Positions 1-64,000 are shown, counted from the first letter of the stretch. The stretch is DNA of 64,000 nt from Lachnospiraceae bacterium (GCA_044425805.1 JAWXVC010000011.1:7768-71767); one strand, 5' to 3'. Notes: generated by a model from the sequence alone, not told the origin. Numbers and translations: made by a program.

Positions 1-33
1 AATAGTATTATTTTTAAAGTTGATATTCATGAT

Positions 34-1803
34 ATGAAGGTTGAATTTTTTGGGGAATCGGTCGCGAACTTTTATCTTGATGGAGTGGACTATAATTTTT
101 ATCAAGAAATTTTAGACAGGGACTTAGTATACGAAGAAGATCAAGATGTTTTTAAAGAACTTGTTGTGAATATAAAAACTGGAATAGAAAAAAAGTTAAA
201 GCTCCGCTTGAATGCGAAGGATGGAAGACATGATTGGTATCAAGCAGAATATATAATTTATAGAGATGATGCAGGTGTAGCTGTTAGTGCATTTGGAAAG
301 ATGACAAATGTTCAAACAAATCATGAGCTTCTAGAAAAAGCAAACCTTGACTTATTGACATCATGTATTAACAAGGGGACCTTTGAGATACTTACAAAAT
401 CATTGTTGCAGGAAAAAACAGACACACAGCATGCGTTTATTATTATGGATATTGATAATTTTAAAGCTGTGAATGATAATTTGGGGCATTTTTTTGGAGA
501 TATAGTCCTAAAAGAGATTTCTGGAAAGTTAAAACGTATTTTTAGATCCAGAGATTATATTGCACGTATTGGTGGCGATGAATTTGTTGTTTTAATGCAC
601 GATATACATAATATTGACACGATAGAAAAAAAGGCAAAAGAAATTGTAAAAGCCTTTGATGTTACTTATAAAGGAGAAAGCTCCAATTATAGAATATCAG
701 CAAGTGTGGGAATAGCACTTTATCCATCGCAGGCTGATGATTATGAGATGCTATACCAAAAGGCAGATATTGCACTTTATCACGCCAAAAATCATGGGAA
801 GAATAATTACGCGTTCTATGAAGACAGGTTTAGTGAAGGTACAATGAGAAATACAACACCGATTGATGTTGCAAACAGAGCTTTATCAGCATATTTTAAT
901 CAAGAAGTTGCACTTGATGCCTTTAATTTACTGTTTGATAGTGTGAATAATATTGCATCCGTAGATACAGTAATGCGCCACTTAGGAGAGCATTATGGAG
1001 TGGATCGATGCTACATTTTTGAGCGCAAAGATTTTGAAAGTGACTACTATGACAATACGTATGAATGGTGTGGTTTAGGGATTGAACCTCAAAAAGAAAT
1101 GCTTCAGGATGTGCATATTTCGGCATTTGCAGAGACCTTTGCAGGGGCGAATTCAGATGGCGTGTATTATTGTAATGACGTTTCTAGTATTAAAGCTGAT
1201 AACACCAGAGAAATTCTTCAAATGCAGGGAATTCAATCGGTACTGTTTTCTTTTGTAAAAAGAGATGATGGAGTGGAATATGTTTTGGGGTTTGATGATT
1301 GTAAATCTAAACGAATATGGAAGCCAGCAGAGATTAGTACCTTGACGTATGCAAGTAAAATCATTGCGCAGTACCTACTATATAAAAAAGCAATTATTTA
1401 CATGGAAAAAGATTCCTTAGAAAAACTAAACGTATTAAATACACTTAATTTCTTTGCTTATATTATAGATGTAGAAAATTATCAGATTATGTATTATAAC
1501 GAATGTACTAAAAAAATTATACCCAAATTAGAATTAGGTGATGTTTGCTTTAGGAGATTAAGAGGAAAAGATATGCCTTGTGATGATTGTCCGATGAAGT
1601 TGATGAAAGATAATGGAGCTGCTAAAACGAGATCCTTGATTAGAAATGATAAGCTGCAATGTGAGCTATTAGTAACAGCATCCATTCTTGATAGCTTTAA
1701 CGGAAAAAAGGGTGTATTTGTATCAGCTACAGATATAACAGATATTGTTGAAAAAACAAAAATAAGTGTTGAAGATAGAAATCTTTATGCGACTTTTGAG
1801 TGA
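34..1803 (+). CDS. Sensor diguanylate cyclase (PAS/GAF-like modules + GGDEF)
   Basis: 589-aa ORF. Intact RIGGDEF active site with an RSRD I-site 5 residues upstream. C-terminal sensor-like region carries CX10CX2C cysteines. Stop codon overlaps the next ORF. Confidence 0.8.
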   Translation: MKVEFFGESVANFYLDGVDYNFYQEILDRDLVYEEDQDVFKELVVNIKTGIEKKLKLRLNAKDGRHDWYQAEYIIYRDDAGVAVSAFGKMTNVQTNHELLEKANLDLLTSCINKGTFEILTKSLLQEKTDTQHAFIIMDIDNFKAVNDNLGHFFGDIVLKEISGKLKRIFRSRDYIARIGGDEFVVLMHDIHNIDTIEKKAKEIVKAFDVTYKGESSNYRISASVGIALYPSQADDYEMLYQKADIALYHAKNHGKNNYAFYEDRFSEGTMRNTTPIDVANRALSAYFNQEVALDAFNLLFDSVNNIASVDTVMRHLGEHYGVDRCYIFERKDFESDYYDNTYEWCGLGIEPQKEMLQDVHISAFAETFAGANSDGVYYCNDVSSIKADNTREILQMQGIQSVLFSFVKRDDGVEYVLGFDDCKSKRIWKPAEISTLTYASKIIAQYLLYKKAIIYMEKDSLEKLNVLNTLNFFAYIIDVENYQIMYYNECTKKIIPKLELGDVCFRRLRGKDMPCDDCPMKLMKDNGAAKTRSLIRNDKLQCELLVTASILDSFNGKKGVFVSATDITDIVEKTKISVEDRNLYATFE

Positions 1804-1820
1804 GAGAGGAGATGATGTAT

Positions 1821-4667
1821 ATGAAGAGACTATTTAAAATGTTAGTGTTTTTAATGATATGCTTGGCTGTTTCGTTTCCACAGTATTGTCATGCAACTTC
1901 ATCGGAATCGGTCGAAACCAATATTATCAAAATAGGATACACAGATGACAGTGGTACCTTTATATCACCTGCTATTTCTGGATATGATGGTTATGGATAT
2001 GACTATATGCAAGAAATTCTTTTACATATAGATGGAGAATATCAAGTAGAATTTGTTTTGTGTGAATGGGAAGAAGTGACTACTCTTTTAGAAAGTGGGA
2101 CTATTGATCTTTTTGGTCCTTGCCTTGAGTTTGGTGCCACAGATGAGGAATGCATATATTCATCGCTTAGTGTAGGAGATGCATTTATGTTTATTGCTAC
2201 ACAAGAACACAGTACGGAATATGCAGAAGATTATTCTCATTATGACGGATGTACCATTGGTATTTTTGAAGGCGACAATAATGTTGGAGTATTGGAAGAT
2301 TTTATTGAAAATACAGGTGTTTCGTTAGAGATAGTCTATTTTTCTCAGTATGATTATTTAGAAACCACAGATATAGAAACAGTGGATTACTTTATAACTT
2401 ATTCTTTTAATCATGTTTCGGAATTTGAAATTGTAACGCAGATCGGATCAATACCACTTTATTACATGACATCTGATGACGATCAAGAGCTTATTGAAGT
2501 GATAGATGCTGCTTTGCAAAAAATGGCGTATGAAGAGTATTTGTATCAGGAAAAACTGTATATAAAGTATTACGATTATGATATAACAGCGAATACTTAT
2601 GTTTCAGATGCAGATTTAGTAAATTTACAATCATATGGTACGTATACAGCGGTAGTTCAAAATCTATATAGTCCCTTTTCTGAAATGGGAGAGAATGGCG
2701 AACTACAAGGTGTGGCTATTGATTTTATCAACATGTTAGAGGATGCAGCAGGCATTGAGATAGATGTGGTAGAGGTGGATGCTAGCACGATTAATGAAGT
2801 CGAGTATGATTTTTCTTTGTTACTACAAGGTTACGACGAAGCTGGAAGTGTGAAAGGTGATGTATATCTTGCAGTTCCTATTTTACTATTAGAGCGCAAT
2901 GGTGAGGTGAAAGACCATATAGTTGGAACGCTATCATATTATGGAATAGATGAAGAATATTTGATTGAATATTTAGATGGACAAACGATAGCAACGTATA
3001 CAAATGTTCAAGAGATGCAAGAGGATTTTGATGCAGGGAAAATAAGTGCCATGCTGATTACAACATCATCGCTTAATTACATAGCAAACGATTTGGAAGA
3101 AAAAAATTATTTAACGACCCCAGTTGAATTTGATGTGAATCTAACGATGACATTTCCTAGTGATTTTTCTAAAAACAAGATATCCATTTTTAATAGATTG
3201 ATAGCAAATCTAGATCAAACACAGCTAAGCTACTCGTTGCTTCAAAATTCATCGGCATCAAGCGATGAACTGACAGTATTTGAATTCTATCAAAAAAATC
3301 CGCTGATGATTATTGTTATTTTTATAGTCTTTGGTTTTGTTATTTGGATAATGAGCATAAGAAAAAGCTTAGAGGAACGCAGACATAATAATTATGATGA
3401 ATTAACATTGCTATATACAGAAAGAAAATTTCATGATGAGGTTTATAAAAAAATCCAAGATAACCCAAGTAGGGAATATCTGTTAATTTCCATAGATATC
3501 GACAACTTTAAGTATATCAATGAATTATACGGCTATGATGTCGGCACGGAAATATTGAAAATGTTTGCAAACCATATGAAGAAGAGTGTGAGTGAAGAGA
3601 CTATTTTGGCTAGAACCTTTGCGGATAATTTTTTCCTTTTAGTTGCAAAAGTAGATTATGAGAAACAGATTTTAAATCATGCTAATAATAACTCGATGGT
3701 ATTGCAGGAACTCAATCAGTATCTAGGAGAAGAATATAGGATTACTTTTAGTGTTGGTATATACGAAATACATGATAAAAAACTAGAACTGAATTTTATG
3801 ATGGACTGTACAAACTTGGCTAGACTACAGGGTAAAGGCATTAGCGATACAACTATTGATTTTTACGATGAAGAGATTAATGATAGGCGTATAGTAAATA
3901 ATGATATTATCACTAGCATGGAACAGGGGATAGTAGGGAACGAGTTTGTTTTTTACTATCAACCAAAGGTAGACTTGAATCGAGGATGTTTACATGGAGC
4001 TGAAGCGCTAGTACGTTGGAATAAAAATGGGGTATTTACACCTCCTAATAGTTTTATACCGCTATTTGAAAAAAACGGTTTCATTAGAGTTTTAGATTAC
4101 TATGTATTTGAAGCGGTGTGTAAATTTATTGCAGTACATAGCTTTGAAACAATACCACAAATTTCTATCAACTTTTCTGGTGTCACTATTGTTGAAACAG
4201 ATGTTCTTTCAAGATTGCTTGCGATAATAGAAAAGTATGATTTAAAGCCTGAGTATTTTGATATAGAGCTTACGGAGACTGCGTTTGTGGAACGATTCGA
4301 TGCTGTAAAAAGTACAGTTCATGCCTTGCATGCAGAAGGGTTTACTGTTTCTATGGATGATTTTGGAGCTGGTATTTCATCTTTGAATAGACTTAAAAAT
4401 ATTGACATTGATACGATTAAAATCGACAGAGAATTATTGGAAGGTCATATGGAGGATGAAAAAGGTATTGTTATATTAAAAGGTATTTTAGATATGTCAA
4501 ATGGTCTTGGGTTAGATATTGTTGCTGAGGGTGTAGAGACGAGAGAACAAATGAAGTTTTTACAAAACCATAATTGTTATATAGGCCAAGGATATTATTT
4601 TTCAAAACCTGTTGCAGAACAGGAGTTTTATGAAATGTGTAATAAAAATAAATTCGATATTTCTTAA
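1821..4667 (+). CDS. Membrane-anchored c-di-GMP phosphodiesterase (periplasmic solute-binding-like region, degenerate GGDEF, EAL)
   Basis: ORF runs 1800-4667. ATG 1821 is preferred: GAGAGGAG lies 9 nt upstream and MKRLFKML looks like a signal sequence. The GGDEF position reads FADNF. EAL motifs EALVRW, DDFGAG and EGVET are intact. One TM helix sits before the cytoplasmic part. Confidence 0.8.
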   Translation: MKRLFKMLVFLMICLAVSFPQYCHATSSESVETNIIKIGYTDDSGTFISPAISGYDGYGYDYMQEILLHIDGEYQVEFVLCEWEEVTTLLESGTIDLFGPCLEFGATDEECIYSSLSVGDAFMFIATQEHSTEYAEDYSHYDGCTIGIFEGDNNVGVLEDFIENTGVSLEIVYFSQYDYLETTDIETVDYFITYSFNHVSEFEIVTQIGSIPLYYMTSDDDQELIEVIDAALQKMAYEEYLYQEKLYIKYYDYDITANTYVSDADLVNLQSYGTYTAVVQNLYSPFSEMGENGELQGVAIDFINMLEDAAGIEIDVVEVDASTINEVEYDFSLLLQGYDEAGSVKGDVYLAVPILLLERNGEVKDHIVGTLSYYGIDEEYLIEYLDGQTIATYTNVQEMQEDFDAGKISAMLITTSSLNYIANDLEEKNYLTTPVEFDVNLTMTFPSDFSKNKISIFNRLIANLDQTQLSYSLLQNSSASSDELTVFEFYQKNPLMIIVIFIVFGFVIWIMSIRKSLEERRHNNYDELTLLYTERKFHDEVYKKIQDNPSREYLLISIDIDNFKYINELYGYDVGTEILKMFANHMKKSVSEETILARTFADNFFLLVAKVDYEKQILNHANNNSMVLQELNQYLGEEYRITFSVGIYEIHDKKLELNFMMDCTNLARLQGKGISDTTIDFYDEEINDRRIVNNDIITSMEQGIVGNEFVFYYQPKVDLNRGCLHGAEALVRWNKNGVFTPPNSFIPLFEKNGFIRVLDYYVFEAVCKFIAVHSFETIPQISINFSGVTIVETDVLSRLLAIIEKYDLKPEYFDIELTETAFVERFDAVKSTVHALHAEGFTVSMDDFGAGISSLNRLKNIDIDTIKIDRELLEGHMEDEKGIVILKGILDMSNGLGLDIVAEGVETREQMKFLQNHNCYIGQGYYFSKPVAEQEFYEMCNKNKFDIS

Positions 4668-4672
4668 TAGAG

Positions 4673-4701
4673 ATCAGCACACTTTCGTGTGCTGATTTTT
4701 C
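4673..4701 (+). terminator. Rho-independent terminator
   Basis: ATCAGCACAC-TTTC-GTGTGCTGAT stem-loop followed by TTTTT, 6 nt after the stop codon. Confidence 0.75.
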
Positions 4702-4722
4702 TAGGAACAGGAAAGGAAACAT

Positions 4723-5433
4723 ATGTTAGGTACTATTGTAAATGTTCTTGCAGTTGTTATAGGGAGTGTTTTAGGTATATTGTTTAAAAGTGGAATGAAG
4801 GAGAAATATAGAGAAATATTAATGACTGCACTTGGTTTGGCGGTGTTATTTGTTGGGCTATCAGGTGCTTTAGATGGATTGTTAGAAGCTGATGCAGTTC
4901 CTATGCTTTATATTGTAAGCCTCGTGGTAGGATCTTTGCTTGGTACCTGGATTGATATAGAAAGAAGATTAGAGTCTCTAGGGGATTTTATTGAGCAAAA
5001 GATGAAGGGATCTGAGTCAAATATTTCTCAGGGATTTGTAACGGCAAGTTTGATTTATTGTGTTGGGACAATGGCAATTTTAGGCTCCATCGAAAGTGGT
5101 ATTTCTAGTGACCATACTACGTTGTATATTAAAAGCATGTTAGATGGTGTGATGTCAATTATTCTTGCATCCTCTATGGGGATAGGGGTTATGATATCAT
5201 CACTTAGTGTATTAATATACCAAGGTAGTATTACACTGTTTGCATCAGTGTTACAGCCATTTATTACGGTAGATATGATGCGTGAGATTGGTATTGTAGG
5301 TGGTGTTTTGATTTTTTGCTTAGGACTTAATATACTTGAATTTAAAAAAATAAAAGTAGGTAATATGTTGCCAGCTATAGTGGTACCGGTCATTTATTAT
5401 TTACCATGGATACAAAATCTTTTTAATTCTTGA
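4723..5433 (+). CDS. DUF554-family integral membrane protein (YdfK/YqgA-like)
   Basis: 236 aa and multi-TM. N-terminus MLGTIVNVLAVVIGSVLG is typical of DUF554. RBS AGGAAAGGAA lies upstream. Confidence 0.6.
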   Translation: MLGTIVNVLAVVIGSVLGILFKSGMKEKYREILMTALGLAVLFVGLSGALDGLLEADAVPMLYIVSLVVGSLLGTWIDIERRLESLGDFIEQKMKGSESNISQGFVTASLIYCVGTMAILGSIESGISSDHTTLYIKSMLDGVMSIILASSMGIGVMISSLSVLIYQGSITLFASVLQPFITVDMMREIGIVGGVLIFCLGLNILEFKKIKVGNMLPAIVVPVIYYLPWIQNLFNS

Positions 5434-5524
5434 AAAATTATAAAATTTTGTGTGTTATATAAAGAAAATACATGTCTCTAATGAATTATCTAGTATAATA
5501 GCTATAATATAAAAGCGCTTCGAT

Positions 5525-7714
5525 ATGGAGGGAAGTATGATGCAGGATTTAAATATAAAAGATATACCCTTAGAATTTCGGGAAGAAATTGTATTACAAA
5601 TGGTAGAATGTAAAAAAGAAAATGAACTGTATGATGAGTTTGCACAAGAAGCAAGAGAATGTTATGAACTATATCATCATTTGCTACGACCACATATTGT
5701 GACTCATTTTGAAGAAATTAATTTAAAAGAAATAGACGATAACCTATCAGGAGTAGAAAAGGTTGTTTTTAGTACGATTACAGTGGGAGATGCATTTAGC
5801 AAGCTGTCGACAAAATATTTTGAGACGGGTGATTTTGTGAAAGGAATGCTAGCGGATGCTATTGCTGATGATGCACTGTTTCAAGCAGATTCCTTTATGC
5901 AAGAACAATTAAAAACTCAGTGTGTCATACAAGGCTATGGTGTGAAAACGCGTTTAGAACCACCAAATGAAGTGCCAATCGAAGTACAACGCTATATTTA
6001 CAATAAAACGAATGCAGCAGCACTTACTGAAATCTCGATATTAGAAAGTTGTATGTTAAATCCAGTAAAGTCCATGTGTATTGTTTATATTTTAAAATCC
6101 AATTGTGATGAATTTCATATGAGTCATGATTGCAAAAAATGTCATAGTTATACATGCGCTCTTAGAAACTTACAAAAGAAAAGTCTAAAGGTTTTTGATG
6201 GAACTACTACGAAAGAATATGTGTATGAAGTGGGAATCTCTTTATTAGAGAGTTTGAAACGTCATAAAATTTATGTCCCTGCCATGTGCAATGGGAATGG
6301 AACTTGTGGAAAGTGTTCTGTTAGATTTATGGATGGTGTTACGGAGATTACAGCTGCTGATGAGCAAGTTTTTACAGAGAGCGAATTGCAAAGAGGGATG
6401 AGATTAAGCTGTAGGTCTTTCCCATCAAAAGATTGTCTAGTTGAAGTGTTAGCTTCTGAGCAAGATATTGAAGTGCTCAGTGATTATAAAGTGCAAGAAG
6501 ATGCACTTTATATATCAGATGTTACACGAGTAGGTGGTTGTGCAGTGGCGATTGATATAGGAACTACAACTATTGCAATGCAGTGTATAGAAAAGTCGAC
6601 CAAGTGTGTGGTTGATACCAATGTTGGAATCAATATGCAAAGAGCCTATGGTGGTGACGTTATTTCTAGAATCAAAGCATCTAACGATGGGAACAAGGAT
6701 GTGTTACAGGAGAGTATACATCAAGATTTATCAAAGGGGATTGAAAAATTTCTTGATAAAGGCTATGAAATAGAAGATATATATATTAGCGGTAATACCA
6801 CGATGATTCATCTATTTATGGCCTACTCATGTGAAAAACTTGGTGTGTTTCCGTTTATTCCAGAAACGGTAGAAGCGATTCAAACTACCATGGTTTTAAA
6901 AGAAAAGTTAGTGCTTCCAGTTCATATTATGCCAGGTATTTCGGCTTTTGTTGGTGCAGATATTGTGGCGGGGATGCTAGCATGTGATATGGATCAGTCA
7001 GATAAGGTATCTGTTCTCATTGATCTTGGCACAAATGGAGAGATGGCAATTGGTAATAAAAAACGTATGATTGTGACTTCAACAGCGGCAGGGCCAGCTT
7101 TTGAAGGCGGTAATATTTCGAGAGGATGTGCAAGCATTGGAGGTGCCATTCATGCAATCGCCTTAGAGGGTAGAAATGTGGCAAAGCTTGAAACAATATA
7201 CGAAAAAGAACCGATTGGGATTTGTGGAACGGGTGTTGTTGATATAACATCGGAGCTTTTACGCGTAGAACTTATAGATGAAACGGGTCGTCTAGATGAT
7301 GATTATTTTGATGATGGTTTTGTTCTCTATAAATCGAAAGAGGATAGCATTGTGTTTACACAAAAAGATATACGAGAAATACAACTAGCCAAATCAGCAA
7401 TACGTGCAGGTCTAGAAGTGCTGATTCTAGAATTTGGTGTAACTTATGAAGATATAGATAAAGTATACCTAGCAGGTGGATTTGGCTGTAAAATGGATAT
7501 TAAAAAAGGCGTATTCCTTGGAATGTTCCCAGAAGAATTGGAAGATAAGATGGAAGCTATTGGAAATAGTGCGCTCGAGGGTTGTATCTTATATGCAATG
7601 GATGAAAATGCGAGAAATAGAGCGGATGCGATAGAAAAAACCGCGAAAGAAGTAAACCTTTCTGAAACGAAACAATTTAATGATTTGTACATGGAATACA
7701 TGTTCTTCGAATAG
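5525..7714 (+). CDS. Corrinoid reductive activase (RACo/RamA-like: 2Fe-2S ferredoxin + ASKHA ATPase) with extra N-terminal domain
   Basis: 729 aa. Plant-type ferredoxin motif CNGNGTCGKC...LSCR. ASKHA phosphate motifs AIDIGTTT and LIDLGTNGE. About 230 extra N-terminal residues. Alternative starts at ATG 5537 and 5540. Confidence 0.75.
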   Translation: MEGSMMQDLNIKDIPLEFREEIVLQMVECKKENELYDEFAQEARECYELYHHLLRPHIVTHFEEINLKEIDDNLSGVEKVVFSTITVGDAFSKLSTKYFETGDFVKGMLADAIADDALFQADSFMQEQLKTQCVIQGYGVKTRLEPPNEVPIEVQRYIYNKTNAAALTEISILESCMLNPVKSMCIVYILKSNCDEFHMSHDCKKCHSYTCALRNLQKKSLKVFDGTTTKEYVYEVGISLLESLKRHKIYVPAMCNGNGTCGKCSVRFMDGVTEITAADEQVFTESELQRGMRLSCRSFPSKDCLVEVLASEQDIEVLSDYKVQEDALYISDVTRVGGCAVAIDIGTTTIAMQCIEKSTKCVVDTNVGINMQRAYGGDVISRIKASNDGNKDVLQESIHQDLSKGIEKFLDKGYEIEDIYISGNTTMIHLFMAYSCEKLGVFPFIPETVEAIQTTMVLKEKLVLPVHIMPGISAFVGADIVAGMLACDMDQSDKVSVLIDLGTNGEMAIGNKKRMIVTSTAAGPAFEGGNISRGCASIGGAIHAIALEGRNVAKLETIYEKEPIGICGTGVVDITSELLRVELIDETGRLDDDYFDDGFVLYKSKEDSIVFTQKDIREIQLAKSAIRAGLEVLILEFGVTYEDIDKVYLAGGFGCKMDIKKGVFLGMFPEELEDKMEAIGNSALEGCILYAMDENARNRADAIEKTAKEVNLSETKQFNDLYMEYMFFE

Positions 7715-7727
7715 TAGATTGACAATT

Positions 7728-7938
7728 GAGAAACTTCTGTTTTACATTAATACTTTCGCATCTGGTATCTATATATAGCTAAAGAGGTACGTTTGCACTA
7801 CACCTCATACGTAACGGTTCATAAAATACTAAGTCGTAGATATCATTTCTTAGTATTTAAGAACCGACTCGCTAGTACCTCTTTTAGCTATATATAGATA
7901 CCTAGACGAGAAAGTTTATATATAAAATAGAAGTTTCA
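7728..7938 (+). repeat. Hairpin-forming intergenic repeat, copy A (full-length form)
   Basis: Long imperfect inverted repeat. GAAACTTC...GGTATCTATATATAGCTAAAGAGGTAC pairs with GTACCTCTTTTAGCTATATATAGATACC...GAAGTTTC. An inner hairpin is GGTTCATAAAATACTAAG / CTTAGTATTTAAGAACC. Homologous to copies at 35676, 50607, 60531 and 62837. Confidence 0.8.
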
Positions 7939-7992
7939 CGAATTCACCGAAAGCATAAAAAGCGAGTAATTAAATATTTTGGAAGTGATGGG

Positions 7993-8057
7993 AAATAGAA
8001 TAGGTGGTTTTATAGACCTTTGGCGTCAGCAGGTCTATAAAACCACCTATTCTATTT
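7993..8057. repeat. Perfect 27-bp inverted repeat with 11-nt loop
   Basis: AAATAGAATAGGTGGTTTTATAGACCT - TTGGCGTCAGC - AGGTCTATAAAACCACCTATTCTATTT. Lies between the convergent activase and AraC genes. No adjacent U-tract on either strand. Confidence 0.8.
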
Positions 8058-8076
8058 TAGGTCACCCCTAAAAAAA

Positions 8077-9330
8077 TTACTCGCGAAACTGCTTCGGTGA
8101 AATTCCGGTATATTTTTTAAAGACCTTGGAGAAGTAGCTTTGGTCTTCGTATCCACAGGAGATAGCAATATCAATCATAGAGTAATCAGTATGTAGTAAA
8201 AGTCGCTTGCTTTCTTCAACACGAACAATGTTTAAATGTTCTTTAAAGGTAGATCCTGTAGTTTGTTTGAATAAAGAGGACAAGTAGGAAGGATTTAAGT
8301 GTACATAATCTGCAACATCTGCAAGTGAAATATCTTCTGAAAAATGTTCTCCGATATAATGAATCACTTTTTTTATAAGTTCACTGTTCGGAGCAGTAGG
8401 GTGTGAAAAGGAGCTTTCGATAAAAGCTTCTACGGTACTTTGTAGTAAGAAGCAGAGTGTATCTAGGGTTGCAACAGATTCAACATTTTTGAAAAAGTCA
8501 TTGTTGATAATGAAAATATCATTCGTAGAGGCACCACCTTCAATGGCAGCTCTTGATAATAAAGAACAAAGTTCGAGTGATCTTGATTTGATACTTTCGA
8601 TGCTGTTTCCTTCAGAGAAGAATACATAGCCTAGTAAATCGTTTAAGAGAGCTTTTGATTGTGTAATATCGCCAGTTTTAACTTTTGAAATCAACAATTT
8701 CTCTTTGTCATATGGATATTGGGGTATCTGCTTTTCACCACCAGATTTATACATTTGAATAGATTCGTTGATTTTTGATTGCTGTAATAACTTGGATTGG
8801 TTATGTAAATAAACTTCTTTGTCATCCGAGAATACATTTCGTAGTAAATAATAGAGCAATTTACTGATGTGTGTTACGGTAGAGGGACTTAGTACAGAAA
8901 TCGAATGCGTTTCATCGTATAATTCTAACAAAGAGTCGGTTGGTATATTGTAGTGCTTTGCAATATCAGATACAAGCGTAGAATCAGGATCGTCCATTAA
9001 AAAAGGACCTACTAACACAGAACCGAGGAAAATATCGTTGTGGATTAGTGGGTAAACAATATGATTTAAATTGGCATGGCAAGAAAATATATAGCTTTCA
9101 CCAAGGGTGATTGCTTTTCTGCTCGCGTTAGTATGTACGATTTCACAAGTGCTATAGGGTGGTAAGAACGCTTGGAATTTGGTACAAAAAGAAGTTTCAC
9201 TTCCGTGTGAGATGATGATTTGCCCATTTTCATCGATAAGTTGAATTGGGAGTGCATTACAAACTTGAAAGGAATAGAGCATTTGGCTAAGTTCTTCTTT
9301 TGGAATCAATTGATAGATATATGGAATCAT
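8077..9330 (-). CDS. AraC-family transcriptional regulator with N-terminal PocR-type sensor domain
   Basis: 417 aa. C-terminal AraC HTH (ADYVHLNPSYLSSLFK ... DQSYFSKVFKKYTGISP). The Cys/His-containing N-terminal region is like PocR sensory domains. Divergent from the corrinoid protein gene. Confidence 0.8.
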   Translation of the reverse strand: MIPYIYQLIPKEELSQMLYSFQVCNALPIQLIDENGQIIISHGSETSFCTKFQAFLPPYSTCEIVHTNASRKAITLGESYIFSCHANLNHIVYPLIHNDIFLGSVLVGPFLMDDPDSTLVSDIAKHYNIPTDSLLELYDETHSISVLSPSTVTHISKLLYYLLRNVFSDDKEVYLHNQSKLLQQSKINESIQMYKSGGEKQIPQYPYDKEKLLISKVKTGDITQSKALLNDLLGYVFFSEGNSIESIKSRSLELCSLLSRAAIEGGASTNDIFIINNDFFKNVESVATLDTLCFLLQSTVEAFIESSFSHPTAPNSELIKKVIHYIGEHFSEDISLADVADYVHLNPSYLSSLFKQTTGSTFKEHLNIVRVEESKRLLLHTDYSMIDIAISCGYEDQSYFSKVFKKYTGISPKQFRE

Positions 9331-9610
9331 AATAATTTCCCTCGAAATCTCATAAAATTTTGTAAAAAAGTTATATTTTGGAGCATGGATTCATTTTAGC
9401 AAAAAAAAATACAAAAATCTATATATATTATAACGAAAAAGCAAGTTTTTTTGCATAAATCTATGAAGAAGACTGCAATAAAAATGCAAAATTTCTGATA
9501 AAATTACAATGTAAAAATAAAAATGGTGTTAAAATTAAGTAAATTGCGGATGTAAGGTTACGGTAATGAGTATTGTGAATGCGCCGCTTATGAAAATGGA
9601 GGATTTTGAG

Positions 9611-10246
9611 ATGAGTATTATAGCAGAAATGAATCAACAATTACAAGCTGGTAAAGCTAAAATTGTTAAAGGGTTAGTTACACAAGCATTAGAAGAAGGA
9701 TTTGATCCAAAAGTAATCCTAAATGAAGGTTTACTAGGTGGTATGATGGTTATCGGTGAAAAATTCAAGAACAATGAAGTTTTCGTTCCTGAAGTTTTAG
9801 TAGCTGCTCGTGCTATGAATGCAGGTCTTGTAATCTTAGAACCTAAATTAATTGAAGTTGGTAATGAACCAGTTGGTAAAGCTGTTATCGGAACAGTTAA
9901 AGGTGATTTACATGATATCGGTAAAAACCTAGTAGCAATGATGTTAAAAGGTGCTGGATTTGAAGTACACGATCTTGGTGTTGACGTTGATGCAGATACA
10001 TACATCACAGAAGCTCAAGCTTGTGGCGCTACAGTAATCTGTATGTCAGCTCTTCTTACAACAACAATGCCTTACATGTCAGATGTTATCAAAGCATTAG
10101 AAGAAAAAGGTATTCGTGATCAATTTACAGTAATGATCGGTGGAGCACCAATCAACGATAGATATGCAGAACAAATCGGTGCAGATTGCTACACACCAGA
10201 TGCTGCTTCTTGTGCTGAAAAAGCAAAAGAATTAGTAACTGCTTAA
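9611..10246 (+). CDS. Cobalamin-binding corrinoid protein (MtaC/MtbC-like)
   Basis: B12-binding signature DLHDIG (DxHxxG), SALL (SxL) and IGGAP (GG). GGAGG lies 8 nt upstream of ATG 9611. The ORF-track start at 9566 is probably too early. Confidence 0.85.
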   Translation: MSIIAEMNQQLQAGKAKIVKGLVTQALEEGFDPKVILNEGLLGGMMVIGEKFKNNEVFVPEVLVAARAMNAGLVILEPKLIEVGNEPVGKAVIGTVKGDLHDIGKNLVAMMLKGAGFEVHDLGVDVDADTYITEAQACGATVICMSALLTTTMPYMSDVIKALEEKGIRDQFTVMIGGAPINDRYAEQIGADCYTPDAASCAEKAKELVTA

Positions 10247-10279
10247 TTTAAAATGAATTCTATTTACATAGAAAATGGG

Positions 10280-10314
10280 AGCTCGTGTATTGTTAAAATG
10301 CACGAGCTTTCTTC
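10280..10314 (+). terminator. Putative terminator/attenuator after the corrinoid protein gene
   Basis: AGCTCGTG - 13-nt loop - CACGAGCT followed by TTCTTC. The U-tract is weak. Confidence 0.45.
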
Positions 10315-10499
10315 ATAAAAAGATAAATATTACGATTCCAGAATTTATTTGCATCTTTGTAAAAAAGTATAAAAAATACAAAAAAAATACAAAAGTATAA
10401 ATGTAAAATTGTTAGAATGAGTAGGGAAGCAAAAGACTTACTAGAACAATTTGGTTATTATTGAAATTAAAAAATATATATAATATAAGGAGATTTATC

Positions 10500-11861
10500 A
10501 TGACAGGGAAAGAACTGATTTTTAAGACACTTAAAAACGAAGAAACAGGCGCTACACCATGGGTACCATTTGCAGGTGTACATGCAGCAACAGTATTAGG
10601 TTACACAGCAACAGAAGTTTTAACAGATGGTGACAAATTAATTGAATGCTTAAAAGAAGTAAATCGTTTATACAAACCTTCTGGACTTCCAGTACTTTTC
10701 GATTTACAAGTAGAAGCAGAATGCTTGGGTTGTGATTTGGTATGGGCTGATGATGCTCCTCCTTCAGTTTCTACTCATCCACTAGAAGGTGCAGAAGATT
10801 TAGTGACACCTTGTGATTGTACAATTCCAAAAGCTACAGACGGAAGACTTCCTATGATTTTAGATTCTATGAAGAAAATCAAAGCTGAAGTAGGCGAAGA
10901 AGTTGCTCTTTACGGACTAATCTGTGGACCTTTTACATTAGCAACACATTTACGTGGAAATGATATCTTTATGGATATGTATGATGATGAAGATGCAGTA
11001 GTTGAATTTTTAGCTTATTGTACAAAAGTAGCAAAGGCAGTTGCTGGTTACTATATCGAAGCTGGTATGGATGTAATCGCTGTTGTAGATCCACTTATTT
11101 CTCAAATTTCTGCAGCTCACTTTAGAGAATTTATGTCAGAACCATTTGGCGATTTATTTGATTTCATTCGTGATCAAGGTGCTCTTTCTTCATTCTTCGT
11201 TTGTGGTGATGCTACAAGAAACGTAGAAGAAATGTGTCTTACAAGACCAGATGCTATCTCTGTAGATGAAAATGTTGATATCATTGCAGCAAAAGAAGTG
11301 ACTGACAAATACGACGTTTGTATCGGTGGTAATATTCCTCTTACAACAGTTATGTTACATGGTTCTCAATTAGATAACATGAAATATGTTGTTGAATTGT
11401 TAGATAAAATGCCAAGCAAGAAAAACTTCATCCTATCACCTGGTTGTGATATGCCTTTCAACGTACCGGTTGAAAACACAATCGCTGTAGCACAAGCTGT
11501 ACTTGATACAGATTCTGTTAGAGAAATGGTAGCAAACTATGAAGCTCCTGAAATGGATATCGAAGTAATCTTACCTGATTATGCAAACCTATCAAAACCA
11601 TTAGTAGAAGTATTTACATTAGACTCAGCTACATGTGCAGCTTGTACTTATATGATGGGTGCTGCAAATGAAGCAAAAGCTTCATTTGGTGAAGAAATTG
11701 ATATGATCGAATACAAATTTACTGAAAAAGAAAACATTGCTCGTTGTGTTAAAATGGGAGTTCCAAATCTACCATCTCTATACATCAATGGTGAAATGAA
11801 ATTCCGTTCTATCGTTCCTTCAAAAGAAGAACTAGAACAAGCAATCAAATCAGTAATGTAA
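10500..11861 (+). CDS. URO-D/MtaA-family corrinoid methyltransferase fused to a C-terminal thioredoxin-like (CxxC) domain
   Basis: ATG 10500 follows AAGGAG. About 370 aa resemble the uroporphyrinogen-decarboxylase-family methyltransferase fold. The last 80 aa or so (TCAAC...GVPNLPSLYINGE...VPSKEEL) resemble small redox-active disulfide proteins. Confidence 0.75.
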   Translation: MTGKELIFKTLKNEETGATPWVPFAGVHAATVLGYTATEVLTDGDKLIECLKEVNRLYKPSGLPVLFDLQVEAECLGCDLVWADDAPPSVSTHPLEGAEDLVTPCDCTIPKATDGRLPMILDSMKKIKAEVGEEVALYGLICGPFTLATHLRGNDIFMDMYDDEDAVVEFLAYCTKVAKAVAGYYIEAGMDVIAVVDPLISQISAAHFREFMSEPFGDLFDFIRDQGALSSFFVCGDATRNVEEMCLTRPDAISVDENVDIIAAKEVTDKYDVCIGGNIPLTTVMLHGSQLDNMKYVVELLDKMPSKKNFILSPGCDMPFNVPVENTIAVAQAVLDTDSVREMVANYEAPEMDIEVILPDYANLSKPLVEVFTLDSATCAACTYMMGAANEAKASFGEEIDMIEYKFTEKENIARCVKMGVPNLPSLYINGEMKFRSIVPSKEELEQAIKSVM

Positions 11862-11862
11862 T

Positions 11863-12795
11863 ATGAAGAAAATATATATAGTTACCGGCTTCCTAGGAGC
11901 CGGTAAAACTACTTTTATAAATGAATTTATTTCACTTTTTCCTATGGAGAAATTGAAAATTATAGTAAATGAATTTGGTAGCGTTGGTGTAGATGGTGAC
12001 GTACTTCGTAAATCAGGAGCTCAGGTAGAGGAAATCAACAGTGGCTCTATTTTCTGTTCTTGTAGAATGGATCATTTTGAAAATGCGTTGCAAAAAGTGC
12101 TTGCAGAAGAGAAAGAAATCATTCTAGTAGAAACCTCTGGTTTATCAGATACTACAAAAGCCAGACACATTATTTGTGACAACCCTAAATTTAAAGAATT
12201 AGCATATGCAGGTTGCATTTGTTTGATTGATGCTGCTAGATTTCATAAAGTACTTAAGACGGCGCTTGTAGTACAAAAGCAAGTAATGACAGCGGATATT
12301 TTTCTTTTAAACAAAACAGATTTAGTAGAAGCAGAGGATTTACAAGCAACCGTTGATGTGTTAAAAGGAATGAACGAGCAAGCAGTATTGTATCAAACCT
12401 CGTTTGGCAAGATCGAAGGTTCCTTTAGAGAATCCCTACAAAATCCTGTAGTAATCGATTTGAAAGATGTAGTGTCAACAAACGATATTACGACTAGAAA
12501 ATTCGTGATTTCTCTTGCAGAGAATCAAAGTATTAGGTATATGGAAAGATTTATTCGTAGCTTCTTAATCGATACCTATCGTGTGAAAGGCTTTATAAAA
12601 GCGAGAGAAGGTGTATTTCTTGTGAATGGAGTTGGAAAACAGCTTGATATTGTGTTACAAGAAGAAGAGGCTTATGCAAGTCACTTAGATACACTCAATC
12701 AATTAGTTGTACTTTCGGGAGGCGGTATGCCAACAAAGAGTACGATTAAAAAATCTGTAGAGCTTTTTAGTGACTGTGTCATAAGTTGGACGTAG
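11863..12795 (+). CDS. COG0523/CobW-family G3E P-loop GTPase (metallochaperone-like)
   Basis: Walker A GFLGAGKTT, ETSGL and NKTD. Starts 1 nt after the methyltransferase stop. The canonical GCxCC position reads GSIFCSC. Confidence 0.8.
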   Translation: MKKIYIVTGFLGAGKTTFINEFISLFPMEKLKIIVNEFGSVGVDGDVLRKSGAQVEEINSGSIFCSCRMDHFENALQKVLAEEKEIILVETSGLSDTTKARHIICDNPKFKELAYAGCICLIDAARFHKVLKTALVVQKQVMTADIFLLNKTDLVEAEDLQATVDVLKGMNEQAVLYQTSFGKIEGSFRESLQNPVVIDLKDVVSTNDITTRKFVISLAENQSIRYMERFIRSFLIDTYRVKGFIKAREGVFLVNGVGKQLDIVLQEEEAYASHLDTLNQLVVLSGGGMPTKSTIKKSVELFSDCVISWT

Positions 12796-12821
12796 AAATT
12801 ATATAGTGAGTATGATATACT

Positions 12822-12856
12822 AGGACTGTCGAAAATAGGCAGTCCTTGTTTTTTTG
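12822..12856 (+). terminator. Rho-independent terminator
   Basis: AGGACTG - loop - CAGTCCT followed by TGTTTTTTT. Confidence 0.75.
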
Positions 12857-12888
12857 TGGACCACTATGAATAGGAATGGAGAAGAGAG

Positions 12889-14007
12889 ATGCAAGGATTG
12901 AATTTATTGATAAAACCTGCTTCAGGCAATTGTAATATGAGATGCAAATACTGCTTTTATGCAGATGAGATGATTAATAGAGAAGTTTCCACATATGGTA
13001 TTATGTCAATCGAGACGCTAGAAGTTGTATTGGATAAGGCGTTAAAGGAAGCAACGGGTCAACTTACGATAGCATTTCAAGGAGGAGAACCTACACTTGC
13101 TGGATTTCCCTTTTTTGAGCATGTTGTAGAGTATGTTTCCACACATAATTATAATAAGTGCCAGATTAATTATGGATTGCAGACGAATGGCTATATGCTA
13201 GATGAGAGATGGGCAAAGCTTTTTCATGACAATAACTTCCTTATTGGAGTTTCTCTTGATGGGACGAAGGAAATACATGATAAATATCGAGTGGATGCAA
13301 AAGGTGAGGGCACTTTTGATCGTATTATGAAAAATCTCAAGATGTTTGAAGAATATCAGGTTGAATTTAATATTTTAACAGTGGTACATGCTGATGTAGC
13401 TGAAAATATTGGTAAGATTTATAACTTTTATAAAAGAGAAGGCTTTATGTACCAACAGTATATTGAGTGTTTAGAGCCATTTAAAGAAATGGTTGGAACG
13501 CAAGAATACTCACTTACACCAGAAAAGTACAGTAAATTTTTGGTTACATTATTTAGAAAATGGTATAAGGATTTAGAGGCTGGTAATTATGTATATAACA
13601 GATTTTTTGAGAATGTACTTATGATTATTGCAGGTCAGAGACCAGAAAGTTGTAATATGCAAGGTGTCTGTGGAAAACAGTGGGTGGTTGAGGCAGATGG
13701 TAGTGTATATCCATGTGATTTTTATGCACTCGATGAATGGAAAATCGGTAATCTTTTGACTGATAGTTTTGATCAAATCGAAGCAAATCGTGCAGATATT
13801 GGTTTCATTGAATGTTCCAAAAATCAACCAGACGAATGCAAGGCCTGTAAATGGTTCCCAATTTGTAGAAATGGTTGTAGAAGACATTGTGAGCCTGTTA
13901 CAATGGATGAACGCAGTAGGAACTATTTCTGTAAAGCATTTAAAGATTTTTATGAAAATACATATAAAGACTTTGTAGATATTAGAAATAAATATGTACA
14001 AAGATAG
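12889..14007 (+). CDS. Anaerobic sulfatase-maturating enzyme (radical SAM/SPASM, anSME)
   Basis: CNMRCKYC radical SAM cluster, GGEPTL, and SPASM cysteines CDFY...CKACKWFPICRNGCRRHC. Collinear by eye with clostridial anSME over the full length. Confidence 0.85.
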   Translation: MQGLNLLIKPASGNCNMRCKYCFYADEMINREVSTYGIMSIETLEVVLDKALKEATGQLTIAFQGGEPTLAGFPFFEHVVEYVSTHNYNKCQINYGLQTNGYMLDERWAKLFHDNNFLIGVSLDGTKEIHDKYRVDAKGEGTFDRIMKNLKMFEEYQVEFNILTVVHADVAENIGKIYNFYKREGFMYQQYIECLEPFKEMVGTQEYSLTPEKYSKFLVTLFRKWYKDLEAGNYVYNRFFENVLMIIAGQRPESCNMQGVCGKQWVVEADGSVYPCDFYALDEWKIGNLLTDSFDQIEANRADIGFIECSKNQPDECKACKWFPICRNGCRRHCEPVTMDERSRNYFCKAFKDFYENTYKDFVDIRNKYVQR

Positions 14008-14028
14008 CGAAAGTGAGAATTACGAGAT

Positions 14029-15366
14029 ATGAAGGATATGACAACAGGGAGCCCGATTAAAAATATTTTTTTATTTGCAATCCCGGTATTACTTGGAAAT
14101 TTATTCCAAAATTTTTATGCTATTGCAGACTCTGTTATCGTTGGGCAACTTTTAGGTGTTGAAGCACTTGCAGCAGTTGGTGCTACAAGTTCTATTGTTT
14201 TTCTTGTGTTTGGCTGGATTGTAGGTCTTACAAGTGGGTTTGGTATACTGATTTCACAAGCCTATGGTGCAGGTGATGAATGGTATTTAAAACACTATGT
14301 GGCGATGTCTACTTATATTTGCTTGATTTTTACAATTGTAATGACGGTGGGACTTCTTACCTGCAATGATATGATTTTGCATGCGATGAATATACCGGAA
14401 AATATTTTGGGTGACACGAGTGTATATATTTGTATTATTTATATGAGCATTCCAATTAGCTTTATATATAACATGCTGACATCGATAGCAAGAGCTTTAG
14501 GCGATAGCAAGACACCTCTATATTTTTTGACCTTATCTTCAGTGATTAATATTGGACTAGACTTTTTGTTAGTAGCAAAAACACCACTAGGAGTAGCGGG
14601 TGCTGCGTATGCTACACTAATTGCACAGCTTGTCTCGGCAATATTATGCTTTATATATGTATTTAGAAAATATAAGGAGATTCACTTTGCAAAAGAGCAT
14701 AGTAAAATCAACATGCAATCAGTTAAGAAGTTATTAGGTATGGGTGTTCCGATGGGATTACAGTTTTCCATTACGGCAATTGGCGTTATGATAGTTCAGT
14801 CATCCCTCAATACACTCGGTGCAATTTATATTGCTGCCTTTGCTGCAGCGATTAAAATTCAGAATATTCTTATGCAGGTTTATATTGCTATGGGGGCAGC
14901 TGTTGCTACATATGTGGGACAAAATTTTGGTGCAGGAAAAATAGAACGTATCAAAAAGGGCGTAAGACAAAGCGTGATTACAGGCTTGATTTTAACAGTA
15001 TTTTTAATGTTATTTTCTTACTATTTTGCTGGACCGTTGACTAGGGTTTTTGTGACAGATAATGCGGATGATGTAGTGGAAATCGCTAAGCAATACTTAC
15101 ATATATGCCTTTGGTTTTATCCTTGGCTTGGTATGATTTTTACTTATAGAAATGCACTGCAAGGATTAGGTAACGGATTTATGCCTATGATGGGTGGTGT
15201 TGCAGAGTTAATCGCTAGGGCACTTATTGTTATGATATTTTTTGAGGAGCTTCAATTTGTTGCAATCTGTATGAGTGAAGCAATCGCTTGGGTGAGTGCG
15301 CTTATCCCATTGATTCCTTACTATTATTATTATACTAGAAAATTGACAAAGAAAATGATTTCATAG
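14029..15366 (+). CDS. MATE-family efflux transporter
   Basis: 445 aa with 12 predicted TM segments. N-terminus is typical of MATE (PIKNIFLFAIPVLLGNLFQNFY...DSVIVGQ). Confidence 0.85.
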   Translation: MKDMTTGSPIKNIFLFAIPVLLGNLFQNFYAIADSVIVGQLLGVEALAAVGATSSIVFLVFGWIVGLTSGFGILISQAYGAGDEWYLKHYVAMSTYICLIFTIVMTVGLLTCNDMILHAMNIPENILGDTSVYICIIYMSIPISFIYNMLTSIARALGDSKTPLYFLTLSSVINIGLDFLLVAKTPLGVAGAAYATLIAQLVSAILCFIYVFRKYKEIHFAKEHSKINMQSVKKLLGMGVPMGLQFSITAIGVMIVQSSLNTLGAIYIAAFAAAIKIQNILMQVYIAMGAAVATYVGQNFGAGKIERIKKGVRQSVITGLILTVFLMLFSYYFAGPLTRVFVTDNADDVVEIAKQYLHICLWFYPWLGMIFTYRNALQGLGNGFMPMMGGVAELIARALIVMIFFEELQFVAICMSEAIAWVSALIPLIPYYYYYTRKLTKKMIS

Positions 15367-15380
15367 AGAGGAACTTGATT

Positions 15381-16262
15381 ATGAAGGACAGTATAAAGCG
15401 AGTAGTGATTACAGGAAGCACAGGCTTTTTGGGGAGTCGGTTGTATTTGTATCTGAAGGATAAATATGAGGTAATACTAACGACAAGGGAGTTAGTGGAT
15501 ATTACAAATCAAGAGAGTGTGACAGGTTTTTTGGAAAAAACAAAACCGGACATTCTTATTCATTGTGCTGCTATTTCAGATACTCGTTATGCTCAGTCTC
15601 ATCAAGAAGAACATGAAGTGATGAATGTTTTGGTACCTTACTATCTTGCGAGTGCGTGTGAGAAAATAGGTGCTAGGATGATTTTTATGAGTTCAGATCA
15701 AATATATAATGGTAACACGTTGCATGGTGACACCTATGATCTATTAGCTGATGCTGCGCGTGAAGAAATAGATGATTGCCCAATTTCAGTGTATGCAGAT
15801 GGCAAAAAAAGAGCAGAAAAAAAGGTTCTTGCTGCTTGTCAAGACGCTGTGTGTCTTCGCCTTAGTTGGATGTTTGACGTGCCAAGAGAGGGGTGTAAGA
15901 CGAGTGCCAATATCATTACAAATCTTATGGCTGCGATAAAAGAACAACAAGATGTTTATTTTAGTGAGCGTGATTACAGACCTATGACGTATGTCCAAGA
16001 AGTTGTTGTGAATATTGAAAAGATGTTTTTTGTTCCAGCAGGCAGCTATAATTTTGGTGGTAGCAATACGCTTTCAAGCTATGAGATTGCTAAAATCGTT
16101 GAAAAGCTTATGTCAGGTGGAGTTGAGAAAAGTTTTGTTCAGAAAAATGAAGTGCGCTTTGCTGATAGAGCTAGAAATATGACAATGGCATATGATAAAA
16201 TCAATAGTCAAGGAATCTTTTTTAGTGATGCGATAGAAGGAATAAAAAGTTGCCTAGAATAG
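15381..16262 (+). CDS. NAD(P)-dependent sugar-nucleotide reductase/epimerase (RmlD-like)
   Basis: ITGSTGFLGS Rossmann motif and YADGKK (YxxxK). ATG 15381 follows AGAGAGGAA. Confidence 0.65.
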   Translation: MKDSIKRVVITGSTGFLGSRLYLYLKDKYEVILTTRELVDITNQESVTGFLEKTKPDILIHCAAISDTRYAQSHQEEHEVMNVLVPYYLASACEKIGARMIFMSSDQIYNGNTLHGDTYDLLADAAREEIDDCPISVYADGKKRAEKKVLAACQDAVCLRLSWMFDVPREGCKTSANIITNLMAAIKEQQDVYFSERDYRPMTYVQEVVVNIEKMFFVPAGSYNFGGSNTLSSYEIAKIVEKLMSGGVEKSFVQKNEVRFADRARNMTMAYDKINSQGIFFSDAIEGIKSCLE

Positions 16263-16314
16263 AAGTTTTGCAAAATTCTAATAAGTTAAAGAGAGAGGAT
16301 GGGTGTGATAGAAT

Positions 16315-17400
16315 ATGAAAATTAAATTATATGCAGTTTGCCTATCTATGTTGATGTTGTGCTTCCTTGGTGGTTGTTCGCAAGAAGTATCAGAAGAAGT
16401 GTCAGAAGAAGTGTCAGATGCTCAGGAGATAGATGAACTTGCACAAATTTATGATAAAATAAATAATATGCAGTACGCTTCGGCGCTTGAATCTTTAGAA
16501 ACGATAGAGATAGAAAAAACTGAACAAGAATATTATAGAATGCTTGGTATTTGCTACATAGGTTTGGCAAGATATGAAGAGGCGGTAGAAGTTTTAGAGT
16601 ACGCGTTGTCTATAAATCCAGGATATGTTACAGAGGTTGACTTTGATACGAATTATTATCTAGCGGTTGCATATACTAAAACTGGATATTATGAAAGCGC
16701 CAAAGCTGTTTATGAAGCTATTACTGCTTTGGATGCAAAGCAAGTTGAAGCTTACTATTTAAATGGAGTGACACTGTTATATATGGGTCGAGTAGATGAG
16801 TCGCTTTTACAATTTGATATAGCAGCAGATCTTGAACCACAAAATTACGACCGATTAGTAGAAATATATCAGGTACTTGATTTGTTTGGGTATACAAGCT
16901 ATGGAGAAGCGTATTTACTCGAAGCAGTGGATAATAAAGTACAAGACGATGATTTGAATAGAGGGAAAATGCTCTATTACTTGAAGGATTATCAAAATGC
17001 TGTACTTGCGTTAGAGGAAGTTGGGGACACAAAGGATATACAAGAGTCTAGTGAAGTGGGTTTATATCTCGGGATGGCATATGAGGCGATGGGTGATTTG
17101 AATTATGCGGCAAGTGTGTATGAGAGCGCGATAGCTCTTAATGCTACAGCAGCATTGTATAATCAACTTGGTTTATGCCAGTTACAAAGAGAGTCCTATG
17201 AGGCGGCACTTGAAGCCTTTAGGCTGGGACTTGCTTGTGATAATAGCTTATATAATCAGTCGTTACGTTATAATGAAATCGTTACACTAGAATATATGAG
17301 TGAATACGAAGAAGCAAAGCTCTTGCTAGAAGAATATCTACAAGATTATCAATCGGATGATAGAGCAGCTAGAGAATATGAATTTTTGCAAACAAGGTAA
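16315..17400 (+). CDS. TPR-repeat lipoprotein
   Basis: Signal peptide with lipobox LGGC, a short (SEEV)n tract, then multiple TPR-like repeats (A..Y..AL..). Confidence 0.7.
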   Translation: MKIKLYAVCLSMLMLCFLGGCSQEVSEEVSEEVSDAQEIDELAQIYDKINNMQYASALESLETIEIEKTEQEYYRMLGICYIGLARYEEAVEVLEYALSINPGYVTEVDFDTNYYLAVAYTKTGYYESAKAVYEAITALDAKQVEAYYLNGVTLLYMGRVDESLLQFDIAADLEPQNYDRLVEIYQVLDLFGYTSYGEAYLLEAVDNKVQDDDLNRGKMLYYLKDYQNAVLALEEVGDTKDIQESSEVGLYLGMAYEAMGDLNYAASVYESAIALNATAALYNQLGLCQLQRESYEAALEAFRLGLACDNSLYNQSLRYNEIVTLEYMSEYEEAKLLLEEYLQDYQSDDRAAREYEFLQTR

Positions 17401-17405
17401 TAACT

Positions 17406-18530
17406 ATGCCAAAATCGATCATAAGTTTTTTGAAAAAATACGGTGATATTTCCTTTGGAGAAAAGCCGTTTGGTGCAGTTGATGCACTTATCTTATCACA
17501 GTTTTCTTATTTGAAGATGAAGACGATTGTAGGTGATTTGAAACTTTGTAGTAGAAGTGTTACGTTAGAAGAATTTGCTTTTGAACTTGAAGATACTGTA
17601 GTGTTTGCAGATACTAGATTTGCAAAAAACAACAGGTGTCTTTTGCAAGAAATGGCAGAGGGTAAACGTTATAAAACAATGAGACTTTGCTGTCATGTTG
17701 ATTGGGTGGATAGCGACAAGCAAATGCAATTTTCTGCAATAACATGCATTTTATCAACGGGCAGTGTAAAGGTTGTTTTTAGAGGGACGGATGAGACTTT
17801 GGTAGGATGGAGAGAGGATTTTAATATGTCATTTCTTTATCCTGTACCAGGACAGTATTTTAGTGCGTTATATTTAACGGCAATCGCTCAGAGAGTATCT
17901 TCGACTTTTGATATTATTGGACATTCTAAAGGTGGAAATCTTGCAGTATATGCTGCAATGCATGTAGAGGATACCTTGCAAGAGCGTATCACACATATTT
18001 ATAATATGGATGGACCGGGTTTTCGGCCAGAAGTGTATGAGATGTTTGGCTATGAGAAGATATCTAGTAAAATCATTAAACTTATACCTAAATCGTCATT
18101 TTTTGGAATGATTCTTGAAAATCACCATGATTATAAAGTGGTTGATAGCAGATCAATTGGAATCTTACAGCATGATCCGTATAACTGGATTGTGGAGGAT
18201 GATGATTTCACTTATTCAGAAAAACTTCATGAAGGAAGACGACTTACCAATGAAATTTTAAATTTAAAGCTTTTATCTATGGAGGAGGCAGAACTTAAAC
18301 TTTTTACGGAGGCTCTTTTTCATATATTAGAAGCAACAGAAGCGACAACGCTTTTAGAATTTACGCAAGATATTCCTAGATGCATGAAAGGAATAGCAAA
18401 AGGGCTACATTCACTTCAACCAGAAATGAAAAACACCATACTAAGCTTCATGCTCGATTTTATACGAGGTACGAGAGATAGCATGGTGATTAATGTACTA
18501 GATAGATTGCTAGAACAGACTAAACAATAA
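17406..18530 (+). CDS. DUF2974 (Mbeg1-like) alpha/beta-hydrolase-fold protein
   Basis: N-terminus FGEKPFGAVDALILSQFSYLKM and GHSKGG nucleophile-elbow motif. Confidence 0.55.
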   Translation: MPKSIISFLKKYGDISFGEKPFGAVDALILSQFSYLKMKTIVGDLKLCSRSVTLEEFAFELEDTVVFADTRFAKNNRCLLQEMAEGKRYKTMRLCCHVDWVDSDKQMQFSAITCILSTGSVKVVFRGTDETLVGWREDFNMSFLYPVPGQYFSALYLTAIAQRVSSTFDIIGHSKGGNLAVYAAMHVEDTLQERITHIYNMDGPGFRPEVYEMFGYEKISSKIIKLIPKSSFFGMILENHHDYKVVDSRSIGILQHDPYNWIVEDDDFTYSEKLHEGRRLTNEILNLKLLSMEEAELKLFTEALFHILEATEATTLLEFTQDIPRCMKGIAKGLHSLQPEMKNTILSFMLDFIRGTRDSMVINVLDRLLEQTKQ

Positions 18531-19179
18531 ACTGTTCATAATAAGTTTTGAGAAGAAGGTTTGCCGCAAGGGGACCTTCTTTTGTTATAACGAAAGGTAA
18601 GCGTTCGGGATGCCACTGCACTGCAAAAATAGGGAGTGTAGTATGCCTGATAGCTTCGACTATATCATCAGGTGCTATTTGAACGATTTCTAAATGGTCG
18701 CCAAGTCTGTCAATTGCTTGGTGATGATTGGAGTTTATAGTAGCAGTTGTACCGTATAAATCCGATAAGATGCAAGGTATGATAACAGTGCTTTGGTGTA
18801 TTGTATCTCCATCTTGTATTTGGTGCGTATTCGCTTGTGGTATATCCTGGAAAAGAGTTCCACCAAAAAAGATGTTAATCATCTGTAATCCTTTGCAAAT
18901 GCCGAATACGGGCTTTTTATGAGTTACAAATATAGAAAGCGCTTCATATTGAATAGCATCAAGTGCTTCATCTATAGATCCACAAGCGGTGTTTTCTTGC
19001 CCATACATGGATGGAAGAATATCACCACCTCCAGGTAATAAAAGTGCATCACAAGATTGTAGTATAGTAAGATCTAAACTTGCGATTGGGAGAAAACCAG
19101 CAGCTTTACAAGCATTTTCATAGTTTGGACAATTACCAGGTTTGGCAGCAATAGCTATGGTGATAGGATTTGTATGCAT
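18520..19179 (-). CDS. Class I glutamine amidotransferase / gamma-glutamyl hydrolase (peptidase C26, PuuD-like)
   Basis: GICKGLQ nucleophile motif and WHPE His-Glu motif. The 3' end overlaps the convergent gene by 11 nt. Confidence 0.75.
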   Translation of the reverse strand: MHTNPITIAIAAKPGNCPNYENACKAAGFLPIASLDLTILQSCDALLLPGGGDILPSMYGQENTACGSIDEALDAIQYEALSIFVTHKKPVFGICKGLQMINIFFGGTLFQDIPQANTHQIQDGDTIHQSTVIIPCILSDLYGTTATINSNHHQAIDRLGDHLEIVQIAPDDIVEAIRHTTLPIFAVQWHPERLPFVITKEGPLAANLLLKTYYEQFIV

Positions 19180-19204
19180 AATAATATCTAGCCCTTTCTC
19201 CGTT

Positions 19205-19906
19205 CTAATTTACAAAATAATCTTCTTTTTCTTTTAGAATTTTTTGGAATGTACTTACACCGTTGTATATATGATCTTTATAGACTTGCTTTAAATCAGT
19301 GAAATTACCTTGCTCTAATGCTTTTAAAATAATTTCGTGATGTGCATATAATTCTAATAACATATCTTCAGAATTAAATTCAGCTGAAACTGCACGAAAA
19401 CGTTGATAATCAGGCATCATATTCATAAGCATATCCCAAGTTGAAGTTTTATTAGCAATATGGAAAATTGTTTTATGAAATTCATTGTCTAGTTCAAAAA
19501 ATGCTAAGGAACGAGTGATCAGACTATTGGATTGGTCTATAATAACCTTACGCTGCTTCACTAAAATAAGTGATAAGTTTGCAATAGATTCCACCGGTAT
19601 ATTTGAAATAACATCTTCAAGAAGCCCAAGCTCGAGTTTTTCTCGGATATACATAAATTGTGAAATTGCCTTAAAGTCAATGGGCGTAATAATAGTACCT
19701 TTATTCTTGATAGCTTTGATAAGATTATCGTATTCGAGCCGTTTAAATACTTCACGGATAGGAGTTCTTGATACATGGAATCGTTTGGAAATATCAATTT
19801 CACTGATGTATTGCCCTGGAGTGAGTTTTAGAGAAACAATTTCGTTCTTTAAAATATGATATATTTCTAGATTTGTAAAGCTTTCTTGCGTTTCGATAGT
19901 ATTCAT
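19205..19906 (-). CDS. GntR-family transcriptional regulator (FCD-type C-terminal domain)
   Basis: N-terminal winged HTH (ISEIDISKRFHVSRTPIREVFKRLE) and a helical C-terminal domain. Forms an operon with the amidotransferase. Divergent from GH2. Confidence 0.8.
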   Translation of the reverse strand: MNTIETQESFTNLEIYHILKNEIVSLKLTPGQYISEIDISKRFHVSRTPIREVFKRLEYDNLIKAIKNKGTIITPIDFKAISQFMYIREKLELGLLEDVISNIPVESIANLSLILVKQRKVIIDQSNSLITRSLAFFELDNEFHKTIFHIANKTSTWDMLMNMMPDYQRFRAVSAEFNSEDMLLELYAHHEIILKALEQGNFTDLKQVYKDHIYNGVSTFQKILKEKEDYFVN

Positions 19907-19986
19907 AAGCGTAGTTTTCTCCCGTAAATTCTTTTTTTAATTATACAGCGTTACTGTTTTGTTGTCTATGAAAAGGAAAGTAATGA

Positions 19987-20015
19987 TTGACTAAGTTACA
20001 AAACGGTATTATATT
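19987..20015 (+). promoter_or_regulatory. Putative sigma-A promoter of the GH2 gene
   Basis: TTGACT - 17 nt - TATATT. Confidence 0.4.
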
Positions 20016-20055
20016 TTATTGTATAGAATACGAAAAAAGTATACTAAAATAATAC

Positions 20056-20150
20056 AAGGGAAGGTAATGTGAAAAACTAGGTTTTTCACAGGCAAATTTG
20101 TGTCATCGACCCAAAGTTTGCAGGCTGAGAAGAAAAGGAAGGTATAGGAG
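20056..20150 (+). promoter_or_regulatory. Conserved two-hairpin leader, copy 1
   Basis: Hairpin GTGAAAAAC-TAG-GTTTTTCAC (20069-20089) and palindrome GCAAATTTGTGTC-ATC-GACCCAAAGTTTGC (20092-20121). Near-identical block at 61215-61313. Confidence 0.6.
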
Positions 20151-22616
20151 ATGTTAGATTTAAACAAGGGGTGGAAATTTGCATTAGAGGGTGAAATACA
20201 TGGTAAATTTAGTTTTTCAGAAATGTTATCAGCACATTTAATAGATTTAGATGAATCTAAATTTGATACCGTTGATGTACCACATGATTACAGTATTGAA
20301 CAACCATACAATGGAGAAATTGGAGAGGGATGTACTGGTTACACGCTTGGTGGACTTGCTTGGTACCGTAAGTCGTTTGAGATGACAGAAGAAATGAAGG
20401 ACAAGAAAGTATTTATTTGTTTTGATGGTATTTATAACCGTTCTAATATTTATTTTAACGAAGAACTCATGGCCTTTCATCCATTTGGATATTCACCATG
20501 TATGATTGATGTTACACAAGGGCTTAGAGAAGGTAAAAACGTCATTGCTGTGCATGTAGATCATACAAGATATGCAGATAGCAGATGGTATACAGGATCT
20601 GGAATTTACAGAAAGGTAGAAATGTATATACTTCCTAAGACATATATTCCAGTATGGGGTACTCGTATTACAACCGATATGGACTCTCGTGAGGAAGCAA
20701 TCGTTACAATTAAACATGCATTTGAGAATGAATGTGATGCTTGTGATGTAACAGTAAAAACGTTGATCACAGATCCTAATGGAGCAGCAGTGTGTGAGCT
20801 AGTTAACACTGTAAGTGTTGATACACAAGCTGTTGTTGAGCAACAAGTAACAATCGAAAATCCTATTCTTTGGGGAATCTTTCAAGGAAACCAATATAGC
20901 GCAGTAACAACTATTATAAAAGATGGCGAAGTTATTCAAACTAAAGAGACTAAATTTGGTATTCGTTATTTCAAATTTGATGTAAATGAAGGCTTCTTTT
21001 TAAATGGTAAAAATGAACTTATAAAGGGTGTGTGTTTGCATCATGATGCTGGTCTTGTGGGTGCAGCAGTACCACAGGATGTATGGCGTAGAAGATTAGA
21101 AGTGCTTGCATCAGCAGGCTGTAATGCGATTCGTACGGCACATAATCCAGTATCGCGTGATTTTATTACACTCTGTGATGAAATGGGTATGTTGGTACAG
21201 GAAGAATTTTATGATGAATGGGATAACCCAAAGGATAAGAGAAACAACATGGCTGATAGCCAAGTAGATTATATTACACGTGGGCATGATGCTTTCTTCC
21301 AAGAATATGCAAAGAGTGATTTACAAGCTATTGTAGAAAGAGATTATAATTCACCTTCTATTATTCAATGGAGTATTGGTAACGAAATAGAATGGACATA
21401 TCCAAAAATTAAATTTGCAACAGGATACTTTAGCGCAGATGCAAATGGTAATTACTTCTTTAGTGAACCACCTTGCACAACAGAAGAAATTCGTGCTAAT
21501 ATGAAAAATCTTCCAAAAGAGAAGCACGAAATCGGCGATACTGCGATGAAGCTTGCTACTTGGACTAAGGAAATTGATACAACAAGACCTGTTATTGCAA
21601 ACTGTATTTTGCCAAGTGCTAGCTATGAAGCAGGGTATACAGATGCACTTGATATGGTAGGTTTTAGCTATCGTCAAGTTATGTATGAAAGATGTCATAG
21701 AGACTATCCAGATAAACCGATTATGGGTACAGAAAATGTAGCACAATGGCAAGAATGGAAGCATGTTGTGGAAAAACCGTATATCTCAGGAATTTTCTTG
21801 TGGACAGGTATTGATTACATGGGAGAGTGTGGTAAAAAAGATGTATGGCCAGTAAAAGCAAATAGAGCTGGTATTATTGATGTGGCTGCCTTTGAAAAGC
21901 CTTCTTATCATATGATGAGATCCCTTTGGACAGATGCACCATGTATTCATATTGTGACACAAACTTTTGAAAACTCTTTATATAATTTAGTGGATGGTGA
22001 ATTGGTTGAAAAACCAACGTCTACTTGGAAGAGAAGACTTTGGAGATGGCATGATGTGAATCCTCACTTCAATTATACTGAGGGTGATCAGGTTGTAGTA
22101 GAAATGTACTCGAACTGTGATAGCATCACATTATTCCATAATGATGTGGAGATATCTACACAACAGCTAGCAGATCATGAAGATAGAATCTACAAATGGA
22201 TCATCCCATATACAAGTGGAAAGTTAGTTGCAGTTGGTAAAAAAGGTGATGAAACGATAGAATCAGTACTTGCTTCTTCAAAAGCACCAGTGAGTGTTGT
22301 ACTTACTTGTGATAGAGAAGAAATTAAAATCGGTTATGATTACGTAGCACATATTGTTGCTGATCTTTATGATGAAGATGGTCATGCAGTAAAGGATCAA
22401 GATGTAGAGATTACATACCATATAGATGAAGCTGCTAAAATCTATGGCTTTGATAGTGGAGCTACAGGATTTGTAGGAGATCATAAGTGTCCAACGATAC
22501 TTACAAATGCTGGAAGGGCACTTGCTATTATCGGCGGGGTAGAGCCAGGGGTATTAAAGGTGACTGCTTCTGTTGACGGAAATATATCAAATGAAATTAA
22601 AATAGTAGTAAAATAG
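20151..22616 (+). CDS. Glycoside hydrolase family 2 (beta-galactosidase/beta-glucuronidase-like)
   Basis: 821 aa. LNKGWKF N-terminus, sugar-binding/Ig/TIM order, WSIGNE acid-base motif. Confidence 0.85.
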   Translation: MLDLNKGWKFALEGEIHGKFSFSEMLSAHLIDLDESKFDTVDVPHDYSIEQPYNGEIGEGCTGYTLGGLAWYRKSFEMTEEMKDKKVFICFDGIYNRSNIYFNEELMAFHPFGYSPCMIDVTQGLREGKNVIAVHVDHTRYADSRWYTGSGIYRKVEMYILPKTYIPVWGTRITTDMDSREEAIVTIKHAFENECDACDVTVKTLITDPNGAAVCELVNTVSVDTQAVVEQQVTIENPILWGIFQGNQYSAVTTIIKDGEVIQTKETKFGIRYFKFDVNEGFFLNGKNELIKGVCLHHDAGLVGAAVPQDVWRRRLEVLASAGCNAIRTAHNPVSRDFITLCDEMGMLVQEEFYDEWDNPKDKRNNMADSQVDYITRGHDAFFQEYAKSDLQAIVERDYNSPSIIQWSIGNEIEWTYPKIKFATGYFSADANGNYFFSEPPCTTEEIRANMKNLPKEKHEIGDTAMKLATWTKEIDTTRPVIANCILPSASYEAGYTDALDMVGFSYRQVMYERCHRDYPDKPIMGTENVAQWQEWKHVVEKPYISGIFLWTGIDYMGECGKKDVWPVKANRAGIIDVAAFEKPSYHMMRSLWTDAPCIHIVTQTFENSLYNLVDGELVEKPTSTWKRRLWRWHDVNPHFNYTEGDQVVVEMYSNCDSITLFHNDVEISTQQLADHEDRIYKWIIPYTSGKLVAVGKKGDETIESVLASSKAPVSVVLTCDREEIKIGYDYVAHIVADLYDEDGHAVKDQDVEITYHIDEAAKIYGFDSGATGFVGDHKCPTILTNAGRALAIIGGVEPGVLKVTASVDGNISNEIKIVVK

Positions 22617-22628
22617 TATAAAAGAAAT

Positions 22629-22679
22629 AAAAGACTGTATCAATTCTTGATAAAAGATTATATGCAGTCTTTTGTTTTG
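22629..22679 (+). terminator. Putative terminator
   Basis: AAAAGACTG ... CAGTCTTTT followed by GTTTTG. The long loop contains a small inner hairpin. Confidence 0.5.
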
Positions 22680-22998
22680 CACAAAATAGCACAAATTTTT
22701 ATTCGGATATAGTAAAAGTTGTTAAAATATAGACATAAATCTTCCATACTGTACACTGTTGAAGTGAAATATACAACATAATGCGTATTATTTTTTTATT
22801 TTGATAGTATAAAAATCTATTTATTGATATAAAAAGTACATAAAAAGTACGAATAATTATATTGAAAAAGCAATGAAAGCCGAATAGTTATATACAAGGT
22901 GAGATGAACAATGTATTATATGTATATCAGATGTATACAACGCGTGATAGAGATAAGTGATGCACCTGCAACAAATATGAATCAGGGAGGTAGTTTGT

Positions 22999-23976
22999 GT
23001 GAAAAGACCACAAAAAAATGAAAAAGCCGTAAAGGAAAAGGTGGTAACCCAGAGAAGTTTACCACAACAGATTAAGTATGTGCTTATACGAAATTGGCAG
23101 TTATACTTGATGCTAGCAATACCAGTTGCTTATATTTTTGTATTTAACTATATACCAATGTATGGTGCTCAGATTGCTTTTAGAGAGTACAAGGTTAGTC
23201 AAGGTATTTGGGGAAGTGAGTGGGTAGGATTAGAGCATTTTATTAGATTTTTAAATTCTACAAGTTTTAAAACGCTCATGGTGAATACACTTGGTATTAG
23301 CGTTTATGCTATTATTGTTGGTATGCCATTTCCTATTTTATTAGCTATCATGCTAAAATATATCCCATGGCCTAGATACAGCAAACTTGTTCAAACTGTT
23401 ACATATGCACCTCACTTTATCTCGGTTGTAGTTATGTCAGGTATCATCATTGATGTATTAAATCCAAGAAGTGGTATGATACATAATTTACTTGCACTCA
23501 TTGGTATCGATTTTAGTATAAATTTACTCGGTATCGAAGCTGCATTCTCTTCTGTATTTGTTTGGTCTGGTGTTTGGCAGGCGATGGGTTTTTCGGCTAT
23601 TATTTATACTGCTATTTTAGCTGGTGTTGATGTTAGCCTACATGAAGCAGCAATGGTTGATGGTGCTACTATTTTACAACGTATTCGTTTTATTGATTTT
23701 CCGAGTTTGGTTCCACAGATTACACTTTCTTTGATCTTAAGTGTTGGTAATGTGTTGAATGTAGGTTTTGAGAAAGCATTACTTCTACAAAACGATTTGA
23801 ATACAGGTACTTCAGAAATTATTGATACATATGTTTATAAGATGGGTATTGCATCATCATTCCCAGATGTATCTTATACAACTGCAATTGGTTTGACAAA
23901 GTCGATTATTGCTTTTATTTTAATAGTTATAGCAAATAAAGTGGCTAGAACATACGGGGAGATGAGTCTATGGTAG
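22999..23976 (+). CDS. Carbohydrate ABC transporter permease (LplB-like)
   Basis: 325 aa with 6 TM segments and an EAA-like loop (HEAAMVDGA). GGGAGG lies 8 nt upstream of the GTG start. Confidence 0.85.
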   Translation: MKRPQKNEKAVKEKVVTQRSLPQQIKYVLIRNWQLYLMLAIPVAYIFVFNYIPMYGAQIAFREYKVSQGIWGSEWVGLEHFIRFLNSTSFKTLMVNTLGISVYAIIVGMPFPILLAIMLKYIPWPRYSKLVQTVTYAPHFISVVVMSGIIIDVLNPRSGMIHNLLALIGIDFSINLLGIEAAFSSVFVWSGVWQAMGFSAIIYTAILAGVDVSLHEAAMVDGATILQRIRFIDFPSLVPQITLSLILSVGNVLNVGFEKALLLQNDLNTGTSEIIDTYVYKMGIASSFPDVSYTTAIGLTKSIIAFILIVIANKVARTYGEMSLW

Positions 23977-24878
23977 GAAATGTTAAAGATAAAAAATTCA
24001 ATGCAGATAAAGTGTTTAATGTAGTAAATGTTATTCTTGTTACCTTTACATTTTTAATTGTATTATATCCATTATATTATATTTTTATTTGTTCGTTTAG
24101 TTCAGGTGCTGCTATTTCAGCAAACTTAGTAAATTTTTATCCAGTAGGATTTACCTTTGATGGATACAAGGCTATTTGGGAATATGGATTGTTGACTACA
24201 GGGTTTATTAATACAGTGTTTTATACAGCATGTGGTACTTGTGTTAATCTTGTGATTACTGTACTTGCAGCTTATCCATTATCTAGAAAAGAACTTTTTG
24301 GTAGAAATCAAATTACAATGTACTTTGCTTTTACAATGTGGTTTGGTGGTGGTTTGATTCCTACATATTTGCTATATAAGGATTTAGGCCTTATTGATAC
24401 AAGAATGGTTATGATTGTTACAGGTGCTCTTTCAATTTGGAACATGGTTATTACTAGAACATACTTCCAAAAATCAATTCCAGAAGAGCTGTTAGAGTCA
24501 GCGCAGTTAGATGGTTGCTCGGATTTTATTTATTTGATTAAAATCGTTCTTCCACTAGCAAAACCAATTCTAGCAGTTATCACACTTTATTATGCAGTAG
24601 GTCACTGGAATAATTATTTCAATGCTATGATTTATCTTAATACGCCTTCACTATACTCACTTCAGTTGATTTTAAGAGATATCTTAGTTATCGGTCAAGC
24701 GTCACTAATTGCTTCGAATGGTTCGATGTCAGCAGCAGATATTTTGTATAGAGAAAATTTATCACAAATGCTTAAATATTCAGTTATTGTTGTAAGTGCG
24801 ATTCCAATGTTAGCAATGTACCCATTTGTTCAAAAACATTTTGTAAAAGGTATTATGGTTGGTGCGTTAAAAGGATAA
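23970..24878 (+). CDS. Carbohydrate ABC transporter permease (LplC-like)
   Basis: 302 aa with ESAQLDGCS EAA loop. The start overlaps the upstream stop. Confidence 0.85.
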   Translation: MVGNVKDKKFNADKVFNVVNVILVTFTFLIVLYPLYYIFICSFSSGAAISANLVNFYPVGFTFDGYKAIWEYGLLTTGFINTVFYTACGTCVNLVITVLAAYPLSRKELFGRNQITMYFAFTMWFGGGLIPTYLLYKDLGLIDTRMVMIVTGALSIWNMVITRTYFQKSIPEELLESAQLDGCSDFIYLIKIVLPLAKPILAVITLYYAVGHWNNYFNAMIYLNTPSLYSLQLILRDILVIGQASLIASNGSMSAADILYRENLSQMLKYSVIVVSAIPMLAMYPFVQKHFVKGIMVGALKG

Positions 24879-24935
24879 TTGTATTTGCGGTGAAGCCGTA
24901 AATATCTTTATAAAAAATTTTTTAAGGAGAAAAAT

Positions 24936-26621
24936 ATGAACAAGAAAATCAAATCAATTTTGGCGGTTTCGGTAGCTTCTACAATGCTTTTTAGTGCATG
25001 TGGTTCAGCTGACACATCGTCATCATCATCAGATTCAAGCTCATCAGCATCAGCTGATACAGCAGCTGATGACAACTCAATCTTCACAGAGAATGGTACT
25101 TATCCAATCGTAAAAGAGGGTGAAGAATACTCAATTACAGTATTCGCACCACTTAGATCTGGTGTATCTTCATATGAAGTAGAAGATAACGAATTCTCAG
25201 CATGGTTAGAAGAAAAAACAGGTATTACAATTGAATGGCAAACATGTGCTTCAGCTGATAGAGAGACAAAGCTTAACACATTAATGACAAGTGGAACATA
25301 CCCAGATGTAATCCTTGATCACTTCTGGAGCACATCAGCTCAGTTGTTATACGGAGAACAAGGTATTATCCTTCCATTGAATGATTTAATTGCAGAATAT
25401 GGTCCAAATATTCAAGCAGCTTTAGATGAAAATCCAGCTACAGCTAACTATGCAACATTAGAAGATGGTCAAATGTATTCTTTGATGTCAATTGGTACAG
25501 CTACACATATGTTAACACCTAACAAAATGTGGATTAATGAAACATGGCTTGATAACTTAGGTTTAGATATGCCTACTACAACAGATGAATTAGAAACAGT
25601 ATTAATCGCTTTCAGAGATCAAGATGCAAATGGAAACGGTGATGCTAGTGATGAAGTTCCTCTATCAGGTTCATTATATGGATGGAACACAGATACATTC
25701 AAAGCTCTTATGAACAGTTTCACATATTATGATGGAACAAACATGTATGTTGAAGACGGTACAGTTATCTACACAAAAACAACAGATGGCTGGAAAGAAG
25801 GTCTTAAATGGTTTGCAAGTCTTGCAGAACAAGGTTTAGTAGATCCATTATACTTCTCACAAAGCTCTGATGATTACAAATCTTTAGCTGATAACTCAAA
25901 CGGAACAATGGTTGGTCTTGGTGCAGGTGGTTCTGTATCTACTATGATTACAATCGGTGACTCTGATAGATGGTTAGAATACTCAGCTATGGCTCCACTA
26001 GAAGGACCAGAAGGCGTTCAAAATGCTATCTACTCTCCAAGCTATGGCTATGCTGTAGGTGCTATTACAGAAACATGTGAATATCCAGAAGCAGTTATTA
26101 GAATGTTTGATGTTATGTACACACTAGAAGGTTACATGGGTAATGCTAGAGGTATCTATGGTACTGACTACGTTGATGCAGAAGAAGGCGATCTTAACTT
26201 CATTGGTGAACCAGCTACATACTATGCTGTAACAGCTGATGGTGAAAGAGATGGACGTTACTGGAACCAATTAGGACCTTGGTACAGACCAGCAGATAAT
26301 GAATTATTATTCTCTACTTATGAAGGTGATATCGAAGGTGTCTTATACAATGCTACAGTTAATAGTTACTTAGATTACATCCCAGCATTAGAAGATATCG
26401 TTCCAACAAACCTAACATTTGATACAGATGAATCTCGTATTATCACAGATATCGTTACAACACTTAACACAGCAGTTGATGCTTACACAGCTCAATTTGC
26501 TATGGGTACAAAAGATGTTGAAGCTGAATGGGATACATACGTAGCAGAATTAGATGCACTTGGATTACAAGAATGGTTAGCAGTATACCAAGAAGCAGTT
26601 ACAGAAAACTTAGCTAAATAA
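24936..26621 (+). CDS. Extracellular sugar-binding lipoprotein (LplA-like, large family-1 SBP)
   Basis: Signal peptide with lipobox LFSAC and a Ser-rich linker. 561 aa. Confidence 0.85.
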   Translation: MNKKIKSILAVSVASTMLFSACGSADTSSSSSDSSSSASADTAADDNSIFTENGTYPIVKEGEEYSITVFAPLRSGVSSYEVEDNEFSAWLEEKTGITIEWQTCASADRETKLNTLMTSGTYPDVILDHFWSTSAQLLYGEQGIILPLNDLIAEYGPNIQAALDENPATANYATLEDGQMYSLMSIGTATHMLTPNKMWINETWLDNLGLDMPTTTDELETVLIAFRDQDANGNGDASDEVPLSGSLYGWNTDTFKALMNSFTYYDGTNMYVEDGTVIYTKTTDGWKEGLKWFASLAEQGLVDPLYFSQSSDDYKSLADNSNGTMVGLGAGGSVSTMITIGDSDRWLEYSAMAPLEGPEGVQNAIYSPSYGYAVGAITETCEYPEAVIRMFDVMYTLEGYMGNARGIYGTDYVDAEEGDLNFIGEPATYYAVTADGERDGRYWNQLGPWYRPADNELLFSTYEGDIEGVLYNATVNSYLDYIPALEDIVPTNLTFDTDESRIITDIVTTLNTAVDAYTAQFAMGTKDVEAEWDTYVAELDALGLQEWLAVYQEAVTENLAK

Positions 26622-26649
26622 TTTTTAGAAGTTTAGTTCTTATGAACTT

Positions 26650-26690
26650 ATCAAGCGCCATGTGGGTTCACATGGCGCTTGATTTATATT
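26650..26690 (+). terminator. Strong stem-loop, probable partial terminator
   Basis: 15-bp GC-rich stem ATCAAGCGCCATGTG / CACATGGCGCTTGAT followed by TTATATT. The U-tract is weak. Confidence 0.55.
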
Positions 26691-26715
26691 GGGGAGAGGT
26701 AGAAAGGGATATACT

Positions 26716-27978
26716 ATGGGAAAAACGTTTTTAACAATTGAGGGTAGCAAGTTTAAAATGAATGGGAAACTTGTATATGAAGAATTAGAGGGTGCAAAGA
26801 AGGAAATGCATGGAATGCTTATGAATCAAAGATTTATTCAAGGCATTTTCGATAGTAAGGATAGAATACAGTTCGAACGCTATGGTAAAAGCTTCAATCC
26901 AGATCAAAATGTAAAAGAGCTCATTGAGGCGTTACCAGAGTGGTATGATAAAGGACTTCGTGCGATTACAGTTGGTATGCAAGGAGGGGGTTCTTGTTTT
27001 ACGATTCCTAGCAAACTTTTACAAAACAACCCATATTCAGCTGATGGAAAGTATATTGATGAGGCATATTTGGCACGTCTTGGCAGGGTGATACGCGCTT
27101 GTGACGAAATAGGCATGGTAGTAATCGTGAGCTATTTTTATTGTGCAAATCTAGATGAATTAAATGGGGCAAATGCTGTGATTGAGATTGTAAAAGGGAT
27201 GTCAACCTATCTAAAAGAGCAGGGATATACGAATGTTATGATTGAAATCGCAAATGAGTATAGTATCAAACCTTTTGAACAAATGCCGATCATCCATGAA
27301 CCACAAGGGATGGTAGCCTTGATTCGTATTGCACAGGAATGTGCAGGCACAATACCTGTTGGAAGCAGTGGTGGAGGTGGCCAAGTAAATAAAGAGGTAT
27401 GTGAGGCAAGTGACGTAGTGATTATTCATGGCAATGGTGAGAGTAGGACGAGACTTTATAATCATATTCGTGAGACGAGAAGCTATTCTTTAGATAAGCC
27501 TATTATCATCAATGAAGATTCACAAGCAATAGGACAGTTAAAGGTGTGTGAAGAATTACAAACATCATGGGGTTATTATAACAATATGACAAAGCAAGAG
27601 CCACCAACCTATTGGGGGATTACCAAAGGTGAGGATGCCTTTTTTGCATGGCGTATGGCGGATATGATAGGAATAACACAAGATGATATTCCACTATCAG
27701 ATCAGTATTATTTCCAAGGCTTTGAGCCACATATGCATCATAAGGGAATGCGTTACCCTAGACTTGCAGCATTGTATCCTGAGAGTATTGACTTCGTTCG
27801 ATTTTATCAAAATGGTACCTTGTATTATGTTTGTTACGATGAGAGCTTTACAGTACACTTTAAGTCGAACTGGGAGCAAGGGGGCGTGATGACACAGGAT
27901 GGCGATGTTTGGAAGGCAGAGGTGGTACTTCGTGATGGAGAGGTACTTGTGTTAGAGGAGATAGTAAAAAATGAGTAA
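26716..27978 (+). CDS. Uncharacterised (beta/alpha)8 glycoside-hydrolase-like protein (clan GH-A-like)
   Basis: 420 aa from ATG 26716. MIEIANEY and IIINEDS resemble GH-A acid-base and nucleophile strands. I cannot assign a family. Confidence 0.45.
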   Translation: MGKTFLTIEGSKFKMNGKLVYEELEGAKKEMHGMLMNQRFIQGIFDSKDRIQFERYGKSFNPDQNVKELIEALPEWYDKGLRAITVGMQGGGSCFTIPSKLLQNNPYSADGKYIDEAYLARLGRVIRACDEIGMVVIVSYFYCANLDELNGANAVIEIVKGMSTYLKEQGYTNVMIEIANEYSIKPFEQMPIIHEPQGMVALIRIAQECAGTIPVGSSGGGGQVNKEVCEASDVVIIHGNGESRTRLYNHIRETRSYSLDKPIIINEDSQAIGQLKVCEELQTSWGYYNNMTKQEPPTYWGITKGEDAFFAWRMADMIGITQDDIPLSDQYYFQGFEPHMHHKGMRYPRLAALYPESIDFVRFYQNGTLYYVCYDESFTVHFKSNWEQGGVMTQDGDVWKAEVVLRDGEVLVLEEIVKNE

Positions 27979-29479
27979 GCAACCTAATATTATTTATATG
28001 ATGACCGATGATCAGCGCTATGATGCAATGGGATTTATGGGGAATAAACAGGTACATACACCGAACTTAGATACGCTAGCAGCAGATGGAGTGCGTTTTG
28101 ACCATGCATTTCATGTGGCTCCCATCTGTATGCCTAGCAGAGCAACTGTTCAAATTGGGAAATATGTTACGCAGCATCAGTGTGGCTTTGATTTACCTAC
28201 GAATTACACGATTACAAACGCGGAATATCAAAATAGTTATCCAGTTATGATGCGAAAGGCTGGTTATTATACAGGCTTTATTGGGAAATTTGGTTTCCCA
28301 GTGACAGAAGATAAGGTGCACAATGTGACACGTGTTCTTAATACGGATAGCTCAGCGGATGACCCATATTATAAAAATATTAATCATTTAGATACCTTAC
28401 AATCTTCGCTACCAAAGGCTGAGTTTGATGTGTGGAACGGTTTTGCAGTACATGGGGATTATAGAGCTTCTAAAGACGGTCTGATGAATGGTTATGAAAA
28501 TCCATGGGGTTGCGACCATATGACAGATCATATGACAAAGCAAGCAGAAGCGTTTTTGGAAGGTGCAAAAGAAAGAGAACAGCCTTTTGTGTTATCGATT
28601 AGCTTCAAGGCACCACATCGTCCATTTGATCCACAAGCAAGATGGGCAGAGTTCTATAAAGATATGGTTATTGATCGTATGGAAAATGATGCACCAGAAT
28701 ATTTTGAGAAGCTACCAGAGGTCGTAAGAACACACAGTAGGAATGCAGGAGAATATTTCGGTAGTGAGCGTATGCGTAAGGAATCACCATGGCTTCCATG
28801 GAAGGAGGAAGAAAACTTCCAAAGAGATTTCAAAAATTACTACGCACTCATTTCAGGTGTAGATGAAGCAGTCGGACACGTCAGAGAAAAGCTAAAGGAA
28901 CTTAATCTTGATGATAATACGATTATTTTTTATACAGCTGACAATGGATATTTTTGTGGTTCAAAGCAGCTTGGGGGCAAGGAACTTTTGTATGAAGAGT
29001 CTATTAAGGCACCAATGATAGTTTATGATCCACGTATGGATTTTGATAAACAAAATAAATGGATTCACGGTATGATTTCCCATGTTGATATTTGTCCTAC
29101 GATACTTGATTATGCTGGACTAGAGAAAACTCCTGAGATGTTTGGACAAAGCTTTGCACCACTTGTAGATGGCAGAGAACTAGAGATTAATGATGCGGTT
29201 TATGGTGAAAATGACTTTAATAATAGCTACGCTTCTGTGGAAGAACATCCACATCCAGAAAAGTATCAATCCATTCATTCCAAATATGTGAGAACGAAGA
29301 AATATAAATATATTAGATATCATTTATGCAGACCTGTAATTGAGGAAATGTGGGATATTGCAAACGATCCACTAGAGACGAATAATTTAGTTTCGAATGA
29401 AGCATATGCTGAAGAGTTGAATAAGCTTCGTGGTATGATGGATGCATTTATTGAAAAGACTAGTAATCATATTCACTAA
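27971..29479 (+). CDS. Sulfatase (S1 family, Cys-type formylglycine)
   Basis: NIIYMMTDDQR and CMPSRATV (CxPSR) motifs. The start overlaps the upstream gene by 8 nt. Confidence 0.85.
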   Translation: MSKQPNIIYMMTDDQRYDAMGFMGNKQVHTPNLDTLAADGVRFDHAFHVAPICMPSRATVQIGKYVTQHQCGFDLPTNYTITNAEYQNSYPVMMRKAGYYTGFIGKFGFPVTEDKVHNVTRVLNTDSSADDPYYKNINHLDTLQSSLPKAEFDVWNGFAVHGDYRASKDGLMNGYENPWGCDHMTDHMTKQAEAFLEGAKEREQPFVLSISFKAPHRPFDPQARWAEFYKDMVIDRMENDAPEYFEKLPEVVRTHSRNAGEYFGSERMRKESPWLPWKEEENFQRDFKNYYALISGVDEAVGHVREKLKELNLDDNTIIFYTADNGYFCGSKQLGGKELLYEESIKAPMIVYDPRMDFDKQNKWIHGMISHVDICPTILDYAGLEKTPEMFGQSFAPLVDGRELEINDAVYGENDFNNSYASVEEHPHPEKYQSIHSKYVRTKKYKYIRYHLCRPVIEEMWDIANDPLETNNLVSNEAYAEELNKLRGMMDAFIEKTSNHIH

Positions 29480-29561
29480 GCTTGCTTTTAAAGTGTATAT
29501 GTTTAGTGTATAATAAAAAAAATAGACTAGAGATTATTCATTTGAAAGGTAGGGATAGAAC

Positions 29562-29930
29562 ATGGATTTATCCAATTGTATAGAAAAAATCAAAGCTTCA
29601 AAGCTACCACATAGATATAAAAAAAAGCTTATCAAGGATTTAGAGCAGATAGCTAAAGAGAATATACAGGGGATATTGGCTATTGTGTTGTTTGGTAGTG
29701 CAGCTAGAAACGATCTTCGAATTGGTAGTGATTTAGATATCCTAATCCTTACAAACAAGACTGTTGAACAGAGTGTTCGAGGAAGTCTAGCAAGTGACCT
29801 AGAAGAGGAGGTAGACGGAGTCTCTACTGACTTGATTTTTTATACTTATGAAGACTTTAAAGCATCTACCTGTATCTTAGTGCAACAGATTAAGGCAGAC
29901 GGGATTGTGCTTTGGGAAGAAGGGATATAG
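29562..29930 (+). CDS. Minimal nucleotidyltransferase (MNT, antitoxin-like)
   Basis: LFGSAARNDLRIGSDLDILIL (GS...DxD) motif. 122 aa. Confidence 0.75.
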   Translation: MDLSNCIEKIKASKLPHRYKKKLIKDLEQIAKENIQGILAIVLFGSAARNDLRIGSDLDILILTNKTVEQSVRGSLASDLEEEVDGVSTDLIFYTYEDFKASTCILVQQIKADGIVLWEEGI

Positions 29931-29932
29931 CT

Positions 29933-30394
29933 ATGGGAAAAACATTGAATTCGTATTATGGTATGGCAGAAAATGATTACCTTTACGCAAAGGCAGGATT
30001 GACTGTTTGTGAAAAATTAGGTAACTATAATGCAGTTGCATCAGGCTGTGCACAAGCAGCAGAAAAGTATTTAAAGGCGCTAGCTGAAAGATGCTTGATT
30101 GAGGATAGCCAAGCAGTAGCTATTCTTCGGACGCATAATCTTCGAACATTAGTAGCTGCAATCAAGAAAGAATTGACGTATATAGACTTAAACAGCAAAG
30201 ATTGTAAGTGGCTTGGAGATTATTATTATGAAGCTAGGTATCCTGGGGATAACTTTGTGTTAGTATCCAAGGAGGATGCAGAAGAATGTATACGAATCAC
30301 AGAAAAAATATGTGAAATTGTAACAGAAGAGCTTACAAAAATTGCAGAAAGCAAACGTAGTGTTGGGCTGTTTGAAGATATGAAGCGATTGTAG
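29933..30394 (+). CDS. HEPN-domain protein (toxin-like partner of MNT)
   Basis: ATG lies 3 nt after the MNT stop. RTHNLRTL and EARYPG motifs are typical of HEPN (PF05168-type). Confidence 0.7.
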   Translation: MGKTLNSYYGMAENDYLYAKAGLTVCEKLGNYNAVASGCAQAAEKYLKALAERCLIEDSQAVAILRTHNLRTLVAAIKKELTYIDLNSKDCKWLGDYYYEARYPGDNFVLVSKEDAEECIRITEKICEIVTEELTKIAESKRSVGLFEDMKRL

Positions 30395-30552
30395 GTTGCA
30401 GAGTCAAATTATCATATTTGGAAAAGCAGCACAGATCTTTCTTATTTTGAGACTAGACATGAAATAGAATGGAAAGATCGGGCATTGCAGTTTGTATATC
30501 CTGTAGTGCAGTATAGGAATTAAATTAAGAAGGGGCTTATAGGGCATATAGA

Positions 30553-33021
30553 ATGAGAACAATATATAATATGAATTTTGATTGGGATTTTCATGATGGA
30601 GAAATTGATTTTAAAACTCATCATGCACCGATTGCAAAGAGTGGAAATTGTCCAATTGCTAGAGTAGATTATAAAGACGAAGAAGTGACTTGGGACCGTA
30701 TACAAGTTCCTCATGATTTGAGACATTATCGTTGTGAATATGAAAATGATGAAGCATTATTAAATGAAGGATATTTAACAACTGGGATTGGCTGGTATCG
30801 AAAAGAATTTTTCTTGGATGCAGAGATAGAATCAAAATCCGTTTTTGCGGAATTTGATGGAGTCTATAGAGATAGTGTTGTTTACGTGAATGGGAATTTT
30901 ATAGGAAGACATGCTAGCGGATATACAAGCTTTGATTATGATATTTCAGATTTTATGTTACCAGGAGAGAATAACGTAATTGCAGTAATGGTTGACGGTA
31001 GAGAGTTTGAAGGCTGGTGGTACGAGGCTGTAGGCATTTATCGTGATGTAAGATTGGTAATTACAGAACCTATACATATCAAAAAGGACGGTGTTTTTGT
31101 TACATCTAGAGTAGTAGGTGCGAACGCCAAAGTGCAGATGGATGTGGAAGTGGAAAATTGTTCTGAAAGAAATGGACTATTTCAATTGCAAACAGAAGTA
31201 CTTGACCCAAAAGGTAGTGTTATTAGAACTGTGACACAAGAGTTTACGAGTCAAGCATATTCAGATGCTACTGTAAAAGTTACATTTGATATTGAAGAAG
31301 TTTTGAAATGGAATTTGGATGAAACCAATCAATATCAGGTTGTATGTTCTATTGTGAATGAGCAAGTGATCATAGATACGTATCAACAAAAATTTGGAGT
31401 GCGTGAAATTGAATATTCACCAGAAAAAGGAATTATTTTAAATGGTAAAAAAATCAAGATACAAGGTGTATGTGTACATGATGATTTTGCAGGAGTAGGC
31501 GGCGCTATGTCACGCTCTATTATTCGTCATAAGATTGCAGTATTAAAAGATCTTGGTTGTAATGGTTATAGATGTTCTCATAATCCACCTTCACCATATT
31601 TATTAGAAGCATGTGATGATTACGGAATACTTGTAATGGATGAAGTGAGATTGATGTCTTCAGCAGGAGAATATCTTTCTCAAATGGTAGATACGATTAA
31701 GAGAGATAGAAATCATCCAAGTATTTTCATTTGGTCTATCGGGAATGAAGAAATGGCTATACATGGAACAAAAATTGGTGTAAAAGTCATGAAACATATG
31801 CTTCGTATTGCAAACGAATTAGATGCTACTAGACCATGTACTTATTCTAATAACTGCAATTGGCTGGAGATTACGGACTTTAATGAGAAGCATGGACTTT
31901 CAATGGAAGTATTAGGTCTTAATTATTGTTGTTTAAGACAGTTTGAGATGTATGAGGAACTACATACAAAGGTTCCGAATCGCTTTATGATTAGTACAGA
32001 AATTGGTTCTACTTTAACAACAAGAGGTCAATATTTACCGAGAGAAGAAGAATTAAGCGATGATTATTATAGCGATAAAGCAACGCCTATTACTGTATGG
32101 AAAAATGAAGCACGTTACAAAAATGTAAGTGAGTATGCAGAAACATATCCTACGTGGGGTGCCACACCGATGGAAACATTGAAATCTACGGATGCTGATT
32201 ATGTTGCTGGTGTATTTATATGGACAGGATTTGATTATCGTGGAGAAATTTTCCCATTCCAGTGGCCAAGTGTTGTTACAAGATTTGGTATTTTAGATTT
32301 GTGTGGATTTCCCAAGGATGTTGCGCATCAATACCGTGTGAAATGGATGCAAGAGCCAGCTATTCATGTTTATCCTCATTGGAATTTTGAAAAAGGGGTT
32401 GGTACTCTTGAGGTACAAATGGTAGCTAATACAGAAGAAGTGGAATTGTTTGTAAATGGCGTATCACAAGGAAGAAACATAAATCCATCTAGAGAAGTAG
32501 TATCTTATGAAGTAGAGTATGTAGCAGGAGAAATCATCGCAGTAGGCTATAATAAGGGAGAAGAGGTGGTATCTATGTCACGAAAAACTGCTTTGGAACC
32601 TGCGAAGATTAAACTTGAAGTATTAGATGATAGAAAGTACATAGCAAATGGAGAAGATAATCTATTTATCAAAGTGGAAGTCGTTGATTCGGAAGGAAAT
32701 CCATGTCCAACTGCATCAAATTTCATTCATTTTGATGTACTGGGTGCTGGTGAATTTTTAGGAGCTGGTAATGGTGATCCACTTTCTCATGCAGATGACA
32801 AAGTTCCAGAAAGATATTTATTTAATGGATTGGCTCTTGCTATTTTAAGAACAAAAAGAGAACCTGGAGAAATTATTTTTACAGCAACGAGTGAAGGGCT
32901 AGAATCGGCATCAGTTGTATTTGAAGTGACGGAAGTGGCGAAAGATAAGTTAGTTCCTGTGCGTGATGAGCGAGTAGAAATCAAAGCGCGAGAAATTGAT
33001 GATTCTGAAAAATATATGTAG
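30553..33021 (+). CDS. Glycoside hydrolase family 2
   Basis: 822 aa. FDWDFH N-terminus, WSIGNEE acid-base motif, C-terminal Ig-like domains. Confidence 0.85.
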   Translation: MRTIYNMNFDWDFHDGEIDFKTHHAPIAKSGNCPIARVDYKDEEVTWDRIQVPHDLRHYRCEYENDEALLNEGYLTTGIGWYRKEFFLDAEIESKSVFAEFDGVYRDSVVYVNGNFIGRHASGYTSFDYDISDFMLPGENNVIAVMVDGREFEGWWYEAVGIYRDVRLVITEPIHIKKDGVFVTSRVVGANAKVQMDVEVENCSERNGLFQLQTEVLDPKGSVIRTVTQEFTSQAYSDATVKVTFDIEEVLKWNLDETNQYQVVCSIVNEQVIIDTYQQKFGVREIEYSPEKGIILNGKKIKIQGVCVHDDFAGVGGAMSRSIIRHKIAVLKDLGCNGYRCSHNPPSPYLLEACDDYGILVMDEVRLMSSAGEYLSQMVDTIKRDRNHPSIFIWSIGNEEMAIHGTKIGVKVMKHMLRIANELDATRPCTYSNNCNWLEITDFNEKHGLSMEVLGLNYCCLRQFEMYEELHTKVPNRFMISTEIGSTLTTRGQYLPREEELSDDYYSDKATPITVWKNEARYKNVSEYAETYPTWGATPMETLKSTDADYVAGVFIWTGFDYRGEIFPFQWPSVVTRFGILDLCGFPKDVAHQYRVKWMQEPAIHVYPHWNFEKGVGTLEVQMVANTEEVELFVNGVSQGRNINPSREVVSYEVEYVAGEIIAVGYNKGEEVVSMSRKTALEPAKIKLEVLDDRKYIANGEDNLFIKVEVVDSEGNPCPTASNFIHFDVLGAGEFLGAGNGDPLSHADDKVPERYLFNGLALAILRTKREPGEIIFTATSEGLESASVVFEVTEVAKDKLVPVRDERVEIKAREIDDSEKYM

Positions 33022-33054
33022 AAAAAGTATTTTGAGAAAGAGATGGTGGTACGT

Positions 33055-34536
33055 ATGAAATATATAAATCCAGTTGTAAAAGGTTTTCATCCAGATCCAA
33101 GTATTTGTAGAGTAGGTGAAGATTTCTATTTAGTAAATTCTACATTTGAGTTTTTTCCAGGGGTTCCGATTTATCATAGTAAGAATCTTGTGAATTGGGA
33201 GCTTATAAATTATTGCTTGAAAACAGATGTGCAATTGCCGCTTGGTGAGTGCAGACCTTCTCATGGGATCTTTGCTCCAACGATTCGTTATCATGAAGGC
33301 ACTTTTTATATGGTGACGACCAATGTTGCTGGGGGCGGTCATTTTTATGTGAAAACAGATGATATTCGTGGCGAATGGTCGGAACCAATTTGGGTTGATG
33401 AAAAAGGTATTGATCCTTCGTTTTTATTTGATGATGGACATGTGTATTTTAGTACGACAGCGCTTGATGAAGCTGGAGGACATGGTATTGTTACAGGAGA
33501 AATTGATATTGAAACCGGTGAGATGATAGAGAAACTACGCATGATTAGCCATGGTACGGGTGGTACTTGGGTTGAGGGTCCACATTTATATCATGTAGGA
33601 GAATATTATTACCTTTTGACCGCTGAGGGTGGGACTTCCTTTTCACATATGTCGTGTATGTTAAGAGGAACTTCTCCGTATGGACCATTTGAAGAAAGTC
33701 CGTATGGCCCACTTATTTCGCATAAGGATCGTATGGATACGAAAATTCACGCCTTGGGTCATTCAGATTTAGTGGAAGATCAAAATGGAAACTGGTTTTT
33801 AGTAAGCTTAGGTATTCGAACAATACAAGGAGCACCACTGCATCACTTGGGTCGCGAAACCTTCTTGACACAGGTAGTTTGGACTGAGGATGGATGGCCA
33901 GTGTTAGCCAATGAAGGCAAGGTAGAGTTTGAAATGGAAGCTGATTTGCCAGCAGAGTCTTATAAAACCGTAAATGATTTTAGAGATGATTTTATGGGGG
34001 ATGAACTTGGTTTACAGTGGAACTATGTTAGAAATCCAAAGCTTACGAATTATAAGCTTGCACAAGGTTTATTCATACAAGGGGATGAGAATACTTTGAG
34101 CGATTTTCAACCAAATGCAGTTGGTGTTAGACAAAAAGAAATTCAAGTAGTAGCACAGACAAAGGTTTGTATAGGTGAGATTGGATCTGCAGGAATGTCT
34201 TGTTTTCAAAATAAAGAGTATCATTACGATTTATATATAGAAAAGACAGATGAGGGCAATCAAGTAGTAGTTAGTCTTACCATGCATGGAATGACTTTTG
34301 TGGCGGAAACGATTTCAGTGGATTTCGATGAAGTTGCTTTTAAAATTACAGGAGATGATACACAGTATTCATTTTATTATGAAAAGGATGGATCGTGGCA
34401 GCTGATAACATCAGCTCGTGTAGCAGGAATTTGTACAGAGGGGATGATGTATAACACCTATACAGGGACCTTTTGTATGCTTTTTGCAGTTTCTTGCAAT
34501 GCAAAATTTGAGGCTTTTTCTTTAGATTATGAATAG
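33055..34536 (+). CDS. Glycoside hydrolase family 43 (beta-xylosidase/alpha-L-arabinofuranosidase) with C-terminal beta-sandwich
   Basis: NPVVKGFHPDPSICRVGEDFYLVNSTFEFFPG is typical of GH43. An alternative ATG lies at 33043. Confidence 0.85.
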   Translation: MKYINPVVKGFHPDPSICRVGEDFYLVNSTFEFFPGVPIYHSKNLVNWELINYCLKTDVQLPLGECRPSHGIFAPTIRYHEGTFYMVTTNVAGGGHFYVKTDDIRGEWSEPIWVDEKGIDPSFLFDDGHVYFSTTALDEAGGHGIVTGEIDIETGEMIEKLRMISHGTGGTWVEGPHLYHVGEYYYLLTAEGGTSFSHMSCMLRGTSPYGPFEESPYGPLISHKDRMDTKIHALGHSDLVEDQNGNWFLVSLGIRTIQGAPLHHLGRETFLTQVVWTEDGWPVLANEGKVEFEMEADLPAESYKTVNDFRDDFMGDELGLQWNYVRNPKLTNYKLAQGLFIQGDENTLSDFQPNAVGVRQKEIQVVAQTKVCIGEIGSAGMSCFQNKEYHYDLYIEKTDEGNQVVVSLTMHGMTFVAETISVDFDEVAFKITGDDTQYSFYYEKDGSWQLITSARVAGICTEGMMYNTYTGTFCMLFAVSCNAKFEAFSLDYE

Positions 34537-35471
34537 AAAATAGGTAGAAATTGACCAAATCCATTTTGTTCGAGTTCTGACACTGGAACAAAGTATAGTG
34601 AGGCACTGTTGATGCAATAGCGCAGTCCAGTGGAATCTTTAGGACCGTCGGTAAATACGTGTCCGAGGTGAGTGTGTCCTAGGTGACTTTTCACTTCAGT
34701 GCGAGACATATTATGGCTTTCATCGCTTGTTTCCATAACAGAATCTTGGGAGAGCGGTTTGGAGAAACTAGCCCATCCACCGTTACACGCAAATTTATCT
34801 TTTGAGGAAAAGAGCGGTTCGCCTGTTATAACATCGAGGTAGATTCCATCTTCGTAAAAATCCCAATATTCGTTTTGGTAAGGTGGTTCTGTAGCTTCAT
34901 GTTGTGTCACTTGATATTGTAAGGGTGTTAAGCTTTTTTGAAAAGATGCTAGGCGCCATGCGGGTTCTGGCACAGGTTCACAGGTAAGGGCATCCGAAAT
35001 AGTGGCAGGTTGGATGTGGCAGTATCCGCCAGGGTGATTGTCTAAATAATGTTGGTGCATATCTTCGGCAAGACAGTAATGCGAAAGTGGTTCGACTTCA
35101 ATTGCAACTGTTCCACTGATCTTATTACTAAGTTCGTGAAGGGATTTTCTGATGATGGGTAGATCGAGTTCATCTACATAATAAATCCCAGTTCGATATT
35201 GAATACCGTGGTCACCACCTTGATGATTTACAGAGGTTGGATTGATAATTTTAAAGTACATAGACAGTAGAAAGGATAGTCCTACGATTTCTGGTGTGTA
35301 GATGATTTCTACGGTTTCTGCATGCTGTGATTCACTTAATTGTTTGTAGGAAGTTGTTTTAGTCGTTCCATTTGCATATCCAACGGAAGTTTTTACAACA
35401 CCTTTTATGTTTTTGAAATAGGACTCTACGCCCCAAAAGCAGCCACCTGCTAAGTAAATACTTCGTTCCAT
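34527..35471 (-). CDS. msrAB: Bifunctional peptide methionine sulfoxide reductase MsrA/MsrB
   Basis: GGCFWG (MsrA) at the N-terminus and RYCINS plus CxxC pairs (MsrB) at the C-terminus. The 3' end overlaps GH43 by 10 nt. Confidence 0.9.
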   Translation of the reverse strand: MERSIYLAGGCFWGVESYFKNIKGVVKTSVGYANGTTKTTSYKQLSESQHAETVEIIYTPEIVGLSFLLSMYFKIINPTSVNHQGGDHGIQYRTGIYYVDELDLPIIRKSLHELSNKISGTVAIEVEPLSHYCLAEDMHQHYLDNHPGGYCHIQPATISDALTCEPVPEPAWRLASFQKSLTPLQYQVTQHEATEPPYQNEYWDFYEDGIYLDVITGEPLFSSKDKFACNGGWASFSKPLSQDSVMETSDESHNMSRTEVKSHLGHTHLGHVFTDGPKDSTGLRYCINSASLYFVPVSELEQNGFGQFLPIFYS

Positions 35472-35675
35472 ATTTTCACCCCTATTTCTTTTCTAGAAAT
35501 TTGATTTATAATTAGTTTTGATTAGGGTATGTAATGCTACATATATTATGCAAGCATCTACAAAAAAGATAATTCTAAAAAATGTATAAAGTTGGCATAA
35601 AAAAATATTTACGTTGTATACAAAACATGATAAACTAATTTAGTTAATAGAACAGTATAAACAATGTAGATGATT

Positions 35676-35908
35676 GGAAGTTTCGATTCAATAATACGGA
35701 CTTCTTAGTCAGGCATCTATATATAACTTTAAAGAGGTACTTATGAGCCGTCGGTCCTTAAATACTAAGGAATGTAGTATATGACTTAGTATTTTATGTA
35801 CCGCTACGAGTGAGTAGTAGTGAAATACGTACATGACATACAAGTATGTCAGTAAGTTATATATAGATACCTTGACAAGAAGTCCATATTATAGGACTGA
35901 AATTTTGC
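35676..35908 (-). repeat. Hairpin-forming intergenic repeat, copy B (full-length, inverted relative to copy A)
   Basis: The reverse complement of its core (CTCACTCGTAGCGGTACATAAAATACTAAGTC...CTTAGTATTTAAGGACCGAC) aligns with copy A. The arms are GGACTTCTTAGTCAGGCATCTATATATAAC / GTTATATATAGATACCTTGACAAGAAGTCC. Confidence 0.8.
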
Positions 35909-35946
35909 AATCTCCTATATAGTTAACAGATTGAGAGGGAAAAGTT

Positions 35947-37317
35947 ATGTTAGAAAAATTGTTCAAATTAAAAGAGAACAAAACAGACGTTAAGACAGAG
36001 GTTATGGCTGGTATTACGACATTTATGACAATGGCGTATATCTTAGCAGTAAACCCAAGTATCTTAGCAGCAACAGGAATGGATTCAGGAGCTGTATTTA
36101 CGGCAACAGTACTTGCTTCATTCATCGGTACAATATGTATGGCATTATTTGCAAATTACCCATTTGCACTTGCACCAGGTATGGGATTAAATGCATTTTT
36201 TGCTTATACAGTAGTACTCGGATATGGTTATCCTTGGCAAGCAGCTTTAGCAGCAGTATTTGTAGAAGGTTTGGTATTTATCGTATTATCTTTCTTCAAT
36301 GTGCGTGAAGCTATTTTCAACTCGATTCCTACAACACTTAAAAAAGCAGTTTCAGTAGGTATTGGTTTCTTCATTTTATTCATTGGTTTACAAAACTCGA
36401 AAATTGTTATAAATAACGACTCAACATTGTTAGGACTATTTTCATTAGATGCATATCCAGGTGGAGCTTCTACAGATGTGGGAATTACAGTTGCATTAGC
36501 TATTATTGGTACACTTATCACAGCTATTTTAGTTATGAAAAATGTAAAAGGTAATATTTTATTCGGTATTTTAATTACTTGGATTCTTGGTATTATTTGT
36601 GAAGTTACTGGGTTATATGTACCAAACTTCGAATTAGGCTTTTATAGCTTATTACCAGATTTCAGTGCAGGTATTGCTATTCCTAGTATTGCACCAGTAT
36701 TTGCAAAGCTTGACTTTACAGCAATTCCAGTATTAGAATTCATCGTTATCGTTTGTGCATTCTTATTCGTAGATATGTTCGATACATTAGGAACATTAAT
36801 CGGTGTTGCTACAAAAGCTGATATGTTAGATGAAAACGACAAATTACCAAATATCAAAGGTGCTTTAATGGCAGATGCTGTTGCAACAACTTTTGGTGCT
36901 GTACTTGGTACATCAACAACAACTACATATGTAGAGAGTGCTTCTGGTGTTACAGAGGGTGGTAGAACTGGTTTAACAGCAATGACTACAGCAATTTTAT
37001 TTGGTCTTGCATTATTCTTATCGCCAATCTTTTTAGCAATTCCATCATTTGCTACAGCTCCTGCTTTAATCATCGTAGGTTTCTACATGGTAAATGAAGT
37101 TGGTAGTATTGATTTCCATGACTTTGGTGATGGTATCCCAGCATTTATCTGTATCGCAGCTATGCCTTTCTTCTATAGTATTTCAGAAGGTATCGCAATG
37201 GGTGTTATCTCATACGTAGTATTAAATGTATGTACAGGACAAGCTAAGAAAAAGAAAATCAGTGTTGTTATGTATATTTTAGCAGTAATTTTCTTACTTA
37301 AATATTTTGTACTTTAA
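35947..37317 (+). CDS. NCS2/AzgA-family purine permease (guanine/hypoxanthine/adenine)
   Basis: 456 aa. LFKLKENKTDVKTEVMAGITTFMTMAYILAVNP is typical of PbuG/PbuO-like permeases. Confidence 0.85.
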   Translation: MLEKLFKLKENKTDVKTEVMAGITTFMTMAYILAVNPSILAATGMDSGAVFTATVLASFIGTICMALFANYPFALAPGMGLNAFFAYTVVLGYGYPWQAALAAVFVEGLVFIVLSFFNVREAIFNSIPTTLKKAVSVGIGFFILFIGLQNSKIVINNDSTLLGLFSLDAYPGGASTDVGITVALAIIGTLITAILVMKNVKGNILFGILITWILGIICEVTGLYVPNFELGFYSLLPDFSAGIAIPSIAPVFAKLDFTAIPVLEFIVIVCAFLFVDMFDTLGTLIGVATKADMLDENDKLPNIKGALMADAVATTFGAVLGTSTTTTYVESASGVTEGGRTGLTAMTTAILFGLALFLSPIFLAIPSFATAPALIIVGFYMVNEVGSIDFHDFGDGIPAFICIAAMPFFYSISEGIAMGVISYVVLNVCTGQAKKKKISVVMYILAVIFLLKYFVL

Positions 37318-37338
37318 TCACTAGATGATTATATAAAA

Positions 37339-37374
37339 ATGCTCCAACACAGGCGTTGTGTTGGAGCATTTTCT
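37339..37374 (+). terminator. Rho-independent terminator
   Basis: AATGCTCCAACAC - loop - GTGTTGGAGCATT followed by TTTC. Confidence 0.8.
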
Positions 37375-37479
37375 AGTTATAATATAGATAGCTATTATAA
37401 TTATTGGAATCGAATCCAAATAATATTTACATTTGCATAAAAATGGAGTACACTACAAATAATAAGAGTTGCAGCTTGT

Positions 37480-38712
37480 ATGGGGCCAGAAAGGATGGAT
37501 GTTTGGATGGAGCATATTTCGCGTAAAGAATATGAAGAATGGCTGATTCGTTGGAAAGACCAACAGATTATAAAAGTAGTATCGGGTGTTAGGCGTTGCG
37601 GGAAGTCCACACTGTTTTCTATGTTTAGAGAACTATTACGTTCAAAGGGAGTGCAGGAAGCGCAAATCATAGATATTAATTTTGAGGACTTAGAGTATGA
37701 GGAGCTGACAGATTATAAAAAATGCTATTTATATATAAAAGAGCGACTTGCTTCAGATAGGATGCATTATATTTTTTTAGATGAAGTGCAGCATCTAGAA
37801 CATTTTGAAAAAGTAGTTGATAGTCTTTTTATTAAGAAAAATTGCGATGTCTATATGACTGGATCTAATGCGTATTTTATGTCGGGTGAATTGGCAACCT
37901 TGTTGTCAGGACGATATGTAGAACTGAACATGCTCCCGCTATCCTTCAAGGAATTTTCTAGTAGTGAGCGTATGAAGGGGCAATCGAACAAGGACTTGTT
38001 TGGAGAATATCTTAGATTGAGTTCCTTTCCGTATTTGTTACAGCTTCCAGAAGATAGTCATTATACACAAGAATACCTTGAGAATGTATATAATACTGTA
38101 TTGTTAAAGGATGTGGTGGCGAGATTACGTATTAGTGATGTAAACAGCCTAGAGCGTGTTGCTAAGTTTATGTTTCATAATATAGGTAACAAGGTGACAA
38201 TTCAAAATATCTCCAATACCTTAAAGTCTGCAGGTAAGGGCGTAGATCATAAGACAGTTGATAAATATATACGAGGGTTAACAGACAGCCTCGTGCTCTA
38301 TGAAGCCAATCGTTATAATATCAAAGGAAAACAATTCCTAACAACGCAAAGTAAGTATTATGCAGTAGATGTAACACTACGAAATATGTTGGTTCGAGGG
38401 AAAGAGAGTGATATTGGACATATTTTAGAGAATATCGTATATTTGGAGTTATTACGGAGGGGATTTAAGGTTTATGTTGGTGAAATACAGGGTGGTGAAG
38501 TTGATTTTGTGGCAGTTAGCCCAGAAGAGACGATATATTATCAAGTTGCAGCAACTACCTTGGATGAACAGGTACTGAAACGGGAACTAGCATCTCTTGA
38601 AAAAATTCCTGATCACTACCCTAAATATTTGCTAACGCTTGATGAAATATTTGGAGCACAGGATTATAATGGAATCAAAAAACGTAACGTATTACAGTGG
38701 TTATTGGAATAA
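37480..38712 (+). CDS. AAA-family ATPase with C-terminal DUF4143-like domain
   Basis: Walker A GVRRCGKST and Walker B IFLDEVQ. Alternative starts at ATG 37495 and 37507. Confidence 0.7.
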   Translation: MGPERMDVWMEHISRKEYEEWLIRWKDQQIIKVVSGVRRCGKSTLFSMFRELLRSKGVQEAQIIDINFEDLEYEELTDYKKCYLYIKERLASDRMHYIFLDEVQHLEHFEKVVDSLFIKKNCDVYMTGSNAYFMSGELATLLSGRYVELNMLPLSFKEFSSSERMKGQSNKDLFGEYLRLSSFPYLLQLPEDSHYTQEYLENVYNTVLLKDVVARLRISDVNSLERVAKFMFHNIGNKVTIQNISNTLKSAGKGVDHKTVDKYIRGLTDSLVLYEANRYNIKGKQFLTTQSKYYAVDVTLRNMLVRGKESDIGHILENIVYLELLRRGFKVYVGEIQGGEVDFVAVSPEETIYYQVAATTLDEQVLKRELASLEKIPDHYPKYLLTLDEIFGAQDYNGIKKRNVLQWLLE

Positions 38713-38887
38713 GAAATTCTTTAATTGTTAAAAAAGTAAGTGTCAAACTATAGAGTTCTTTTAGGTTGTTTTGTATTTATATTGTATATCGTAGTAGATG
38801 ACTTGCGAAGAAAGTACCTATGTGCTATATTGTGCGAATGGGTATGAGAATTTAATATAAGATTTTTTGTGGCTATATTGCGTACAG

Positions 38888-39058
38888 TAATATAGATGGA
38901 CAAGGGAATCGGGTGTGAATCCCGAACGGTACCGCCGCTGTATGCGTTGAGGTTATGCTTTTTGGTGAAAACCAGTCATTGAGGAAACTTGAGAAGGCAA
39001 GTATAATCGTAGAATAGATGCTATTCTAGATACGTGAGTCAGAAGACCTACAAAGGAC
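38888..39058 (+). promoter_or_regulatory. Cobalamin (AdoCbl) riboswitch
   Basis: AAGGGAATCGGGTGTGAATCCCGAACGGTACCGCCGCTGTA core and B12-box-like GAGTCAGAAGACCTAC. Located upstream of cbiM. Confidence 0.85.
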
Positions 39059-39103
39059 TTAGAAGTCATAGCAAAGCTATGATTATAGAACACAGAAATA
39101 CGG

Positions 39104-39136
39104 ACTGTGGCAAGGTGACTTGCCACAGTTTTTTTG
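39104..39136 (+). terminator. Riboswitch expression-platform terminator
   Basis: ACTGTGGCAAG-GTGA-CTTGCCACAGT followed by TTTTTTT, 69 nt before the cbiM ATG. Confidence 0.8.
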
Positions 39137-39204
39137 TTGGATATGTGCTCTCTTTCCTTGCAAAAAATGAATACCCAAATAATTTCTTATAAGGAAGGGA
39201 ACCT

Positions 39205-39963
39205 ATGAAACAATTTTCAAAGAACCAAAAAACAATCTTAATGCTATCCATGGTGATTGCCTGTATGGGCACTATGGTAAAAGGTGTATCGGCAATGCAC
39301 ATTATGGAGGGATACTTGCCAGTAGGTCAATGTATCATTTGGGGGGCTATTAGCTTACCTTTTTTAGTACTCAGTTTTTTTGCGATTAAAAAGACTGTGA
39401 AGGAACAAAGAAAGGCACTTTTATTACTTGCAATGTCAGGCGCTTTTATTTTTGTGATTTCATCACTAAAGATTCCATCTGTAACCGGCAGTTGTTCTCA
39501 CATGACAGGGACAGGCTTGGCAGCAATTCTTTTTGGACCATTTCATTCGGGCATTTTAGGTTTAATCGTTTTAGTGTTTCAAGCTATTATGCTTGCACAT
39601 GGCGGACTTACAAGTCTTGGAGCAAATACGTTTAGTATGAGTATTGCAGGTCCTATTATCACATGGTTATTATACAAAGCAGGTTGTTCCCTTAAAGTGA
39701 ATCGTAAGGTGAACATTGTAGTTGCAGCGATGCTTGGTGATTTACTTACTTATTGTGTAACAAGTATGCAATTGGCAATTGCTTATCCAAGTGAAGTTGG
39801 CGGTGTTTTAGCTAGTTTAACAAAATTCTTAGGCGTGTTTGCACCTACTCAATTACCACTTGCATTTATTGAAGGTATCATAACATTACTTATTATTATG
39901 GGGCTAGAAACATATGCGAAACCTGAATTAAAAGCAATTGGATTTTTAAAAACTGAAAAGTAG
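39205..39963 (+). CDS. cbiM: Cobalt ECF transporter substrate-capture component CbiM
   Basis: MHIMEGYLP motif follows a 30-aa signal-like presequence. Multi-TM. Confidence 0.9.
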   Translation: MKQFSKNQKTILMLSMVIACMGTMVKGVSAMHIMEGYLPVGQCIIWGAISLPFLVLSFFAIKKTVKEQRKALLLLAMSGAFIFVISSLKIPSVTGSCSHMTGTGLAAILFGPFHSGILGLIVLVFQAIMLAHGGLTSLGANTFSMSIAGPIITWLLYKAGCSLKVNRKVNIVVAAMLGDLLTYCVTSMQLAIAYPSEVGGVLASLTKFLGVFAPTQLPLAFIEGIITLLIIMGLETYAKPELKAIGFLKTEK

Positions 39964-39978
39964 AAGGTGGAGAGAGAC

Positions 39979-40299
39979 ATGCAAAACAAATCAAACAAAG
40001 GCCTTGTGATAGGGTTAATTATATTAATTGTGCTTATAGTATTTATTCCGATGTTTGCACTAAAGGGTGCATCTTTTGGAGGGAGTGATGATCAAGGGAG
40101 CCAGATGGTAAGTGCTATCATTGGCGAAGAACATGAACCTTGGTTTACACCAGTATTAGAAACTGCAATTGATGGAGAAATTCCAGGAGAAATCGAAAGT
40201 TTATTATTCTGTATTCAAACAGGAATTGGTGTGGCAATTATATCTTATGGATTTGGATATTTTGTAGCACGTAAGAAATATTCTGCGGAAGAAATTTAA
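39979..40299 (+). CDS. cbiN: Cobalt transport protein CbiN
   Basis: About 106 aa with two TM helices. Lies after cbiM. ATG 39979 follows AAGGTGGAG. Confidence 0.85.
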   Translation: MQNKSNKGLVIGLIILIVLIVFIPMFALKGASFGGSDDQGSQMVSAIIGEEHEPWFTPVLETAIDGEIPGEIESLLFCIQTGIGVAIISYGFGYFVARKKYSAEEI

Positions 40300-40310
40300 G
40301 AAAAAGAAAT

Positions 40311-40341
40311 GCGTAGGGGGGGATACCTTCTACGCTTTTTC
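40311..40341 (+). terminator. Terminator-like hairpin inside the cbiMNQO cluster
   Basis: GCGTAGGGG...CCTTCTACGC followed by TTTTT, immediately before the cbiQ ORF. Confidence 0.45.
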
Positions 40342-40343
40342 TG

Positions 40344-41264
40344 ATGAAAGGGGTGATAAAATTGGCATGGATTACGGGGATATTAGCAGCGGTTGTAATG
40401 GTTTTATTGTTTTATGGGAAAATGAAGTTCATGTTTTTGCTTATCATTGCAATTGTAGTAGGTTGCCTTATGGGGCACTTTGGTGCACATGAAGATCAAG
40501 GTAATTTTTTGATTGATCAAATAGCACATAAGTCCAAATTAAATAAGTTAAATCCTACGATAAAGTTTTTATATGTTTTCGTGTTACTTGTTATTTGTAT
40601 TGCTTCGGATTATAAAGTGGGACTATTTTTGATGCTAGGTATGCTGTTTGTAACCGTGTGTGTCGGTGGTATTTCCTTGCATGAATATATAGAGCTACTT
40701 CTTGTTCCTATAAGTTTTGTATTATTTAGTAGCGTTGCTTTATTGTTCGAATATGCACAATCAATGGATGGAATTTGGGGGATTTCAGTCTTTGGTGGGT
40801 ATTTATATATTTCGGAATTTACGCAGGAGAGATGCTTGCTCGTAACGTGTAGGGCAATGGGGGCACTGAGTTGTTTATACTTTTTGAATTTATCGACGAC
40901 GATGTACGAAATGATACAGGTGTTTCGTAAATTGAAAGTTCCTAAGCTTATAATAGAATTGATGTATTTGATTTATAGATACGCCTTTGTATTAATTGAA
41001 ACTTATCAAAAGATGAGAGATTCTGCAAAAAGCAGAATGGGTTATAGTGGACTTAATTGTTCGGTTAGAACAACGGGGATTTTGTATAGTAATTTGCTAG
41101 GTAGTAGTTACAAAAAGGCGAATATGTGTTTTGATGCTCTTGAAAGCAGATGCTATGATGGAGATATTTTGTTCTTAGAGGACGAGAAAAAGATAGAATA
41201 TAAAAGTATAGTGATGTTATCAATTATAGTACTAGTAGCGTTGTTAGTATCTTTGATTGGGTAA
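40344..41264 (+). CDS. cbiQ: ECF transporter transmembrane component CbiQ
   Basis: T-component-like multi-TM protein between cbiN and cbiO. The start is uncertain: there is no RBS before ATG 40344, and TTG 40362 follows AAAGGGG. Confidence 0.75.
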   Translation: MKGVIKLAWITGILAAVVMVLLFYGKMKFMFLLIIAIVVGCLMGHFGAHEDQGNFLIDQIAHKSKLNKLNPTIKFLYVFVLLVICIASDYKVGLFLMLGMLFVTVCVGGISLHEYIELLLVPISFVLFSSVALLFEYAQSMDGIWGISVFGGYLYISEFTQERCLLVTCRAMGALSCLYFLNLSTTMYEMIQVFRKLKVPKLIIELMYLIYRYAFVLIETYQKMRDSAKSRMGYSGLNCSVRTTGILYSNLLGSSYKKANMCFDALESRCYDGDILFLEDEKKIEYKSIVMLSIIVLVALLVSLIG

Positions 41265-41274
41265 GGAGGAGCAC

Positions 41275-42081
41275 ATGGTACAAAGAGAGTTATTAAAGCT
41301 TGATAGTGTGAGTTATTCCTATGAGGAAGAACGTGTGGCAATAAAAGATGTATCTGTTGCTATTCATACGGGAGAAAGAATTGCAGTGTTAGGGAATAAT
41401 GGTGCTGGGAAAAGCACTTTTTTCCTTTGCTGTAATGGCGTTTTAAAACCAGACTATGGCACGCTATTTTTAAATGATGAAAAGGTTACAAAAGCTAGAA
41501 AAGATATTATGGAGCTTAGGCGAAGCGTAGGACTTGTGTTTCAAGAGGCAGATGTTCAAATACTTGCAGGAACTGTAAAAGCAGAAATAAGCTTTGGCCC
41601 AATGAATTTAAAGCTTCCAAAGGATGAAGTCTTGCAGCGAACAGAAGAGGCAATGGAAATATTAGATTTAATGGAATATGAAAATAGAGCGCCGCAGTAC
41701 TTATCAGGTGGCGAAAAAAAGAGGGTTACACTTGCAGATATCGTAGCGATGAGACCACAACTTATGTTGTTAGACGAGCCAGCTTCTAGCTTGGATCCCC
41801 AAAACCGTAAAATTTTGGAGAAACATTTAGAAACCTTACATGAAGATGGAATAGCACTTATGATTGCAACACATGATGTGGACTTTGCATGGAGATGGGC
41901 GGATCGCATTCTTGTTTTTTCGGAAGGTAAATTACAAAAGGATGCCACACCGATGGAAGTGTTTTCAGACGATGGTTTGTTAGAACGTTGTGGGTTAGAA
42001 CAACCATTGTTATATCAAGTGGCAAAAATAATAGGAATGGATTTTATACCAAAGACAGTGAAAGGTTTTACAAAAAAATAA
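41275..42081 (+). CDS. cbiO: ECF transporter ATPase CbiO
   Basis: Walker A GNNGAGKST, signature LSGGEKKR, Walker B LLLDEP. AAGGAGG lies upstream of ATG 41275. Confidence 0.9.
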   Translation: MVQRELLKLDSVSYSYEEERVAIKDVSVAIHTGERIAVLGNNGAGKSTFFLCCNGVLKPDYGTLFLNDEKVTKARKDIMELRRSVGLVFQEADVQILAGTVKAEISFGPMNLKLPKDEVLQRTEEAMEILDLMEYENRAPQYLSGGEKKRVTLADIVAMRPQLMLLDEPASSLDPQNRKILEKHLETLHEDGIALMIATHDVDFAWRWADRILVFSEGKLQKDATPMEVFSDDGLLERCGLEQPLLYQVAKIIGMDFIPKTVKGFTKK

Positions 42082-42153
42082 GCATAAATCCAAAATTTTT
42101 CTAGGAAGATGTGTTATAATAATTAAGATTTTGGTAGACAGAGGAGAATGTAA

Positions 42154-42906
42154 ATGCAGGGGATTTTAGTCGTAAGCTTCGGTACCTCTTTTGATGAGAC
42201 AAGAGAGAAGAATATCACAGCGATTGAGAAGATGATAGAAAGCAAAGGACACAAGGTATATAGAGCCTTTACTAGTAATATGATACGTAGAATATTAGCC
42301 AAAAGAGGCATTCTAATAGATGATACAAAAGAAGCACTTCTTCGCATGAAGCAAGATGGTTTTACACAAGTGAAAGTATTGCCTACGCACTTATTGTATG
42401 GTGAGGAATACGAGAAATTACAGGGCCTTGTAGCAGAAGTAATGGATGAATTTGAAAGCGTACAAATATGTAAGCCATTATTAGCGAATGAAGAGGATGG
42501 AAGAAGAGTGCTTCGTGCGATTTATACAGATACACAAAAGGATGCAGATACGGCACTTATTCTTATGGGACACGGCACAGAGCATTTTTATAATGCGATT
42601 TATCCAGCACTTAATTTCATTGCAACAGAAATTGGATATGATGATTTATACGTTTGTACAGTAGAAGGATATCCGACCTTTGAGGATGCAGTTGCGTGGA
42701 TTCAGCGTAAAGGATTCAAAAAAGCTGTTTTGGCACCACTTATGTTAGTAGCAGGTGACCATGCGGTAAATGATATGGCATCGGATGAAGAAGACAGTCT
42801 TCGAACCTTATTAGAGGGTATTTTTGTAAGTGTGAGCTCGAATATAAAAGGTTTAGCAGAATATCCTGATGTGAAAGAACTTTATTTGGAACATTTAGAA
42901 GCTTAG
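42154..42906 (+). CDS. cbiK: Sirohydrochlorin cobaltochelatase CbiK
   Basis: MQGILVVSFGTS...RAFTS...GEEYEKL is collinear with CbiK. Confidence 0.85.
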   Translation: MQGILVVSFGTSFDETREKNITAIEKMIESKGHKVYRAFTSNMIRRILAKRGILIDDTKEALLRMKQDGFTQVKVLPTHLLYGEEYEKLQGLVAEVMDEFESVQICKPLLANEEDGRRVLRAIYTDTQKDADTALILMGHGTEHFYNAIYPALNFIATEIGYDDLYVCTVEGYPTFEDAVAWIQRKGFKKAVLAPLMLVAGDHAVNDMASDEEDSLRTLLEGIFVSVSSNIKGLAEYPDVKELYLEHLEA

Positions 42907-42931
42907 TTTAGAGGTGGAGAGGAGCAAGGAG

Positions 42932-44050
42932 ATGGATTATTATGTAAGTTCAGGCGGTAAGCGTCTTCGATGCGGATATACCACTGGGAGCTGTGCTACA
43001 TTAGCGACAAAAGCAGCAGCTAGCATGTTATTATCAAAAGAATTGGTCGAACATGTTGAGATTATGACTCCAAAGGGATTGACAGTAGCTGTTGATTTGG
43101 TCGATGTTTTCATGAGTAAGGATTATGTCTCTTGCGCAGTAAAAAAGGATGCGGGAGATGATATAGATGCAACAAATGGAGCTTTGGTATATGCCAAGGT
43201 TTCATTGTGCGATAAGGGGATTTTTATTGACGGAGGCAAGGGCGTTGGTCGTGTTACAGTGAAGGGTTTAGACCAACCGTTAGGGAGTGCGGCCATTAAC
43301 AGTACACCGCGTGCTATGATTACAAGTGAATTACAAAAATTAGCAGAAATCACACACTACCCTGGTGGATTTTTAGTGGAGATTTCGGTACCCGAAGGGG
43401 AAGGCATTGCCAAGAAGACGTTTAATGAACATATTGGTATTGTAGGTGGTATTTCTATTTTAGGTACAACTGGAATTGTTGAGCCACAAAGCGTAAAGGC
43501 ACTCGTAGACTCAATAGAGGTAGAGTTCAAGATGTGGAAAGAAAATGGGGTGAAGGATATTATTATTTCACCAGGTAATTATTCGGACCAATTTTTAGCG
43601 ACGGAACCTATGCTAACGCAGGTGCAAAACATAAAATGCTCCAATTATATCGGAGAATGTTTGGATTTTGCCAACATTTATGGATATGAAACAGTTTTAG
43701 TTGTAGGTCATATCGGGAAAATGGTCAAGCTTGCGGCAGGCATTATGAATACACATTCAAGAGAAGCAGATGGTAGGATACATGTTTTTGCATCTTATGC
43801 AGCATTATGTGGTGCTAGTCAAGAAATAATAAAAGAAATCATGGCTAGTAAGACAACTGATGCTTGTATCGAGATACTAGAAGTTGTACAATTAAAGGAT
43901 ATGGTTATTACATGTATTATAGAGTCAGCACAAGAATATTTACAAAGAAGATACCATGGTACAATCGGTATTTTGATGTTTAGTAATGTATATGGATTGC
44001 TTGGTATGAGTAAGGAAGCAACTGCTATTATTGATAAATGGAGCAGATAG
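42932..44050 (+). CDS. cbiD: Cobalt-precorrin-5B C1-methyltransferase CbiD
   Basis: RCGYTTGSCA motif and matching size. Confidence 0.85.
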   Translation: MDYYVSSGGKRLRCGYTTGSCATLATKAAASMLLSKELVEHVEIMTPKGLTVAVDLVDVFMSKDYVSCAVKKDAGDDIDATNGALVYAKVSLCDKGIFIDGGKGVGRVTVKGLDQPLGSAAINSTPRAMITSELQKLAEITHYPGGFLVEISVPEGEGIAKKTFNEHIGIVGGISILGTTGIVEPQSVKALVDSIEVEFKMWKENGVKDIIISPGNYSDQFLATEPMLTQVQNIKCSNYIGECLDFANIYGYETVLVVGHIGKMVKLAAGIMNTHSREADGRIHVFASYAALCGASQEIIKEIMASKTTDACIEILEVVQLKDMVITCIIESAQEYLQRRYHGTIGILMFSNVYGLLGMSKEATAIIDKWSR

Positions 44051-44079
44051 AAATAGATAGAAGGGATTTAATAAAGAAC

Positions 44080-44760
44080 ATGAGCGGAATTTTATATGGA
44101 GTAGGTGTAGGCCCTGGAGATCCAGAGCTATTAACGATAAAGGCAGTGAAAACAATTGAGAAATGTGCTGTAGTTGCCATCCCAAAAACGAAAGAAAAGT
44201 CAACATTGGCATTTGATATAGCGAGTGGCGTATGCGATATGAGCGCAAAGGAAATCTTAGAATTGAATTTTTTGATGACTAGAGATAAAGAATTGTTACA
44301 TAAAAGTCATATGGACGTCGCAAATCAAATCAAAAACTGTCTAGACGCAGGGCAAGATGTTGCGATGCTAAACCTTGGAGATGTATCCGTTTACTCAACC
44401 TTTTCTTATATCATGGAGATGTTAGAGGAAGAAGGGTATTACGTTGAGATGATTCCTGGTATTACAAGTTTTTGTGCAGTTGCGGCTACACTTGGGACAA
44501 GTCTTACGACGATGCATAAGCCACTTCATATATTCCCAGCTGGTCAGCTAGAGGATATCTTGCCGTTGGAAGGTACAAAGGTTGTGATGAAATCGGGTAG
44601 TGCAATTGGAGCAGTGAAGGAGTATCTCAAACAAGAAGCAAGCAATCAGCAAATTATGGCAGTTTCTAATTGTGGTTTGCCTAATGAAGTTGTGTGTAAG
44701 ACAGTAGAAGATATTTCAGATGATTTAAGTTATTTTACAACGATAATTATTAAAGATTAA
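44080..44760 (+). CDS. cbiL: Cobalt-precorrin-2 C20-methyltransferase CbiL
   Basis: LYGVGVGPGDPELLT TP-methylase N-terminus. The ORF opens at 44038, so the start is uncertain. Confidence 0.8.
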   Translation: MSGILYGVGVGPGDPELLTIKAVKTIEKCAVVAIPKTKEKSTLAFDIASGVCDMSAKEILELNFLMTRDKELLHKSHMDVANQIKNCLDAGQDVAMLNLGDVSVYSTFSYIMEMLEEEGYYVEMIPGITSFCAVAATLGTSLTTMHKPLHIFPAGQLEDILPLEGTKVVMKSGSAIGAVKEYLKQEASNQQIMAVSNCGLPNEVVCKTVEDISDDLSYFTTIIIKD

Positions 44761-44783
44761 GATAGGAAGGCATGGTTGTCAGT

Positions 44784-45542
44784 ATGGTACATTTTGTAGG
44801 AGCAGGTAGTGGTGCGGTAGATTTGATCACAGTACGTGGAGCAAAATTATTAGAAACAGCAGATATTATTATCTATGCTGGAAGTTTGGTAAATAAAGAT
44901 ATTTTACAATATGCAGGTGCACAGTGTGCAATTTATGATAGTGCGAAAATGACATTAGAAGAAGTGCTAGAAGTAATCTTAGACAATAGAGATAAAGAAA
45001 TCGTTCGCCTACATACAGGGGATCCTTGTCTATATGGAGCGATTAGAGAACAGATGGATGAATTGATCGAAGAAAATATTGAATACGATTACATTCCAGG
45101 TGTTTCTAGTTTTTGTGGCGCAGCAAGTGCACTAAAAACAGAATATACACTTCCTGATGTAACGCAAACAGTTATTATCACGAGAATGGAAGGAAGAACA
45201 CCGGTACCAGAACGTGAGAAATTAAGATTACTTGCAAGTCATGGATCTACCATGGTGTTATTCTTGAGTACAGGACTTATTTCTTCTGTAGTAGAAGAGT
45301 TAATTGCAGGCGGGGTTTATACGATGGATACACCGGTAGCACTTGTATATAAAGCGACTTGGCCAGATGAAAAAGTATATTATTGCACGATTGGAACATT
45401 AGAACAAACTGCAAAGGAAAACAATGTTACAAAGACTGCACTTATAACAGTAGGCGATTTTTTGGAGGCTGATTATGCACGTTCAAAATTGTATGATCCA
45501 AGCTTTACCACAGAATTTAGAGAGGCAACTCGTGAAAATTAG
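44784..45542 (+). CDS. cbiF: Cobalt-precorrin-4 C11-methyltransferase CbiF
   Basis: VHFVGAGSGAVDLIT...HTGDPCLYGA. An alternative ATG lies at 44772. Confidence 0.85.
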   Translation: MVHFVGAGSGAVDLITVRGAKLLETADIIIYAGSLVNKDILQYAGAQCAIYDSAKMTLEEVLEVILDNRDKEIVRLHTGDPCLYGAIREQMDELIEENIEYDYIPGVSSFCGAASALKTEYTLPDVTQTVIITRMEGRTPVPEREKLRLLASHGSTMVLFLSTGLISSVVEELIAGGVYTMDTPVALVYKATWPDEKVYYCTIGTLEQTAKENNVTKTALITVGDFLEADYARSKLYDPSFTTEFREATREN

Positions 45543-46542
45543 TATTATTTCTTTTTCCAATCAGGGAGATTTACTAGCAGAACAAATAAAAGCTGGTTTG
45601 TGTGCAGAACAGGTAGTAATAGCAAAAGGCTTTGGTACTGAAAAAGTACCTGTGAAAACTTGGGTGAAAAAGCAGTTTGAGGAATCGGATGCGATGATTT
45701 TCGTTGGAGCAATGGGCATTTGTGTGCGTATGATAGCACCTTTTATTCAAAGCAAGGTGACTGATCCTTGTGTAGTAGTATTGGATGAAAAAGGAAGCTT
45801 TTGTATTTCAGTATTATCAGGGCATATTGGTGGTGGAAATGATTTTACGAATAGAATTGCACAGCTCGTACAGGCGACACCAGTTATTACGACAGCAACA
45901 GATGTAAATGATATATTTGCAATTGATAGCTTTGCTACGAAAAAGGGCTATAAAATTAAAAACACACATTGTATTAAAAACATTTCTGCCAAGCTATTAA
46001 AGGGAGAAGACGTATATATATATAGTGATTTTCCAGTTGAAAACGTACCAAAGAATATACAGGTTACGGTTCGAGAAGGAATGCTTGATCGATTATATGA
46101 TGCTTATATTACATATCAATCTATTGCAAATCAAGATGCACTTATCGTAGTTGTTCAGGCTTTAACAGTTGGTGTTGGGTGTAGAAAAGACAAAGAAAGC
46201 TCTATTGTAAATTCTTTCTTTGAAGAAGTATTACAGGAAGCAAATATGGATATAGATGCGGTAGCTAAGGTTGGTAGCATTGACATTAAGTCAGAGGAAG
46301 TGGCTATTTGGGATATCGTAACAAGGTGCAAAGCATCTGTGGAATTTTTTACAAAGGAAGTATTAAATGAACAGACAGGAACAGTTTCAAGTTCTGAATT
46401 TGTACTAAAAACAGTTGGAACGGATTGCGTATGCGAGCGGAGTGCAGTGGCACTAGGTGGAGCATTAGTTGTTCCCAAAAAGTCTTATGATGGTGTAACA
46501 ATAGCAGTTGGTTTAGTAGAGAAAAAGATAGACTTTAGATAG
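45532..46542 (+). CDS. cbiG: Cobalt-precorrin-5A hydrolase CbiG
   Basis: GTG 45532 follows AGAGAGG. The N-terminal, middle and C-terminal CbiG regions are recognisable. The ORF-track 5' extension overlaps cbiF. Confidence 0.8.
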   Translation: MKISIISFSNQGDLLAEQIKAGLCAEQVVIAKGFGTEKVPVKTWVKKQFEESDAMIFVGAMGICVRMIAPFIQSKVTDPCVVVLDEKGSFCISVLSGHIGGGNDFTNRIAQLVQATPVITTATDVNDIFAIDSFATKKGYKIKNTHCIKNISAKLLKGEDVYIYSDFPVENVPKNIQVTVREGMLDRLYDAYITYQSIANQDALIVVVQALTVGVGCRKDKESSIVNSFFEEVLQEANMDIDAVAKVGSIDIKSEEVAIWDIVTRCKASVEFFTKEVLNEQTGTVSSSEFVLKTVGTDCVCERSAVALGGALVVPKKSYDGVTIAVGLVEKKIDFR

Positions 46543-46558
46543 TAAGGATGACAAGAAA

Positions 46559-47299
46559 ATGAGCGTAAAGAAGTTATATGTAGTAGGAATTGGCCCTGGA
46601 GATGAGCAGTTTATGACATTTGCAGCTAGAAAAGCGTTAGAGGCTTGTGAACTTATATGCGGTTATACAGTGTATGTGGAATTGGTACAGAAATTTATGC
46701 CAGAAAAGGAAGTATTATCTACACCGATGATGCAAGAAATCGAGCGTTGTAGACTTTCCCTAGAGAAAGCAAATGAAGGGAAAACAGTGGCTATGGTAGG
46801 TAGTGGGGATGCAGGTGTTTATGCACTTGCAGGTCCAATCCTTGAAATGAGCGAACTTTATCCAGAAGTTGAAATCGAAGTAGTAGCTGGAATTACAGCT
46901 GCACTTAGCGGTGGAGCAGTTCTTGGGGCACCACTTACGCATGATTTTGCTACGATTTCTTTGAGCGATTTAATGACGCCATTTGACCTTATTATGAAGC
47001 GCGTGGAGTGTGCAGCAATTGGTGATTTTTGTATTGCTATTTACAATCCATCTAGTAAGAAAAGAAGCGATTACTTAAGACAAGCATGTGAAATTTTATT
47101 ACAGCATAGACGCAAGGATACAGTATGCGGAATTGTAAGAAATATAGGTAGGGACAGAGAAGAAAAAACAATCTTAACCTTAGAAGCATTAAAAGATACA
47201 AAGGTAGATATGTTCTCTACTGTTTTTGTTGGAAATAGCCAAACAAAAGTAATTAAAGGCAAGATGGTAACACCGAGAGGGTATGATTTAACAGTATGA
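46559..47299 (+). CDS. cbiH: Cobalt-precorrin-3B C17-methyltransferase CbiH
   Basis: LYVVGIGPGD...GSGDAGVYA TP-methylase motifs. Confidence 0.85.
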   Translation: MSVKKLYVVGIGPGDEQFMTFAARKALEACELICGYTVYVELVQKFMPEKEVLSTPMMQEIERCRLSLEKANEGKTVAMVGSGDAGVYALAGPILEMSELYPEVEIEVVAGITAALSGGAVLGAPLTHDFATISLSDLMTPFDLIMKRVECAAIGDFCIAIYNPSSKKRSDYLRQACEILLQHRRKDTVCGIVRNIGRDREEKTILTLEALKDTKVDMFSTVFVGNSQTKVIKGKMVTPRGYDLTV

Positions 47300-48033
47300 A
47301 AACAGGGCTGATTTTTGGTGGAACGCTAGATGGTAGAGTGCTAGCTGAGACGTTAGTAGAGTATGGTTATGATATTCATTTATGTGTAGCAACCGAGTGT
47401 GGTAAGGAAATGATTGCAAAGGCACATGAGCGTTTAACGATTCACGTAGGTAGATTAACAATAGAAGAAATGAAATCACTAATCAACGATTGTAAGTGTG
47501 ATACCGTGATTGATGCGACACATCCATATGCAGTTGAGGTAACGAAAAACATCAAAGAAGCTTGTACGCAGGTTTTGTATGTACGCATGTTAAGAGAGTC
47601 AAGTGATTTGTCGTCAGCATGCATCGTTTCTAGTATTGAAGAGGCATGTGCAATTGCAAAGGATGGAAATATATTGGCTACAACAGGTAGTAAAGAAATA
47701 AAAAAATATCAGTGTTTACCAGAATATCAAAGAAGATTATATGCACGCGTGTTACCTACACAGGAATCTATTGATTTGTGTGAGGCAGCAGGATTAGATG
47801 CAGAACACATTATTAAGCACCTTGGAGTGTGTAGTGTAGAGCAAAATATAGAACTGCTTGAACAATACCAAATCAAAACTTTGATTACAAAGGATGGTGG
47901 TAAAACAGGTGGTTTTATAGAAAAAAAATTAGCGTGCGAGCAAATGGGTATAGAGTTTATAGTGATTAAAAGAGCAAATGTAGAAGAAGGATTTTCACTA
48001 AGTTCATTGATTGCACAGTATTGTACAAAATAA
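47296..48033 (+). CDS. cbiJ: Cobalt-precorrin-6A reductase CbiJ
   Basis: IFGGTLDGR N-terminus, 245 aa, ATGA overlap with cbiH. Confidence 0.8.
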   Translation: MKTGLIFGGTLDGRVLAETLVEYGYDIHLCVATECGKEMIAKAHERLTIHVGRLTIEEMKSLINDCKCDTVIDATHPYAVEVTKNIKEACTQVLYVRMLRESSDLSSACIVSSIEEACAIAKDGNILATTGSKEIKKYQCLPEYQRRLYARVLPTQESIDLCEAAGLDAEHIIKHLGVCSVEQNIELLEQYQIKTLITKDGGKTGGFIEKKLACEQMGIEFIVIKRANVEEGFSLSSLIAQYCTK

Positions 48034-48053
48034 AAAGAAGGGGCATAAACAAA

Positions 48054-49283
48054 ATGAGAGTAAGCATTATTGCAAGTGGAATGGGACAATGTGGAACCTT
48101 GACAAGAGAAGCACAGGAACGATTGGCATGTGCCGAGTTGATTATCGGAGCAAAGCGTATTATTGCTGAATATGACTCGCTAAAAGCAGAAAAGATTGCA
48201 GCAGTAGCTGCAGAACAAATCGTAAATTGTATAAAGGATGCAATGGCAGAAGAAATTGTAGTGGCAATGAGTGGTGATACTGGTTTTTACAGTGGAACGA
48301 AATCACTTCTTATGCAGCTTGATACGTTCATACAAGAAGGAAATCAGGTGGAAGTGATTCCAGGTGTTTCAAGTGTGCAATATATGGCAAGCAGGATTAT
48401 GAGACCTTGGCAGGATGTGAAATTAGCATCTGCACACGGGAAGTTTTGTAATGTTGTAGGAACTGTACTTTCGAATAGAGAAACCTTCTTTTTAACAGGT
48501 GGTGTATTGACGGTTAAAGTCATTTTAGAAAAGTTATTTGAAGTTGGCCTTGGCAATGCGGAGGTTTACGTTGGAGAGAGGTTGTCCTATAGTGATGAAA
48601 GAGTTACACATGGCAAGGTATTAGAGCTTGTGAATCAAACCTTCGACAAATTAGCTGTGATGTGGGTCGTTCGAGATGAGATTTTCATAGATCGTAACAG
48701 CACGATTAGGGATGATGATTTCATAAGAGGAAAGGTTCCTATGACAAAGGGCGAGGTTCGCTCAGTAGTATGTGATTATTTTAATGTTAAAGATAACGAT
48801 ATTATATATGATATCGGAGCGGGAACAGGTTCGGTGGCGATTAAGCTTGCTTTAAAATATCCGATGGCTACTGTAAAGGCGATTGAGGTTAATGAAGATG
48901 CTATAGATTTGATACATCAAAACAGAGAGAATTTGCAAGCATATAATATGTCTGTTTTTCATGGTGAAGCATCAGAACTATTAGCTGAATTTGAAGCACC
49001 AAATCATGTATTCATAGGCGGTTCAAAGGGCAATTTAGAGCAGATTTTAGACACGATTTTAGCGATTAATCCTGATGCGAGTGTTTTGATTTCGGCAGTG
49101 ACTATGGAGACGGTTGTAGAAGCTACGAATCTTTGTAAGAAATATTTCGGATGTGATATAGAGATAACGCAAATTAGTGTTAGCAGAACAAAGGCTATAG
49201 GGCGTTACAATATGCTAAAAGCCGAAAGTCCTATTTTCTTGATTGGAAGAAGGAAGGTACAAACATGTCTAATCCTAGATTAA
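48054..49283 (+). CDS. cbiET: Fused cobalt-precorrin-6B/7 methyltransferase-decarboxylase CbiE-CbiT
   Basis: N-terminal TP-methylase half plus C-terminal SAM methyltransferase (DIGAGTGSVAIK). Confidence 0.85.
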   Translation: MRVSIIASGMGQCGTLTREAQERLACAELIIGAKRIIAEYDSLKAEKIAAVAAEQIVNCIKDAMAEEIVVAMSGDTGFYSGTKSLLMQLDTFIQEGNQVEVIPGVSSVQYMASRIMRPWQDVKLASAHGKFCNVVGTVLSNRETFFLTGGVLTVKVILEKLFEVGLGNAEVYVGERLSYSDERVTHGKVLELVNQTFDKLAVMWVVRDEIFIDRNSTIRDDDFIRGKVPMTKGEVRSVVCDYFNVKDNDIIYDIGAGTGSVAIKLALKYPMATVKAIEVNEDAIDLIHQNRENLQAYNMSVFHGEASELLAEFEAPNHVFIGGSKGNLEQILDTILAINPDASVLISAVTMETVVEATNLCKKYFGCDIEITQISVSRTKAIGRYNMLKAESPIFLIGRRKVQTCLILD

Positions 49284-50593
49284 TGATATCTGCAATAAAA
49301 AGTGGGGCAGGTAAAACTACGATTACATGTGGATTGCTCCGCACTTTGCAAAAAATGAATTTGAATCCTTCAGCATTTAAGTGTGGTCCAGACTATATCG
49401 ATCCACTATTTCATAGTACGGTTATTGGTGCAAAAGGCTGTAATCTGGATTTGTTTTTTACAGAGAAAGAAGTGTGCAAGCAGTTGTTTTGTGAATATGC
49501 TGAGGGGAGTGATATTGCAATTGTAGAAGGGGTTATGGGATTTTACGATGGATTATCAGGAAGTAGTATGCAGGCAAGTGCACAGGATGTTTCGAATACG
49601 CTCGATATACCTGTAGTATTAGCAATTGATGTAAAGGGGGCAGCCCTTACGATTGCAGCGATTGTTAAAGGCTTACAGGAATTTGCACCGAATCATATAA
49701 AAGGTGTTATACTAAATAATTGTAGTAAAATGATGTATCCGATGTATCAATCTATAATCGAAGAACATTGCAATGTTAAGGTATATGGGTATGTGCCACA
49801 CAATGTTTCTTATGCAATTGAAAGCAGACATTTAGGTCTTGTAACGGCAGATGAGATTACAGATTTAGAGCAAAAACTTGATTTACTTGCAGATACGATG
49901 TTAGAAAGTCTTGATTTAGAAGGATTACTTTTCTTAGCAAGAGATACGAAGGAAATATCTTATACGCAAAGTCAGGTAGAAAAGGTAACAGATAAATCGC
50001 CAAGATTAGCGATTGCTAGAGATCGTGCATTTTGCTTTTATTATAGAGAAAACTTGGATTTACTCCAAAAATTAGGTGTAGAACTTGTGGAGTTTTCTCC
50101 ATTAGAAGATGCTTGTCTTCCAGACAACATTCAAGGGATTTATATTGGTGGTGGATATCCAGAATTATATTTAGAGAAGTTAAGTTCCAATCATACGATG
50201 AAAGCGTCTATTAAAGAGGCTATTGCAGCAGGTGTTGTTACCTTTGCTGAATGTGGTGGTTTTATGTATTTACAAGAACAAATTGATGGCTATGACATGG
50301 TTGGTGCAATTAGTGGTAACAGTGAAAATATACATAAATTATCAAGATTTGGTTATTGTACCTTATCAGCAAAGCAGGATACTGTCTTATGTGCAAAAGG
50401 GGAAGAAATTCGTGCACATGAATTTCATTATTATGATAGTACTAATAATGGAGACAGTTTCTTTGTAAGCAAACCAAAATCAAAGAGAAGTTGGGAAGCG
50501 AGTATAGCTACAGACACGTTACTAGCAGGCTATCCACACCTGTATTTTTATGCAAATAAGAACTTTGCAAAGCACTTTGTGGGGAAAATGTGA
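49265..50593 (+). CDS. cbiA: Cobyrinate a,c-diamide synthase CbiA
   Basis: SGAGKTTITCGL P-loop and a C-terminal GATase domain (ECGGFMYL). Confidence 0.9.
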   Translation: MSNPRLMISAIKSGAGKTTITCGLLRTLQKMNLNPSAFKCGPDYIDPLFHSTVIGAKGCNLDLFFTEKEVCKQLFCEYAEGSDIAIVEGVMGFYDGLSGSSMQASAQDVSNTLDIPVVLAIDVKGAALTIAAIVKGLQEFAPNHIKGVILNNCSKMMYPMYQSIIEEHCNVKVYGYVPHNVSYAIESRHLGLVTADEITDLEQKLDLLADTMLESLDLEGLLFLARDTKEISYTQSQVEKVTDKSPRLAIARDRAFCFYYRENLDLLQKLGVELVEFSPLEDACLPDNIQGIYIGGGYPELYLEKLSSNHTMKASIKEAIAAGVVTFAECGGFMYLQEQIDGYDMVGAISGNSENIHKLSRFGYCTLSAKQDTVLCAKGEEIRAHEFHYYDSTNNGDSFFVSKPKSKRSWEASIATDTLLAGYPHLYFYANKNFAKHFVGKM

Positions 50594-50606
50594 TACACTG
50601 TTATTG

Positions 50607-50727
50607 GGTATTTATATAGTGCTTTTATGTAAGCATTTGTGAACCGTCACTCCTTGGGTGCTTGCATCCTAGTAGTGCTACGGTGAACTATAGCGAGAGC
50701 GGCTTGTCTAAAGCATTATATAAATAC
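50607..50727 (-). repeat. Hairpin-forming intergenic repeat, copy E (short form, D-like subfamily)
   Basis: The arms are GGTATTTATATAGTGCTTTTATGTAAGC / GCTTGTCTAAAGCATTATATAAATACC. The reverse complement aligns with copy D (TTTAGACA.GCCGCT.TCGCTA ... CCCAAGGA ... TTCACA). Confidence 0.65.
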
Positions 50728-50788
50728 CTAGGAGATAGGAAAATAGAATATATGAGTGATTATGAAAGGAAAAGGGGTAAAGAAGGGT

Positions 50789-52255
50789 ATGGAATTAAAA
50801 ATTGAAGAGGGTAAGTTTAATGCAAGTCCAGAGTCACTTATGCAGTATGAGTGTCCAGAATGGTTTAAGGATGCGAAGTTTGGTATTTGGTCACACTGGG
50901 GACCACAATGTGGACCAAGATTTGGGGATTGGTACGCTAGAAATATGTACATAGAGGGTCATCCTCAGTATGAATATCACTGTGAGCATTTCGGACACCC
51001 ATCAAAGGTAGGTTATAAAGATATTATTCCACTATGGAAAGCAGAAAATTTTGAACCAGACAAATTGATGGATTTATACAAGAGAATGGGGGCGAAATAT
51101 TTCGTATCTCTTGCATCTCACCATGATAATTTTGACTGTTGGGATTCAAAATATCACAAATGGAACTCTGTGAATATGGGACCGAAAAAAGATATCGTAG
51201 GTATGTGGAAAGAAGCAGCAAATAAAGCTGGACTTCCTTTTGGTGTAACAGTACATCATGAACGTAGCTATAGCTGGTTTTCTACCAATAAAGGCTGTGA
51301 TACAAAAGGTGAATACGAAGGTGTTCCATATGATGGTAATTTATCTGAATATGCAGATCTATATTATGAAAAACATGATGATACAAACTTTGGATATCCT
51401 ATAAATCCAAGCTATTCTTTTGTAAAAGGTTGGTATGATAGGGTAACAGATCTTATTACAAATTATGATCCTGATTTATTTTACTCAGATGGATCTATTC
51501 CTTTTGATGTAGTAGGTAGATCAGCAATTGCGAACTATTATAACCACAATATGAAGGTGAATAACGGCGAGCTTCGTGCGGTATATAACTTAAAGAATCT
51601 TAAGAAGCGTTCAGCAGAAACAGGTCGTTATTATGGTGATTATTATGAAGGCTGTGGTGTACAAGATATTGAACGCGGTGTTGTAAAAGATATCAATCCT
51701 AGACCATGGCAGACAGATACTTGTATCGGTGGATGGTTCTTTAAAGAAGGAAGAGAGTACAAAACAGCGACTGAGGTAATCAAGCTATTAGTAGATATTG
51801 TTAGTAAAAACGGTAACTTATTACTTAACTTCCCACTTCGCCCTGATGGAACACTAGAGGATGAAGAAATTAAGACGGCAGAAGGAATCGCAGCATGGAT
51901 GGATGTAAATGGTGAAGCGATTTTTGGTACAAGACCTTTTACACACTTTGGTGAAGGTGGAGAAACGCTTGCTGGTGGTGAATTTAATGAAAATGAAATT
52001 ACATACAATGCACATGATTTTAGATTTACGACTAAACCAGATTGTGTCTATGCGATTTGCCTTGGTTGGCCAGAAGATGGACAATTTGAAGTGAAATCAT
52101 TTGGTAGTGCAGTTTATGAAAAAGCTATCAAAAAAGTAGAGATTTTAGGTTGTGATGAAACACTTACATGGGAAGTTCTAGAAGATAAATTAGTAGTAAA
52201 AGCACCACAAGTAAAACCTTGTGATACTGCTTATACGATTAAAATAAGTGTATAA
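50789..52255 (+). CDS. Alpha-L-fucosidase (GH29)
   Basis: FGIWSHWGPQ, KYFVSLASHHDNFDCWDS and GPKKDIVG motifs are typical of GH29. The ORF opens at 50756. Confidence 0.8.
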   Translation: MELKIEEGKFNASPESLMQYECPEWFKDAKFGIWSHWGPQCGPRFGDWYARNMYIEGHPQYEYHCEHFGHPSKVGYKDIIPLWKAENFEPDKLMDLYKRMGAKYFVSLASHHDNFDCWDSKYHKWNSVNMGPKKDIVGMWKEAANKAGLPFGVTVHHERSYSWFSTNKGCDTKGEYEGVPYDGNLSEYADLYYEKHDDTNFGYPINPSYSFVKGWYDRVTDLITNYDPDLFYSDGSIPFDVVGRSAIANYYNHNMKVNNGELRAVYNLKNLKKRSAETGRYYGDYYEGCGVQDIERGVVKDINPRPWQTDTCIGGWFFKEGREYKTATEVIKLLVDIVSKNGNLLLNFPLRPDGTLEDEEIKTAEGIAAWMDVNGEAIFGTRPFTHFGEGGETLAGGEFNENEITYNAHDFRFTTKPDCVYAICLGWPEDGQFEVKSFGSAVYEKAIKKVEILGCDETLTWEVLEDKLVVKAPQVKPCDTAYTIKISV

Positions 52256-52305
52256 AAAGTAAAACGAATAGTTTTATTAGTTAATAGAAGGCGGGGAATA
52301 GATAC

Positions 52306-53781
52306 ATGGCAAAGGTGATTATGGTACAAGGGACGATGTCAAATGCTGGAAAGAGTGTTACGGTAGCGGGTCTTTGTAGAATATTTATGCAAGATGGTTA
52401 TAAGGTGGCACCCTTTAAAAGTCAGAATATGGCACTCAATAGCTTTATTACAAAAAATGGGCTTGAGATGGGGCGTGCACAGGTGATGCAAGCAGAGGCT
52501 TGTGGCATCGAACCAGATGTATCTATGAACCCTATTCTATTAAAGCCGACAAATGATGTCGGAAGTCAGATAATCGTAAATGGTGAAGTGCTCGGCAATA
52601 TGAGAGCGATTGACTATTTTAAATACAAAAAAGAGCTTATTCCTGATGTGCTAAAGGCATACAAAAAACTGGATGATGCTTATGATATTATCGTTATAGA
52701 GGGCGCAGGAAGCCCAGCAGAAATCAATCTAAAGTCTGATGATATCGTGAATATGGGTATGGCAAAAATGGTAGATGCACCAGTCTTACTTGTTGGAGAT
52801 ATTGATAGGGGAGGCGTATTCGCAAGCCTTTATGGAACAGTAAAACTATTAGAACAAGATGAGCAAGATAGAATCAAGGGACTTATTATTAATAAATTTA
52901 GAGGAGACGTCAAGATTTTAGAGCCAGGTCTTAAAATGCTTGAAGACTTGGTGGAAAAGGAAGTGCTTGGAGTGATTCCATGTATGAACTTTGACATCGA
53001 TGACGAGGATAGTCTTTCTTCTAGGTTAGATCAAACAGATATCGTAGCAGCACTTGATATTGCAGTAATTCGTTTACCACATATTTCGAATTTTACGGAT
53101 TTTAATGCATTAGAACGTTTTGAGCAAGTTTCAGTACGATATGTAAAGAGTGCAGGTGAACTTAAAAACCCTGATCTCATCATATTACCAGGAACCAAAA
53201 ACACGATTTCAGATTTACTATGGCTTAGACAATCAGGTCTAGAAGCGAGTATTTTTAAGTTAAAAGAGACACCTGTTATCGGTATTTGTGGAGGTTATCA
53301 GATACTTGGTGAGGTGCTAGATGACCCACACGGCTTAGAGCATGGGGGTACACATAAGGGTATGGGATTGTTACCAACTCATACTATTTTTGAAGAGGAA
53401 AAAACGAGAACAAGAGTGAGGGGACGCGTTGGGGACTTGACTGGATTTTTTGAAAAATGTTCGGGCACAAGTTTTGAAGGATATGAAATCCATATGGGAA
53501 AAACCACGTCATCTGGAGATTTTATGTTCTCTTTAGATAATGATACCGTAGATGGTATTGTAAGTGATAGAGTGCTAGGAAGTTATGTTCACGGTATTTT
53601 TGATACGGGTACTTTTAGCGAAAAGTTAATAGAACTACTCTTAGAAGCTAAAGGTCTTAGCTTGGATGAGAGTGTAAATTATAGCATGGAAGAGTATAAA
53701 AACAAACAATATGACATCCTTGCAGCAGGGATGAGAGAAAATCTTGATATGAAAAAGATTTATGAAATTTTGGGATTATAG
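52306..53781 (+). CDS. cobQ: Cobyric acid synthase CobQ/CbiP
   Basis: [13 protein letters not shown]-loop and C-terminal GATase (GICGGYQ). Confidence 0.9.
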
Positions 53782-53792
53782 GGTGAAAAACA

Positions 53793-54428
53793 ATGATAAA
53801 AAATGTATTACCAAAAGATATAGAAGCAAGGTCATTTGAAATAATAACAGAGGAATTACAAGATATGGGCATCGTATTAGAGGAAGTAAATGAGCTTGTG
53901 ATCAAAAGAGCAATTCATACCTCGGCTGATTTTTCCTATGCCGAAAATCTTGTTTTTTCTGAGGATGTTGTGAAAAATAGCATAGCGTTATTCAAAGAAG
54001 GATGCACGATTGTTACAGATACGAATATGGGTAAATCAGGTATTAATAAAACAGCGTGTGCGAAGCTTGGTATTAACGTTGAATGCTTTATTGCAGATGA
54101 AGATGTGGCAAAGATGGCAAAAGAAGATGGAACCACAAGAGCAACTGCAAGCATCGTAAAAGCATCCAAAATAGAGGGTAATGTCGTCTTTGCAATTGGT
54201 AATGCACCAACTGCACTTATTAAAATAGAAGAGATGATAAAAGCAAAGCAGCTAGATCCTAAGCTTGTGATTGCTGTTCCTGTAGGATTTGTAAATGTAG
54301 TAGAAAGTAAAGAATTAATTCTTGATTTAGAAAATACACCTTATATTGTAGCTAAGGGCAGAAAAGGTGGTAGTAATATCGCAGCAAGTATTGTAAACGC
54401 AATACTTTATCAGGCGACTGAGCGTTAA
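53793..54428 (+). CDS. cbiC: Cobalt-precorrin-8 methylmutase CbiC
   Basis: RAIHTSADF and GNAPTAL motifs. Confidence 0.85.
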   Translation: MIKNVLPKDIEARSFEIITEELQDMGIVLEEVNELVIKRAIHTSADFSYAENLVFSEDVVKNSIALFKEGCTIVTDTNMGKSGINKTACAKLGINVECFIADEDVAKMAKEDGTTRATASIVKASKIEGNVVFAIGNAPTALIKIEEMIKAKQLDPKLVIAVPVGFVNVVESKELILDLENTPYIVAKGRKGGSNIAASIVNAILYQATER

Positions 54429-54455
54429 GACTTATGAGGAAGGGGATTTCGTGCG

Positions 54456-55478
54456 ATGTATTATATTACTTCAGCAGGCATAGATTACAGTACTGCGAAT
54501 ATCGAAATCAGAGAGAAATTTTCACTTACAAAAGCAAAGCAAATAGAATTTTATACCTATTTAAAAAGTTTACCAGATGTATTAGGGGCAACGATTTTAT
54601 CGACCTGTAATAGAATGGAGCTATATTTATCTCTAAAGGAAGGCTCACAGGTAGAAGCTTTTTCGCTTATTTGTACTTTTTTAAATATAGAAGAGCATGC
54701 TTATGTGGGAAAGAGAGTGTACTATGAACAGACTGCATTAATTGAACATTTATGTTTACTTGCATGTGGTGCGAAATCTCAGATATTTGGTGAAGATCAG
54801 ATTATTACACAGATTAAGTCAGCAATCTTACTTTCAAGAGAAGAAGATATGACAGATAGCATTATGGAGGTTTTATTTCGAACAGCAATTTCATGTGGAA
54901 AGAAGATTAAGACCACTGTTAATTTGACCCAAAAAGAAACCTCTATTGCAGACTATGTGATTGATACAATTATGGAAAAAAAGTTTCCCGTAGAGAAAGT
55001 TTTAGTCATTGGAAATGGTGAAATGGGCCGTTATATGGGTGAAAAACTCGTGAGACAAGGTTTTATGGTGTGGATGAGTGTACGAGAGTATAGACATAGC
55101 AAAGTACAGCTTCCAAAAGGATGTATGGGTGTAGATTACAGTAAAATATATGAAAAAATGCAAGAGGTGGACGCAGTTGTATCTGCTACACTTAGCCCAC
55201 ATTTTACGGTGAAATACCAGGGATTTTCAACGTTATTAAAAAAACCAAAATATTTGTTTGATTTAGCAGTTCCAAGAGATGTTGATACAGATATTGCTAG
55301 TATAGAGGGGATTTGTATCTATGATGTGGATGAGCTTAGTAAGAACGGTTCTGCAGATATACATACGAAACAGCTTATAGAAATCAAGAAAATCACGCAA
55401 AAATTTATCGCAGATTTTGAAAAATGGTATTCCTTTAAAGAAGGACTTTGTATTTATGGAGAAGCAGATGAAGCATAA
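54456..55478 (+). CDS. hemA: Glutamyl-tRNA reductase HemA (short form)
   Basis: STCNRMELY catalytic Cys motif and VIGNGEMG NADPH site. Only 340 aa. Confidence 0.8.
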   Translation: MYYITSAGIDYSTANIEIREKFSLTKAKQIEFYTYLKSLPDVLGATILSTCNRMELYLSLKEGSQVEAFSLICTFLNIEEHAYVGKRVYYEQTALIEHLCLLACGAKSQIFGEDQIITQIKSAILLSREEDMTDSIMEVLFRTAISCGKKIKTTVNLTQKETSIADYVIDTIMEKKFPVEKVLVIGNGEMGRYMGEKLVRQGFMVWMSVREYRHSKVQLPKGCMGVDYSKIYEKMQEVDAVVSATLSPHFTVKYQGFSTLLKKPKYLFDLAVPRDVDTDIASIEGICIYDVDELSKNGSADIHTKQLIEIKKITQKFIADFEKWYSFKEGLCIYGEADEA

Positions 55479-55950
55479 AATATTTCCAGTTTTTTATAAA
55501 TTAAATTATGAAAAAATCGTTGTAGTGGGTGGTGGAAGTATTGCTACAAGACGTGTCAAAACGTTGCTACAATTTGATTTTGAAATCGTAGTGGTAGCAA
55601 AGGAAGCTTCTAAAGAACTTAAGGGAATAGAAGAACAAGGTGATATCACACTCCACACAAAAGAAATAAAGATAGAGGACGAAGATACCATCATGAGATT
55701 TTGTGAAGGTGCATATCTTGTAGTAGCATGTACGGATGATAAGCTTTTAAATGAGCAAATTGTACGAACGGCAAGAGCGCATGGATCGTTGGTTAATGCA
55801 TGTGATAATAAATCGCTTTGTGATTTTCATTTTCCAGGAATACATGCAGTGGATGGCGTTGTAATCGCAGTAGCTGGAGATGGCAGTGACCATCATAAAA
55901 CAGCAAAGGTTTTACAAAAAATAAGGGATGGGATTTCTTATGAAGATTAG
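55468..55950 (+). CDS. sirC: Precorrin-2 dehydrogenase / sirohydrochlorin ferrochelatase (SirC/CysG N-domain-like)
   Basis: VVVGGGSIATRRVKTLL Rossmann motif. The start overlaps the hemA 3' end. An alternative ATG lies at 55456. Confidence 0.75.
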   Translation: MKHKIFPVFYKLNYEKIVVVGGGSIATRRVKTLLQFDFEIVVVAKEASKELKGIEEQGDITLHTKEIKIEDEDTIMRFCEGAYLVVACTDDKLLNEQIVRTARAHGSLVNACDNKSLCDFHFPGIHAVDGVVIAVAGDGSDHHKTAKVLQKIRDGISYED

Positions 55951-56812
55951 AGTAGGCAGTAGAGAGAGTAAACTAGCTGTGATACAGTCGCAAATGGTGA
56001 TGGATTGCATCAAAAAGCATCACCCAGATATAGAGCTAGAGCTTGTGACGATGAAAACAACGGGGGATATTATATTAGATAGAACCTTAGATAAGGTTGG
56101 AGGAAAAGGTCTTTTTGTAAAAGAACTTGATAGGGCCTTGATAGATGGAGAAGTAGATATTACGGTACATAGTTTTAAGGATATGCCGATGCAGGTGCCA
56201 GAAAATCTTCCGATTGTGGCTACATCAAAAAGGGAAAATCCATTTGATGTATTGGTATTACCAAAGGGCGTAGATACAATTGATTTTAGTAAACCTATCG
56301 GTTGTTCTAGTGCAAGAAGAACGATTCAGTTACAAGCATTATATCCTGAGGCTACCGTAAAATCCGTACGAGGAAATGTGATCACGAGACTTCAAAAGCT
56401 TGACTCGGGTGAATATTCAGCACTACTGTTAGCTTATGCAGGACTTAAAAGACTAGAGTTAGAAGAGAGAATATCAAAGGTATTTACAAAAGAAGAGATG
56501 ATTCCGCCAGCATGTCAGGGCATTGTAGTAGTGCAGGCTAGAGCGGGCTTTGATACGAGTTTTTTACAGGAGTTTCACGATGAAGAAGCATATCAATTAG
56601 CTATGTGTGAGAGAGCTTTTGTAAGAGAGCTTGATGGGGGCTGTTCAGCTCCAATAGCGAGCTTTGCGACTATGCAAGGGGATAAGATAACGATGATGGG
56701 TATGTATGTTTCAAAGGATGGCAAGGCGTTGATTGAAAGCATGAGTGCCTCTGTCAATGAGGCGACAAAACATGCAATAATGCTTGCAAAAAAACTAAAG
56801 GAGAGCATCTGA
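55940..56812 (+). CDS. hemC: Hydroxymethylbilane synthase HemC
   Basis: IRVGSRESKLAVIQS and GGCSAPIA motifs. Confidence 0.9.
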   Translation: MKIRVGSRESKLAVIQSQMVMDCIKKHHPDIELELVTMKTTGDIILDRTLDKVGGKGLFVKELDRALIDGEVDITVHSFKDMPMQVPENLPIVATSKRENPFDVLVLPKGVDTIDFSKPIGCSSARRTIQLQALYPEATVKSVRGNVITRLQKLDSGEYSALLLAYAGLKRLELEERISKVFTKEEMIPPACQGIVVVQARAGFDTSFLQEFHDEEAYQLAMCERAFVRELDGGCSAPIASFATMQGDKITMMGMYVSKDGKALIESMSASVNEATKHAIMLAKKLKESI

Positions 56813-58263
56813 TGAGTGGAAAAGTTATATTAGTTGGTGCAGGACCACATGATCCCAAATTATTAACGATTGCAGCTATTGAGGAATTAGCAAAGGCTGA
56901 GGTGGTAGTATATGATAGGCTAGTTTCTGACGATATTATGAACTTGATTCCAGATGAAGTAGAACGTATCTATGTTGGGAAAAATGCAGGAAGACATCCT
57001 GTGAAACAAGAAGAAATCAATCAGATTTTATTAGAACAAGCACAGGCAGGTAAGCGTGTAGTGAGACTAAAAGGTGGTGATAGCTTCCTATTTGGTAGAG
57101 GTGGTGAAGAGCTAGAGCTGATCAAGGAGCAGGGCATTGCATATAAAGTCGTGCCTGGTATTTCCTCTTCTTTATCGGTACCAACCTATGCAGGTATTCC
57201 TGTTACACATAGGGATTATTGTTCATCAGTACATATTATTACAGGCCACAAAAAAGAAGACCAAACGCTAGATTTGGATTATGATGCACTTGTTAGATTA
57301 AAAGGAACATTGATTTTTATGATGTCTGTGAAAAGTTCACCAATGATTATGGAGGGACTTATTACAGCTGGTATGAGTGAAGATATGCCAGTTGCGATTA
57401 TTGAAAATGGTACTAGTCCGATGCAAAGAAAAGTTGTGACAACAACAGGGGGATTAAAAGAAGATATTGTAAAACATGCAGTGAAATCGCCAGCTATCGT
57501 AATGGTTGGGAAGGTGTGTGCCCTTGAATTTGATTGGTTTATGAATGGTCCTTTGTTTGGTAAGAAAATTTTAGTCACAAGACCTAAAAAGCATGCTGAT
57601 AAAATGGCAGATGCACTTAGAGAAGCTGGTGCTATGGTGACAATTGCATCGACGATTGAAACGAAAGCCATAAAGGTGATGGTTCCTGATTTACAACAAT
57701 ATAGTACCATGATTTTTACAAGTGGAAATGGTGTGAGAGCATTTTTTGAAGCACTATATCAAACAGGACAAGATGTTCGTGCGATTGCTCATATGAAGTT
57801 TGCTACGGTAGGAACGCAGACGAGAAAAGAGCTCCTTTCTTTTGGAATAGCATCAGATTTTCTCCCAAGTGTTTTTGAAGGTGATGTTCTTGCAAAGGAG
57901 ATGCTAGAGGAAGGATTTTTATCTTTAGATGATAAAACCCTTATTATTAGAGGTAGCCTATCTGCAGAACTTATGCAGGAGAGGCTAAAAGCAGCAGAAA
58001 TTTTATTTGATGAGCTTATCTGTTATGAAACCAACTATGTAAAGCATGATGCAATAGAGCTTTCAGAATATGAAGTGGTAACTTTTACGAGTGCAAGTGC
58101 AGTGACTTCTTTTGTAGAAAGCTATGATTATTATCAGCATTTGACGGCGTACTGTATTGGAGAAATGACAGCTACAGAAGCTAGAAAATATGGATTTGAG
58201 GTACGAGTTTCCAAAGAAGCTACTATAAATAGTATGGTAGAATGTATGATAGAGACGATGTAG
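56812..58263 (+). CDS. cobA-hemD: Fused uroporphyrinogen-III C-methyltransferase / uroporphyrinogen-III synthase
   Basis: The N-terminal half has LVGAGPHDPKLLT and RLKGGDSFLFGRG. The C-terminal 240 aa or so are HemD-like. Confidence 0.85.
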   Translation: MSGKVILVGAGPHDPKLLTIAAIEELAKAEVVVYDRLVSDDIMNLIPDEVERIYVGKNAGRHPVKQEEINQILLEQAQAGKRVVRLKGGDSFLFGRGGEELELIKEQGIAYKVVPGISSSLSVPTYAGIPVTHRDYCSSVHIITGHKKEDQTLDLDYDALVRLKGTLIFMMSVKSSPMIMEGLITAGMSEDMPVAIIENGTSPMQRKVVTTTGGLKEDIVKHAVKSPAIVMVGKVCALEFDWFMNGPLFGKKILVTRPKKHADKMADALREAGAMVTIASTIETKAIKVMVPDLQQYSTMIFTSGNGVRAFFEALYQTGQDVRAIAHMKFATVGTQTRKELLSFGIASDFLPSVFEGDVLAKEMLEEGFLSLDDKTLIIRGSLSAELMQERLKAAEILFDELICYETNYVKHDAIELSEYEVVTFTSASAVTSFVESYDYYQHLTAYCIGEMTATEARKYGFEVRVSKEATINSMVECMIETM

Positions 58264-58269
58264 AAAAGG

Positions 58270-59259
58270 ATGGTTAAGAGTATGATACAAAGACCTAGAA
58301 GGCTTAGAAATGACGTGCACATTAGAAGTATGGTAAAAGAGACAAAGGTGAGTCAAGATAGTTTGATTTTGCCATTATTTATCAAAGATGGTAGTGGCAT
58401 TAAAAATCCATTACAAGCACTTGAAAATCATTTTCAATATAGTGTAGATACCGTTTGTACAGATATAGAAAAGTTTATGAATCAAGGGGTTGGCAAGTTT
58501 ATGCTATTTGGAATTCCAGATGAAAAGGATTGTTTTGGTAGCCAAGCATATGCAGAGGATGGAGTTGTAAATAGATCAATTCGTGAGATTAAAAAACAAT
58601 TTGGATCAGATATATATTTGATTTCAGATGTTTGTATGTGTGAGTACACATCACATGGTCACTGTGGTATTTTAGATGGTGAAACAGTGGATAATGATGC
58701 GACACTTGGATATCTTAGTAGGATTGCTGTGTCGAACGCACAGGCAGGTGTGGATATGGTGGCACCTTCTGATATGATGGATGGTAGAGTTTTATCTATT
58801 AGAGAAGGTCTTGATGCCAATGCATTTACGAATATTCCGATAATGGCATATAGTGCCAAATATGCATCGTGCTTTTATAATCCTTTTAGGGAGGCTGCTG
58901 ATTCAGCACCTAGTTTCGGCGATCGTAAAACATATCAAATGGATTATCATAATACAAGAGAGGCTGTTAAAGAACTACTTACAGATGAAAGTGAAGGAGC
59001 TGATATCGTTATGGTCAAACCAGCCTTATCTTATCTTGACATTATCGCAAAAGCTAAAGAACAGACATTACTTCCAGTAGCTGCATACAGCGTAAGTGGA
59101 GAATATGCGATGATGAAAGCTTCTCACAAGGCGGGTCTTATGGATGAATATAAGCTGATATGTGAAACTACAACTTCCATTTATAGAGCAGGTGCAGATA
59201 TTTTGATTAGCTACTATGCACCAGAAATCGTACAGGCCATTCGTAGAGGGGATATTTAA
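58270..59259 (+). CDS. hemB: Porphobilinogen synthase HemB
   Basis: RPRRLR and Zn-type cysteine motif DVCMCEYTSHGHCG. An alternative ATG lies at 58282. Confidence 0.9.
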   Translation: MVKSMIQRPRRLRNDVHIRSMVKETKVSQDSLILPLFIKDGSGIKNPLQALENHFQYSVDTVCTDIEKFMNQGVGKFMLFGIPDEKDCFGSQAYAEDGVVNRSIREIKKQFGSDIYLISDVCMCEYTSHGHCGILDGETVDNDATLGYLSRIAVSNAQAGVDMVAPSDMMDGRVLSIREGLDANAFTNIPIMAYSAKYASCFYNPFREAADSAPSFGDRKTYQMDYHNTREAVKELLTDESEGADIVMVKPALSYLDIIAKAKEQTLLPVAAYSVSGEYAMMKASHKAGLMDEYKLICETTTSIYRAGADILISYYAPEIVQAIRRGDI

Positions 59260-59260
59260 G

Positions 59261-60520
59261 ATGAGCAGATCAAGTGAGATTTTTATTAGAGCAAAAGAAG
59301 TACTTCCTGGTGGAGTAAATAGTCCAGTTCGTGCATTTTTAAGTGTAGGAGATACTCCTAGATTTATAGAAAGTGCAAAAGGCGCTACGATTACAGATGT
59401 TGATGGGAACACATATCTTGATTATATTTCATCGTGGGGTCCTATGATTACAGGTCATGCAAATGAACGTATTTTAAATGCAATTACAAAAACAATGTCA
59501 AAGGGTTTATCCTTTGGTGCAGCTACAGAGGTTGAGGTTGATGTTGCTGAGCTTATTTGCTCTATGGTAGGTCATGTGGAAATGATTCGTATGGTGAACA
59601 GCGGAACAGAAGCTGTAATGAGTGCACTTCGCTTAGCACGCGGTTATACCAAACGAGATAAAATTATTAAATTTGCAGGCTGCTATCATGGACATACAGA
59701 TAGTATGCTAGTAAAGGCCGGATCAGGTGTACTTACAGCAGGAAATCCTGATAGTATGGGTGTATGTGAAGGTGTCGCAAAGGATACTTTGATTGCAAAT
59801 TATAATGATTTAGAGTCAGTGAGTGAATTGTTAGAGTCAAATAAAGGGCAGGTTGCTTGTATCATAGTAGAACCTGTTGCAGCGAATATGGGTGTTGTAG
59901 CACCAAAAGAAGGTTTCTTAGAAGGCCTTCGTGCACTTTGTGATGAATATGGAACATTACTGATTTTTGATGAAGTGATTACAGGGTTTAGGCTAGCACT
60001 TGGCGGTGCGTCTGAGTTTTTTGGAGTAGAGCCAGATATTGTTACCTATGGTAAAATTATCGGTGCAGGCATGCCGGTAGGAGCTTATGGTGCTAGAAAA
60101 GAGATTATGAACTGTGTTGCACCACTTGGCGGTGTATATCAGGCAGGTACCCTTTCTGGAAATCCAATTGCGATGGCAGCAGGGTTAGAAGGACTAACTA
60201 TTTTAAAAGAGCATCCAGAGGTTTATACGCATATCAATGATTTGGGTGAAAAGCTAGCGGCAGGCTATAGAGAACTTGGGTTTAAGTGTGTAAATCAAGT
60301 GGGTTCACTTGTATGTCCATTTTTCACAGACTGCGAAGTTATCGATTATGAAAGTGCAAAAACAAGTGATACAGCAAAATACAGTGAATACTTTAAGCAT
60401 ATGCTTAACAATAGCATTTATATTGCACCAAGTCAGTTTGAAGCGATGTTTATGTCAAATGAACATACTGAGGCAGACATCAAAAAAACATTAGAAGTAG
60501 CGAAAAACTTCTTTCTATAA
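59261..60520 (+). CDS. hemL: Glutamate-1-semialdehyde 2,1-aminomutase HemL
   Basis: PGGVNSPVRAF and the PLP-lysine region YGKIIGAG. ATG 59261 follows AGAGGGG. Confidence 0.9.
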   Translation: MSRSSEIFIRAKEVLPGGVNSPVRAFLSVGDTPRFIESAKGATITDVDGNTYLDYISSWGPMITGHANERILNAITKTMSKGLSFGAATEVEVDVAELICSMVGHVEMIRMVNSGTEAVMSALRLARGYTKRDKIIKFAGCYHGHTDSMLVKAGSGVLTAGNPDSMGVCEGVAKDTLIANYNDLESVSELLESNKGQVACIIVEPVAANMGVVAPKEGFLEGLRALCDEYGTLLIFDEVITGFRLALGGASEFFGVEPDIVTYGKIIGAGMPVGAYGARKEIMNCVAPLGGVYQAGTLSGNPIAMAAGLEGLTILKEHPEVYTHINDLGEKLAAGYRELGFKCVNQVGSLVCPFFTDCEVIDYESAKTSDTAKYSEYFKHMLNNSIYIAPSQFEAMFMSNEHTEADIKKTLEVAKNFFL

Positions 60521-60530
60521 ATGAACAAAT

Positions 60531-60762
60531 AAAACTCCTTGCACATATACTAACATTAGATATTAGGCTTTTACGAAACTCCTATTTTATATATCTACTT
60601 CTTAGTCTGTGTATCTATATATAGCTCAAGAGGCACGTTTGCACTACAGTTCGTCGTAGCGGTACATCTTTCAAGCTATATATGGATACACAGACATAGA
60701 AGTTCTCATATAAAATAGGAGTTTCGTAATTAACTAATGCTAGCATATGTGTAAGGAGTTTT
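60531..60762 (+). repeat. Hairpin-forming intergenic repeat, copy C (short core, very long arms)
   Basis: Arms of about 100 nt (AAAACTCCTTGCACATATAC...GTATCTATATATAGCTCAAGAGGCAC versus its imperfect complement). The core GTTTGCACTACA..CGTAGCGGTAC is shared with copy A. The inner hairpin is absent. Confidence 0.75.
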
Positions 60763-60780
60763 TCAGTAGAAAGGTGTGGT

Positions 60781-61074
60781 GTGGTGATGAGTTGTGAGCA
60801 AGAGGGTATAAGGAATGATCAGTTGTTATATGCGGGGCTAAATATTATAAACTCCATAGCGGATATGGAGCATTCGCTTGCCTATATTTTGGAGGCTGAG
60901 GGGAATAAAATAGAAAAGGTTGTATGTACTACGGAGAGAATAGGGGATATACTAGAGGTAAATCATTCGGTACATGAGACGATTACAAGTATTATTCAGT
61001 TAGAGCAGGTGTTATATTCTAAATTGCAGGTGGCTAAGGAGTTTTGTTTGCAAAAAGAAAGGGAGAGCAGATAG
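60781..61074 (+). CDS. Small hypothetical protein
   Basis: 97-aa ORF (ATG at 60787) preceded by GAAAGGTG. Helical-looking, with SIADMEHSLAYILEAEGNKIEKV. No family recognised. Confidence 0.4.
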   Translation: MVMSCEQEGIRNDQLLYAGLNIINSIADMEHSLAYILEAEGNKIEKVVCTTERIGDILEVNHSVHETITSIIQLEQVLYSKLQVAKEFCLQKERESR

Positions 61075-61133
61075 ATACTGTGTGGCTTAAGTGAAATTTG
61101 CATGAAAGAGATTGCCGAAAAATAAAATTAGTG

Positions 61134-61162
61134 GTAGACAAACGTATGTAAATAGCATAAAA
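61134..61162 (+). promoter_or_regulatory. Putative sigma-A promoter of the second GH29 gene
   Basis: TAGACA - 17 nt - TAAAAT. Confidence 0.35.
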
Positions 61163-61214
61163 TATGAAGTATACAACAGGTATGCAAAGAAGAAATTGCA
61201 TGCTTAGATTATGT

Positions 61215-61313
61215 AAAGGGAAGGGTATTCGTGTGAAAAATGGAATTCTTCACACGCAAATTTGTGTCTGCGACCCAAAGTTTGCAGGCAGAGAAGAAAG
61301 GTATGGTATTACT
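61215..61313 (+). promoter_or_regulatory. Conserved two-hairpin leader, copy 2
   Basis: Hairpin GTGAAAAAT-GGA-ATTCTTCAC (61233-61253) and palindrome GCAAATTTGTGTC-TGC-GACCCAAAGTTTGC (61256-61285). Matches 20056-20150. Confidence 0.6.
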
Positions 61314-62834
61314 ATGGAAAACTATTTACAAAATATGAAGGATTATTTAAAAGTAATTGACGAAGTCAATGAAAAAGGTCCTTACAAAGCAGACAGCTGG
61401 AGCACTATGATGAATCACAAGGTTCCAGATTGGTATCGCAATGCAAAGTTTGGTATTTTTATTCACTGGGGAGTTTATTCAGTACCAGCTTTCGGTAGCG
61501 AATGGTATCCAAGATTCATGTACAAAAAAGATGCTTATCGCCGTGATAAGAACATGTACCAACATCACATCGATACATATGGAGAACACAAAGATTTCGG
61601 TTATCGTGATTTCGTTCCTATGTTCAAAGCTGAGAAGTTTGATGCTGCTGTATGGGCTGATTTATTCAAAGAAGCTGGCGCACGTTTCGTAATGCCAGTT
61701 GCTGAACATCATGATGGATTCCAGATGTATGATAGTAATGTATCTGAGTGGTGTGCTTCGAAAAAAGGACCTATGAAAGATATCGTTGGTCTTTTAAAAG
61801 AAGAAGTTGAAAAACGTGATATGGTTCTTACTGCATCTTCACATAGAGTAGAACATTACTGGTTCATGTGTGGCGGTAAAGAATTTGAAAGTGATATGCC
61901 ACAAGACATCCCTTATGGTGATATGTACTGGCCATCTTATCCAGAACCATTTATGGAACAAGGTTCTGCAGTTACAACAGATCAAGGTTCTATTTACTTA
62001 AAAGATATCGACCCATTATTCATGGAAGACTGGTTAGTTAGAACATGTGAAATCGTTGATAAATATCAACCAAAGATTATGTATTTTGACTGGTGGATTC
62101 AAATCGAACCTATGAAACCTTACCTCAAAAAATTCATGGCATACTACTACAACCGTGCTGCTGAATGGGGCGAAGAAGTTACAGTTAACTACAAAAATGA
62201 TGCTTTTGTACATACAACAGCAGTTAAAGATATTGAAAGAGGTCAATTATCAGATGTATCTCCATTCTTCTGGCAAAATGATACTTCTGTAGCGAAAAAC
62301 TCTTGGTGCTATACAGAAGGCAATGATTACAAAGAACCACACGAAGTTATCTGTGATTTAGTAGACGTTGTTAGTAAAAATGGTTCATTATTATTAAATG
62401 TTGGACCAAAAGCTGACGGAACAATTCCTGAAAAGGATGCGAACATCTTACGTGAAGTTGGTAAATGGATGAAAGTTAATAGCGAAGCTATTTATGACAC
62501 ATTCCCATTCCGTAAATATGGTGAAGGCCCTACAGTAACAGAAGAAGGTCACTTTACAGATACCCTTAGAAAATCATTTACATGTGAAGATTTTAGATTC
62601 ACATATAAAGATGGTGTATTATATGTATTCGCTATGAACTGGCCAGATGATGGTGTAGTTCGTATTAAAATGTTAGGTGCTCAATCTAAGAAATTCAACT
62701 CTGCTATTAGAAATGTTGAATTACTTGGTGCAAAAACTCCATGTAAATACATTTTAACAGATGCTTGTTTAACAGTTATCGGTGATATGGAACGTACAAA
62801 AGCTCCAGTTTGTATGAAGATCACTTTAGAGTAA
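61314..62834 (+). CDS. Alpha-L-fucosidase (GH29)
   Basis: FGIFIHWGVYSVPAF, ARFVMPVAEHHDGFQMYDS and GPMKDIVG motifs. The 50 N-terminal codons of the ORF track (61164-61313) are leader sequence. Confidence 0.85.
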   Translation: MENYLQNMKDYLKVIDEVNEKGPYKADSWSTMMNHKVPDWYRNAKFGIFIHWGVYSVPAFGSEWYPRFMYKKDAYRRDKNMYQHHIDTYGEHKDFGYRDFVPMFKAEKFDAAVWADLFKEAGARFVMPVAEHHDGFQMYDSNVSEWCASKKGPMKDIVGLLKEEVEKRDMVLTASSHRVEHYWFMCGGKEFESDMPQDIPYGDMYWPSYPEPFMEQGSAVTTDQGSIYLKDIDPLFMEDWLVRTCEIVDKYQPKIMYFDWWIQIEPMKPYLKKFMAYYYNRAAEWGEEVTVNYKNDAFVHTTAVKDIERGQLSDVSPFFWQNDTSVAKNSWCYTEGNDYKEPHEVICDLVDVVSKNGSLLLNVGPKADGTIPEKDANILREVGKWMKVNSEAIYDTFPFRKYGEGPTVTEEGHFTDTLRKSFTCEDFRFTYKDGVLYVFAMNWPDDGVVRIKMLGAQSKKFNSAIRNVELLGAKTPCKYILTDACLTVIGDMERTKAPVCMKITLE

Positions 62835-62836
62835 TA

Positions 62837-63139
62837 GCATAAATCCTAGCCCTTAGCTTCTGTTAAGTGCTAGGATTTTTCGTAAGTTCTGTTATGCTGT
62901 TTTCTACTTTTGAGTTAGTCCTTGCATTTATACAAAACTTTAGACAGGCCGCTTTCGCTACGAGCTCATACGTAGCGGTACATAAAATACCCAAGGACGG
63001 TATTTAAGTACCGACGATTCACAGTGCCTGCGTAAAAGTGCTGTATAAACGCAAGGTCATTTTCTAAGTATTGAACAGAATCATATCAAGAATATACGAA
63101 AAATCAAGCACTGAACAGAATAATGCTAGGAAGATATGC
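62837..63139 (+). repeat. Hairpin-forming intergenic repeat, copy D (about 300 nt variant)
   Basis: The core CTCATACGTAGCGGTACATAAAATAC..GGTATTTAAGTACCGAC matches copies A and B. The outer arms are GCATAAATCCTAGC...TTTTTCGTAAGTTCTGTT / GAACAGAAT...ACGAAAAATCAAGC...GCTAGGAAGATATGC. Confidence 0.7.
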
Positions 63140-63175
63140 TAAAACAGCTAAAAAATAGTAGAAAGAAGTAAAACT

Positions 63176-64000
63176 ATGATTTATACAATAGGAAATAAAA
63201 ATGTGACGATGCAGGTAGCATCGAGGGGTGCTGAGGTACAGTCAGTTCGTACAGCAGAGCAGGAATATACTTGGTGTGGGGATCCTGCACATTGGCCGAA
63301 GAGAGCACCACTGTTGTTTCCAATCGTGGGTAGAACAGAGAATGGTTATGTAAAGATTGAGGGCGAGAAGTACGAGATGGATACGCATGGATTCCTTAGT
63401 AGTATGGAGTTTGCACTTGTATCTCAAAGTGAGGAAAGGCTTGTGCTAGTGGCAAGCTTTGATACATTGACACTTAAACAGTATCCGTACAAATTTGAAG
63501 TACAAGCTACGTATGAAGTGCTCGAACAAGGATACCAGATGTCTTATGAAATTCGCAATCTAGATGATAGAACGATGGCATATGGCTTTGGATTACATCC
63601 ATCCTTTATGTGCTATAGGGAAGAGCAGGATAGGATTGAGGACTTTTATGTGACCTTTGATGAGACGTTCTCTATGCATAAGCCTTACAGGATGCCGAGT
63701 GCACTCGTAGATTTTTCGAGGAGAATTCCTATTATGGACAACTCGAATCGCATCGATTTAAAACAGGAGTATTTTCATCTTGATGCACTGATTATGGATC
63801 ATATCAATTACCATCAAGTTGAACTACATCACAAAGAACGTGGACTTGTGGTTAGTTGTGATATCGAAGGGTTTGATTGGTTTAATATCTGGAGATTCGA
63901 GGATTCCCCATTTGTATGTTTAGAACCTTGGTGTAGTATGCACGGTACACATCCATTTGCTGAAAATATCGAAGATCACGAAAGTACAAAATACCTTGAA
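63176..64000 (+). CDS. Aldose 1-epimerase-family protein (partial, runs off window)
   Basis: Open frame from ATG 63176 to the window end (275 codons). GAEVQSV, LLFPIVGR and GFGLHPSF motifs are typical of galactose-mutarotase-like proteins. Confidence 0.7.
   Translation, partial: MIYTIGNKNVTMQVASRGAEVQSVRTAEQEYTWCGDPAHWPKRAPLLFPIVGRTENGYVKIEGEKYEMDTHGFLSSMEFALVSQSEERLVLVASFDTLTLKQYPYKFEVQATYEVLEQGYQMSYEIRNLDDRTMAYGFGLHPSFMCYREEQDRIEDFYVTFDETFSMHKPYRMPSALVDFSRRIPIMDNSNRIDLKQEYFHLDALIMDHINYHQVELHHKERGLVVSCDIEGFDWFNIWRFEDSPFVCLEPWCSMHGTHPFAENIEDHESTKYLE

Follow-up and report, generated by a model that had tools for sequence, protein, structure and literature searches.

Five diverged copies of a layered hairpin repeat lie between the genes of a Lachnospiraceae genome

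Introduction

Small palindromic repeats influence how operons are expressed, how well genomes assemble and how plastic they are, and they have barely been catalogued in uncultured gut and environmental Firmicutes. The DNA analyzed here, referred to as the window, is a stretch of 64,000 nucleotides from a Lachnospiraceae bacterium (GCA_044425805.1 JAWXVC010000011.1:7768-71767). It has a G+C content of 36% and carries ordinary chromosomal genes: c-di-GMP enzymes, a corrinoid-protein activator (RACo), a PocR/AraC regulator and msrAB; a glycan-utilization cluster with GH2, GH43, sulfatases and an ABC transporter; a cobalamin riboswitch followed by cbi/cob and hem genes; and two alpha-L-fucosidases. 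A preliminary description of this DNA reported five segments, designated copies A–E, that share sequence and fold into long imperfect hairpins between genes. The question raised by copy A is how an elaborate hairpin of this kind came to lie beside unrelated genes. Are the five segments truly copies of one element, what has preserved their pairing, and do they act as DNA, as RNA or as both?

Results

Five intergenic loci are homologous

A hidden Markov model was built from a MAFFT alignment of the five loci and searched with nhmmer against the 64 kb window, where its matches are exactly loci A–E (Table 1). Every locus has an additional weaker match on its own opposite strand, as is expected of palindromes with an asymmetric core, and the next match after the five loci, at 12844-12871 with E = 2.4, is an ordinary terminator. 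Because the model was made from the same five loci, this test of homology is partly circular; support independent of the model comes from pairwise blastn and from motif searches compared with shuffled sequence. The 13-mer CGTAGCGGTACAT, with up to 2 mismatches, has 5 matches in the window against 0.43 expected, 4 of them in A–D; for the AT box the count is 10 where 2.55 would be expected, and 8 of these matches lie in A, B, C and E. By blastn, the arms of C and D are 65.5% identical over 145 nt and those of A and D 67% over 107 nt. The most similar pair is A and C, at ~80% overall with one 38-nt non-palindromic block at 95%. No pair among the five is near-identical, and thus there is no sign of recent bursts.

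When inverted repeats are ranked across the whole window, copies A–E take most of the top places. All five lie between called genes, where they fill 5 of the ~12 intergenic gaps longer than 150 nt, and the elements measure 120–305 nt and contain no ORF. Solo modules (an outer arm, AT box or core alone) are absent from the window outside the five copies. The preliminary description is borne out on each of these matters: the five segments lie at the positions and in the orientations that it gave, every sequence block that it listed is present, the loci are strictly intergenic, and their shared ancestry held in nhmmer (E-values of 1e-30 to 1e-52), in blastn and in the comparison of motifs with shuffles. 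The family is real and consists of five diverged homologous copies of one repeat.

Table 1. Location of the five repeat copies and their component parts in the 64-kb window (fold z-scores computed against dinucleotide shuffles).
Feature	Position	Strand	Details
Copy A	7730..7937	+	nhmmer E = 7.6e-51; fold -85 kcal/mol, z = -10.7
A left arm	7730-7790	+	AT box 7764-7780
A core	7791-7874	+	CTAC 7798-7801, GTAA 7811-7814, H2 7815-7866
A right arm	7875-7937	+	
Copy B	35672..35912	- (core reversed)	nhmmer E = 1.8e-52; fold -80.7 kcal/mol, z = -8.7
B left arm	35854-35912	-	
B private insertion, 21-nt near-perfect mini-hairpin ACTGACATACTTGTATGTCAT	35833-35853	-	
B CTAC-N9-GTAG	35804-35820	-	
B H2	35752-35803	-	
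B right arm	35672-35729	-	
Copy E (short form)	50607..50728	- (core reversed)	nhmmer E = 3.3e-30; fold -34.6 kcal/mol, z = -3.2
E arms (AT box only)	50702-50728 and 50607-50634	-	
E GCTA-N10-TAGC with GTAG	50677-50694	-	
E divergent inner hairpin	50648-50677	-	
Copy C	60531..60762	+	nhmmer E = 1.1e-35; fold -110.9 kcal/mol, z = -14.5
C outermost stem	60531-60559 with 60734-60762	+	then T5
C arms	60575-60636 and 60668-60725	+	
C CTAC-N8-GTAG	60644-60659	+	
C remnant H2	60660-60667	+	
Copy D (fullest form)	62835..63141	+	nhmmer E = 5.8e-43; fold -116.6 kcal/mol, z = -10.9
D left arm	62835-62949	+	includes terminator-type hairpin + T5 at 62841-62880
D GCTACG-N8-CGTAGC	62957-62976	+	
D H2	62976-63013	+	
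D ACGATTCAC	63014-63022	+	
D right arm	63026-63141	+	

The repeat is built in layers around an asymmetric core

The anatomy of the repeat was read from a global alignment of the five copies together with alignments of arm against arm. The copies form one family whose concentric layers surround an apical core and are closed by an AT-rich stem and by optional outer arms. The core is asymmetric, spans ~70–85 nt at the apex and has the order G(C/T)TTTC(A/G)-CTAC-N8-10-GTAG, an inner hairpin termed H2, and ACGnTTCAC. It is the best-conserved sequence of the element, with many invariant alignment columns. The length of H2 varies from 52 nt (A and B) through 38 nt (D) to 30 nt (E), and its sequence in E is divergent. 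Copy C keeps just the first 8 nt of H2, its sequence jumping after CGTAGCGGTACAT to the right arm, so that C looks like a deletion derivative that has lost an internal segment. In B, D and E the inner hairpin is immediately preceded at its 5′ foot by the tetranucleotide GTAG, as is the H2 remnant in C; in A the corresponding tetranucleotide is GTAA. In the predicted fold GTAG pairs with the upstream CTAC, which is not preceded by a matching palindrome.

The core is enclosed in 5 of 5 copies by the AT-rich stem GGTATYTATATA(W)(W)GCT..., and A, B and C carry a further ~45 nt arm on each side that ends near AATTnnGAAACTYC. The arms of C and D extend 35–60 nt past the ends of A and B, whereas the arms of copy E consist of the AT box only, an inner stem with no outer layers. 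Arm-against-arm alignment gives lengths of 27–28 nt for E, ~77 for A, ~83 for B, ~110–117 for C and ~123 for D. In D, the fucosidase stop codon is directly followed by a terminator-type hairpin with T5 in the left outer arm (-20.8 kcal/mol, z = -5.1), of which the right arm carries a decayed inverted copy at the matching place. The mini-hairpin inserted in B occurs in one arm only and has no counterpart in the other arm of B or in other copies. The forms had earlier been said to differ by the inner hairpin and by arm lengths of about 45 nt upward; the variation itself is real, but the arms of E fall below that range. A division into two types of arm does not stand: C and D have arms that share ancestry with each other as well as with the arms of A and B, and all belong to one family.

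Pairing was preserved while the sequence drifted

That each copy forms a hairpin, as first described, is supported by folding, because all five fold far better than shuffled sequence (z -3.2 to -14.5). For analysis of covariation, a consensus structure was derived from the individual minimum-energy folds and its pairs were counted on the MAFFT alignment. Standard pairs make up 85.9% of the cells in this structure, and 31 of its 83 pairs have changed on both sides with the pair kept, compared with 12.7 ± 2.6 in column shuffles, none of which (0/500) reaches 31. Sliding the 3′ partner by 1–3 columns leaves 4–7 two-sided changes, against 31 in the true register. In paired columns, pairing within a copy is 72–97% and identity between copies 54–81%, and pairing was thus preserved while sequence drifted. 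Since the structure was derived from the same sequences and n = 5, these controls are indicative and do not amount to a formal test. Compensatory substitutions, which the preliminary description had named as a check on the structure, are present. Such pairing fits selection on the hairpin at each locus, and fits equally a history in which hairpin-constrained master copies seeded new ones.

Is the constraint on pairing one that acts on a particular strand? Mismatches in the stems are balanced, with 14 G:T against 19 A:C, and remain so when re-oriented to the transcribed strand (11 against 10). It follows that neither strand tolerates wobble pairs preferentially.

Copies sit between unrelated genes in mixed orientation

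The flanking genes differ from copy to copy: RACo and AraC for A, msrAB and a permease for B, cobB and a fucosidase for E, hemL and a fucosidase for C, and a fucosidase and an aldose epimerase for D. Four copies begin 2–17 nt past a stop codon, inside or ending co-directional gene runs. The cores of A, C and D read in the same direction as the genes upstream of them, that of E is antisense within a cob operon that must be read through, and B occupies the promoter region between divergently transcribed genes. Promoter scans of core and arms returned promoter-like matches at chance frequency only. In terminator scans a U-run after the hairpin is absent from A, B and E, and a G+C-rich hairpin followed by T5 is found in the sub-hairpin of the D left arm and in the outermost stem of C.

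Segmental duplication along with the two fucosidase paralogues was considered as a source of copies and rejected, as E, C and D differ in their position and orientation relative to those genes. With unrelated genes on their flanks, the copies cannot owe their spread to segmental duplication, and another copying mechanism is required. Two further candidates were set aside. Integron attC sites are marked by R''/L''...L'/R' boxes (RYYYAAC...GTTRRRY), co-oriented cassette arrays and a nearby integrase; the ends of the repeat have no such boxes, no integrase is present, and the copies are dispersed both ways among housekeeping genes. A retron or ribozyme-like RNA was likewise rejected, as the repeat lacks their defining motifs and gives no signal in Rfam.

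No transposase, integrase or recombinase is found among the genes of the 74 kb inspected, and in particular no Y1 transposase or RAYT gene was seen there. At the boundaries of all five copies there is no direct repeat that would indicate a target-site duplication; the TA dinucleotide at the ends of D is indistinguishable from an extension of the palindrome. The genes of the window and the five boundaries thus agree with the original observation that neither a transposase nor an obvious target-site duplication accompanies the repeat.

Database matches and assembly evidence

In a scan of the whole window at Rfam gathering thresholds, the only match is the cobalamin riboswitch, with none at copies A–E. 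Scans at E ≤ 1 over A and C–D returned only sub-threshold generic miRNA-like and sRNA models; for B and E, coverage by Rfam is that of the whole-window gathering scan. The preliminary description recognized no named family in this sequence, which agrees with the lack of a match in Rfam and in collections of phages and plasmids. A core pattern, CGTANCGGTNCATAAAATAC (20 nt with 18 specified bases, matching A, B and D in the window), was searched for exact matches in larger collections. It gave 6 chance matches in 185,579 genomes (one per species) and 13 chance matches in 241 million metagenome records (JGI), in both of which the source genome is possibly absent or masked. Among the 6 genome matches, two lie in coding DNA of Clostridia-type genomes, and the others come from unrelated phyla with only weak local HMM matches. 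Viral contigs contain no match to the core pattern or to the block shared by D and E and only 5 chance matches to the AT box, and neither A nor D has a blastn match among plasmids and phages. Either copies outside the window are few, or the source genome is absent from these collections or masked in them.

By means of Logan contigs (run SRR26557942) the window was extended by 1 kb on the left and 8.8 kb on the right. The 9.8 kb of extra flanking DNA contains no further copy, so the total is 5 copies in 73.8 kb. The high genomic copy number that the preliminary description took five copies in 64 kb to imply finds no support in these flanks or in the collections searched. Logan contigs cross A, D and E without a break and agree exactly with the window in sequence; two of these contigs are recorded in 2 samples. 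In C, two contigs break in the AT box of the left arm, one ending at 60631 and the other starting at 60605, with a 27-nt overlap. This break could stem from a further, almost identical copy at another place, from heterogeneity among strains or from a problem of coverage; another Logan contig ends inside cbiM, which shows that contig breaks are not specific to the repeat. Separately, the contig at the left end (L028 1-70, ~1 kb left of the window) stops within an apparent tRNA gene. Its end, judged by eye, reads as the 3′ part of a tRNA (GGTTCGAGTCC...CCA-like end), a typical repeat-induced contig break.

The HemL protein encoded in the window also occurs on Logan contigs of this run. Its next-best homologues are only ~60–72% identical, and hence no close relative is available for a comparison with empty sites. 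The 20-kb loci of two of them (65% and 60% identical), which encode proteins with duplicated domains, are not syntenic with the window and hold no repeat copy.

Discussion

A hairpin repeat that may be copied through single-stranded DNA

We judge it on balance probable that the five loci are old, diverged copies of a lineage-specific, non-coding interspersed repeat that was copied in trans by way of folded single-stranded DNA. The most likely class is that of non-autonomous hairpin repeats, REP/REPIN- or MITE-like, which would affect the ends of mRNAs as a side effect. A DNA-level repeat whose transcripts fold incidentally is favored over a dedicated strand-specific RNA, and the rationale for this preference is based on the mixed orientation of the copies, the balanced mismatches, the lack of an Rfam family and the chance-level promoter matches. 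In the mechanism that we propose, the repeat would encode nothing and would rely on an enzyme made elsewhere in the genome, which would have copied it into unrelated intergenic sites. One DNA strand folded as a hairpin would be the requirement for copying, and such a requirement would cause the arms to co-evolve. RNA made from the copies within transcription units (A, C, D and E) would form a very stable hairpin capable of blocking 3′ exonucleases, and the RNA hairpins of C and D would be able to terminate transcription; these effects on mRNA would be a by-product or a secondary use.

Which enzyme might move such a repeat? The mobilizer that we favor would be a REP-associated tyrosine transposase (RAYT/TnpA-REP, IS200/IS605 superfamily), because RAYTs recognize, on single-stranded DNA, a GTAG placed as it is here, at the 5′ foot of a hairpin. 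A REP is a palindrome of 20–50 nt that is preceded by a conserved tetranucleotide, usually GTAG, and is recognized as single-stranded DNA, and cleavage by TnpA-REP/RAYT needs GTAG (PMC8266576). The hairpins of REPINs show compensatory changes (PMC3116915), and group 1 RAYTs are present in Clostridia (PMC5581495). The GTAG lead toward REP/RAYT is nevertheless weak on its own: the motif was inherited once with the homologous core, making it one observation and not five, it pairs with CTAC, two inverted REPs are not present, and the search for a RAYT was limited to 74 kb. A more specific hypothesis holds that the repeat is a REP/RAYT-type single-stranded DNA replicator of undescribed architecture, in which a single GTAG-guided hairpin would sit atop a compensated hairpin of 200–300 nt and the outer layers would act as paired terminator modules that face inward and shield the core from flanking transcription. 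We regard this hypothesis as speculative and rather doubtful.

Competing readings

The preliminary description gave equal weight to a structured RNA, acting as a terminator or 3′ stabilizer. On such a reading a stem-loop would terminate transcription or shield the upstream mRNA from 3′ decay, and the sequence would have spread because it is useful. The location of four copies shortly after stop codons in or at the end of co-directional runs is consistent with such a role, as are very stable predicted hairpins with conserved pairing, the terminator-type hairpin with U5 in the left outer arm of D and the outermost stem with T5 in C; moreover, stem-loop control of operon stoichiometry is described for related Clostridia in the available text of two reports (PMC4423207, PMC9045158). 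However, with E antisense and B in a divergent promoter region the asymmetric core has no fixed sense, which together with the balance between G:T and A:C weakens the claim to equal standing. An excess of G:U over A:C appears on neither strand, U-runs are missing from A, B and E, the operon that has E in its middle needs read-through, Rfam gives no match, and a need for a hairpin would leave the conserved 80-nt non-palindromic core unexplained. We consider a functional RNA of this kind unlikely, albeit with an appreciable chance of being correct. A classical MITE, a deletion derivative of an insertion sequence with a DDE transposase that moves by cut-and-paste through its terminal inverted repeats (TIRs), would account for copies of 120–305 nt that are non-coding and intergenic with long inverted arms, and for the similar arm ends AATTnnGAAACTYC in A, B and C. 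It would not account for termini that differ, with E stopping at the AT box, A and B at AATTnnGAAACT and C and D extending 35–60 nt further, or for conservation that is highest in the central core and not at the tips. Compensatory change in the arms is unlike the result of selection by a transposase that binds TIRs sequence-specifically, no direct duplication surrounds any copy, and no insertion sequence lies within the 74 kb inspected. The lack of target duplication, the unconserved termini, the compensated arms and the conserved center are better fitted by a mechanism that recognizes hairpins in single-stranded DNA than by a DDE transposase that binds TIRs, and a classical MITE is distinctly improbable.

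An invertible DNA switch, in which the arms serve as recombination sites and the asymmetric core flips, could be suspected from long inverted arms around an asymmetric core, from the presence of both core orientations among the copies and from the two Logan contigs that break in the left arm of C, a break that heterogeneity of the sample could cause. Against this, the 74 kb inspected contain no invertase or recombinase gene, promoter-like matches in core and arms are at chance, the arms reach the core directly so that no promoter-sized segment is enclosed, and contigs pass A, D and E unbroken; a switch is very improbable. The notion that unrelated terminators resemble one another by chance, or that the palindromes are chimeras of assembly, could draw on the fact that just five copies are known from one metagenome-assembled genome. 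It is effectively refuted by nhmmer E-values of 1e-30 or lower (3.3e-30 for E), by shared non-palindromic blocks of up to 38 nt at 95%, by imperfect arms whose differences are compensated, and by a Logan assembly that is identical through A, D and E, with two contigs in 2 samples.

Relation to known repeats

The repeat falls into the known class of small palindromic interspersed repeats of bacteria (REP/BIME/REPIN, ERIC, Correia, RUP/BOX/SPRITE) and is not a new kind of system. What is distinctive is its long layered hairpin with compensated arms, its asymmetric core with a GTAG-hairpin, and its terminator-like outer modules. Like REP/BIME/REPIN elements it is intergenic, non-coding and hairpin-forming, without target duplication and without a transposase of its own, and as in REP/REPIN compensatory changes maintain the hairpin (31 of 83 pairs here). 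GTAG (GTAA in A) sits directly 5′ of an imperfect palindrome, here the inner hairpin of 30–52 nt, as it would in a REP, but this counts as one observation inherited with the core, and the motif pairs with the upstream CTAC. In size, in contrast, the element measures 120–305 nt, compared with 20–50 nt for a REP and roughly 70–110 nt for a REPIN. The arms of a REPIN are formed by two inverted REPs, whereas the repeat has one apical GTAG-hairpin and its arms are made of the AT box and outer layers, not of REPs. The REP-associated RAYT groups 2 and 3 are mainly proteobacterial, while the host here is an uncultured Clostridia-type metagenome-assembled genome. For REP/REPIN a cognate RAYT is expected, usually flanked by REPs, and none is present in the 74 kb read here; REP/REPIN reach tens to hundreds of copies per genome, against 5 in the 73.8 kb read.

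Bacterial MITEs that fold over their whole length include ERIC, Correia/NEMIS, RUP, Nezha, EFAR and the Rickettsia palindromic elements. The repeat resembles them in being small, non-coding and intergenic, in forming long stem-loops as DNA or RNA, and in having size variants that arise by internal deletion or insertion; it also shares with MITEs a size under about 500 nt, a lack of coding capacity and a multi-copy state. It differs from MITEs in that target-site duplication and conserved termini are lacking and the center is best conserved. The analogy to REP/BIME and MITE elements drawn in the preliminary description is reasonable and gains some weight from the compensatory changes and from GTAG. 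Two inverted REPs and conserved TIRs are both absent. Such folding MITEs are covered by a review, which also describes pneumococcal SPRITE and BOX as modular, terminator-like, nested repeats (PMC10969869). As in SPRITE and BOX, the organization is modular, one module (in the D left arm) resembles a Rho-independent terminator, and the elements adjoin or lie inside other hairpins; unlike in SPRITE and BOX, the layers are concentric and not linear boxA-B-C arrays, and sequence and host are unrelated.

Stem-loops govern operon stoichiometry in cellulolytic Clostridia through selective RNA processing and stabilization, according to the accessible portions of two papers (PMC4423207, PMC9045158). To the extent of those portions, the repeat is similar in being stable, in lying directly after cistrons in Firmicutes operons and in having a plausible effect on transcript ends. 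In the same portions the clostridial stem-loops are not presented as a dispersed homologous family (PMC4423207, PMC9045158), whereas the copies described here share an asymmetric core, occur in both orientations and include one in a promoter region.

Implications

In this family strong compensatory evolution can be seen cleanly along a very long hairpin, and the conserved asymmetric core hints at a putative recognition site of the REP/RAYT type. If a link to a Y1 transposase is true, REPIN-like elements would have a wider host range and a wider range of architectures than is known; if the repeat is a replicator of single-stranded DNA, REPIN-like, vertically persisting "genomic replicators" would extend beyond Proteobacteria, packaged in a new way. 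For this organism, the copies mark points at which short-read assemblies can break, as at C, and they are predicted to mark likely punctuation sites of operon transcripts.

Other features of the window

Several neighboring features are recorded here as observations in their own right. A second long hairpin with 49-nt arms (82% complementary) lies at 7971-8079, 30 nt from copy A and between the convergent genes for RACo and PocR/AraC; its sequence is unrelated to the repeat family, and it probably terminates transcription in both directions. The cobalamin riboswitch at 38850-39069 (RF00174, 79.5 bits) precedes the cbiMNQ cobalt-transport and cob genes in an ordinary arrangement. Within the cobalamin/haem operon (cobB, fucosidase, cobQ, cbiC, hemA...), the alpha-L-fucosidase gene at 50762-52255 is an odd passenger. 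Copy E lies directly upstream of this gene, which raises the possibility that the repeat had a role in its arrival.

A leader of ~90 nt occurs twice, at 20055-20145 and 61219-61309 (83% identical over 78 nt), directly upstream of the GH2 gene 20151-22616 and of fucosidase-2, whose true start is probably ATG 61314. The leader contains two hairpins, TGTGAAAAA-N-TTTTTCACA and GCAAATTTGTG...CAAAGTTTGC, gives no match in Rfam even at E ≤ 1, and may be a shared operator or 5′-UTR regulatory element. Between copy C and the fucosidase leader is a small ORF (60787-61074, 95–97 aa); a precomputed annotation of the Logan contig assigns it to PF26595 (A_ENA), and hmmscan of the 97-aa version returned nothing at E ≤ 1e-3. 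Lastly, the glycan-utilization cluster includes adjacent genes for a nucleotidyltransferase (122 aa) and a HEPN protein (160 aa) at 29562-30394, which are a toxin-antitoxin pair of the MNT-HEPN type.
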